Part shown: positions 1-64,000 of the stretch, in pieces | How positions within the stretch are numbered: position 1 is the stretch's first letter | Layout of the letters: every line of letters begins with the position of its first letter | Source: Vicugna vicugna | Taxonomy: Eukaryota | Direction: 5' to 3' | NCBI GenBank assembly: GCA_013265495.1 | Contig: MU057597.1 | Coordinates: 560,207 to 624,206 of the forward strand | DNA: 64,000 nucleotides | Made by a program: the position numbers and the translations under genes | Notes under the pieces: model-generated | Told to the model about the DNA's origin: nothing | Databases searched by the model: none | What the model saw: only the letters and a program-made list of their open reading frames with translations

Positions 1-365
1 TGGAGACTGAGTTATCTCATTGGGAAGTTGCAGAAAGATTCAGCCAACATGTTCGTATGTGTTTAAGTTTTATTTTCTTTAATTGGCTTTATGTTAGCGT
101 AGTTGTTAAGCTCAGGGCAATAACGAGCAGAAGGTTCAGAGATTCCAAATATATGCCCTGCCCCTACATTGCACAACATCTCCCACTGGCAACATATGTA
201 TAAGTATTTCAAACAATATAAGTTGTTAAAATTATATAGTTATATATGCATCTTGTTAAAATCATAGGGAATGGCAAGGACCAAATTATGGTCTATTGTT
301 TCAGATCTGTACATTTGAGGTAGAGTAAAAGTGGGAAGGAATGGTAAACACCCGATACAACATTC

Positions 366-592
366 CATCCAATCAGGGGAGAGTGGGCGCTGATTAGATC
401 CCCAGACACTAGGCCAGGATTATGACATCAGCAAGGGAAATTCCAGGGGATCCTGAGACAGTATAAAGCCAGCACACGATCCAGTCTCTGGTCAGTGTCT
501 CTTCTGCTGTCATCCTGGTTACCACGCTGTCTCTAGTGGTTTTGCCCAGTGTCCACTTTTGTGGTGGCTCCAGACAGACGACAAAGACACAG
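366..592 (+). promoter_or_regulatory. TATA promoter and putative non-coding first exon (copy 1)
   Basis: CCAATC near 369, TGACATCA 423, GGGAAATTCC 435-444, TATAAAG 462-468, donor CAG|GTTAGT at 593. The motifs are conserved in copy 2. Confidence 0.6.
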
Positions 593-1076
593 GTTAGTTT
601 TCATGACTTTCTGGGGGCCTCTGTTTATTTTTCAGAAAACAGGAAAGTGGGAGAAATCTAGAGATGGACATTTTCGGTATTAAAGTAAGAATTTTAAAAT
701 TGTTTAATAGAATTTCTTAGCACTGACCCTGATTCACAAAATATTTCCAAAGTGTTATTTTTGAGACGAAGGTAAAAATTTCCACAAAAATGGTTACCCA
801 TCCCCTGATTTGTCTGCGGTGGTGAACATGGTACACAGGTTAGTTTTCATGACTTTCTGGGGGCCTCTGTTTATTTTTCAGAAAACAGGAAAGTGGGAGA
901 AATCTAGAGATGGACATTTTTGGTATTAAAGTAAGAATTTTAAAATTGTTTAATAGAATTTCTTAGCACTGACCCTGATTCACAAAATATTTCCAAAGTG
1001 TTATTTTTGAGACGAAGGTAAAAATTTCCACAAAAATGGTTACCCATCCCCTGATTTGTCTGCGGTGGTGAACATG
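587..1076 (+). repeat. Near-perfect tandem duplication, 244-bp unit, period 246
   Basis: 587-830 matches 833-1076 except C675/T921; 2-bp GT at the junction. Confidence 0.97.
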
Positions 1077-1629
1077 CATTGTGGGGGCATAATGAGGCCT
1101 ATGGCTTTAAAAAACTGTAAATGAGTTTTAAATTTATCATTTATCCTAGTGTATTCATCTATCAAGTGTATTCAACTTTTTGGGAGCTGCTTGAGATTCG
1201 GGAAACTGACCCTAAACCTATAAACGAAAGAGGGCATCACAATCCTGTTGCACTCTATTTATATTTTTATTAGATCCTATTTACTTATTTTTTGTTAACC
1301 AATTTCACTCTTTCAAAGGAGCTCCCTGTGAAAAATATGACTGGGCATAAAGCCTCAGGGCCCCTTCCCTTATTTGAAACTCAGAGAGGTGTGCTAGTCA
1401 GAAGTCTCCAGTTTCAAAACCCGTCTCCTGCGGCCTGTCAGTGAAGGTCAGGCTGTGCAGGTTCACTGCCCCACTCCTGGGGGAATTCTGTTCCCTAGCT
1501 GCTTTGAAAGACACCCCTGCCAACCCCAGAAAGGAGCTCTCCCACCTCCACAAAGGGTCCTAGACTGGGTTCTGGGGCCACTACCAAAACCTCTGCCACC
1601 ATCCAGAGTTACAAATTATGTGTTTGTGT

Positions 1630-2022
1630 GATGAGGGCTTTCAAGATCTACTCTCTTAGCAACCTTCAAATACACAATATTTGAAAGATAGTCACCGTGC
1701 TGTACATACATCTCTCTGACTTGTTTATTTTGTAACTGGAAGTTAGTACATTTTGACACCCCACCCCCGACACCACCAATCTGTTCTCTGCACCTATGAG
1801 TTCGTCTTTATGAAGATTCTACATATAAGTGAGATCGTACAGTATGTCTTTGTCTGGTTTATTTCACTCAGCATAATGCCCTGAACACCTATCCATGTCG
1901 TTACCAAGGGCAAGTTTCTACCCCTTTTTGTGGTTTAATAAGATTCCACTGATGTGTATACCACTTTTTCTTTATACATTCATCAACTGATTGACGCTAA
2001 GGTTGTTACTGTATCTTGGCTG
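1630..2022 (-). mobile_element. Old L1 (L1MA/MB-type) 3' UTR fragment
   Basis: Typical antisense L1 3' UTR text (ATCTACTCTCTTAGCAAC...CACCGTGCTGTACA...TTTATTTCACTCAGCATAATG). Confidence 0.8.
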
Positions 2023-2112
2023 AGCCTGGCTGTTCTCAGCCTTGGTTTTCACTGGTGCTTAGCAGGTTGGGATTTCCAAAACCCTGGCTGCCATTGAACT
2101 CCATTCCATGGG

Positions 2113-3130
2113 GCCTGGGTTATCTCATTGGCAAGATGCAGAAAGAGTCAGCCAGTATGTTGGTATATGAATAATTATTTTCTTAAAATAGGCTTTATTT
2201 TTCAGAGAAGTTTAGTGCTCAGAGCAACAGCGAGCAGAAGGTTCAGAGATTTCCTATATATGCCCCGCCCCCACACATGCACAACCTGGCCCAGTGGCAA
2301 CATATGTATAAGTATTTTAAACACTATATATTGTTTAAATTATATAGTTATATGTGTATCTTTTTAAAATCATAGGGAATGGCAAGGACCACATTATAGT
2401 GCATTGTTTCAGATCTATAAGTTTGGGATAAAGTGAGAGTGGGAAGAAGCAGTAAACCCCGGTACAACATTCCATCCAATCAAGGGATGGTGGGCGGTGA
2501 CTAGATCCCCGGAGATTAGGTGAGGATGGTACGTCAGCTGGAGGGAGATTCCAGGGCGTCCTGAGACAGTATAAAGCCCAGCAGAAGGGTTTTCTGGTCA
2601 GTTGTCTCTTCTCCAGTCACCCTGGTAACTGTTCGGTCCTTGTGGGTTTGTGGAGTATCCACATAGCTGAACTGCTCTGGAATAGCAAGAAGACAGGTTG
2701 TTTTCCTTACTATCTGGGGCCTCCGTGTATCCCTCAGAGAAACAGGAGAGTGGGGAAAATGTAGAGATGGCCATTTTAGGTGCTAAGGTAAGGATTAGTT
2801 AATTGTTTAATAGAATTACTTGGCACTGATCCTGAGTCACAAAATATTTCCAAAATGTTAATTTTGAGATGAAGGTCAAAATTGCCCCCTCCCCCTAAAA
2901 AGACTCCCCAAACCTCAAAAAACAAAACAAAACAACAACCAAAAGAAACGGTCACCAAGCACGTGATTTGTCTGAGGTGGTGGACAAGCATTATGGAGCC
3001 TGGTGTCTTTGACTGAGGGCGTTTAAAAACTGAGAATGATTTACGGATTCATCATTTATCCTAGTGCATTTATGAGAACTTGTCTGGAGCCGGTTGAAAT
3101 TTGGGTCCCTGACCCTAAGCCTGTTAAAAA
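2113..3130 (+). repeat. Segmental paralog (copy 2) of 1-1230, without the internal tandem duplication
   Basis: Colinear with copy 1; has a single copy of the 244-bp unit (about 2692-2990). Confidence 0.9.
2475..2696 (+). promoter_or_regulatory. TATA promoter and putative non-coding first exon (copy 2)
   Basis: CCAATC, GGGCGG, ACGTCA, GGGAGATTCC 2543-2552, TATAAAG 2570-2576, donor CAG|GTTGTT at 2697. Confidence 0.55.
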
Positions 3131-3941
3131 AAAAAAATGGAGCGGCACCTCAGGTGTGGAGCTCCCAGTCCACTGTGGAGGCAAGAGTTCTTCTACCTTA
3201 GTTTGTGGTTGGGACGTTTCCTACCTACTGGAGTTTGGTCAATTTAAAATTGAAAGAGGAAAGCATACTTTATTCCAAACATTGAAATACGTCAGCCCCA
3301 AAATGAGTTGTAGTAGGTCCTGATCCTTTCTTTCCTGTTTCTATGGCAATAATGTCTTTTCTTTTTTTGAATATGAACCTTATGATACATATTATTGTCA
3401 TTTTACGACAGCCTGGGCAAAGGTTATTTTCTTGTTGCAAACTATTTGTATTTCCATTAGATCCTACTCATTTTTTAGTTAATCAATTCCATCTTCATTT
3501 CCTTTTTTATAATCTTTCTTCTCTCTCCAATTTCAAACACTTTGGGTAAATTTCATTTGTTTATAATGTGTCCATTTAGATTAAGGAATTCCCCCGAACT
3601 CAAGTTTTTTTCCTGTCCTTAATTTTTGATTCGAAATGCTTTATTTTTCCCTTATGATTTCCACTTTAATTTCATTTATGATTTTAAAGAGTTTCATTTC
3701 AGAAATTTCTGGAAACATATTTCACAGTTTAAAAAATCCTAATGTTATATAGAAATTTAGAAGTGTAGTTGCATCTAATTTTCTTAAAATGTGACAAAGG
3801 GTGACTGTAGGGTGTAAATATCCAGTTTTCAAGTACATTGAATTTTCTTCAAGATCAATTACATGATCACTTTTCCCAAGTGTTTTATGGTATATTACAT
3901 AAAGTCTCTAAAGAAGGACTCTGCATTTAATGAATATGATA

Positions 3942-4462
3942 TGTTATGTACTTGATGGGGAAAAAATCACAAATTTCTTAATGGCAAGACAATCTAGTTC
4001 AGAATTGAAGCACACATAGGATGTCTCCACATGCCTTTGTGACTGTCTTTTCCCAATATGCATCCACATTGTACAATAACCACACCTCCTGAAGACCAAG
4101 GGATATAATCAAACGTTGTGAAAAACAGTCCTTTTCATATGCCAGCACTGTAACTCCTAAGATGAATATTTCCATTCTATCCTGTACATGGGGTGTTGTT
4201 GACCTGTAGGTTTGTTCTCTACGTGCGTACGTCACCAAAATATCTCTGATGAAATTTAGATATAACATATACCTGTTAAGATGATACATTATTCCTTGTC
4301 TTGAAAATGTATAAAACTGCCTCTCTGACTCCTGACCCAGGGAACAGTTCTCACAGCTTCTGAGAGTCTGTCTCCTGGGTCATAACGCTCAGTTTGACTG
4401 GAATAAATTACTCCTTTTTTCTTCTTAGCTTGATTGAATTGTTAATTAAATTTTTATTGACA
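3942..4462 (+). mobile_element. ERV1-type solo LTR (5' boundary approximate)
   Basis: TG...TTGACA ends, TATAAAA near 4310, AATAAA near 4403, typical U5 text. Confidence 0.6.
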
Positions 4463-4574
4463 TAGTGGAGTAACTTAACAAAAACATCACCTTATTTTTT
4501 CATTGCTTGGTGCTCTGTTTCTCGCAGAAGAATATATATATGTAGTTTGTCGGGGAAAGGGTGGCAATTAGACA

Positions 4575-4656
4575 TTTTTAGAGGAGGTACTGGGGGTTGA
4601 ACCCAGGACTTTGTGCGTGCTAAGCAGGCACCCAACCACTTGTGCTATACCCTCCT
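4575..4656 (-). mobile_element. tRNA-derived camelid SINE (Vic-1 type)
   Basis: Minus strand GGAGGGTATAGCACAAGTGG...GTCCTGGGTTCAACCCCCAGTACCTCC plus A tail; A and B boxes. Confidence 0.85.
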
Positions 4657-6372
4657 CTACATACATGTGGTTTGAATAAAAGGTAATAGGTGAGATGGTG
4701 GGCAGAGAAGAGTGATGAGACTTGACTGCATCCTGTATTTGGGAGATTCCAGGGATGTACAAAATTCAACGGTTTCATTTTCTTCCCTCCAGAGAGAAAG
4801 AGCGCCCCTGGGAGAGCGCCCGCAGTGATGGACCCCGGCACACTTTCAATGGAACAGGGCAAAGCCTTCTTAAAGCAAGCTGGGATTCCGCAGAGAGACG
4901 TAAGTGAGGGAGATGTTAGTTTGAGTGAATGAGATGCAGAGGGATGAGGTGAGCTCCCAGTCCGGTGTCAGAGCTCAGGCAGTTTCCCCCTTGACCAGGG
5001 GTGGAATCTGGTGATTGACAACATGGGCGGATGGACGCTGGGTGATCACAGAGGACATGCAGTTATCAGATGGGAGGGGCACATGCAGCCCCAGTTCCCG
5101 GCTGGGGATCGCCAGCATTCTCTCGGCACTCAGCTCTCACCCCTTGCTGCCTGCCACCTGGGGTCATGAGCAAGCTCACTGTGGGATTGGAGGAAAGAGC
5201 CTTTACACTCTGATTAGCATTGGATGAAAGAACTCAGGAAACTGGGAGCTTTCTTCATCTTGTGTCACTCCAGGGCTTCTTCCTGTGTGCAGAACTCTAA
5301 TTGAATCTTTATCCTCTTTCATCGCTATCAGATCAACTTGATGACAGAGAAATGGATAGTTGATGCCTCTGTGGAGGTTCTGCTACGGTTTCCTCTGTTG
5401 CCGGGAGAGGATCCAACGGCCCGCTGTGTCCCGAGTAAGAAGGGCCAGCCTTCGGTGGACCAGCTTCCCAGAGCCCCCCAGAGACCTGGAGCCCGAGGGG
5501 AGAGGTAGGCGCACGGTGTCAGGCGGTGACGTGGGTGGAGCCTGGAGGGATTCCAGCAGGGCATGGGTGTGGGCTGTCGATTCTCCTGAGCAGACTTTCG
5601 ATTCATGTGTCCCTGTATAACACAGGCTTTTATCTGTGAGTTGCCTGGTGTGAATTTGCACATACATGTGAGCTTGCACGGGCATCCTCAGATTGCTTGT
5701 TCCTCTGTGGCTTTGTGCAAGCCTCTGATGAAATTTGGCATGTGGTTATGAGGCCATGTCTGAAATTTCACAGGTGATCATCAGCTTAAGTATCAAATCT
5801 TTCAGAGCTTTGCCAGAAGAACTGGCAGGTTTTCTCAGTAAGAAGCTGCTCTATGAGAATTCCGAGTTTTCTGGAAATACGTGGGGGAAAGGTCAATAGT
5901 AGTTGGCTGCCTGTGTATTCACTTTCATAAATGCTGGTAGACGGTTAAATGTTGGAGGGAGTGCCTGACCCAAAACCCAGAACACAGGCGCAGGTTACAT
6001 GGAGCTTGTCAGGGAGAAAGAGTACAAGCAGCCCTGACCACAGGCAAGTCTCCAAAAGCAGGCATTCAGGGCTGCAAATTTAATTTCACTGTTTGTTCAT
6101 CCAGTGGTCTTTTCTCAGGCAGTGTCCTATTCTGGGAGTAAATAATGTTGGGAAAAGATGACAAGTGTCACAAAATGGGACATCAGTTCATGAGCAGACC
6201 AGCTCATAGTGGGTGTGACTTAGTGGGTGTGACTCAGTGAGCCCTGTCATCTACTCAGAGAGGTAAGGGCAGGATGGCTTCTGTCCCTGTATCTCCATGG
6301 TATTATTTTTTTCGTGTGTCTAGAAAATACAACAGTCAATTCCCAAGGAAGAATGACCAGAAGCCCAAGGAT

Positions 6373-6501
6373 ATGAGGCAGATAAAAAGTCACTACATTC
6401 ACAATCCGCCCCTAAGACCCCCTACGTCCCAGAATGAGAAGGTGCTACAGAGGGGACCGGTGAGGCAGAGGACCCCCTTTCCAGAAGAGACGGATACCAA
6501 G
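6373..6501 (+). CDS. FAM90A: FAM90A coding exon 1 (MRQIKSHY...QRGPVRQRTPFPEETDTK)
   Basis: Resembles human FAM90A QRRAPVGPRAPPPDEEDPR; acceptor at 6323, donor AAG|GTAAGT, phase 0. Confidence 0.8.
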
Positions 6502-6957
6502 GTAAGTGGAAGCGTGGATATTTTAAGAACCAGGGGGTCTGCATGAATCCCAAAGAGTGTTTTTTTCCATGGAAACGTCTATCTTATGACGCAACTGCTC
6601 TTCCATATCCAGGGCTACACTGGTTTGTAGTATCCTCGTCTGATGATTGGCCCATCAGATCCTCTGAGGAGTAATCTTATTCCCTATTTAGTGTCATGTC
6701 CAGCTTGGTGTTTGTCCAAGGCCCCAAATCTGGTTCATTTCTCCCATCTTTAGACACTCAATTCTTTTCCCCTTGATCTCCCTCTAAAATGCTCTGTGGG
6801 CAGCACCAGAGTATCTCGAATTTCCTGGTGGTTATGTTCTCTGTCCTCTATCCCAAACTCATATCCAGCGTCAAAACTCTGTCCAACATAAGAAATCTGA
6901 AACAGTGCCTGCGTTCAGGGCAGCACCTGGGTCTGTGAGAAATCCACGTGGAATGGC

Positions 6958-7105
6958 ACAGTCAGCCCCTAGCCCTTTGTAACCAAGGTTCCCCATCCAC
7001 GGATTCAACCAACTTTGGGTCCTGTAGTGAGCACTACAGTACATATTGATGAAAAGTATCTGAGCAGAAGTGGACCTGCCCAGGTCCAGCCCACCTTGCC
7101 CAACT
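6958..7105. mobile_element. TcMar-Tigger MITE (MER2/MER8-like)
   Basis: CAGTCAGCCC start, GGTTCCCCATCCACGGATTCAACCAAC and AAGTGGACCTGC motifs. Confidence 0.65.
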
Positions 7106-7171
7106 ATCATCCTTTGAAAGTTGCCTGTGATTCCTGTGGACTCACTGCCCACCCTCCTCCTCTGCCCACAG

Positions 7172-7368
7172 GTGAAGTGTAGGAAGTGTGGAGCCTTTGG
7201 GCACTTGGCCATCAGCAAGTGGTGCCCCAGCAAGTGCTGGAGTGGGGCCCCTGCTGCTCAGCCTTTGGGCTCCAAGAATAAGGAGAATCTGGAACCCAAG
7301 AAGCCCCAAGACATCCAGACTCCGGGATCCTTTACCAAACCTGTCAGAGAGATGGAACCAAGACGGAG
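7172..7368 (+). CDS. FAM90A: FAM90A coding exon 2, zinc knuckle (VKCRKCGAFGHLAISKWCP...KENLEP)
   Basis: Matches FAM90A KCKNCGAFGHTARSTRCP...KENLKP; CAG| acceptor, |GTGAGG donor, phase 2. Confidence 0.92.
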
Positions 7369-7837
7369 GTGAGGTGTCCAGGGCCAGATGACCCGGGCAG
7401 TGGAGCTGAGGGGTGCTGTCCTACACAGCTGCCCCAGGTGCAGGGAGGGTGACTCAAAAGACATGGACAGGAGCCTTGTGCCCTGCAGGGCTGCACACTC
7501 AGAGCTAATTCTAGTCCTGAGACTCCTGGGAATCACTAAGGGGGAAGGGCCAGAAACTATCCGGGCAGGATGCACGGGGCAGGCGGAGAGGCAGTTGCGT
7601 CTATGTGAGTGTATTTAATGAGGAAAGCAGAGTGGGGAAGCGGGTGCTCCCGGGAAGGAGGGGCTGCCTCTGACGTGATGGAAGGACTTGCCTTTGCTAA
7701 GGTCTCAGGAGCCTGGATGCCTCCATCACCCCCAAACAAGGGTGGGGACTGGGCTCTGGGAGTGTTCTTGGTCCCCAGTCACCAGTGAGGACAGGAAGGT
7801 GGGGGCATCCAGACACTTAATGTGAACCATCCTGCAG

Positions 7838-7946
7838 GCCACAAGAGCAGCAGAGAAATCCTCTCGCACGAAACATTCCCAGAAGACCCCAAGAGGAAAA
7901 ACAGAGACTCTGCACGGAATCCACGGAGCCGTGTCCCTTTGTGAGG
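7838..7946 (+). CDS. FAM90A: FAM90A coding exon 3 (PQEQQRNPL...STEPCPFVR)
   Basis: Similar to human QQDPQRKAL...STESSDYLR; GT-AG, phases fit. Confidence 0.85.
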
Positions 7947-8697
7947 GTGAGTCTTGCCCCTGCTGCCTTGCTCTGTTTCCCGTCTCAGTCCCCGTTTTGC
8001 TTCACTTCTGTGTCCCTCATGGGTGCGGGGTTATGTTAAACCCAGGCTGGCCTCTAGGAGTCCTGTTTCATTTCTGTATTTTTCATATTCCAATTTATTT
8101 TGAACTTTTTTCCTATTTTGTGCAAGAGGACCAGCGAATGCTCGTGGAGGCATTTCAGTGCACGTGTGAAGTGTTTTATCAGATGCCTTCTCTGACTTTA
8201 TGTCAAGGCATCTTTTAACTTGTAAATTCTCCCAAATGCCCCCAAACCGATAGACACTGTTGACATTCTTCACATCGTGTAGGGAAATGTTCTAAACCTT
8301 GACCTTAACAGCAGACAATATTGGGAAAGTTTTTATTGTCTGTTCTGACAGGCAAACCACTCAGATTAATATTGTAATTTTTCCCCTTGACCACATCTGA
8401 GGGGGGTACCTCTTCAAGTGTGTAATGATCATTTGCATGATTATTTCTGTAAAATTTAACTTTGCATGTGTGGTTTATTTCTACTGGGTTGTTTTCTTCC
8501 TCCTGTTGTAGAAAAGATCCTAGGGTATATTGCTAACTTCCCCGTTTTGTTTCAGTCTGCCAGTTTTTCTCTGTCCTAAATTGTTTATCATTTTCCTGTG
8601 TTCCATTAGGCTGTGGTTGAAATTGTCGGTCCTGGACTGCATCCAGTTTGCTAATTCTGACTCCTGAGGTGTCTAAATGATGTTCTCTCTCCCACAG

Positions 8698-8799
8698 CGT
8701 CCCACCCGGCCAATGCCTGTCCAAACGTCCAGGAAGAGGTCTGTCCCGGGCCCTGTTGTCACAGGTCAGCCGCCGGTCAAGAGACCTGCTGTGAAATGA
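8698..8799 (+). CDS. FAM90A: FAM90A last exon, open part (RPTRPMPVQTSRKR...AVK*) ending in a premature TGA
   Basis: Matches GPMPVHTTSKR; TGA 8797-8799; homology continues out of frame to about 9500. Confidence 0.8.
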   Translation, partial: RPTRPMPVQTSRKRSVPGPVVTGQPPVKRPAVK

Positions 8800-10426
8800 T
8801 TCTGCCCTACACCGTCTCTCAAGAAAGCACCTGAACTGGGTGCTTGTGAACCGAAGACTTGAGGTGGTCTTTAGTGCCTCACCCGTCAGGCTCTATGGAG
8901 CTTCCACCAGGAAGTACAAGGCAAACTTCCTGGTGTGGAGTCATAGCCTAGTTGACAGTCTGCCACACAACAGTGTGGCCACAACTCTAAATTTAGCATC
9001 CAGGCATGAGATGAGAAGTCTTCCCACGTCCCCATCCAGACTTACCAGAATCCTCTCCCCAAAGGCACTCAGCCTATCCTCAGCCTCCCAGCCCAGATCG
9101 CAGTGGCCTGGTCTGGGGCTGTCAGGCATTTCAGCTTCCCCTCAGGACACCTGGACCTGGATCCAAACAATCGGCCCACATGACCAGGAAGACACCAGCC
9201 TGATACCCAGCTTTGACCTTCAGGCTCCACCCAACTCAACTTGCCTGAGTCCAGTCGAGATCCGCACTGTCTCCAACCCCGACCATGAATATTTCAGGCG
9301 AGCTGGACAGAACTGTCTGTATGAGATGGAAGACGGGATGGTCAAACTTTGAACCTCAACTGCTCCCACCTCCTTTTTCTCAAGAAGCCTACACTTGTTG
9401 GTCAGAGCCCTGGCATCACGGAGGAGTCTGAGGGACAGGTTTTTCAGTCCCATTAAGCGTCCTCTGCAAGGACCTCCTGGTCTCTCCCCTCCCTGAGTGA
9501 CTGTCAGTCTGCCATGGACAGAAGGCTGGGTGTCAGGTCTCGTGTGACTGGGAAGGGACGGAAAGACTGAGGACTGAAACGGTGTAGGCGCACCTGTATC
9601 CATGAGTCAGCACTTCCCCAGGTGGTGCCTGAGCCAATGCTGCAACTCCCAACAATATTGGGAGTTAGGAGACAGCCTGTAAATTTTGTAAATGTATGTT
9701 GTATTTAAAATGGAGTTTGTGAAATTGTCAAGCGTAGTTATTTGTAAGTTAGGTATATAAGAAACAGTCAACACAAGGCAACTGTGTTATATTATAATGT
9801 CAGTAGAGAGCTGTGAAATTCATCTGTACGGCTGAGTAAATGACTCACATTTGGGCAAGTGGGCAAAGGCCTTTTTATGATTTTGGAAAATGTTTGCACC
9901 TTGTAAACAACGTCCTTTTTGAGTGTTGGATTTTTGACTCTGAGGAAGAGTTTTAGTGGAAGCTCTCTTTACCTCGTTTAATGGGAAATACTCTCTTCCC
10001 TTTGTAGATTTTGATATTAAAAGCCATTGCAATATCATGTTTGATTGATTTCTTTCAATATGAATAAAATTTCTCTTGAAATGGAACATACATTGCAGGT
10101 GTTTTGATTTTTTCCTTATCATCTCAGGTCAGTTTTCTTTATTTTTCTTCCTCAAATTTTATTGAGCTGAGTAAAGAGGACTTGGGTCCATACAGTGAAA
10201 TCCAGGGACCTGTAGCTTTTAAGAAATACAAATCCTCAGGCACAAACCAGCTCTTCCAAACCAGGCACTTACTAAGAATTCCAGGTGTTTGCCATTTAGG
10301 CTGAAGTGTGATGACCACAAAAATAAACGATCTCAGTCTGCACAGCAGAATCACACAGTGAACTTGAAAGCTGTAATGACTCTTTCCTTCCCCCAGGCAT
10401 AAGCATCCACTGGGTTTGGCTTGAGA

Positions 10427-11112
10427 TGTGGGCTGAGATCATTGAAAATATGTATATTGGTCTCTGTCCCCACATCCCGGCTCAGAGCTTGTAAAACTCA
10501 TTGTCAGCCGAGGGGGGGCTGAAGACGGATCCGAGGAGGTGAGCTGCCCAACCGGAAGAAAGCGCGAGGAGCCGACAAGGAGCAAAACGGCACTTCACTG
10601 CAGTACAAGCGGGTGGCGCGCGCTCGGGTGCAGGTGCTTGGCCTCTTATTACGCCCGCGCATGCGTGTGTTCATAACGCTGGCTCATGCCACTAGCGCAT
10701 GCGTACATTTACTTCTCAGCTCACACACATGCAAGTTGTTGTGAGCTTTGACCTGGGTCCCACGACCTGCTCACTTAAGACTGCCGACACGCGTGTAAAT
10801 TCCTAACTGATAAGAGTAACCAGGAGCATATATTGAAATGACCTGAGTGGGGCTCCTATATGGAGGCTGATCAGTAGAAAGACCAAACCATGATTAGAAG
10901 CTTGGAGTTTTCAGCCCTACCCTCATCTTCTAGAGAGGGGAGATGAGCTAGGAAAGGACTTAATAATTGGCCATGCCTATGTGAGGAAGCCTTCCCAAGA
11001 TTCCAATTGTAGGGATTTCGATGAGCTTCCAGAGTGGCAAACACACGCACACTGGGAGGAGAAAGCAACCCAACGCCACAGGCACAGAAGCTTCTGCGAT
11101 GGGGACCCTCTC
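10427..11112 (+). mobile_element. MER21-like LTR interrupted by a nested element
   Basis: TGTGGGCTGAG start and GGTCTCTGTCCCC...AAAAC|GTAAATTCCTAACTGATAAGAG continuity across the insert. Confidence 0.6.
10502..10789 (-). mobile_element. Short CpG-rich solo LTR (288 bp)
   Basis: TG...CA ends with imperfect inverted termini (TGTCAGCCG / CTGCCGACA), degenerate 5-bp TSD CTCAT/CGCGT, sharp CpG enrichment. Strand inferred from TATA-like TAATAAG on minus. Confidence 0.7.
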
Positions 11113-11448
11113 AGAAGGAAGGAACTACACAAGACATGGAAAACGGAGTTTTTCCTTATTTAAGTGGGCATAAGGATTCTTAAACACACTGTACTTATTT
11201 GTAACATCCTCACTGGAAGGAGAGGGCAAAGATAATGCCCCAGTAAACTATCTTCTCTTTTTCATTTTTTGGGGAAACTCTGTCCTGAATCAACAAGAGT
11301 AAATGGCTCAGAGCAAACCAAAATGCTGATTCAGGAGAGGGTAGCGGAGAGGCAGCCAAGTGAGGAGACAGGGGGACAAGTCTCAGATCTGCCTCCAGAA
11401 AGGAAAGGGGCTTGTGGTACTTTAGGGATAAAGAGTAGAGAAGCAAGA

Positions 11449-11560
11449 GGAGGAGGATACAGCTCAGTGGTAGAGTGCCTGCTTGGCACACACAAGGTAC
11501 TGGGTTCAATCCCCAGTACCTCCATCAAGGGATGAACAAAGAAACCTAATTACCTCCCCC
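11449..11560 (+). mobile_element. Camelid tRNA-derived SINE
   Basis: GGAGGATACAGCTCAGTGGTAGAGTGCCTGC...GGGTTCAATCCCCAGTACCTCC. Confidence 0.88.
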
Positions 11561-12469
11561 TTTAAAGGAATAAAGAAGCTGGGGAGTGGTGATTGGATTT
11601 GTTCATTTGTTTAAAGAATAAATAAAGCTAATTACCCTACCCCCACCCCCAAGAAAAGAACAGAGGGTGGCGGTTTTAGCCCTCTGACATCAAAAGGTCC
11701 CCAGCACATGCCCAGTTGGCCCAGCTGGAGGGTTGTGGTTCCTTTCCACTTAACTGGCTCTGCTGGAACTGGACACAGCTGACTCCAAGTTCCTGGAAAA
11801 CAGGCAAACATCTCATTGCTTGGGCTACCTGCTGCTTGAAGGACACGCTTGTTTTTCTAGCAACATATTAAAAGGACCTCGATTAGTGAAGGTGGGTTCC
11901 AGGTGAAGTGGATTTAACTAATGATTACCTGTGGTTTCCACATGTGGCTTGGTTCATGTTGGGAGTTGAACTCAGTGTTTGCCACACTTCATGTCGTTCC
12001 ATCTTCCTAAAGCTGTGATTGCCAGCGTAGACACATGGGTGCTAATGAGAGATGGTTTGCCACCTCTGGAGCTTCCTGGGTGAAATCTGAAACTGGCCAC
12101 CACATGAGGAGGAATAAAGAGAGCCTGAAGAAGGAGGCAGATCTCTCCAGATTGGTAGGTGGCAGTTCTAATAAGCAAGGAAACTTACATACAAGGCTTG
12201 TCTAGGGCGGCCACAAGATGAGTGGATCTCTGTGCCTGCCCATCAAAATCTTAAAAGTTTATGCCATCCAAGTGGTGTCAGTAACACTTTACTCTTTCAA
12301 GGCTGCATCCTTGGAACAGCTCCCACTGTGAGAACAGCAGGCAGAGCTCACATTCCAAGGACAGCGGAGGGCTTCTTCAGAGACAGTTTTTGTTAATTTC
12401 TTCTCCTATTCATCTTCCTCCCCCTTCTCCTTCTTCTTTAATGGCTCATGCATAAAAAAATTACTTTGT

Positions 12470-12668
12470 GATAAACAAGATTACACTGTATAGCACAGGG
12501 AAATATACACAAAATGTTATGATAAATCACAGAGAAAAAAATGTGACAGTGAGTGTGTATATGTCCATGAATGACTGAAAAATTGTGCTGAACACTGGAA
12601 TTTGACACAACATTGTAAAATGATTATAAATCAATAAAAAATGTTAAAAAAAGAATACACACACACAC
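12470..12668 (+). mobile_element. 5'-truncated young L1 3' end
   Basis: Matches 63056-63230; 16-bp TSD AAAAAAATTACTTTGT at 12454-12469 and 12669-12684. Confidence 0.92.
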
Positions 12669-13359
12669 AAAAAAATTACTTTGTATGTTTCATTCGTTTT
12701 GGTGGAAAAATGTACATTTGGAATGCTCTAATGTGCTAACATTGAAAATCAGATTCTGCCTGGTGATGGCTAATTTTAGTATCAACTTGCAAGACTATGA
12801 TGCCTAGTGGAGACATGGTAGTGAAGGTGTTTTTCGGTTGTGGTTGACGTTTTAGTTAGCCTGTTCCTTTCCAGGCTTTTGGGTCTGGTTTTTTCCTTGC
12901 CCCTACTGTTGTCCTTTGACCTATGCTGCTGAAGTCAATACTTAATAGCTTTAAATGCTGGAGCAAAAGCTGTCTGGGAATCTGCACCAGTCCTGAGGAT
13001 GCTCTGATTCTGGTGAAGCAAAGGCAAGCCCTTCCCCTTGTCCTCCAGGCAGATCAGTCAAAACACCAAAGCACAGTTCTTTGTATAACTCCTTCTGGTA
13101 AAAGCTGTATGCACTGGAGTGTGTGGTGGCTTCCTGTGACTGCCGTTCACTTGGGGTGTTGGTGATGGGAGTCAGGCGATTTCATACACTACAGCACTCT
13201 CTTAGGACAAAGCGGCATCGTCTTCTCACATGAAGTCTTCCCCTGACTGTCGTCTGTTAATTGCTGCAGAGTTCTGCAAAAGCCGATTCTGACAGCTGAT
13301 TTTTTTTTTTTTTGCCAGCTCATCAGTTGCTTTTGTGGAGAAATGAAGCCTTAAGTTTT

Positions 13360-13910
13360 CTTTTTAAAAAAATATTTTTGTTGAAATATAGTCTGTTTAC
13401 AATGTTGTGTCAATTTCTGGTGTACAGCACAATGCTTCCATCATACAGGAACATACACATATGTGTTTCCATATTCTTTTTCACCATAAGTTACTACCAG
13501 ATATTGAATATAGTTCCTTGTGCTATACAGTATAAACTTATTGTTTATCTATTTTATATATTATTAGTTAGTATCTGCAAATCTCAAACTCCCAATTTAT
13601 TCCTTCCTTTATACCCCTTTTCCTCGCTGGTAATCATAAGTTAATTTGTGTTCTATGTCTGTGAATCTGTTTCTGTTTTGTAAATAAGTTTGTCTTATTT
13701 TTTTTTTAGATTCCACATATATGTGATATAATATGGCATTTTTCTCTTTCTGGCTTACTTAGAATGACAATCTCCAGGTCTACCCATGTTGCTGCAAGTG
13801 GCATTATTTTATTCTTTTTTATGACTGAGAAGTATTCCATTGTATAAATATACCACAACTTCTTTATCCAGTTATCTGTCCAAGGACAGTTAGGCTGTTT
13901 CCATGCCTTA
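13360..13910 (-). mobile_element. L1 3' UTR fragment
   Basis: Reverse-complement similarity to 62700-63230. Confidence 0.85.
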
Positions 13911-15018
13911 AGCCTCGAGTTCTCACTCCATCACTCAACTGTCTGTTTTTTAACAAAGTTTCATTGGAGCTCAGCTCTACCCATTCATTTACATATTGTT
14001 GTCAGGACAAGAGCAGAGTAGTTTACAAAGCCTATGATCATTATTATGTGGCTGTGTACAGAAAAAACAATTGCTACTTGTGATGTAGATTTATGTTTTA
14101 GTGTGTGTTTATAAAATTTGGAAAATGAAAGAACACTGAAAAGTCCTTTTTAGGGTCCAATACTAAGCGAGGGTGACACAAAATTGGTCTCAATGGGAGG
14201 AAGAAACCAAAATTCATTCAGAGCCAGCTGGTCTTGGATTCAGAACAAGGAGGATACAGAGATGAGGGAGTAGGTTGCAATTTGGTTGAAACTACATTTT
14301 ATGAAATGTTAAAATATCTTCCTTTATGACTTCAACATTGGAGACACAGATTGGAAAAAGTTGCAGGTGAAAACATTTACAAACCCTTTAATTGAACTCA
14401 GTGGGCACTCATAAATGAAAGTGACAGTGTTCCCATTGGCGGCTCCGGGGGTAGGTTACAGGAAAAGTGCGTCTCCTAAAAAGTACTTGCCAAGCTAGTA
14501 TCACACATCTCAGACAGTTTTGGAAAATGACATCAAATCCCTTCCCACTAATTCATTATTTTACCCTCCCCTAGGAATTAAAGAGCTTGGCCTAAAGGAC
14601 ATTTTTTGGGAAAACCCCAAATGGGTCATGATTTTAGATTCTCTGTTTATATCTCAACATTCCTAGGGAACTTTTTCTTTTATGTGTTTATTTTTTTAAA
14701 GCATCAACACTCAAAAACACACGCAACTCATTTACATAGGCCTTGACTTTTAAGCCCTGAAAACACACATGCAAAAATACGGAATCCCAAATTTCAGATT
14801 TGTATCTGTATTTATAATTGTAAATGTGTGCAATAGATATTTGTACACCTCACCAGGCTTTATGACAAATTGCTCAATTATCACACTTTCACACAGGCAT
14901 TCCATAGATACGGTTTGAAACTGGCACACCCTGTCACCCTCTGTCACCTACCAAATGCACTTTTAAGGTACTCATCACTGTATTACATTTTACGTAATTA
15001 ATGCTCACTTATCCCCGT

Positions 15019-15365
15019 TGTCTTAATCCTTTTAGGCTGCTGTAACAAAAATACTACAGACTGGGTGGCTTAAATAACTGGAATAACTAATTTATTCCTG
15101 ACAGTTCTGGAAGATAGTAGGTTCTAGACAAAGCACCAGCAGATCCCGTGTTGGGTGAGGGCCCTCTTCCCGGTTCATAGATGACCATCCCCTCCCTGCG
15201 TCGTCACAAGATGGACTGGGGGAGAAAGCTCTTTGGGGTCTCTTTCTAATTACATCCTCCCTGAGAATCCAGTCACCTCTCAAGAACTCCAGACCCTGAT
15301 AAGATCAAACTGGGTGTTAGGATTTCAACGTACAAATTTTGGGAGGGCACATTCAGTCCATAGCA
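15019..15365. mobile_element. MaLR LTR (MLT1/MST type)
   Basis: TGTCTTA...GGCTGCTGTAACAAAATACTACAGACTGGGTGGCTTAAA...CATTCAGTCCATAGCA. Confidence 0.8.
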
Positions 15366-15648
15366 CCAATAGAGAAAAGCCACTTGGGGCCAGAGAATAG
15401 GTTTTGTTTTCTGCTAGGTCACTAATGAGAATAGCTCCTGACAGAGAGCAAGTCTTTCATTATCACGCTGCTTTTCTTCTCAACGTGGCAAGACAGCTTC
15501 TGTAAAACAATGAAGAGTGAAGGCTGAGGGGCAACCGTCCTACTTTTATAAGGGTTGGTCCTATTTACTGTGGAAGTGGAAATCCCCAAGGAACCTTTTC
15601 CATCTTTGTGTGTGTGTGTGTGTGCGCGCGCTGCTTCTGTTTAGAGGG

Positions 15649-16000
15649 TGTGATGGTTCATGTCCGTGTCAACCTGCCCAGGTCACAGGGTGCTCACATG
15701 ACTGGTTAAGCATCATCCCGTGTGTGTCCGTGAGGGTGCATCTGGGTGAGATTAACATTAAACAGGTGGACTGAGTAAAGCAGACTGCCCTCCCCGGTGC
15801 GGATGGGCCTCCTTCAGTCCCTCCACGAACTGACTAGAACAAGGGTGTTAAGTAAAGAAGAATTTGCTCTATCTTTTTGGCTGTCTGGAGCCAGGAGGCA
15901 GGTTTCTTTCCTGTCTTCTAACTTGGGTTTAGGCTGGTACTTACGCGATTGGCTCTCCTGGATCTCCAGATTGCCAGCTACAGATCCTGGGATTTCTCTG
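15649..16000 (+). mobile_element. ERVL LTR (MLT2 type)
   Basis: TGTGATGGTT...GTGTCAAC...GAGATTAACATT...GACTGAGTAAAGCAGA. Confidence 0.75.
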
Positions 16001-16074
16001 AGCCAACACCTTGCAATACACCCCCCTCCTTCAATATGTAAGCACATTATTAAAGTACATACTTGGCATGTTGA

Positions 16075-16300
16075 CTGTGTGCATGTGGTTTTGTGAGTGT
16101 GAAGGGAAACATGTGAGTATGAGTATGTTTAACAATGAGTGTGTGTGAGTGTGTGCTTCTGAGTGTAAGTTCTGGAAAGTGCATACAAGAATGTGTGTTA
16201 GTGTGTGAGGCTATAGTGCTGCGTATTGAGTGTGTGTTGCAAATACACATGTGTGTTTTCATGTATATGGAAATGTGTTTGAGTGTGTGTTTGTGCACAT
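16075..16300. repeat. Degenerate (TG)n low-complexity tract
   Basis: TG/TA alternation. Confidence 0.7.
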
Positions 16301-16946
16301 GAACCGAAGGGTTGTACTCAACTGTGGCTCTATTCTGACTTGGATATGGAGAGTATTAAATACATGACATGGGTGAAATTGTGTATTTGTTTTTAAGGAA
16401 AAGTAAAGAATCAGTTGGACCTCATTTTGAGTTTCTAATTCATTACAAAGGCAATTAAACCTCAATACTGAAAATTCAGGAAAAAGTAGGTATAGAAAAA
16501 TGGAATCATCCAATGCTACTTACATGAGGAAGCAGCACTGACTTAATGCTTCCTCAAACCGTTGGATCCTGGTGCTTTTCCGCTTGAGGGACTCATAAAC
16601 CTTTCCCTTTCTGTAGATGTTGTTCTCTTTAGACTTCTTATCACTAGTGGAGAGATCAACATTGGTAAAGTATATTTTCCAAACCAATTTCCATATCATC
16701 TACACTTCCAAATAACTGGCATTGAAACATGAAAGATCATCCAAGGATATCTCATGTCAATGATTGACATCATCCTCTTCTCTTTGACTGTAACACCTTG
16801 CAAATCCTTTTAGGTACTTTGATTTTACTTCTATGATTCTAACTTAAATGATGGGGCATTTCAGCCGTCTGGATATTAGAAAGTACTCAATTTTCTGTAG
16901 AATTTCTCAGGAGAGCAGAGAATGCAGTGAAATTCTGCTGTTTCAG

Positions 16947-17065
16947 TGGGGAGGGATGACTCAGGGGCAGAGCACATGCTGATAGCATGCATGAATACCT
17001 GGGTTCAATCCCCAGTACCTCCATTAAAAAAACATACAAGAATAGTGAAAACAAAAATAAAAAAA
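16947..17065 (+). mobile_element. Camelid tRNA-derived SINE
   Basis: CTGGGTTCAATCCCCAGTACCTCCATTAAAAAA. Confidence 0.8.
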
Positions 17066-17269
17066 GGAATTCTGGTGTCTCCCTGACATTCCCTCACCTG
17101 ACCTGCATTCCCTGACAGGCAATTTTTGCCCTTTTTCCTGTGAACTTCAGTCTACCTCCTGGAATTTGTGCAAAAGAAAGAGCCTCTTCCATACACTGCC
17201 GAGGTCTCTGGGGAGATGCTAACTTAGAACTTGTCATTGTTGTTTTCAGTAGCTAGCCACTGGGAAAAA

Positions 17270-17527
17270 GTTTTTCACAAATATTCTCAGCTTCCCACGT
17301 CTGCATACTCATTGTAGCTACAGGTGAAAAGATAATTGCGGTTCCAAGGCGAGGTGAGGTCACAGAATCACAAAGTCATATACAGGGTCTGGCTGCCGCC
17401 CTCCCACATGAGCTGCTTGCTGTGACCATCACCCTGAGCCCACCTTTCTGGCAGTAGGAGGTTTTTGGGGAGTATTTCCTATTTCAATTTGAGAGGCAGG
17501 CTGCAAAGAAACCTCTCAGGCATGTGG
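17270..17527 (+). promoter_or_regulatory. V1R conserved promoter block and non-coding exon 1 (gene at 18440)
   Basis: Homologous to 50870-51131 and to 32754-33025 on minus; donor GG|GTAAGT at 17528; acceptor at 18389 or 18394. Confidence 0.75.
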
Positions 17528-18439
17528 GTAAGTGACCCTATCAGGAGAAGGGATTGTTCTGGGTTTGAAGTTGATCCAGTCCCAAAGCCACACAGCAAGG
17601 AGGAAGAATACTGAGGCTTGAGCTGACCTAGTAAGGAGAGACAGGGTCCTAGACCCTGCACCAGTCCCCGATGTCTCCTAATGTGATTTAGTATAATCCT
17701 CAATGACAGTGATTGTGGGAGTTCCATCCACGAAGCAATGAAACCTGATTTTAAAGGTGCTTAAGGACTGCAGTTTGAAATCAATCTGCTTGTGAGGCTT
17801 GCTTTCAGGACCCAGAGACTAAGTTTTCAGGATTACTAGAGCTTTGGTATTAATACAGGGATCAGTCATTCTGGATGGCAATCGCCATACTAAGAAAGTT
17901 TTCTCTAGATCTGGGAGTGTGAAGTGCTTAATGGACACAGTGTGTCTCTACTAAAAACACCTGTGGTCTGTTGATTTGATGAGACTTTTTCCCCCCTTGA
18001 ATTTAGGGAAGCAGCACTTAAGAGAGAATAACTTTTATAAATAATGGGTTTCTGATGTCAGGTTCAAACACATACCATGATATTTTCCCTGCTTTAAAAA
18101 TTCTAACGTCAGTCACAAACTCCGGAATTTCCATTTATAAATGACACAGTATTTACAAAGTAAAGTTTCAGCTTTGCATAGAAACCAAAGAATAAGTTAG
18201 TAACTGCTTGTACATTTTTCATAGCAGTGATTTGGATGTTGTAAGTCTTCTTTAAAGGTTATACATACAGCTCCTTGAGCCTAATAATAAAAATGATCTA
18301 ATGAAATGTTTCTCAGTGAGAAATAAAGTAAGTGGAGAATACTGGGTTTTAATTGACAAGATACCAGTAACCCATTCCTTGTCTTCCAGCACAGGATCCT
18401 TTGGCTCTGTACACGTTCCAGTCACTGGGAACCAGCAGA

Positions 18440-19336
18440 ATGTCTTCCAAGGATCTGACAATGGGAGTGGTCTACTTAACACAGACTGTAGTTGGAATCT
18501 TGGGGAATGTCTGTTTTCTTTACCATTGTCTCTGGAGGTCAAGGCCAATAGATTTTATTCTTAAGCACCTGATGTTAGCCAACTCCTTAGTCATTCTCTC
18601 TAAAGGAGTCACCCAGACAATGGCAAGTTTGGGGTTGAAACTTTTTCTCAGTGATGCTGGATGCAAAGTTATTTTCTATGTTCACAGGGTGAGCAGGGGT
18701 GTGTCCATTAGCACTACCTGCCTCTTGAGTGTCTTCCAGGCCATCATGATCAGCCCCAGGAGCTCCAGGTGGGCTGAACATAAAGCAAAAGCTCCCAAGT
18801 ATGTGGGCATCTCTATTTCCTTATGCTGGTCACTAAACATGATGCTTAAAGGTACAGTTGTTTTGTATGTAACTGGCAAGTTGGGCAAGAAAAATATCAC
18901 CCATAAAAGAGATTTTGGACACTGTTATGTTGAATTTCTTGATGAAATCACAGACTCATTGAATACAGTATTGGTTTCAATCCCTGACGTGTTCTGCTTG
19001 GGGCTCATGCTGTGGGCCAGCAGCAACATGGTTTTCATCCTGCACAGGCATAAGCAGCAGGTCCAGTATATTCATAGGACCAGTGTCTCCTGCCAATCAG
19101 CCCCTGAGACCAGAGCCACCCAAAGCATCCTTGTCCTGGTGAGCACCTTTGTGTCTTTTTATACCCTCTCCTTTATCTTTCACATTTACTTCTCTGTTGT
19201 AAATCATTCCAGTTTTTGGCTAGTGAACACCTCTGTACTAATGTCCGCATGTTTCCCGACTGTCAGCCCTTTTGTGTTCATGAACAGGGACTCCAGTGCA
19301 CTCAGGCTCTGCTTTCCCTGGATAAGGATTACATAA
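18440..19336 (+). CDS. VN1R4-like: Vomeronasal type-1 receptor, 298 aa, open ORF
   Basis: V1R motifs GILGN, GCKVIFYVHRVSRG, TTCLLSVFQAI, LHRHKQQVQYIH, PETRATQSIL, CFPTVSPFV. First ATG at 18440; the track start at 18401 is TTG. Confidence 0.95.
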   Translation: MSSKDLTMGVVYLTQTVVGILGNVCFLYHCLWRSRPIDFILKHLMLANSLVILSKGVTQTMASLGLKLFLSDAGCKVIFYVHRVSRGVSISTTCLLSVFQAIMISPRSSRWAEHKAKAPKYVGISISLCWSLNMMLKGTVVLYVTGKLGKKNITHKRDFGHCYVEFLDEITDSLNTVLVSIPDVFCLGLMLWASSNMVFILHRHKQQVQYIHRTSVSCQSAPETRATQSILVLVSTFVSFYTLSFIFHIYFSVVNHSSFWLVNTSVLMSACFPTVSPFVFMNRDSSALRLCFPWIRIT

Positions 19337-20991
19337 ATGTGTGTATTTGCACAGTGTCCAATTGTCTCTTCATCCCCCTCAGGGTCCTCAGCCCATTTAT
19401 GGGATGATCACTTTACAAGACACTGCTGAGTAAGACAGACCATGCTTCTGCTCTACAATAAACAATCCAATACGGTTATCAATGAGTTATGATGGAAATA
19501 TTTACACAACTGAAGTTTTATTAAGACTTCCAGTGGAGGAGTTCAGAGTCTATGGAAGAATAAAATGAAAGATCCTTAAAAAAATCTGGGGATTTTGGAG
19601 ATTTCACTGAATGTGTAACATGTATGTAATATGTATGCTGGGAGGTTAAGTAGGTTTGGGAGTGTAGGAAATGTTTTGTGAATGCCGAGCAGAATGAAAG
19701 GTGGTCACTCTGGATACTGAAGAAATAAAGATGCTCTCATAAAACACTGGGTACCATAGAGTGAAGATGGAGGATAAGTCTAATTTATGGGAGTTGTGGT
19801 TTTGAAGTCCTCATGATGAGATTTGTCTGTGACAGCTTTCGAGAGACGGTAGTCATTTGAAATACGATGTTATGAAGAGAGAGTAGTATATTGAAGAATA
19901 TTATATTGAAAACATTTTCATGGGAAAAAGGGTCAGAAGGAAATTCAGTAGGACAAAATAGAGCACAAAATATGTTTTTAGTGATTTTAAAAGAAACCAA
20001 GTAAATGTTGCCAGTGGGAAATGAAATGATATCTGGGAGGAACTAGCATGCATTTTGGGATCAATAGAAGGTAGATTTGTTCTTTAGTCTGTGAAAATGT
20101 CACCTGGGAATGTTGAAGAAAAGAGATTCAAGTGCGTTTTCATGTCTGTAGGTGAGAAAGAAATGAGTCTGTGGTAGAGTCTTCATTCATTTTGGAGAGG
20201 TTGAGACAAATCCTCTTGAAAGGCGAAGCCAAGAAATAATTTTGTGTGTGTGTGGAGTTTCTGGCTCATGGATTTTAAAACATTTCCTTAATTTTATGAA
20301 AGATTTCAAAATGGCTCTCTCTGCATTTATCTTACTAAAGCAGAAGCAATGTAATGAAGTTTTAGAATTTTTAAAAAAAGAATTAATTTGGCAGCTGGAC
20401 TTAATGGATATATATTGAACATATGCCACAAAAATAAAGAAAGGTGTTTTATCTCGTAAGAGACACTTGAAAACACCAGACTATGTCACAAGCAAGATAT
20501 ACATGTGTGCACATGCATATATCCATGTGTATCTGTCTAAAAATGTACATATACACATATATGTTTCTATGCACATGTTTTTTATCACTTAAATGTATAA
20601 AATCAGTTATGTTTGTTTTCATCAATTAGCAGTACTGCAAGAGTGTAAATGAAGAACTCAACAATGAAGACTAATTACAATAAAAACAAACTATTTAAAC
20701 TTAATGTCTCCTTTATCTGATATGTACACTTTATCTGCTATGCCGTGGTAGTTGTCTCATTGGTTACAAAATTGTGTGAAATGTATATTTCACTTTTTTA
20801 TTAAAAGCCTTATGTTTTCACGCTATTTTTTGACAAAATATCCAAAGCATTATTGAAAAAATTGTTTGATTTTTTTCAGGACTAATTAGTTTTTGATGGT
20901 TAATATAAAAATAAAAAATAAAAAATAAAAGATGCTGTTCTCAAAAAAAATAACAAATGAATATATTTGGAATTAGAGTCACCTACTTTGT

Positions 20992-21131
20992 CCTTTTTTA
21001 TATTTTTTAACTTTTTTAAATGAAAAAGTTATAGTCATTTTGCAATGTTGTGTCAAATTCCAGTGCAGAGCACAATGTTTCAGTTATACATGAACATACA
21101 CATATTCATTGTCACATTTTTTTCTGCTGTT
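20992..21131 (-). mobile_element. Short L1 3' end
   Basis: Matches L1 terminus; TSD ACCTACTTTGT at 20981 and 21132. Confidence 0.85.
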
Positions 21132-22259
21132 ACCTACTTTGTGCTGTTTATGACATATGTTTTATCTTCTTATTTCTAACCTCTTTGTTAAGCTTTTAAA
21201 ATAGTTCTATATTTTCCCCTTTCTTGCTGGAACTTGTATTCTCAGTATCTCATAGTTACAGTGTTCCTTTAAAAATTACTGATAATACAAAGTATATAGA
21301 AGTTTAACATTCACATTTACAATATCAGGGTTGCATCAAACTAATATTTGCCTTTTTTCCAACATTTTGTAATTGGTCATATGTATATATATTCAGATAT
21401 ATAAAGATAAATGTGTATAAATATACATATATACACATATTTAAAGGCAAAAGTGCTAGCTCAATGAAATTTGAAAAACAGAACACATGTCTGTAAGTAA
21501 CGTGTAGATCAAGAAACAATACTGTCACCCTCCCCGAATTTCCCCTCTGCCCTGTTCCAGGCACTGACCGCAAGAGTAACCACTATGTTGACATCTAACA
21601 GCGCACATCACTTCCAGCCTGATTTGTAATTTATATGAATTAAATAATGCACTGTTAACCCTTTTGTATTTGGATTTTACATCTCTTATGTTGTCTACGA
21701 AACCTGTTGTACAGTTACATGATGTTGGTAATTCCTGACGATCACTGTATAGGATTCCATTGTGAGAATATCAGTTAATGAATTAATCATTCCACTGTTC
21801 AAGAGCAAGTGGCTGGTTTTCAGGTTATGAAGATTATGAATATTGCTGGTATATAAATCCTAGAATTTGTGTTCTGGTGACCCATGTAAATATTTATGCT
21901 GGTTGCATGTGTAGCAGTGGAATTGCTGGGTCACAGGTTTATACATGTTAAGCTTTTTAAGATACTGTCAAACAGTCTCCAAAAGTTTTGTCCTTATCTT
22001 CACAGATATCTGCAGTTTATGACATTTCTGGTTTATCTAAATTCTTGCTAATACACATTAATTTCTGTCATTTTAATTTTCGCATTGTGGTTGGTACCAC
22101 GTGGGAGTTTTATTTCCACTTCCTGATGACTAAGAAAGTTAAGCATCTCTCCACGTGTTTACTAGCCACGGATGAATGTCTTTATTGAAGTGTCTTCTGG
22201 TTTATTTTGCTTGTTTTGTTTATTGTCGTTTTTTCCATACTAATCTGTAGTTCTTTATT

Positions 22260-22860
22260 TTTCTTTCTTTCTTTAAACTGAAGTAGAGTTGATTTTACAA
22301 TGTTGTCTTAGACTCTGGTGTACAGCATAGTGATTCAGTATACACACACACACATATGCATATATACATATTCTTTTTCATTATAGGTTACTACAAGATA
22401 TTGATTACAGTTTCCTGTGCTATACAGTAGGAGCTTAATGTTTATCTATTTTACATACGGTAGTTAGCATCTGCAAATCCCAAATTCCCATTTTATCCCT
22501 GCCCTCTTCCCCTCTGCTAACCATGCTTGTTTTCTATGTCTGTAAGTCTGTTTCTGTTTTACATACAAGTCCATTTGTATCATTTTCTTAGATGCCACAC
22601 ACAAGTGATATCATATGGTATTTGTCTTTCTCTTTCTGGTTTACTTCCCTTAATATGCTAATTTCTAGGTCCACCCATGTTGCTCCAAATGGCATTATTT
22701 CATTTTTTATGTCTGAGTATTATTCCATTGTGTCTGTATATATACACACACACCCACACATACCCTTTTTATCCAGTCATCTACTGATGGATATTTAGAT
22801 TGCTTCCATGTCTTGGCTATTTTAAATAGTGCTGCTGTGAACATTGTGGTGCATGTATCT
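22260..22860 (-). mobile_element. L1 3' UTR / ORF2-end fragment
   Basis: Similar to 13360-13910; stops abruptly at the T-run at 22860. Confidence 0.85.
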
Positions 22861-23120
22861 TTTTTTTTTAACACTTAATCAATGTTTATTTGCCACTGTT
22901 ATGGATATTAAGATGTAAATTTTTTCAGCAGTGTGGGAATCACAAGTTCGAATGCACACAAGCAACAACATGGTTTACCTGCTCCAGTCAAACATCAGGG
23001 AATGTTTGTATTTATCAGCTGAAGTGGCTCCACCCTATGGTGTTAGCACAAACATGGCTCACAATTCACAAACATCAGTTTTAAAACTAAGCGAATCTCC
23101 TCACATTTAAAAATGTGGAT

Positions 23121-23296
23121 GTGTAGCACAGGGAAATATATACAAGGTCTTGTGGTAGCTCACAGCATAAGAGAGTGTGACAATGAATATATGTATGTTC
23201 ACATATAACTGAGAAACTGTGCTCTACACTGGAACTTGACACAACATTGTAAAAGGACTATAACTCAATAAAAAATGTTAAATCTGAAAAACATTA
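23121..23296 (+). mobile_element. Short L1 3' end
   Basis: TSD AAAAATGTGGAT at 23109-23120 and 23297-23308. Confidence 0.9.
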
Positions 23297-23579
23297 AAAA
23301 ATGTGGATAGATTCACACAATTCAAAAATTGTGTATAATAAACTGTAACATTTGTATACTACCTTTATGTAATGTAATTTATGTTTGCATAAAATGTAGC
23401 TACAATATGTATGTTTTAAAAAACAGAAATGTTATCAGTTGTTATGCAGAGTAGAATAATGGATGATTCTTATTTTACATGTTTTAAAATTTTCAAAAAT
23501 TTCAGCAATAAATGTGTTGATTTTTAATCAGATAACAGGGTTACTTTCCATATTTATAGTTTCATAATCCTAATCTTTT

Positions 23580-24305
23580 AAGTGTCGTAAAATATACATA
23601 ACATAAAATGTACTATTTTAGCCATTTGTAAGTGTACAATTCAGTGGCATTAAGTACATTCATAATGTTGTGTAACCATCACCACTATCTGTTTCAAGAA
23701 AGTTTTTTATCATTCCAGATACTGTATACCCATTAAACTCTAACTCTCCATTCTTCCTTCCAGTCCCTGGAAACTTCTTTTCTACTCTCTGTTTCTCTGA
23801 ATTTGCTTATTCTAGGAACCTCATGTAACTGGAATCGTAAGGTATCTGTCCTTTGGCTTATTTCACTTTCTTAACATTTCAACATTCATCCACATTGCAG
23901 CACATGTCAGCATTTCATTCCTCTTTATGGCTAAATAATATTCCATTGTGTGTTTACACTGTGTTGGGCTCATCCATTCATGTACTGATAGACACTTGAG
24001 TTGTTTCTCCCTTTTGTCTACTGTGAACAATGCTGCTGTGCACACTGGTACACAAGTATCTATCTGAGTCTCTGCTTTCAGTTCTTTGAGTATGAACCCA
24101 GGAGAGGAACTGCTGGATCACATGGCAAATCTACATGTGACTTCTGGAGGAACCACCATACTGTTGCCCACAGCAGCTGCCCCATTTTACATTCCCAGCA
24201 GCAATGACCCAGGGCTCCAAATTCTCCTCCTCCTTGCCAACATTTGTCATTTTCCATTCCTTTGGACAATAGGATTCCTAATGGGTGTAAAGTGATATCA
24301 CTGTG
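23580..24305 (-). mobile_element. Old L1 (L1MB-type) ORF2 end / 3' UTR
   Basis: Minus-strand translations DKCWQG...HCCWECKMGQLLW and MCTAALFT...MEYYLAIKRNE. Confidence 0.85.
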
Positions 24306-24344
24306 CATATAAATTATTTTTCTATAATAAAACAGATGAATACG

Positions 24345-24505
24345 AATATTGATAGCACTTCCTAATGTCAGATACTGTTCTGAAGATATAATTTATTTAA
24401 TTCTTATAAAGGCCCAGTGAGGTAAGTACTGTTATTATCTTCAGTTGACGGGTAACGAAATTGAGGCGCAGGGAAGGCCAATAACTTACTCAAAGTGACA
24501 GGGTA
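24345..24505 (-). mobile_element. MIR SINE
   Basis: GAGGTAAGTACTGTTATTATC...GAAATTGAGGCGCAG...TAACTTACTCAAAGTGACA core. Confidence 0.7.
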
Positions 24506-24806
24506 TGAAAGTCATAAGTCAACACAGAAAAACTAAAATAGAGAGAGAAGTGACACAAAGATGAAAAACTCACAATCAGATCAAGAAGAAAAAACCAGCA
24601 TCAAACATCTAACATTTTCCAATTCATTGTAAATAATTGAAAGGAACTAAAAATAAATACATTGTGTTTTTCACCTATAAGTTTCCACTTATATTATTAC
24701 AAACTCATAGTGAACATGATTTGTTAGGGATGCAAACGTAATTTAGAAGTGCCATTGTGGAGAAACTACTTCTATCTGTCAGACATCTAAGTTGTCTCCT
24801 CCAATT

Positions 24807-26929
24807 ATTTTCTTTTTAACATTTTTTATTGATTTATAATCATTTTACAATGTTGTGTCAAATTCCAATGTAGAGCACAATTTTTTCAGTTATACATGAA
24901 CATATATATACTCATTGCCACATTTTTTTCTCTGTGAGCTACCATAAGATCTTGTATATATTTCCCTGTGCTATACTGTATAATCTTGTTTATCTATTCT
25001 ACAATTTTGTGATCCCTTCTATCCCTTCCCACCCTCCGCCCCCTAGGCAACCACAAGTTTGTATTCTATGTCTATGAGTCTGTTTCTGTTTTGTATTTAT
25101 GCTTTGTTTGTTTTTGGTTTTTTTTTTTTTATTTGATTACACATATGAGCAATCTCATATGGTATTTTTCTTTCTCTTTCTGGCTTACTTCACTTAGAAT
25201 GACATTCTCCAGGAGCATCCATGTTGCTGCAAATGGCGTTGTCTGTTTTTATGGCTGAGTAGTATTCCATTGTATAAATATACCACTTCTTTATCCAGTC
25301 ATCCGTTGATGGACATTTAGGCTGTTTCCACATCTTGGCTATTGTAAATATCGCTGCTGTGAACACTGGGGTGCAGGTGTCATTTTGAAGTAGGGTTCCA
25401 TCTGGCTATATGTGCAGGAGCGGGATTCCTGGGTCATATGGTAAGTCTATTCCTAGTCTTTTGAGGAATCTCCATACTGTTTTCCACAGTGGCTGCACCA
25501 AACTGCATTCCCACCAGTAGTGTAGGAGGGTTCCCCTTTCTCCACAGCCTCTCCAGCATTTGTCATTTGTGGATTTTTGAATGATGGCCATTCTGACTGG
25601 TGTGAGGTGATACCTCATTGTAGTTTTGATTTGCATTTCTCTGATAATTAGTGATATTGAGCATTTTTTCATGTGCATATTGATCATTTGTATGTCTTCC
25701 TTGGAGAATTGCTTGTTTAGGTCTTCTGCCCATTTTTGAATTGGGTTGTTTGTTTTTTTCTTGTTAAGTCGTATGAGCTGCTTATATATTCTGGAGATCA
25801 AGCCTTTGTCACTTTCATTTGTAAAAATTTTCTCCCATTCTGGAGGTTTTCGTGCAGAAGCTTGTAAGTTTCATTAGGTCCCATTTGTTGATTCTTGCTT
25901 TCATTTCTATCGCTTGAGAAGACTGTTCTAGGAGAACATTTTTGAGATGTATGTCAGATAATGTTTTGCCTATATTTTCTTCTAGGAGGTTTATTGTACC
26001 TTGTCTTATGTTTAAGTCTTTGATCCATTTTGAGTTTATTTATGTGTATGGTGTAAGGGAGTGTTCTAGATTCACTGCTTTACATGCTGCTGTCCTGTTT
26101 TCCCAACACCATTTACTGAAGAGACTGTCTTTATTCCATTGTATATTATTGCCTTCTTTGTCAAAGATTAGTTGACCAAAAGTATGTGGGTTCATTTCAG
26201 TTCTCTGTTCTGTTCCATTGGTCTTTATGTCTGTTTTTGTACCAATACTATGGTGTCTTCTTGACTATAGCTCTGTACTTTGTCTTAAGTCTGGGAGATT
26301 TATTCCTCCAGCCTCTTTCTTTCTCTTCAGTAATGCTCTGGCAATTCTAGTTCTTTTGGGTTTCCATATAAATTTTATTATGATTAGTTCTAGTTCTGTG
26401 AAATGTGTCCTTGTTAATTTGATAGGGATTGCATTAAATCTGTAGATTGCCTTGGGAAATGTGACCATTTTCATGATATTGATTCCTCTCATCCCGGAAC
26501 ATGGGATATGTTTCCATTTTTTAAAGTCTTCTTTAATTTCCTTTGTCTATGGTTTACAGATTTCTGTGTATAAGTCTGTAACCTCTTTGGTTAGATTTAT
26601 TCCTAGGTATTTTATTACTTTGGGTGCTATTTTAATGGGGATTTTTTCCTTTAATTTATTTTTCTGTTGCTTCATCATTAGTGTAAATAAATGCAAATGA
26701 TTTTTGAACGTTAATCTTGTAACCTGCTACCTTGCTCAATTCTTCGATCAGCTCTAATAGGTTTTGTGTGGATCTTTTAGCATTTTCTATGTATAATAAC
26801 ATGTCATTAGCATATAGTGACACTTTCACCTCTTCTTATCCAATTTGGATCCCTTTTATTTCTCTCTCTTGCTTGATTGCTGTGGCTAGGGCTTCCAAGA
26901 CTATGTTGCATAGGAATAGTGATAGTGGC
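24807..26929 (-). mobile_element. 5'-truncated young L1 (ORF2 3' part and 3' UTR)
   Basis: ORF2 C-terminal translations near-identical to 61100-63240. Confidence 0.95.
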
Positions 26930-27557
26930 AGCTTTGTCTAGACAGCTAATGCCTTTTATTATTTATTGAGATGATTTTAAAGATCTTATTTAGCCCCAGA
27001 CATGCAGTTTTAAGGGGGCTGTGATTCTGAATTTGGTAAAGAAAGTCCTTCTGTCAATCTGTGTTTAAAGAGAGCTCTTTCTCTCCCCTGCCCTTTAGTT
27101 CCCGGTTTTACTGACTGAGCTAAGCTGGGTTAATGTGGGCTGTGTTTACATTTCAAAAGATAAGATCAATAACTTGAAGGGACAAAGATAGTGTAAGTTT
27201 TCTCCTAGGAGTTTTGGAGAATTTTTGTCTATTACCATAAGATGTAGGGTAGATTTTATTTAATTGTTTCCCTTTGTAAATACAGGAAAAATATGCTGCA
27301 ATATCCTGATCTTTTACAATACCTATAAGCATTTTGAGTGGAATTGGGGTGGGCTTGGGGTTGGAAGATTTAAATGGGCCTTGATTTGTTTCTAGTTGCA
27401 TTTCTAGTTTTGTGGAGATTTTTCAATAAAGACAGTTGTTTCTACTAGCCCTTGAATATTGGCTTCCAGCAGATCAATTTCTTGATAATTTGTAGAAGGG
27501 CCTGGGTAATGGCTGAGGAGACAAGTTAATGTTTTCCTCTTTTCAGAAGGAAAATTG

Positions 27558-28125
27558 ATGTTGGATATATAGTTTAAATCTAAGTTCTTGCATCTCAATA
27601 AGGGATTCCCTAAGGCTAGTCATTGCCAATAAAAATTGACACTTACCATCTGCGTCTACAAGGATTGGGTCATCTTGGCACTTGCCACCTACCTCTGCTT
27701 GGATTAGGCCATGAACTGCTGCAGCTGCTGACATCCAACACCTTCTGAAAGGTGTTGAGGCTGGAGATCAGGAATGGGGCGCTCTGTGCTCTGGGAAAAC
27801 GGGCAGAACAGTCCTTCAGAGAGTTAGATGTTTTCAGGAGATTTTAGAAGCCCAAATTCTTGCATCTCCTCAAATCTAGAAAGACACTAAAGTCATTTAT
27901 GGTGACTCTGCTCCTTGTGACTAGCAGCAATCTTCTGTCTTAAGTGTGTGCTTGACCTCACATACCCCTCTTCACTAAAATCATCATACTGAGCTCCTCC
28001 CTGCCTCTTTGGAGCCATTCCTCAGAGCTATCTGAAATGCCATCTCCCTGGCTATAGTCCTCATTTTACCCCACATAAAATTTTACCCACAGCTCTGATG
28101 TTGTGTGCTTTTATTTCATTCGACA
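27558..28125 (+). mobile_element. Nested ERV1 solo LTR
   Basis: TGTTGGATAT...TTCGACA; interrupts homology with 46800-46850. Confidence 0.65.
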
Positions 28126-29444
28126 TCATTTTACTTTCTCCCACTTTCAATTTGATCATTGTACTAATATGGCAGTTGTAATTATAATGAGGGCTCCTAA
28201 AGGTTTTCCTTACATATTGCCAGTTTGAAGGATCCATTTCTGTCCATTAACTACTGGAATCTTGTTTTCAAAGCAATGGAAACTAATAAACATTTTTATA
28301 GCTTAACCAAAGATGCAAAAGTTATCTCACTGGAGATGATATAGCCTTCATAAGATCCAGAAAATTCACTCCCAGGGTTAGTCTAAGAAAGTAAAATTCC
28401 TTCATTGGTACAGATGTTAACAATGTATTGAAAAAGCTGTCTCCAGTTTCCCATGGGTATGTGATGTGCCTTTAGTCCTAGACATGCAATTCTGAGACCC
28501 TACGGGGCATTGATGGAATGAGGCTTTTCTAGTGCATTCAAGGGAATGAGGGTTGGTTAGGCAAACGTCCCTTTTGAACTGAGACCCCTTGTAAGCATCC
28601 TTGTGGAATTGGAATGGCTGGACACAGGGTGTGTCTGTGACTTTTTGTCTTCGATCTTCTGCCTGGATGAGTGATCAGCAAATACACTCCGTAAGTTCAA
28701 CTTCCAGTTGGCAGAGACCAGAGGATATATTCTCACTTGTCATAAAGCCAAACACTGAGGACATAGAACAAAATAACAGCAACATCAAAAACCATCTGGA
28801 TTTTACCTGGGAGAACCACAGTAAAATTGGTCTTTATTGACGCCAGTCTAATGAGAAATATTTCACGAATCTATGGTTCTGTTAAAATAGAAGGCTTGTA
28901 AAGTGCCTCTGCCTTCTGCTGTATGGTCCTTCCTCTTTATGACAGATGAACCAACAGATAGAAACAAAGGGAAACAGTGACCATTTGTAGGAAGGAAAAT
29001 AATTAAAAGAAAAAAAAAAAGAGAGTACTCATTTACAAAAACCGAAGTAACTGCCCTAAGGAACTGGCTACAAAATATTTTCCCTGGCTAACCTAAAATT
29101 AGATACGGAAAGGACCCTCACCACTTTCCCTCAGCAGACCCTGTGGGCAGAGGTCTGGGAGGCTGACAAGGTAAGAAACCTCATCTCTTGTTGGCCTTGT
29201 CAATATCTCAGGATGTAAAAGCTGCAGCTGCCTGGAGGCAGGGAATTGGGTCCAGCCAGTCTCCTTACTGGCTAAACACCTGTTCAGGAGGAGGAAATAT
29301 CCCCGCTATTTCTATTGAGGTTTGGTGGCTGGTCTAATAATAAAATTAATACAATATAAGTTAACAGGAGTAAAAGATTTAATTTGTGTCTACAAAGATC
29401 TCATAGACAAAGACCTAATGACTAATGACATGGTATTGATTAGT

Positions 29445-29549
29445 TTTCTTTTCTTTCTTTTCTTTTAGTGAAGATCCTGGGAATTGAACCCAGAACCTTG
29501 TGCATGCTAGCTAGCCATGTGCTCTACCACAGAGCTATACCCACCCCCT
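29445..29549 (-). mobile_element. Camelid tRNA-derived SINE
   Basis: CTGGGAATTGAACCCAGAACC...GCTCTACCACAGAGCTATACCC with T-rich tail. Confidence 0.85.
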
Positions 29550-30185
29550 GGTTCTTATTTAGTCAAAGATTTACACATAATTGGCTTGAGAAGTACATTA
29601 TTAAAGAAGTCACAAGATCTGTTTATACAGGCTTCTCAGCGCTGAATTACCTGCCTTTAGTGATGAAGATGTCTTTCAACATCCAGAAGAGGGAGGGCAC
29701 ATTTCACATGGGAAATATATTTTCGGCTTTTAGGGAGATAGGGGAGAATCAAAGTGTCCCTCTTGCATTGGCCATTTTTTAAGTAACCTTAATTTAAAAT
29801 CATCCATATGCTGTTAAGGAATCAATTATGTCTCCATATAGGGGCAGACTTCTCTGGGTCTCAAGAAGTTCTAGATAGCTTATCAGTAATCTGCAGATGG
29901 TTTCCACAGCTGCAGATTAAACAATGTATAAACTTGGAATGCCTCCACTAAAATTATTAATAATTATTGAGTTAGATATTTATGACCTTGATAAATGCAT
30001 CTCATTACTATTATCATTGCTATGGATGCTGACATTCATTTAGGAGCAAAAATATTTACCTCTCTCTTGTAAACTGAGTCATAAATGTCATATTTCATGA
30101 GATTTAGGGATAAACAATGAATCATTGTCAATATGCCTGTAATTTACATATTTGTGATAGATTTCTCTGATTTTTGTATTTTATT

Positions 30186-31085
30186 CTAGTGAAAGCAGAT
30201 CTGAGGTACTCTGGAGTCATGGATCATGAGAATGTAGGGGCTGACAGCCGGGAAACATGCAGTGATCAGGGCAGCAGTGTTCTTTAACCAGAAACTAGGA
30301 TTGTTAAAAACTGCCAAACAAATGTGTAAGGTACCAGAAAGTGTCCACAAAGAAATGAAGAAGCACATCATGACAAGGATGCTTTGGGTAGCTGCAGTTT
30401 CAGGGGAGGTTCTAGGAGACTGATTGTTCCTGTGAATGTACTGGACACGCTGCCTGTGCCTGTGCAGGATAAAAACCATGGACCCACTGGCCCAGACCAT
30501 CAGCACCAAATAGATACCATCATGGAGTAATACTATTGGCACATAGAGTGACTTGGTGATTTTACAACAATTTAATGCATAACAGTAGCCATGATCTATG
30601 TTGCTTAAGGTGATTGTATTGTTTATTCTGTTAGTTATATGGAAAGGAACCAAAATATTTAGCATCATGGTCAAGATCCAGCAGAGGATATTGGAGATGC
30701 CCATGTACCTGGGAGCTTTTACTTTAAGCTCTGCCAACCTGGAGCCACTGGGACTGATCATGATCACCTGAAAGATACTCAGGATGCAGGTGGTGCCCAT
30801 GGACACATCTCTGCCCATTCTGTGAATATAAAAAATAAATTTGCATCCAACATCGCTGAAGAAAATTTTCAACCCAAATGCTGTCAGTGTGTCAGGGATT
30901 CCTTTGGAAAGAAAGAGTAAGAGGTTGGCTGAAGCCATGTGCTTGAGAATCAAATCTGTGGACCTAAATCTGCCTCCTGTGAAGTGAAGGAAGAGAAAAT
31001 GATAAACAAGACAGAAATTCCCCAGAAGTCCTGCTATGGTCTGTAAGGAAATGACCACTCCTATTGCCAGCTGCTTGGTGGCCAT
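30186..31085 (-). CDS. VN1R4-like: Vomeronasal type-1 receptor, 299 aa, open ORF
   Basis: GLLGN, RSTDLILKH, GCKFIFYIHR, LHRHRQRVQYIH, CFPAVSPY. ATG at 31085; the track start at 31109 is GTG. Confidence 0.95.
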   Translation of the reverse strand: MATKQLAIGVVISLQTIAGLLGNFCLVYHFLFLHFTGGRFRSTDLILKHMASANLLLFLSKGIPDTLTAFGLKIFFSDVGCKFIFYIHRMGRDVSMGTTCILSIFQVIMISPSGSRLAELKVKAPRYMGISNILCWILTMMLNILVPFHITNRINNTITLSNIDHGYCYALNCCKITKSLYVPIVLLHDGIYLVLMVWASGSMVFILHRHRQRVQYIHRNNQSPRTSPETAATQSILVMMCFFISLWTLSGTLHICLAVFNNPSFWLKNTAALITACFPAVSPYILMIHDSRVPQICFH

Positions 31086-32753
31086 TCTGTCAAGTCCCAG
31101 GGAAGACACTCTTCTTCTGAGCTGGATATTCCTTTATGGAGGTACGAGGCACAGCGCCGTGTAGCATATCAATTAGTTTACCTTGCTTTTACTTCTAGTG
31201 GAGATCCTGAAATTGAAATGGATAGTTCATTCAATATTCTTCACTTATATCAGTTCCCCCTGAATGATAATTATTCCTCGTTCTTTCTTTTAATCGGGTG
31301 TCTGAGAGATGAATATGTAACAGTGAAAGAGCTTTACAAAATATGGCTCCCTATGTAAAAGTATTGCATGTAATACATTCTGTGTTCTTCATAATGTCAT
31401 GCGAGGGTCAGTACTAGTATTTTCATTGAAAACATAAGGAGCACTTAGGCAGATCAGGCTTAATGATTTTTACAGATTTAAAACCCTTTATCATAATATG
31501 TGGAGATTAGATCCTTGCTAGATTGGTAAACTAATAGTGCATTTAAACACAATGATATTTTAACAAAGCTAGTTATTTATTTTCCTGTAAAATACTAATG
31601 TATATTAATATTTTCCCATACGTTTGTCATTTCACTCATGGTTTGCTGGTATGTTTTCAGTATATTTATAGTAAGACATTTCCATTTATCTTTATATATT
31701 CAACATATATGTCAGTATTGATTATGGTTAAAATGGAAATATCTTAACAAAATTTAGATATGTTGATTGTAGTATAATTCTCGGGAACTGCTCCCTGTAA
31801 AACTGTATTTTTAAAATGCACTGTAAGCTTTCTGTTTTGGAAACAGAAACACTACCTTGCTTTTATGAAAGAAGTGGAATGACTTCTATTAGAGGAATCA
31901 CTGAAGACTATGTCATACCCTGAACTAGGACACCTGAAACAGCAATATGTGATGAAGTAGTGTGGTCTGGAAGATGAATATTACTAATTCAACTCACAAA
32001 ATAATCTGTTAATTAGCAGGAAATTCAATGTATTAAGAGTAACTGAAGGTTTTTGAAACATTAATGTATCACATATTTAGCAAATACAAATACTAAGATT
32101 TGATATATTTTTCCTGTAGAAAATGAAATTGCAGAGTTTCAAAGATAAGAAATTTTATAAACCAGAACATAGGCCACGTTATACTTTCATATTGATAGCT
32201 CTTGTCTGAAAACCATTTTTGCATTTACCTTTGCTTTACATTTCTCTTCTTGAATGTAATGGAAAATGGGCTGGCAAAAATCAATAAATGATCGATGTTT
32301 TCATTAGGAAACAATGTCTCCATTAAGCACTTTTTACACACAGAAGAAGAGAAAATGTTTTTATTCCAGCAGTTGTCATTGGCATACAGTACTTGTATAA
32401 AAGAGTTGATCATTCCTGTAAATTTATTCTAGATTTTATGAAACATAGAGATGGTATTGACACACCTGGATACCTCAAAAATGTACCCTCTGATTACTCT
32501 GATGTAACCTGTTTACAGAGGCATTTCTGAATTACAATCATCAGTTACATTTAAAATCAGGTTTCATATCATTTGGATTAAACAGTTACAATCACTGTCA
32601 TTAGGAAGCAATAGAAATTGAGGGCTGGTCTAGCATCCCCTTCTCCCTTTAATAGCTCCCTTTAGTTCTTGGATTTATCCTTTCTTACTGTTTTCCTATG
32701 GCAGTAGACCAATTTCAACATGAACAGTTCTTTTTTCCTGTATGATCACTTAC

Positions 32754-33025
32754 CTAGTTTTCTGATACCCCTCATTTGTTGCAGATTCTTGCTCTAAGAC
32801 TGAAATAGGAAATACTCGTTTCTCTTCCTCTGGTTGCCTGGAGAGTGGATTCAGTGTGCTGGTCACAGCAGCCTGCTCCTATGGCAGGAAGGGAGGAAGC
32901 TGGACTCCAAGATATGGGATGTGATGCTGTGACCTCCCCTCTCCTCCCTTCAGAATTGCAATTATCTTTTCACCTGTAATTTCAATGTGAGACAGGCTTG
33001 GGGACCTGAAAACATTTGTGAAAAA
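32754..33025 (-). promoter_or_regulatory. V1R promoter block and non-coding exon 1 (gene at 31085)
   Basis: Core at 32958-32978; donor AG|GTAAGT at 32753; acceptor TTTCAG|GATC with exon starting at 31206. Confidence 0.75.
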
Positions 33026-34019
33026 ATTATTTCCCAGTTGCTAATTATCAAAAGACAATTAAAAGTTTGTAGTTATCTTCTCCAAGGAAGTACTGCAATT
33101 AAAGAAAAGCTCTTTTTTGCCTTGATCCTGGGAGGCAGACAGGAACTCAAATGGGAGCAGCAGTAAATCCTGAGGTGTGACACATGAAGACCTTTCAGGG
33201 AATTTCATGTGTCTTCTTGTATATTGTGCTCCCCTGAGAAGTGTTTCTACTCAAAATGAGTTGTTTCCTAGTGTTGAGTTGAGTTCAGTTCCACTGAACT
33301 GTGCCTTCCTTTAGGTTATGCGTAGGAATATGAAACCAAACAAAGAACCTTACCAGGATTTCCAAAGAAGTAAAAGGAAGAACATGATGCAATAATTTAT
33401 TTTGGACCATAGCACTTACATAGAAAGCATCGGGCATTTTTTGCTCAACTAATCTAATCATTTTCAGTTATTTGGAAATCTAGGTGATATGGAAAATTTC
33501 TAGCAAATTACACTTCATGAAGAGTGACTTTTTCCTTCTCCCAAGTTTGGTGATAGAACGTCTAAACAGAAGAATATCCACTTGTAATAACCTCTAATGA
33601 AAAAATTGAAAATGAATGTAGGTATGTATATATAGTTCTATACACCAGAAATTGACACATTGTAACTGACAGTACTTCAATTTAAAAAAAAGAATATCCA
33701 TTTATCGATGGAAATATATAGATGTGTTTCTCACCTATAAAAGCACCGAGATCAGATGGTTAAAAAGGCCAATTTTAGAGTTTCTTGCCTATCACATAAG
33801 TCAGTGTTACCTCCTTACCTCAAGAGCAAAGAGCATTTGTCAGCAATATAAGGCAAAATGAGGATCACCCAAATTAAGAATCAAAACTTTGATCTGTGTC
33901 ATTGAGAAACAGGAGAAAGTTCCTTAAGTTTGAAAGGGCACATTGTCACATTTTGGTCCTGCAAGTCCTTGCCCATAGCCCGAAGCTCGGGGAGTCACAT
34001 GTGATCATCAAATGTTGAT

Positions 34020-34890
34020 ATTATTAGAGAGACTGTCTTTTCTCCACTGTATTTTCTTACCTCCTCTTTCATAGATTAATTGACCAGAGGTGTCTGGGTT
34101 TATTTCAGGGTGTTTATTGTGTTCTGTTGATCTATATGTCTGTTTTTGTGCTAGCACCAGGCTGATGTGATGAGTGTTGGTTTGTAGTACAGTTGGAAGT
34201 TTAGGAGTGTATAACCTCCAACTTTGTTCTTTTTCTGAAGATTGCTTTGGCTGTTTAGGGTCATTTTAGATTCTATATAAGTTTTAGCATAATTTGTTCT
34301 AGTTCTGTGGAACGTCATGGGTACTAAGGATTGCATTAAATCTGTACATTGCATCGGGTGGTAAGGCAATTTTAACATTATTTCAATCCAAGAACATGAG
34401 AGTCTTTCCATTTCTTTGTGTCATTTGTAAATTCTTTGATCAGTGTTTCAGTAGGCAGAGTATAGGTGTTTCATCTCATTGCATTTTCATCTCATAAGTA
34501 TTTCTGAGCAATTTTAAGTGGAATTGTTTTTTGCTTTTGCTTTCTGGTAATTTAATTTTAGCATATAGATGAGCAACAAATATTTGTATATTAATCTTGT
34601 ATCCTAGATCTTTACTGAATTCATCATTGTTCTAATCCATTTTGGGTGGAGGCTTTAGGGTTTTCTATAGAATGTATCATGTCATCAGCAAATAATGACA
34701 GGTTTACTTTTCCCTTCCAATATGCATGCTTCTTATTTCCTGTTGATTTCTGATTTCTGTGACTAGGACTTCCAATTATTTATTCCATAGAAGAAGTGAG
34801 AGTGAGCTTGTTGTATTGTTCCTGATTTAAAGAAATGATTTTCGCTTTTCACTGTTGAATTTTTCCTTAGCTGTGGGTTTTTAATAAGTG
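34020..34890 (-). mobile_element. Older L1 ORF2 fragment
   Basis: Degenerate ORF2 translations (CSWI..., LYYK...SAWC). Confidence 0.8.
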
Positions 34891-34892
34891 TT

Positions 34893-35392
34893 TATCAACA
34901 GATGACTGGATAAAGAAAATGTGGTATATTTTTACAATGGAATACTACTCAGCTATAAAAACAGACAACATAACGTCATTTGCATCACCATGGATGCTCC
35001 TGGAGAACGTCATTCTAAGTGAAGTAAGCCAGAAAGAGAAAGTAAAGTATCATATGAGATCGCTCATATGTGGAATCTAAAAACAAACAATACAAACAAA
35101 GCATAAATACAAAACAGAAGCAGACTCATAGACATACAATACAAACTTGTGGTTACCAAGGGAGTGGGGGTGGGAAGGGATAGACTGGGATTTCAAAATG
35201 TAGAATAGATAAACAAGATTATACTGTACAGCACAGGGAAATATATACAAGATCTTATGGTAGCTCACAGAGAAAAAAATGTGACAATGAATATATACAT
35301 GTTCATGTATAGTTGAAAAATTGAGCTCTACACTGGAAATTGATACAACATTGTAAAATTACTATAAATCAATAAAAAATATTAAAAAAATA
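34893..35392 (+). mobile_element. Young L1 3' end
   Basis: Near-identical to 62738-63230. Confidence 0.93.
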
Positions 35393-35919
35393 AAGTTAAC
35401 TACTGAATTCTTATACACAACATTAAAACACCACTGTGAGAATAACAAAATACTATTCTCAATACTTGTTAAACACATAGTTCATGCAAAACAGGCATAC
35501 TGCAACATTAGCAATTAGTACACTGGGCTTACATTACATAATATATGCTAATATTAATGGTATATTAATCAAAATAACAATAATAAATATTTAGTAATCT
35601 TAGACAAATCCAGTCATAAATAATAAGCATTTATATTGTTAAATAGATATGTGTGTATATATATATATGTACATGTAGAGTCCAATTCTCAAGAATTCAC
35701 CTGTAAGAATAAAAGATTATTTCACATAATAATTTAATTCTTATTATATTTTTTAAAACAAATATTGTTTCATCTATTCTTACATTATAAAATTATAAGA
35801 ATCAAAGAAATTTAAGGAAGAGCACAGAATATGAGAAGTGTAAAATATGTTGGAAACCACTGATTTTGAAATAAGAGGTCCAGGTAAATATGTAATATTA
35901 TAGACATTAACAAAAGGAA

Positions 35920-37300
35920 AATGTGACATCAAAAATGACAAAGCAGGGAACTCCAAATGTATTTCCCCATATAACGGAAGAAATGAACTGACAAAAACTG
36001 TCAGAATCAACTTTATAAAAACTCTGGAAATTAACAAAAGGATTCCAGCAACAGGAAGACACTCAACCAAGAAAAAGGCAGCTGACGCCATCCCTGTTCC
36101 TCATCTGCAGTGGCCTTGAAGATGGCAGCCCACAAGCTGCTATAGGTTTCCAGGATGAGAGGTGACAGGACAGAACTTACAAACAATTTGGCTGTTTTTG
36201 TTTTTTTGTTTTTTGACCTGCCTGATGTTTCCCTGAAGGACTAGCTCAAAGTGCTAGCGTTCATTGGCCTGATTCAAACCCACACCTGGGTGGAAGTGCC
36301 ACAAGGAGGCTTTGTGGAAAACATTTAAAGGGGAATGTATTAGCCACGGCCACCTAGGACAATGTGTAACAACTGTGGCAAAGAACGGACAAGCCAAAAA
36401 CCCTGAGAAAAGCACTGGGGAGTGAGCTGCACTGGGAAATAGGCCTGTGAAAATCTCCCACACGTTCCATGGGATCAAGACAGATATGAGCAGGCCCAGG
36501 AATGGGAATATGAGAAACGAGCTGAAAAGCCCCTAAGCCGCTACCTGCAGCTGACCATCAGATTCTGTGCAAGCAGGAAGGGAAGGCTAAGGCAGGACTG
36601 TAAACTCTTGCTTAAGTTTTTAAGGCATTCTCCAGCACACAGAGCTCATCTACAAAGAGTGTAAGGTATTTTGTTTTGCTTTGGGTTTCAGGTATTTAAG
36701 GATATTTGTCCAGGCACTGACTGACCAATAAGCAAACCAAGACTTCAGTGGCCACCCAAGGCAGTGAAAAACATATTACACAAAATTAGCTGAGAGAAAT
36801 AAACACACAACAGCAGTCAGAAGAAACAACAACAAAATCTGTGGGTGGGGAAGGTGGATTATGATTTACAAACTCTCAACATATTCACAATATCCCTTTT
36901 TCTTAAACAAAAAGTTACAAAGCAGGCAAAGAAACAATAAAGTATGAATCATGCAGGAAAGTAAATAAATAGCATAAATTGTCCATAATGGAGCCCAAAC
37001 TTCAGACTTACTAAACAAATACTTTATATCAATTATTTAAGCTAAAAGGAATAGACAAAGAATTAATGAAAATAAGGAAAACACTGTTTAAACAAATAGA
37101 GAATATCAATAAAGTGACAGAGATTATGAAGAGAGGCTAAACAGAAATTTTGGAGCTGAAAGGGAAAATTACTCAAATGAAAAATTCCCTAGAGAGGTCC
37201 AACATCAGGTCTCATCAGGTAGAAGAGAGAATCAGCAAACCTGGAGGTACATCAGTTCAAATTACCCAGAGGAAGGAGCAGACAAAAAAAAGAAAGAATG
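35920..37300 (+). mobile_element. Old L1 5' UTR and ORF1 fragment
   Basis: LELKGKITQMKNSLE...VEERISK, ORF1 coiled-coil remnant at 37150. Confidence 0.7.
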
Positions 37301-39266
37301 AAAGAAAAATTCACATGAAAGCCAAAAAGTATGTATGGAAAACAAACTATGCTATAGAGAAACCAAGGTATCTTATATAACAAATTACAGCCAATCAATT
37401 TAATTACATTTCTGGTATAAAGACAGTATGTTAATAACAAAAATATATTCAAGATATATGATATTCCCAATTTTAAAAATCCAAACTGATTTAAATGAAA
37501 AAGCATGTGTTAATAAGCAGGCATTATTTAAGCAAAACAAATGTAAAAGGAATCACTGTGATTATTAAATGTTCAGAAAATTCTACAAGTTATAGACATT
37601 TTGAGGAAACTGCTGCTGAGCTGTATCCCTCAACATTCAAGAAGGAAATCTTGCAAAATATATAAAACAGTATTCATTCCTCCATCCAATAGACCCACTA
37701 ATTACAGCTATAACAGGAAAAACATTATTAGTGTGACCAGGAAAAAGTAATCAATGATTACATAAATCAAAGAAAATTCATGTATAATACAAGATGGTAG
37801 CAAGAATGTCTGAAACAAAACCAACAGGGTACAATTCAGTTGTAACACAGGCATCACGAACTTCATCAACTCCCCGAGAGGATGCATCAAAATCACCTTT
37901 GTGAACAATGAACAATGCCACACACGTGGAATGAACCCTGTTGTGAGATGAGTAGTTTGGTCAATGGTCTCACTGATATGGGGCTATGAACTTGGCAATT
38001 TTCTCCCTAAAATAAATCCCTATGCCTCAAATCAGAGGATGATTGTTAGTAGACTTAATTAACATTGCCACACTGCCCTTGACAGAGACACCAGTGATGA
38101 TCCACAGAAACCAGAAGGACATCTGGAACCACCTGTGTCACATTCTTGGGACACTTTCTATCTCAGCATCCTGGAACATGCTGGCCACACTACTGAGTTA
38201 CTTCGGGGACACTTCTCTACGCAGCAGTGTGATGCTGTGACACCTAAACCAGAGTTCTAAATTCAGAATTTTCTTTTTCTCAGTAAAGCTCCTTGTGGGA
38301 GAGTTCACCAAAAGATGAGTAGCACCTAAAGGGTGGGCTCTCACAGCAGAAAACAGGATAAAATCTCAGACACCCAGTAGATGTATTTCAAAAGCATGTT
38401 TCAGAGAAAAAAAAATCACACGACCTCAAAAAAAAAAAAAAAAAAAAAAAATCACACGACCTCAAAAAAAAAAAAAAGAAAAAGAAATCAGCGAGAGCCA
38501 AAGTTTTTCCATGTTCCCATATTAAGTAGCCACAGTAAAAGGGAGAAAAAGAAAAGAAATGAGAGCAAAGCCAGGGGGTCAGATTTTGTGGGATGCTGAA
38601 ATGGGCCCTGGGCCTGCCTGCACACCCCAGGCCGTGCCTGAGATGTGGTCCCCATGAAGGACTGGCAATCAAAGAAAGGTTCTCTCTGCCCACTGTGTTT
38701 ATACTACTGGTGAGTAACAACCTCCAAAGATTCATGCTATTCCATTATGCACGATCCTGGAGGCAAAAGCAGAAATGAAGAAATGGCTGAGGCACATGAA
38801 CAGGCAGAGAGGGTTTGAGGCAGGCCCAGGCACTGGCCTGGGGCCCTAGATGTGATGGAAGGGCAGCCAATGATCTCCATCCCAAAAAAGGTCTCTGGCT
38901 ACACGAAATGGGGATGGAAGCTGGAGAAGGACAGGAGCGGCGACTAGGGAGACCTCGGCTGTGATGCGTGTGGATGGAGAACTGAGTATAGAATGAGAGG
39001 TCAACCCCCCAAAGTCAAATACAAAAAAAGACCACAGAGGGCAGGTGACAGAATGTGAGTCATGATGAAGGCTCTGACTTTGTCTCTGCAACAGCCCAAA
39101 TGCCACTGGGGATGGGAGGAACATTTCAGACACAGGAAGAAGAGAGAGAGGAGAGGAAAGCTGACAGAAATAAAGTTTTGTTTTCCCAAGGACCTCTCAC
39201 ATATAGGAAGACTTTCCTAAAAAATACCTGAGGAAGTCATCACTGCTTTGCCATCTGAGTTCTCAC

Positions 39267-39401
39267 TTGTCTTCATACTTTTATATATCCCCGCACATCG
39301 GATTTTTTTCCCCGTTATTCTCACCTCACTCTTCAGAGGCCAGGGGTCTTCCCCTTTCTCCAAAATGAAAATAATATTCACCTCAGAAAGACAGATTCTT
39401 G
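39267..39401 (-). CDS. KRAB-B exon (ICLSEVNIIFILEKGEDPWPLKSEVRI...)
   Basis: LExGxxPW motif; donor A|GTGAGA; expected CAG acceptor reads CAA. Confidence 0.8.
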
Positions 39402-39679
39402 CTTAAATGAAAAAGGTGACTGATGTGCTGTGGCTTTTCCATAATACACTCCAGCCCTTTGTTCAGATGGGAAGGAAGTTACAGATGGGAGAGAGTAATA
39501 CATCACAAATTTGTTCAATGACTGTCTCCTTCCAAATCCTAAACGAATATTGCAAATATGCAGACATGTAGCTCTCTTCCAAGAACTACTAAATCAGAAG
39601 TGCAGGAGGACAGCCAGCCTGATATTTTATAGTTTTGCCATAAGCTTTTGGGCTTAGTCAACTTCCAAAACCACCATTA

Positions 39680-40030
<351 letters not shown>

Positions 40031-41221
40031 CTAATGTCTTCAGGAATGACAGAGTCCACAGTCACTTCAAAGAAAGGTGAGCACTGAAAACATGGGATAA
40101 TGATAATTACAAGAACAAGCAAAAGTTCCCAAACACAATGCATTTCTCTCAATGTTTCATAAGCATTACCTCCTATAACAACATAGCATCTGATTTTTTC
40201 CCACCTTATAGAGGACCCAACTCTGCTAGTCAGCAGCTACTGAATGGCAAAACCATCACCTGAGCCAGTTGGTCCAGCTTTAGAATGGAACCTACAGCAG
40301 CACACATTTAAGTTAACAGATACAACATTAAAAGTATGATGACACAGTTGTCTCCTAACTTAGCAAACACGACACATTTTCAGCACAGGCTGAAAACACA
40401 GAACTCCTGGAAAGGCCAATATGTACGTGTACACACACACATACATACAAGGAGGTACAATCTTCTACTCAAAACTCATTAACATGGCAGGATAGGAAAA
40501 GACTTAAGAACATGTAAAGCATCTAAGATATACTTTTAATTTTAAAATAAATACAAATCTTCTTTATGAAATGATGACGTCGCTGATACACACCACGGGC
40601 CCCCGCTTACTTTCACAAGAGTGCGCCTACAAACATACACGCGGAACTCAAAGGAATTAAAATTTGCCCGTGTCCAAAAAACATTTTTTGAATGTGTCTT
40701 CATTTTCTATTATCTCTTACTTGTGCATTTCAAACTTTTTGGTACAGTGAACATGTAAAATTTATACTAAACTTAATTAAGATGGTCAACATTATTCTAT
40801 AGGAGCCTAGTAATTTAAAAAGCACTTCAAACTTTGAAAAACTATGTATTAAAATATTTAACTTTAATCACCATAAATACATATAGGGAGTATAAATACA
40901 AAAAAGAAGTTGTGTGGTGATGGGAGAAGATTGAGGGAAGGCCCTGGGGTGACTTCAAGCCAACCTATCAGGCAGGATACTTGAGGATGAGAGATTATCA
41001 AGTCCACACGGCCTCGGATCTTCAGTCCAGGATGGAGAGCACTGAACAAGAAACTAAGGATGTGATTTTACCTGAGAAAGAGTCATTCCTGACTCCTTGT
41101 TCTTCCCTCTTCTTCCTCTTCAGGGCTTCTTTCTCAGGTAACATTCAGTCTTGAGACATCAATCCTGAAAGTCAAAATACGCTGCTTGATGCTTAGAATC
41201 AACATACCCCTTCGTGTACCA

Positions 41222-41224
41222 CAA

Positions 41225-41259
<35 letters not shown>
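41222..41259. repeat. (CA)n microsatellite
   Basis: Direct inspection. Confidence 0.95.
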
Positions 41260-41261
<2 letters not shown>

Positions 41262-42439
41262 GGAGACCTCACTACATGGAACAGACAGACCTCTGCTGCA
41301 CACTGTCCCAGGAGGGACTCAGGATGGGAAACACCTACAGGGAAACTAACAAGTAAGGTTTCTGACCCCCCGTCTTCAGAACTCACCCTCCCGGTTAGGG
41401 CCACACACATGTTGCGTCAGTGGGGACTTATGAAGGACTGGCCCGCATCTTCAAGTCACAGACCCAGCCCTGACCAAAAGCCATGCAGAGGACAGCTCCT
41501 CTCACCTCTCTCTCGGTTAGGGGCTGGTATCTGTCCTCAGAAACAGATGAGCCAGAGCCCTAGTCTTCAGAGCTGAACATTTTCACAGAAGGGACAAAAG
41601 GGGCTTGAGGGGAACATCTACTTTGTAACTCACAGCTCACTAATTCAACACACCACACAAAGGGAAGAAAAGAAGCTGCTAAATACTAGACTAACTCACT
41701 AAACTAGGATCATTGATGTCCTGACCAAGTGTATACTGAAATGGTCTCCAATTATTTACTGAGTACCCAAAAATGTTCCAAAATAGGACAAAGAGGAGAA
41801 AGAATGCAGGCCTTATAATCTGAACTAGACACAATATATTTAATAGGGAAAACAATCTGGGACTTTTATTTAATCTAATGACTTCTGGCATCAAAATATT
41901 TTAAAATATGAGACTATCTCATATTTAGAATAGAATGATAAGAGCTGGTTTATTATATGTCACCAAAGCTTATTGCAGAAGTTAATGATTTATATAAAAG
42001 CAGAAATTCAGTATACTATCATTTATCTCAATATGCTTTTAAAAATAGTGAATTAAATGTAAGAGGAGTAGAAAGAAAAGTGTACATTCATTAAAAGAAA
42101 AACCAACAGTTTTAATATTCCTTTAAAAAGCATCATGTAGTGACACATTCAGTCATTTGTCCCAGTTCTCCTCCCTCACAGTATCCCCAGAGAAGAAGGT
42201 GACCCACTGACACAAGTCTCCCCTCGCTGCCTGAAGAAAGGCTGCAAATGGAAACTATTCTATGAGGCAAATAATTAATGGAATACACAAGTCTTATAAA
42301 CAGGAGTTTTGCAATTCTCATCTGTAAAATTAAAAAGGATTAAGCTAAATTTAAACTGAATAGATTATAAAACCAGAAGTAAGTTTATCACAACCTGTTC
42401 AGCCATATTCCATCGCCCCATCGCTCATCCAGAATTAGA

Positions 42440-43165
42440 TTTTCCTTCTTTCTCTCCACTATCTTTCTGTTAATCTGTATCCTTTTCCTCCTCTCCATTG
42501 TTTTTCCTTTTGTTTCCTCCCTCACCTCCACTGCTCTCTCTCCTTTTCTGTCTTCCTTTCCTTATACCTCTTTGCACAAGTCTTGAAACCTATCTCAACC
42601 TATCTCCTGTTTCTCCCTCTCCCCAGTCTGTTTCCAATCTCCATATATATCTGCCCCAACCCCCATTTCTGTGTGCCTTCTGCTCTCCAATACATCATCT
42701 TTCCTGTTACATCCCGTCTGCCACGACTCACTGACCCCCGCAGCTGGCTAGGCTCTCTCAGTGCTGTTTCTCACTCTGCCATCCCTAATCCTTCCTTCTG
42801 TCCCTGCATCCCGCTCCCACAACTCTTTTTCTCCTAACCACTCTCTGTCTGAAATGCCTTGACTTTCTTGTTCCACACTTCTACCAACAAAGGGCCCCTT
42901 TCCCTGTTTTGCTCCCCTTCCTCTTTCTGGAGCTCCTCCCTTTCCTGTACATTTCTCTATTTTCCCCTCTTGCTACTTTCCTGAGTTATTTTATTCTCTT
43001 TCATTTGCTCTTTGCAAGCCCCTCCTCCATCCTCTATTTTGCCTTCTCTTTATGGGCTGCCTCACTGATCTTTTCCACCCTTTCCCTTTTCTATTTCTCC
43101 TCATTCTCCCTCTGTCTCTTTCTCCTGATCTTACTTACTCCCTAGTCCTGCTTTTCTGGCCTCCC
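42440..43165. repeat. Pyrimidine-rich low-complexity tract
   Basis: About 700 bp dominated by C/T on the plus strand. Confidence 0.75.
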
Positions 43166-43287
43166 CATTTACAATCACGTCCACAAAGCTCCTGATCACT
43201 GGGTGGGGGAGGTGACACTCTAGGGACACTCCAAGGTTTTCAGTCCTAAATCGCACCCTACTGAAAAGTGTGCTCTTCTGGGACACT

Positions 43288-43830
43288 GATACAGGAAAAA
43301 TGAATGTAGGGTGAGAGGATCGCCATGTTCCAGGCCTCAGTTGAGTCCCTGGGACGTTCCCCACCAAGTGTGGGTCCTTGGCTTCTTGCAGGAAAGAATT
43401 CAAGAGTGAGCCACAGTTTGAGAAAAGGTAGATTTATTTGGAGAGATACATACTCCATATAATGCAGGCTGTTTAAGAAGCAAGAGAAAGGCCATGACCT
43501 GTGTGTGTAGTTGGGAGTGCTGTTTAAAGTAAAAGTAGAGACGCTCCATAGACAGAGTGCAGGTCCTCTTACTCATAAGGGTGAGTTGCCACCAGGTGTG
43601 AAGGTTGTTAGTTTTTATGGGCTTGGTGGCTTCATATGCTAACAAGTGGGAGAATTATTCCAACTACTTAGGGGAAGGGACTGGAATTCCCTGGAATTGG
43701 GCCACCACCCAATTTCTGACCTTTTAAGGTTAGCCTTGGAACTGTCAGGGCACCTACAGGATTCTTATTTATCTATATTACATGAGCACATAATGAAGCC
43801 CAAGGTCTACTGGAAGTCAGATCTCCCATC
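43288..43830 (-). mobile_element. ERV1 LTR in ZNF intron 1
   Basis: GGGTCCTTGGCTTCTTGCAGGAAAGAATTCAAGAGTGAGCC, TTTATT at 43434. Confidence 0.7.
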
Positions 43831-43959
43831 GGCAAAAGGGGTGAGCATGGGGCAGAGGCCCAAAGAGTTTGAATCTATCCCAGAAGTCCATCTCCCAAGA
43901 CTTTATAAAGCGTGGAGTGGGAGGGGAGGTCAGAGAAGTGATTGAAGCAGGGAAAACAA

Positions 43960-44420
43960 CAGGGCAGGCGGGTCTAATGGCCCGAGGCCGAAAGTCCATA
44001 GGCGGGAAGTCCTCAGAAAGATTTTACTCAAAAACCAAAGCGGACCCCCGACCCAGCAGCCATGCGCTCAGGCTTCAGGGCGTCTCACACCGACGCCAGC
44101 ACTTACCTAAGGTGGGAGGTGCGAGTGCAGGAGCTTTAACGTCCGTAGCAATCCCAAGACCCCAGCGTGTAGGGCTGAGATGGTCAGGTTTAAACTTAAG
44201 ACCAAAACTCACAGACACCGGCCAACCTTAGCCCCGCGTGAGCCACTTCCGATGTGCCAGCCGCTGCGCGTGCCCGCTCCTTCCGGGACTTGCTGAGGGC
44301 GGGGCCTAGGTCAAGCGCTTCCGGAAGTGGGCGTGAATAGTGTCCGGGCCTGAGCAGGAAAGTGGGGGAGGGGCCAGGCCAAGGGAGGGGCATGGCGGGG
44401 GGCGGCGAAGGGTCGAGAAA
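43960..44420 (-). promoter_or_regulatory. CpG-island promoter and exon 1 of the KRAB gene
   Basis: CpG-rich; CTTCCGGAAGT (ETS) near 44318, GGGCGGGGC (Sp) near 44297, CACTTCCG near 44244; minus-strand donor AG|GTAAGT at 44106. Confidence 0.85.
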
Positions 44421-44608
44421 TGGACACCCCTCCCTTGCTCCCTAAAGGCATTTTTTTTGTTTTCTTTATTTGCTTCTGAGTTTGGATCAGTTGAATTTTT
44501 TACGTGTGTGGGGAGCCGGGCTGCTCCTTGCCTATTTTAAGTTCATGTTTCAATTTAAGGTAAAAACATAGGAGTTATGTGGGCTCTTCTTGCAAGCTAT
44601 TTAAACTT

Positions 44609-44710
44609 TTAAAGAAAATTGCTAAGCTGTTGGCAGCATGTTTCTCAGCTCTGAGCCCCTACATTGTCATGAGCTATGACTCCAGAGTACCTAGGGTCTG
44701 TTTTGATTAG
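44609..44710 (+). pseudogene. V1R remnant: TM7 and C-terminus only (LKKIAKLLAACFSALSPYIVMSYDSRVPRVCFD*)
   Basis: Aligns with LKNTAALITACFPAVSPYILMIHDSRVPQICFH*; 3' flank 44711-45030 is homologous to 53517-53845. Confidence 0.9.
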
Positions 44711-45029
44711 ACTGGAATTCAAAATTCCCCAAACCTATCAAAAATATGTAAATTATATGTATATTTACAATGGTTCTATATCCATTCCTCTGACTGAATG
44801 CATGTCATTTATGAAATACTTATAAGAGTGGTACACAAGATAAACTGAGCTTCTGCTCCTAATTAAACAACCTTATCCATATAAATGATATTAGAAAATG
44901 ATGTGCTTATATAGTCAATATATATTCAATTCTATCTTTATAAATGTTTGTCTTAGACGAGTCTACAGCCTATGCATTATTTAAAACTGTGCAAAAAGAA
45001 TCTGCAGATGATGCATAAACTACTTAGAA

Positions 45030-48000
45030 TGTGTTGGAACCCAGAGCAGGCTGCCACAAAATATGCCTCAATAACATATTGGTTATTTTGAATTAAAGTA
45101 CTTGAGAAACGACCAGTCCAAGGGGGACAATTTGACCCTTTCCTGAATGGAGAAAATAAATTCCCCATCTGAAAGATTCCCTCCCTGTAACAGGAAGTTC
45201 AAAAACATCATCATCTCTACAGATAGGGAATTTAGAACCAGGAAGCCTCTATGAACAGACCTTGTTTCTTCTTAAATAATTTATTTCTGAAGCCGACTTT
45301 GCTTTTTTGTTTTTTTACTAAGTAAGCCATCAAATCCAAGTTTCTCTGTCCTGTCAATTCTTCTCAAATTTCTTGCTACTTGTTTATGAGAGATAAAAGC
45401 TGCCTGCTTTTGCTACCTCTTAGGTCCTGTTTCTAGGAGACATCTCTGGTTACAACTTAAATTCTTTTTTCCTGTCACTCTGTCTTGTGTCAGTTTTATT
45501 ATTAGACCATCCACAAGAAATCAAGAGAAGTAGAAGGAAAAATTTCCCCTCCCCAACACTTGGTGAGGTAGCAAGGAGACTGGCTGTGTGATTCTCTGCC
45601 CTCAGGCAACTCTAAGAGTCCCAAGGACACCAAAGACCTGCAGGAGATAAGATTTCTTGCCCTGTCAGGCTCCTAGATCCCTGCCCACTGGGTCTGTTGG
45701 AAGGAAAAGTGGTAAGAGTCTCTTTTCTACCTCTCTAAGTTTAGATTAGCTTGATAAAATATTTTGTAGCTAGTCCTTAGGACATAGTGACTCTGGTTTT
45801 GGTAAATGAGTACTCAGGCTTTTAACTGATCTTTTCCTACCAGAGATGGTCACAGTTTTTCTTTGCTTCTGTCTGTTGGGTCATGATGGTTCAGAACTGC
45901 AGGCAGAGACCCTTTATAGAGTCCTGCAGATGGACTTGCCTCACAGACTGGTAAATTAACCATTCTCATAAGATTGGCAACAATATACACCTACTTGACT
46001 GTGGTATTTTTGCACAAGGTATTTTTGCTTTTCGGTTTCTTGACTTGTTCTACAATTTTAGAGCTTGGCTTTATGACCAGAATTCTCTATGGTCTCTGTC
46101 ATCTCAAATGTGCACTTATGGGGAGCATCTGGTGGTCAGATGAACAGACTGGGGTTCCAAGACACAAAGTCCTAAGAACCACTGTCTTTGACAGCCATTC
46201 CAGAATCAGGGGAATATTCTCAAGGACTTGCAGTCCATAAGGAGCCTCTGTCTTACCAACCTGCAATGCACTGATAGTGCTGGAAAAGCCCCATTCCAGC
46301 AGTGCCTCCCCAGTGCCACAGATTAGCGTGTCTAGGACTAAAGGCACCTTACTGCCTCCTGGGCACCTGACACACTGTGTTCACTACACCATTCTTTACT
46401 ATAGCAATTCAGTACTTTTACTTTCTTAGACTAATTCTGACAGTGAACTTTCTAGATCTTTTAAGGCTTACATCATCTCTTTTGAGATACCTATTTGCAT
46501 ATTTGATTAAGCTAATAAAAAAGGCATTTTTTTTTTTAGTTACTATGTGAAAATAATATACCATCCCACTTGTTCATGAACAGACAGGAATTCTTTATGT
46601 ACTTTTTTTTTAGGGGTGAGATACTTACTCAGACAGGGATCCTTTAAATTGGGTGTATTTAACAAGAAAAATATGATAGCTTTCATTATAAACACCCATC
46701 ATATTGGTACAAAAGAAAGAACAAAATTGCCTTATGGAATCCCTTATTAAGGTGAAAGAACAGAAATTAGACATAAAATATATATCAAACATAAACTCTC
46801 CTTCTTAGACAAAGAAACATTACCCTCACTTTGGCAATTATCCACCCCCTCAACAGGAAACAGGAAATAGATCACCCAGAAGTCAGTATTCAAGGGCTAA
46901 TAGAAACAACTCTCTTAGTTTTGAAAATCTCCAGAAAACTAGAAATGCACTCCAGACGCAAGACATGGCCCACTTTTCTGTACCAATTCCAAAACCTCCC
47001 CTATTCCACTCAAAATGTGTATAGATATTTTAAAGGATCAGGATATTGTGGCAAAACTGTCCTGTGCTTAAGAAGGAAAAAATTGAATAATAAATCCCCT
47101 AACACTAATGACAATAGATAAAAATATTCCAAAAACTCCTAAGAAAAAACTTAGATTTTCTTTCCTTGTGCCTTAAAGTTTCATGTCTTATTCGGTCTTT
47201 GAAATGTAAACCCAGCTCACATTAACCTAGCTTATTTCAATCAGTGGAACCTGAAACTAGGGGGAGAAAAGAGAGAGAGAGAGAGAGACAGAGAGAAAAT
47301 AGACACCACTGTAACCAGAAAATGATAGTAGAAGGACCTTTTCCCCAAACTCCAATTCACAGCCTCTATAAAATTGTGTGACAAGGTCAAATATAGATCT
47401 TAAAAGTCTTCTCAACAAATAACAAGACATTAGCTGTCTGAGCGAGCACAACTAAATTTCAAGTTATTATTTATGAACTAGTGAGTTTTGTACTGTACCT
47501 GATTCATGAGTAAAGTTTAAAATTAAAACTCTGAGATTAAGTATATTTGTGTCAATTAGTAAACATGGCTTGAGACTTAGTGAAGAATTATACTATGTGG
47601 TAGCATGTTTCCAGAAATTATGAAATGCTAATTCAGTTCACAATAGTATATATTTCTTTATTTTCACTATAAAAAATTGAGATCTCCAATGATTAAGAAT
47701 TCTTGGTAACAAAGATGGTTACAGCTACTAGAAATAATAAAGAAAGTAGGATGTGTCTAGGAATTAAAAAGAGGTTAAGGTACTGAGATTTTTTTCAAGG
47801 AAATTAAAAATCTATTTTGTCCTACAGCTCTTACTTCATGTAAAATGGACATAGAATATTGTAAAAGGTTTGTAAAAAAAAACAAAAAGAAATTTTAGAG
47901 AAGTTTATGTGTGGTCAGAATTGGCAAGATTGGAATCAATTAACTTATGAGTTTTAATTAAACTGTTGCAAAATTAATGTTAGTTTGTTTTCTCTCTGTT

Positions 48001-48990
48001 AAAGCATAAAATTATTTTCCACTGTTGTTCTGGGCTTAATGAGAGATTGTGAACAGCCTTTTTCCAGTTTTAATGTAATCTGTCTAAAAAAACGCCAAAA
48101 ATTCTGTATGTTGTCTATATCAGGTCATTGATGACTTAGAAGTAAAGAAATAAAAAAGTATCTATTCAACATTTTAAAAGCTAAAGCTTTTTACAACTAT
48201 GTAACTTTCCCCATTTGCCTGTGATGTGTTTGTTACTGTGATTAAATGGATAAGTAATGACTGTTTCAGTGACCCATGATCCCATTTGATCAAGTGTTTT
48301 AAGGTTTTCTCTCTTTCTTTTTTGATTCTTTAAAAAGCTTTCCAAAAGAAAATTCTAAATGAAGTCTTAGCAATCTGGGCATTATTGAGGCTTTCAAAGG
48401 AACTCTGAATTATCTCAATTTTTTTTTCTTTCCTCATAAAAGAATGCATTTAAACTAATTCCAGTTCTTGTCAAATAAATGGTGATAACACTTAACCAGT
48501 TATATTATGTGGGTAAATGATATTATATGAATGTTGTAGAAATTATATGAGATTCCTAAAATTACCATATATCCTAGTGTAATGTTATCAGTCATAACTC
48601 TAGTAATTTTCTTAAAATACTGTTCATCACAGAGATAACCAAATTTCCATGTTAATTCCATTACAGTAAATCAGGTCTCTAATAACCAACATTTAATGTC
48701 CTTTATTTTTACAGACAATATCATTTTTTCAGATGTTTCATAAGATCTTCCTGCAAATGTGTTTCATCTTAGAAAAATTTATGAAAGTACTAACCAGTAC
48801 TCTAGAATAAAATGTTCTCAGCATCTTAAACTGTACTGCTAAAAAGGGTTAGAATTTAGAGACACTACTAGAAAAACTGATGGCTTCATAATTTCTGGAA
48901 AAAAAACAGATTATGAATTCAGCACATGATAATAAATGAACTGCAGGAGGAATACAATTTTTGATGACTTCTTATTGGAAACATTGTTGA
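45030..48990 (+). mobile_element. ERV1 (MER34/MER4-like): LTR 45030-45558, PBS, AT-rich internal sequence
   Basis: LTR ends CCCCAACA; PBS TGGTGAGGTAGCAAGGAG 45561-45578 resembles tRNA-Arg(ACG) PBS TGGCGAGCCAGCCAGGAG. Confidence 0.75.
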
Positions 48991-49199
48991 TTCACACGAC
49001 CTCCCAGACTCACACCTCGAGGCATCTCCTTCTCATCAAATGTCACACCTCTGTACAGGTGGCCCCAGTTTCCTTGGTACTAGAACCTTGAATTTCAAAC
49101 CTTCAGGCTTCACCTTCTGGCCCTCTAGTTTATGAGACAGTGACACCCTTTCTCCCCACAGGGATCATCTTCATTGGTCCAGGTCTGAACCTTCCTTTT

Positions 49200-50400
49200 C
49201 TAACCAAAATCCTTTTATCTCCTGGCAACGGCTCATTAATAAAAAGTCATGGACACTTGGTTTACTAAAACTCTCTTAACTTCCTTTCCCTCTCCATAAA
49301 AGTCTTCACCATTGGTTAACAAGTGGAGAACTGTGCATGGCTCACCATGGTTGTAGACCCCAAACTGTAACTCTCTACAACCCTCAACTATCAGGACACT
49401 ATTTATTTCAGGTCAACATTTTGATGGCCTGTACAGGGAGGGACCACAGAAGACACATGATGGCCTCAGGGCTGGGGGGCAAACAGGTGCAGTGCCCACA
49501 ATTGAGTCCATTATAACTCATTAGCTTTTCTTGCTGACCTTGGAGTTTGAAGGTACATCTTTTTTTCTGCATCTGAGCCCATACCCTTCTTGAAGCTCTC
49601 TAGGCATTATTCAAAATCAACTTAAACTTCTTATCTTTGTATTTAAGACCTTGTTCCGTATTTGAGGACTTATTTGGCACTTCAATCAGATTTGAGATCA
49701 GAATGTTTTACTGAAACTGGCTAGTTTTCAGCCTATGTCCTTCAGAACAGGGGCTTCTTGTCCTGAAGCTGGTTAGCCTTCAACCCATTCCTTCAGGAAC
49801 AAGTCTTCTTTCTCTGAAATGGTGCTGGGGTTTTCAGCTATGATCCTATTCTTTTGGAAGGCCTGACTTCTAAACACTGGCTAAAACAAAGCCTTCTGCC
49901 TGGTTCCTCCCAGACCATGCTATCTTCTTGGCCTTGGCAGGGGTTGCCTTGTTGGCTGTTTGAAATGAACTTTCTGTACTATAAGCAATTAAAGCTTATT
50001 GGTTGGAAATTGTCCTCAACTGTAGAGAAAAACCACTAAGAAATGGAATACTCATTTTCTAAGCATTATGGGGGCAACACACACACAGAGGATAATTTTA
50101 TGTTTAAAAACTGAGGTCCTTTCTCATGTGAATTTCTTACTAAATGGATCAACCTCACCAAAGGCAAATTACAGTACCAGTGGTCATTATAGGAATTTTA
50201 AATCCCTAAATTTAATTTCCTTAAAACCAAATTGGACTACCATAACTCAGAAATGTCCAGAACTTAGTGGGATGCTCATTTTGATGTTTTACAGTGCTAC
50301 TTGGAGTCTAAAATTGCCTCTCTGCAAAATAAAATTTTAAGCAAACAAATGATTAAAGACAGATGAAATGACTATGGAAACCACAGGCTCTGCTCCCGGT
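49200..50400 (+). mobile_element. Second ERV1 fragment: LTR end, PBS-Ile, leader and degenerate gag start
   Basis: GGTCAACA at 49418 followed by TGATGGCCTGTACAGGGA (15/18 to tRNA-Ile PBS TGGTGGCCCGTACGGGGA). Confidence 0.6.
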
Positions 50401-50869
50401 CCGTCTTGTCTCTCCTTTGGCTCCTTGTGGTCAGACTGCATCTGCCACCATCTTCTTTCTTTCCTACTATGCCCAGCAATGCCTCCACTATACCCTTACA
50501 TCTACATACAACTCTCTCACTAAACCTCCCCTTTTCAAACCTTCAATTCATAAAAAGAGAAAAATGGCAATAGTTCTGAAACACAAAAAGTGAAGCACAG
50601 TAAAAGGTTTCCTTCTATTTACTTTTGCTGTTTTCCAAGAGCCGCCTTCCAGAACTACCAAATTCAGTGAGACACATGAAATTCCCTGCCAGGCCTTCAC
50701 ATGTCACACCTCAGTATCTGCTGCTGCATCCATCTGAGTCTCTGTCTGCCTCCAGGGATCAAGGGAAAAAAAGCGTTCTCTCAAACATTAAAATTGTCCC
50801 TTTGGAGACGATAACTACAAACTTTAAGTGGCTGCGTTGCAATTAGCAACTAGGTGGGGAAAAACAGGT

Positions 50870-51131
50870 TCTCACAAATATTCTCAGTTCACCAGGCCTG
50901 TCTCAGGTTGCAGCTACAGGTGAAAAGATAATTGCAATTTGAGGGGCGGGCAGGTCACAGCATCACATCCCATATCTAGGGGTCCGGCTTCCTCCCTCCC
51001 TGTCACAGGAGCAGGCTGTGTGACCAGCACACTGAATGCACTCTCCAGGCAACCAGAGGAAGAGAGGTGAGTATTTTCTATTTCAGTCTTAGAGAAAGAA
51101 TCTGCAAGAAATGAAGGGTGTTAGGATCTGG
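50870..51131 (+). promoter_or_regulatory. V1R promoter block and non-coding exon 1 (gene at 52617)
   Basis: Core at 50915-50935; donors at 51067 (GTGAGT) and 51132 (GTAAGT). Confidence 0.75.
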
Positions 51132-52616
51132 GTAAGTGATCATAAAGGAAAAGGAATTCTTCTGCTTTAAATTGGTCCAGTGTCAAAGAAAAAGAGGAAG
51201 AAACTACTCATTTTCATTCAGAAATACATCTGCAGCAAGTTTACTTTCCAGAAATCACAGAGTACTTCTTCAGGGTCACTATATGTGTGCCAACAGCACC
51301 TCCATGATTAATAAAAACTAGAATAAACCTACAGGAATGATCTAATCTTTGATAGAAACAGTGTATATGATGGACAATTGCTAAAAATAGAAATACTTTC
51401 TCTGACTCTGGGTGTATAAAGTGCTTAACAAAGACATTGATGGATTCCCACTGTAAACATCCATAGTTGGTTGATTTGATCAGACCGATTTCCATCAAGT
51501 TAGGGAAGGGGAATGTTACACAAAGGTAACTTCGAAAATGGGTTTCAAGTACCACCTATCAGGCACAAAAGTACAGTGTGATCTATTCTCTGCTTTCAAA
51601 ATACTCTCACAGATCCAAGCTCTACAGATTCATTTTATACAATAAAAAGATATCACTTTTTTTAAATTTCATTTTCTATGCAGGTGATATATTAACATTT
51701 CACAAATATTCACCTCCTGTTAATACCTTTATTGTCATGGTAATTAATGTATCAGTTTATGATTTGAACTTAGACATATTTATTTTCTATGCCACACGGC
51801 TTTTCACATGCTGATATTTCAACTGTCACAGTCCAGGGCATGACAGAGTCATCAGTAATTCCTCTGAGAGATATCTTTCCAATCTTGCGTAAAAGCAACT
51901 TAGTATTTCTGTTGTCAAACCAATAAAAAGCTGAGAGTGAATTTTTAAAATGCCATGGCATAGAACACATCCCTTGAATTATACTATATTCAGTTTTTCC
52001 ACATTTAATTAAGATACATAAAACCTTATCCATACTTGGTACTGTCCCATACAATAAACAAAGATAAATGGAATCTTGATACAGAAATATTTTTTAAAAT
52101 ACCAGAAAATCTAAAAGGAAGGGATGAGGGATGAAAATACATAAATATAAATTTGTCTTTTATTTAAAAAAATAACTAACTACCTTTGTAAAAATATCAT
52201 ATAAGTGTGCTGTGATTTTAGCAATTTAATCAGGTTCTAATCTCCAGCTTTTTCATAAAAAGGCTGTAAATTTGGACAACTCATTGAACTTTATAAGCCC
52301 CAGTGCTCCTAATGTTCTGAATTTGAATACTAGTAATGACTCTTAGATGAATTTAGGATGAATGCTGAGTTTATTAAAGACATAACTTTTATACACTATC
52401 CCAGGTTTTGCAAAGGTCTTCCAATGTTATACACTGATCACTCAGACACTTGTTTAAAAGAAAGAAATATAATTACTTTTCAATGGGAACTAATGCACAC
52501 GAAGAATATTGATTGAAGAATATCAATTTCACTTGATATGATACACGGAGCTCTGCCTCATATCTCCAAGCGGGAATCTCTGGTTCAGAAGAATATTTTC
52601 CCTGGGATTTGACAGA

Positions 52617-53516
52617 ATGGCCATCAATCATCTGGCAATAGGAGTGATCATTTCATTACAGACTGTAGCAGGACTTCTTGGGAATTTCTGTCTTGTTTAC
52701 CATTTTCTCTTCCTTTACTTCACAGGAGGCAGATTCAGGTCCACAGATTTGATTCTCAAGCACTTGACTTCAGCTAATCTCTTAGTTCTTCTTTCCAAAG
52801 AAATCCCAGAAACACCAGAAGCTTTTGGGTTGAAATCTTTCCTCAATGACTTTGGATGCAAACTTGTATTTTATGTTCAAAGAGTGAGCAGAGATGTGTC
52901 CATGGGCACCACCTGCATCCTGAGTATCTTTCAGGTGATCATGATCAGCCCCAGCGGCTCCAGGTTGGCAGAGCTTAAGGTAAAAGCTCCCAGGTTCATG
53001 GGCACCTCCAGTATGCTCTGCTGGATCTTCAGCATGTTTCTAAATATTTTGGTTCCTCTTTCTACAACAGACAAGTTGAACATGACAATAATCACAGAGT
53101 ATATTGATCATGGCTACTGTTATTCAATAACTTTTGGTAAAATTGGGGACATACTCTATGCACCACTTGTATTACTCCAGGATGGTTTCCGTTTGGTGCT
53201 GATGGTCTGGGCCAGTGGCTCCATGGTTTTTATCCTGCACAGGCACAAGCAGCGGGTCCAGTACATTCACAGGAACAATCAGACTCCTAGACCCTCCGCT
53301 GAGACCACAGCTATGCAAAGCATCCTTGTCCTGTTGGGCGTCTTTGTTTCTTTATGGACAGTCTCCTCTGTCTTTCACATTTGTGCCTCAGTTTTTCACA
53401 ATCCCAGTTTCTGGCTGAAGAACACTTCCAGGATAATTGCTGGGTGTTTCCCAACTGTCAGCCCCTACATTCTCCTGATCCAGGATTCTAGAGTCTCTAC
53501 GTTCTGCTTTGCTTAG
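52617..53516 (+). CDS. VN1R4-like: Vomeronasal type-1 receptor, 299 aa, open ORF; close paralog of the 31085 gene
   Basis: GLLGN, RSTDLILKH, GCKLVFYVQR, LHRHKQRVQYIH, CFPTVSPY. Confidence 0.95.
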   Translation: MAINHLAIGVIISLQTVAGLLGNFCLVYHFLFLYFTGGRFRSTDLILKHLTSANLLVLLSKEIPETPEAFGLKSFLNDFGCKLVFYVQRVSRDVSMGTTCILSIFQVIMISPSGSRLAELKVKAPRFMGTSSMLCWIFSMFLNILVPLSTTDKLNMTIITEYIDHGYCYSITFGKIGDILYAPLVLLQDGFRLVLMVWASGSMVFILHRHKQRVQYIHRNNQTPRPSAETTAMQSILVLLGVFVSLWTVSSVFHICASVFHNPSFWLKNTSRIIAGCFPTVSPYILLIQDSRVSTFCFA

Positions 53517-53844
53517 AATGCCATAAAATTACCAGTATCTATTAAAATATGTAAATTATATGCATACTTACAATGGTTGTTCATTTATCCATTAACCGCA
53601 TTAAATGTGTGAAATTTCTGAACTGTTTTCAAGAGAGTGGTACACAAGATGAGCTGAGGTTTTGCTCCTAAATGAACAACACCACCCACAGCAATGATAA
53701 TAGGAATGTGATGAAGTTATCAAGTTCATAGATATGGAATTTAGTTCTTCCTAATATTTCTTAAAGAGGAGCTCAGTGTCCGTGGGTTATTTAAACTGTG
53801 GTGCAGAAACAATCTGGAGATTATGGATAAGCTATTAAGAATGT

Positions 53845-55200
53845 GTTGTGATCCAGAGCAGGCTGCCCCAAAATATGCTTCAATGATATATCGATTATTT
53901 CAAATTAAACTTACTTTAGAAATGGCCAATGGAAAAGGAAAATTTTTATTCTCCCTTGTGTCACCCCGAATACAGGACATAAATTTCCGTTCTGAAAGCT
54001 GCCCTCCCTGTACTGGAAGATGGAAATTAATACTTACCACTCGTGTGGATAAAAATGTTGCTCGCAATATCAGCAAGCAAATGATGCTGTGACCAACAGG
54101 CCATTAGGCACTTCCGCTGCCCCTGAGGCAACTCAGGAAGTAGACAATTGGGCTGACCCTTGCCTACCCTTCCACCACTGCAGCCATCAGTAAGGGTATA
54201 TCCTGAGGGGACCCAGAGAAGTAAGAAACTGATACTGGCCCCAGACAGCTAAGGTACATATCAAAGGAATGAATTCAGTGAGCCCAGACTCTTGCCTCTT
54301 CCCACACACAGAACAGCACTAAATTCATTAACTTGACACATCTGGTCTTCCCTAATTAGTAGTAAGCTTTCAATGCTCTGACCACCTGGGTTTTGTTGAA
54401 AACTGTATATTCTGCCTCCACCCTTAGCTCTGCAGAGCCAGGCCCTCAGTGCTATCTGAGAGGCTGCTTCCCACACTTTAAGTCCTCAGAAATTCCAAGG
54501 AATAGCACTTAAGGTTTTGCTATATTTTTTTCAATTAACACTGGAGATAATGAATTCAGGTCCAACAGACCTATATAAACAAGCCTGCTCAATGTTTTCC
54601 CTTAGTGAGCAACCAATCCCAAACTTCTTTGTCCTGTCAATTCTTCTCAAATATATTTTTCCTTGTTTAAAAAGGTTAAAATCTACCTGAATTGGCTACT
54701 TCTTAGGTGTTATTTCTAGGAGAACTCTATGGGCACAAAGTACATTTGTTTTCTCTGGTTAATATGTCTTGCATCAATTTTATGACTAGACCAGCCACAG
54801 GAAGACAAGAGAGATAGAGGGGAAGGTCTCCCTCCCCAACAGTTGGTGAGGCAGCAAGGAGACTGACTGGACCTCATTTCCTGTCCCCAGGCAGCGGCAG
54901 CTGAGAGATCCTGGGACACTGACAAAGGCCAACAGAAGGTAAGATTTCTTACCATATCAGTCCCCCAGACCTCTGCCTGCAAGGTCTGGTGGAGGGGAAC
55001 ATGGGGTGAGAGTCCCTTTTCTGTGTTTCTACGTTTAGATTAGCATGAGAAAATATTTTTGTAGCTAGTTCCACTGAATGTCATGACTCTGCTTATGGTA
55101 AATGAGTACTCTGTTTTTCTATTGATCTTGTTTTTGTTGTTTTCTGCCTGTTGGGTCATTTCTCATAAGGAGGAAGAACTGTAAGCAGAGATGGTAGAGG
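53845..55200 (+). mobile_element. ERV1 LTR, PBS and leader paralogous to 45030-45900
   Basis: CCAGAGCAGGCTGCC.CAAAATATGC start, CCCCAACA end at 54841, PBS 54844-54861. Confidence 0.8.
54044..54540 (+). mobile_element. Nested solo LTR
   Basis: TGTGGATAAAA...TTAACA with 4-bp TSD CTCG/CTGG; absent from the 45030 copy. Confidence 0.8.
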
Positions 55201-55743
55201 TTCCATGGAGAAAGGGTAAGAGAAGCCATTTTTTGCCTAAGCCATTTTGTGACTTAACCTGGACACAATGCTTATCCTTCAAAAATTCTGAGTAAATAAA
55301 CATCCTAAGGAAACAAAGGCATGCTGAAACATTGCCTGTTATCAGTAGGGAACTGAGAGTAGTAAAGGTAGCACATCAGCATGTAAAGATTCCTAGTTCT
55401 GTTTCAGTGGTAAAGATTAGCCTGAGTCACTCAACCACCAGATCCACTGGAGCCTGAGGAATGCGGATGTTGGTCTTTTCTGATCCTCCTGACTTCAATC
55501 AACTAAAGATTTGACTCTGTCTCTTGACCACTCAAGGTCCTTCATAAATATCATATACCCTTAGCTTAAAACTTTCCTTATTTTGCCAGATGGGAGACAC
55601 TGATTTAGGAATGACCTGCAGGGTCCTTCAAACTTCCTGCTTGATATAAATCATTTCTTCTCCTGGTCTTTGACTTGGTTGTGCCTTTTGGCTCAATATT
55701 TAACAAGAGGTGAAACTAGTTTTTGGTAACAAAACCTTAGGAC

Positions 55744-55855
55744 GGGGGTTAGGGGTGTAGCTCAGTGGTAGAGCCTCTGCTTACTACTCACAAACTCCCG
55801 ATTCAATCCCCAGTACCCACATTAAACATAAACAAATGAAAATACAACAACAACA
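55744..55855 (+). mobile_element. Camelid tRNA-derived SINE
   Basis: GGGGTGTAGCTCAGTGGTAGAGC...TTCAATCCCCAGTACC plus A-rich tail. Confidence 0.85.
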
Positions 55856-57855
55856 GGACAGGGGGCCAAGATGGCAGAGTAGAAGGATGCTCGTAGCTCA
55901 CCCTCTCCCACAAATACACCAAAACTCATCCACGGACCCACCCGGCTAACCAGAGCACCTGCTGAACTCCAACAGAACTTCACCCTCTTCAAAAGACAAA
56001 GATACTAGAAGTCTGGTAGGAGAAAAGGAAAAAAAGAAAGAAGAAAAGGCAAAACAGTGTGGGGCTGGTCCCGTGGGGAGGGAGTGGCAAAGGAGGAAGA
56101 GCGCTCGTTCGCTGGGTCTCCCCTTCTCCAACAGAGAGGCCAGTGGAATGGAGGGGAGCCTCCAAGGCTCGGATTTGTAGGGATCACCCTTTGACCGACA
56201 GAACTAAGTTAAACGGGCACAGAGGGTCCCCGCAACACCCAGCCTGAGACTACAGCCGGCAGCTGGGGGCCAGGCCAGGCTGCCCGAGCTGGGTGGAGGA
56301 CAGGGGCGGCTACACTGACACAGCCCTGGGGGCCTGCGTGGGGCTGTGTGCCGTGGTTGAGTGGGTGCACAGGGCAGAACAACCTGGGCACTCCATAAAA
56401 ATTCATGGCTGATGTGCCCTTGAGGGAAGGGTACCATTCCCCCATTTCTGCAAACCTGCGGAAGGTATTCAGATGAAGAGAGGCGGGGCTCAGGCATGGC
56501 CACCATATCCTCCAGCGGTTAGTACCCAGGCGGGGATGGGGCCAAAATCTGAATCCGCACCGAAAGGCTTAGCAGCCTCAAACGCTAGACGGAGACTTAT
56601 TTACAGCCCAAGGCAGATAGGATCTTACTGCTCTGGTACCTCAGAGAACTCGCTCCGCCAAGACAAACAAGGAGCTAAGTTTTGGCACAGAGCAGGGGCG
56701 GGAGGCCACCTGCCTTCCTGGCAGGAATGCAGCACCTGACCACGGTGCTGGGAAGGGGTGCAATCCGCCCGCCTACCTCGCCAGACTGCAACATCTGACT
56801 GCAGCATCGGTAGGAGGAGTGACCCACCCACCCACCGGGAAGGAGAGCAGCACCTGACCCCAGTGTTGGGAGGGGGCGCAATCTGCTTGCCAATAGGCAG
56901 GCACTGGGAGCAGCACAGCTGAAGGCACCAACGGAGGGACTCTGGAAACAGCAAGCTGAGTTCGCGAAACAGGACAAAGACAGAAAGACTTCTCATTAAG
57001 ATTGCACAGTCTCCATGAGAACACCCTCCCTTTTTTTAAAAATATTTTTTATCTGTTCTACTTTCTATTAACTTTCTTAATTTTTACTTTTGAAACAATT
57101 ATATATGGTTCCAGTCTTAATCCCTTTAAAATTTTTCTTTTAAAATACTTCTAGAATTATTTTTTAAATCCACCTCATTTCATTTTTATTTCTCTTGGTT
57201 TTGACCTCCTGTTATTGATTATATACAGGTTTCAAATATGTTATTCCTCTTTTCTCCTTTTTTAAAGGTTTTTACAGATGTCTCAACCTGATTGCTGTTC
57301 TGCTTCAACTTACTTTTCTATTATTGATTATACACTGTTTTCAAACCTTTTTTCTCCTTTCTTTTAAAATTCCCTTTTTTAAAATCTTTTTTATCTGTAC
57401 TATTTTCTATTACCTTTTTAATTTTTACATTCTAAACAACTGTATATGCTTCTAGTCTTAATCCTTTTTAAATTTTTTCTTTTAAAATATTTTTATTATT
57501 ATTATTTTTAAAAATCCATCTGATTTCATTTTCAATTCTCTTGGTTTTGATCTATTGTAATTGATTATACACAGGTTTCAAATATTGTTTTTTGCTCTTT
57601 TCCCCTTTTGTTTTTTTTTAAAGGTTTTTAAAAAGACTTCTCAACTTGATTGCTAGTCTGATTCAAATTGCTCTTCCATTACTGATTATACACTTTTTTC
57701 AAACCTTTACTTTCTCCTTTCTTTTAAAATTCTCTCTCTCTCTTTTTAAGTTTTATTCCTGCATTGGTATTAGATAGATAAATAAATAAACTCCTTAAGG
57801 ACCACAATAGATAACTGATACTCCATAAGCCACAGTGTCAGAGAGGTCTGAGAAG

Positions 57856-58718
57856 ATGAAGAAGCAGAGGAACCACTCCCAATTAAAAGAGCAAGAGAAA
57901 TCCCCTGAAAGAACGATCATAGATAGACATAGATAGCCTATTAGATCAAGGTTTCAAAAAAGAGGTGATCAAAGTACTGAAGGAACTAAAAGAGGTAGTG
58001 TTTAGAGATATAAAATATGTCAAAAATGAAATTGAAGCTATAAAGAGCCAAGTAGAACTGGTAAACTCATTGGTTGAGATGAGAACTGATTTAAAGGCTG
58101 TACAAAGCAGACTAGATCATGCAGAGGAACAAATAAGTGACCTAGAAGACAGGACAACAGAAAGCATCCAATCAGAACAGCTAAGAGAAAAACAAGTGAA
58201 AACAACATAAAGGACCTATGGGATAATATAAAGCATGCCAATCTACGCCTAATAGGAGTTCTAGAAGGGGAAGAAAGAACAAAGGGGATTGAAAAGATAT
58301 TGGAAGAAATCATGATTGAAAACTTCCCAAACCTAAAGAAGGAATCAGATATCCAAGTACAGGAGGCTCAGAGTGTCTGAAACAGACCCACACCAAGACA
58401 TATCAAATCAAGATAGCCAGAGTCAAGAATAAAAAAATGACCCTAAAGGCAGCAATAGAAAAACAAAGACTAAGTTACAAGGGAACCCCCATAAGGTTCT
58501 CTGCTGATTTTTCTACACAAACACTACAGGCCAGGAGGGAGTGGCAAGATATATTCAAAGTTCTGAATGAAAAAAAGATGCAGCCTAGGATACACTATCC
58601 AGCAAGGCTATCATTTAGAATAGAAGGTGAGATAAAGAACTTCACAGACAAGCAAAAACTACAAGAGTTTAGCAACACTAAACCCATGCTTAAACAAATA
58701 TTGACAGGTCTACTCTAA
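57856..58718 (+). pseudogene. L1 ORF1 with stops and frameshifts
   Basis: MKKQRNHSQ start; YKGTPIRFSADFS, ARREW, YPARLSF motifs in broken frames. Confidence 0.9.
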
Positions 58719-59125
58719 ATAGAAGAGAAGCAGGATGCTACAGAAATGAGAAACTCATAACTGGAAAGGTGATAACTATCATGAATTACAAATAAAATAA
58801 ACACAAAATTGTAAAAGGAGATATCTAAATCATTAAGACTGGGAGAGGGAAGGAAGAAAATATAGAGTCTTTTTTTCTCTTCTTCTTTTTAAAATTTTCT
58901 GTTCTTAGTAGGATGGGTTTGAGCATATACTACTATAGGTTTAGTACAAACAGTTGTAGTAATGGGCTAATAGACTTAAAGAAAAGGGTAACCACAAGCC
59001 AAAAACTTACAGTGAGTCATAAAACCTAAATAAAATCCATGATAATACAAAGGAAAATTACCAAACAACAAAGGGAAGAAGGAACAAAGAGGAAATACCA
59101 AGTCAACTGCAAAAATAAGTTCAAA

Positions 59126-62925
<3,800 letters not shown>

Positions 62926-64000
62926 AAAAAAAAACTAACTAACAAAGCATAAATATAAAACAGAAATAGACTCATAGACATAGAACATAGACTTGTGGTT
63001 GCCAAGGGAGCAGGGGGTGGGAAGAGATAGACTGGGATTTCAAAATTGTAGAATAGATAAACAAGACTATACTGTATAGCACAGGGAAATAAACACAAGA
63101 TCTTATGATAGCTCACAGAGAAAAAAATGTGACAATGAATATATATATGTTCATATATAATGGAAAATTTTTGCTCTACACTGGAATTTGACACAACATT
63201 GTAAAATGATTATAAATCAATAAAAAAGTCTTTAAAAAAATCAAGAGCTGTTTCTTTAAGATGGATAAAATTGATCACCACTAGCCAGGCTAATGAGGAA
63301 ATAAGGAGAGAAGATGCAAATTACCAATATCAGAAATAGAATAAAAAATATCATTACAAATCCAATGGATATTAAACTGATATATAATTTTTAAGTGTCA
63401 TAAACAAAATAATAATAATATTACTGTTATTATTTTTGGAGACATTTTGTCAAACATTCTGTATAGGTTAAAACTTGATTTTTACTCCAGTTTACAAGAA
63501 CTAGAATTTATCTAAAAAGATCACAGACGTATACAAACACATAGCCATAATGTTTAAGCAGTATCTATAATGGAAAAGAATAAGAGAAGTAAGGACAAAA
63601 TGAATCAAATTTGTTGACATTTTGTGCGTCCAGACAAATGGGGACTTTGGACACTTTCAAAGTGATCCTGAAGAAAATATCAATGTCACAGAAATCAAGG
63701 TAATTTTTATTTAGAAAAATCTTATATGCCTATTTGTGGATGACACTGAATTTTTTTAAATGAACTAGAGTGTGAACATACACAACAATATAAAATAGAA
63801 CCATTGGGATTGAATCTTATTTCTTGGAAAAATCTATCGCCTGTGCTGAGGATTATTTTAGAAATTTCACACAGTTCAGCATATATTGCTAATACGATTT
63901 CTCTAAACAGTCGAAAAATACAGGAAAATATTAAGGAAGAGTATGTCTGTGGCATGACTGGGGGGTATAATAGAAACTATCAAAACCCAGGCTTAACTGG

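Follow-up and report, generated by a model that had tools for sequence, protein, structure and literature searches.

V1R genes at the locus

The window, which is the whole stretch of 64,000 nucleotides of Vicugna vicugna DNA that was analysed, holds three intact open reading frames, all of which are V1R (PF03402). Gene A lies at 18440 to 19336 on the plus strand and encodes 298 amino acids. Gene B, which is VN1R4-like, lies at 30186 to 31085 on the minus strand, and gene C lies at 52617 to 53516 on the plus strand; each encodes 299 amino acids. At the protein level B and C are 71.6% identical, and gene A shares 51.5% identity with B and 52.2% with C. Gene B groups with a Camelus dromedarius VN1R4-like protein (94%) and is nearer to relatives from peccary, rhinoceros, and horse (67 to 68%) than to gene A (~52%), so the split between A and the B/C pair predates those orders. 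The original prediction had described A as a clearly more distant paralog set in much diverged sequence. The first half agrees with these values, but the flanks of A are related to those of the other two genes, with 68 to 69% identity across the shared block described below.

A fourth V1R, at 44639 to 44707 (plus strand), is a remnant comprising the C-terminal 23 codons and 3' flank only, and has no 5' part, promoter block, or core. The segment from 44609 to 47439 is an inverted duplicate of the 3' end of gene B and its downstream flank (26940 to 30287). Between B and C, four-fold sites are 83% identical (74/89) and the intron is 70% identical, a possible sign of coding-exon conversion. Protein A is about six residues shorter than B and C after the first transmembrane helix (18440 to 18560). 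A short interspersed repeat ending in poly(A), probably a camelid tRNA-derived SINE, occupies approximately 16940 to 17050, just 5' of the gene A block, and has relatives at 29440 to 29549. Elsewhere in the window there are local tandem duplications at 587 to 1076 and 57027 to 57690, with periods of 246 and 346, and a 227-amino-acid open reading frame at 62212 to 62895 that presumably represents the end of a LINE-1 ORF2.

A conserved block with a putative first exon

A block of about 330 bp is common to genes A, B, and C. It lies upstream of the V1R coding exons, is found in the window before the three intact genes only, and ends at a GTAAGT donor, with GGTAAGTGA present at the block end in all three genes. 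Identity across the block is 86.5% between B and C and 68 to 69% between A and either of them. In both comparisons the block is more conserved than the intron, for which the corresponding values are 70% and 55%.

Several elements can be placed within the block. O/E(EBF)-like sites, assigned from the O/E consensus, are found at 17205 to 17216 (plus strand) in A, where the match is degenerate, and at homologous positions in B (33079 to 33089, minus strand) and C (50797 to 50808, plus strand). A 21-bp core, treated in the next section, lies farther downstream and is followed by a second conserved element, a 17-mer that reads GAGGTCACAGAATCACA in gene A (17356 to 17372, plus strand) and is located at 32920 to 32936 (minus strand) in B and 50951 to 50967 (plus strand) in C. 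In gene A, a TATA-like element comes next, at 17377 to 17383 (plus strand).

Start sites mapped back from mouse fall near 17406, 32890, and 50997 in A, B, and C, respectively, and the predicted non-coding exon 1 is 122 to 137 nt long. In gene A it spans 17406 to 17527 (plus strand), with the 5' end taken from mouse RACE and uncertain by ~8 nt in either direction, and the donor GT is at 17528. In gene B it spans 32754 to 32890 (minus strand), with the donor GT following 32754, and in gene C it spans 50997 to 51131 (plus strand), with the donor GT at 51132. Mouse V1R exon 1 has a mean length of 146 nt, close to the camelid range. On the acceptor side, gene A has a polypyrimidine tract with candidate acceptors at 18372 to 18394 (plus strand), the AG ending at 18389 or 18394; the acceptor AG of gene B ends at 31132 (minus strand) and that of gene C at 52570.

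The gene B junction matches that of a vampire-bat VN1R4-like gene in NCBI, P0121, a predicted model with three isoform records and an N-terminal extension that was one of 24 extensions tested. The junction in P0121 corresponds to splicing of the gene B donor to the acceptor that lies 46 nt upstream of the ATG (47 nt in the bat), and the first part of the extension aligns weakly (E values of 0.18 and 0.096) to the 95 nt immediately preceding the donors of A and C. As mouse homologs of the whole block have mapped starts just past the core (see below), the block corresponds to a proximal promoter plus non-coding exon 1. Judged by sequence, it is a V1R promoter peak with a predicted start site, non-coding exon 1, and donor, and the 21-mer within it is very probably a proximal promoter element.

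Three further features of the exon were noted. The bat model annotates the homologous exon as coding, in frame with the receptor. Upstream ATGs are present in the putative exons 1, numbering two in A, one in B, and two in C. Finally, an inverted pair, GGTCACA before the predicted start (17358 to 17364) and TGTGACC after it (17421 to 17427), is kept in the three copies and lies at 32934/32867 in B and 50953/51019 in C.

The 21-bp core

The core, TACAGGTGAAAAGATAATTGC, is present as an exact 21-mer at 17319 to 17339 (plus strand), 32958 to 32978 (minus strand), and 50915 to 50935 (plus strand), in each case upstream of the ATG, by 1121 nt in A, 1893 nt in B, and 1702 nt in C. It contains an E-box, CAGGTG, a 6-bp spacer, AAAAGA, and a homeodomain-type site, TAATTG, that overlaps AGATAA. 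The E-box and TAATTG lie at 17321 to 17326 and 17333 to 17338 in A, 32971 to 32976 and 32959 to 32964 in B, and 50917 to 50922 and 50929 to 50934 in C. No further match to the 21-mer with three or fewer mismatches exists in the 64-kb window, and none arose in 100 shuffles. The looser pattern CANNTG-N6-TAATTR is likewise confined to the three cores in 64 kb, with 0.58 occurrences expected by chance.

Within the shared block, these 21 columns form the longest three-way invariant run, the runner-up being 9. When columns were permuted under three choices of block boundary, a run of at least 21 arose in 5, 32, and 34 of 100,000 trials, and the longest invariant run in the coding-sequence alignment of A, B, and C is 15. 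CACAAAT.TT.TCAG, which had been put forward as conserved alongside the core, is kept in the three camelid copies, but CACAAAT is absent from the mouse homologs.

Searches of other collections were also made. Viral contigs yielded eight exact 18-mer matches, all of them limited to the core with dissimilar flanks, and these are therefore ascribed to chance. Metagenome contigs contained no match to the gapped core pattern; as this collection is without a V1R gene (0 of 594 pattern matches confirmed), its zero is uninformative. By word content only, six sequencing runs of unstated kind contain 87 to 91% of the gene A region. Five runs that are, or may be, RNA contain 7 to 9% of the region's words. 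Neither figure bears on expression, start, or splicing.

Homologs of the block among mouse V1R promoters

The mouse set consisted of 39 sequences of 1 kb from supplementary file 2 of PMC3247230, taken as the regions upstream of RLM-RACE starts. All camelid-mouse promoter comparisons were made by eye, and they involve few genes. Three of the 39 promoters, those of V1rf5, V1rf4, and V1re9, are by this means homologous to the whole block and alignable over ~250 nt. The core ends 59, 63, and 67 nt, respectively, before their RACE starts, which bears out the original prediction of a V1R promoter element near mapped starts and puts the gene A core at approximately -87 to -67 from its predicted start. 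A TATA-like element, again located by eye, is near -30 in these homologs.

Aligned by eye, the core matches 17 of 21 positions in V1rf5, 15 in V1rf4, and 13 in V1re9. The chance of finding 17/21 or 15/21 within 11 positions in any of the 39 promoters is 1.5e-4 or 0.011, respectively, and the V1re9 value by itself is not above chance across the 39 (0.32). The 21-mer, described at the outset as invariant, is thus identical before all three intact camelid genes but not in mouse. The downstream 17-mer, also compared by eye, matches at 17 of 17 positions in V1rf4, 15 in V1rf5, and 14 in V1re9, a combined 46/51 versus 45/63 for the core. Among the camelid copies the run of 21 exceeds the rest of the block, but in mouse the neighboring element is the better kept.

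The differences within the core are unevenly placed. The E-box is CATGTG in V1rf5 and CAAGTG in V1rf4, so that CANNTG is kept with a variable center, and each is followed after 6 bp by TAATTG (by eye). All changes, four in V1rf5 and six in V1rf4, miss CA..TG and TAATTG; the hand-calculated chances of this are 0.055 and 0.0085, for genes that are related to each other. AGATAA is lost in both. V1re9, compared by eye, is without either core site, has CAATTA just upstream of its core, and is identical to gene C over 15 nt around the O/E-like site. The proposal of a composite site is favored by V1rf4 and V1rf5, which keep CANNTG-6 bp-TAATTG, but not by V1re9, which is expressed without both sites.

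P0124 and other mouse subfamilies

A further homolog was found by protein search. P0124 is a 90-amino-acid sequence translated from the reverse strand of the whole block in another mammal and matches all three camelid blocks with E values of ~1e-10. It was one of three matches to a reverse-frame query, the other two being long repetitive proteins that were set aside, and was the only match in a second round; the forward-frame translation of the block gave no relatives as a protein query. P0124 aligns gap-free across the core, where its residues are compatible with CAGATG-6 bp-TAATTG and with WGATAA and rule out CAGGTG and an AAA spacer.

By eye, an E-box occupies the core position in 11 of the 14 V1rc promoters, in one of which it abuts the start, and is missing from the other three. 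A TAA is situated 6 bp past the E-box in eight of the 14 (six TAAYTR, including two TAATTA), while V1rc22 and V1rc32 have a 3-bp spacer. Most V1rc promoters have TAACT or TAAG instead of TAATT, and WGATAA is present in six of the 14 (by eye). The closest is V1rc28, which by eye matches the core at 16 of 21 positions, ending 64 nt before the start (chance of 0.0014 over 39 promoters); the same purine-rich stretch recurs downstream, together with a TATA box. In the remaining 22 of the 39 promoters, from subfamilies A, B, D, G, H, I, J, and K, inspection by eye showed no comparable pair at the core position. The 6-bp spacing is accordingly found in three camelid genes, two V1rf genes, P0124, and eight of 14 V1rc promoters, which amount to few independent lineages. 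Both CANNTG and TAATT[A/G] are kept in V1rf4, V1rf5, and two of 14 V1rc promoters, are compatible with P0124, and are lost in V1re9.

Other E-box/TAA pairs lie farther from the start, in V1rh with a 3-bp spacer and in V1rb4 with a 4-bp spacer and then AGGTCACAG; these may be distant versions or chance occurrences. A separate sequence, AACTTTTAATGA, falls a single base short of the 13-mer homeodomain sequence found in the H and P enhancers of odorant-receptor genes. It is contained in the promoters of both V1rj3 and V1rk1 (supplementary file 2, PMC3247230).

A proposed paired bHLH-homeodomain site and its alternatives

The arrangement that we propose for the promoter would run from an O/E-like site (at about -200) through E-box-6 bp-TAATTG (about -85 to -68), the 17-mer element GAGGTCACAG.ATCACA (about -50 to -34), and a TATA-like element (about -30) to the start, followed by a non-coding exon 1 of 120 to 140 nt, an intron, and a single coding exon. 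The E-box would be occupied by a neural bHLH dimer, NEUROD1/E-protein or NHLH1, and TAATTG by a homeodomain factor, either LHX2 or EMX2. Both would act in late progenitors and in vomeronasal neurons that are still immature, the stage at which receptor genes first become active. By analogy, the pair and the O/E-like site might together confer competence for, or raise the probability of, initial promoter activation. The pair would be an adjustable module rather than a switch on which expression depends, because V1re9, which was cloned from vomeronasal organ (VNO) RNA, is expressed without it. On balance we favor this overall explanation, in which the core belongs to a proximal V1R promoter and carries an activator pair; the narrower claim, that the core is a putative site for paired bHLH and homeodomain activators, seems to us just on the probable side.

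The available text of a VNO atlas (PMC11630819) places Neurod1 in progenitors and immature vomeronasal sensory neurons, with Lhx2 marking immature neurons and Emx2 the whole lineage, and NHLH1 has been proposed for the TRPC2 promoter in the accessible part of PMC3170594. Against the pair stand its loss in V1re9, the better-kept 17-mer, the TAACT or TAAG of most V1rc promoters and GATAA in six of them, and the 22 mouse promoters in which it was not seen. In addition, the E-box center is loose for a single bHLH, varying among GG, TG, AG, and GA, and NEUROD1 is described in bioRxiv 10.1101/2023.05.29.541540 as lacking cooperation with ALX4 at a known 6-bp E-box/homeodomain motif.

The core might instead silence unchosen genes, with its E-box half being a repressor site (ZEB/SNAI or ZBTB18/RP58) and its second half GATA. 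CAGGTG and AGATAA are indeed perfect in all three camelid copies. ZEB prefers CAGGTG, and this is where the ZEB half of the original prediction breaks down: wherever an E-box survives in a whole-block homolog from outside the camelids, the sequence has become CATGTG, CAAGTG, or CAGATG. A ZEB-specific site was rejected, as the GG center is not kept in V1rf4, V1rf5, V1re9, or P0124. The GATA half fares little better, with AGATAA lost in all three whole-block mouse homologs, two of which retain TAATTG; WGATAA does occur in six of 14 V1rc promoters and is compatible with P0124, but for the clade of these genes the GATA reading, on the sequences compared, is probably wrong. For RP58, PMC3247230 reports a CNTCTGG (RP58-like) motif, which in V1rc promoters is the E-box half read on the opposite strand, and RP58 as 17 of 69 VNO BTB-ZF clones. 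The camelid and V1rf E-boxes, however, do not match CATCTGG, and the words "Zeb" and "Gata" are absent from the main text of the atlas PMC11630819. We regard a silencing core as improbable. A weightier alternative, if still an unlikely one, accepts the promoter block but attributes the 21-bp identity mostly to history, whether chance acting on block conservation or short gene conversion, with no composite site and with the functional core in the 17-mer and TATA region. Mouse homologs and P0124 differ from the core at four to eight positions, so selection does not require all 21, and the downstream 17-mer is kept better in mouse than the core. Conversion of V1R promoters has been proposed by Stewart and Lane (PMC1955453, in the part available), and the excess of B-C identity at four-fold sites over the intron points the same way. 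On the other hand, the identical runs are just 21 to 25 bp long in copies that are ~69% alike and stand in both orientations, and conversion among camelid genes leaves the half-sites and spacing of mouse V1rf4, V1rf5, and V1rc28 unaccounted for. With 10 to 12 positions taken as fixed, the invariance of the remaining core positions has a probability of 0.001 to 0.04, so something is left unexplained; stronger constraint in this clade or short conversion could account for the full camelid identity.

Two other readings carry little weight. The core could be a Coordinator-type site (TWIST1:E-protein with an ALX-class homeodomain), or be read by a similar pair, and CANNTG and TAATT[A/G] 6 bp apart across an A-rich spacer is a verbal definition that the camelid core fits. 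Only the camelid copies fit it, since P0124 and V1rc have no A-rich spacer. In the Coordinator logo, the A-rich strand reportedly has the homeodomain site first and the E-box second, opposite to the core. Moreover, Coordinator works only in enhancers of face and limb mesenchyme and depends on the TWIST1 loop, whereas this is a neuronal promoter; we regard such a site as very improbable. Least probable of all is a core that acts in RNA, through the 5' untranslated region, splicing, or an upstream open reading frame, or that is a repeat or assembly artefact. A conserved donor does follow the core after ~190 nt, and in each of the three copies a frame reads through the core without a stop, but the open frames differ in length, go out of register, and gave no protein relatives when used as queries. 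As the mouse starts are downstream of the core, it is presumably not transcribed, and a coding or RNA role was rejected on this ground and on that of register. A repeat artefact was rejected as well, since the block is confined to the three intact V1R genes and is not a tandem repeat.

The paired activator site admits a broader formulation, which we offer tentatively and consider possible rather than likely. The V1R promoters of mouse subfamilies E, F, and C and of placental VN1R4-like genes might all derive from one proximal promoter, in which the core would be a neuronal counterpart of Coordinator: a fixed-spacing bHLH-homeodomain site read cooperatively by a vomeronasal pair, such as NEUROD1 or NHLH1 together with LHX2 or EMX2. 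Variants of the site would set the choice frequency of each V1R. If the pair reading fails, an ordinary conserved V1R promoter with an annotated gene structure remains.

Relation to known promoters and motifs

Conserved V1R promoter peaks with a start and a donor motif are established in the available text of PMC1955453. The peaks described there and in PMC3247230, as far as the accessible sections go, resemble the camelid block in being islands of several hundred base pairs that lie kilobases upstream and contain the start, a short non-coding exon, and a donor; they differ in that an E-box/homeodomain pair with fixed spacing is not described in those sections. The same sections name O/E-like and CNTCTGG (RP58-like) motifs and see no clear homology from one subfamily to another, with E and F mentioned by name. 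Unlike that report, our comparisons by eye have the camelid block bridging mouse E and F, with C sharing the proximal layout. The CNTCTGG motif (MV3-MV7-MV12, RP58/ZBTB18-like; PMC3247230, in the part available) is near the start, as is the core, but the camelid and V1rf sites keep CANNTG without matching it, and the partner site 6 bp away is outside that motif. As CNTCTGG is the reverse complement of the V1rc E-box half, that half is already partly in print.

In the literature surveyed, no fixed E-box/homeodomain pair in V1R promoters and no E/F/C promoter homology were found, although figure logos and some supplements might show part of this; the motif letters gave three matches in paper texts, all unrelated. 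Conserved V1R promoters are thus already known, while the fixed motif pair and the cross-subfamily E/F/C promoter homology appear to be undescribed. The cis-code that activates V1R genes is still called largely unknown in the accessible passages of PMC12710957 and PMC9668312. Earlier motif searches were mouse-only, and a non-rodent outgroup singles out the two half-sites, their spacing, and the second downstream element. As these elements are at known distances from mapped mouse starts, concrete mutations are possible at V1rf4, V1rf5, and V1rc28.

The odorant-receptor code (Lhx2/Emx2 with O/E; PMC5318403 and PMC3247239, each in part) is like the block in combining TAATT-type and O/E-like sites within ~200 bp of the start, and homeodomain and O/E sites act in activation at odorant-receptor promoters according to the portion of PMC5318403 available. 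It differs in that the homeodomain site is here paired with an E-box, the O/E-like site being ~120 bp away. Coordinator (TWIST1:TCF4 with ALX4; bioRxiv 10.1101/2023.05.29.541540, in part) shares with the core an E-box, TAATT[A/G], the 6-bp distance, and an A-rich spacer, but belongs to mesenchymal distal enhancers, is TWIST1-specific, and probably has the two sites in the opposite order along the A-rich strand. The V1r promoter that Fpr-rs3 has captured (400 bp; PMC9668312 and PMC7873101, in the parts available) is likened to the block by description: it is short, includes the first exon, and is conserved in non-rodent mammals. According to PMC9668312, this 400-bp V1r-derived promoter can by itself direct VNO-specific initial choice but is not sufficient for maintenance, and it is at initial choice that the paired site in the camelid core would act.
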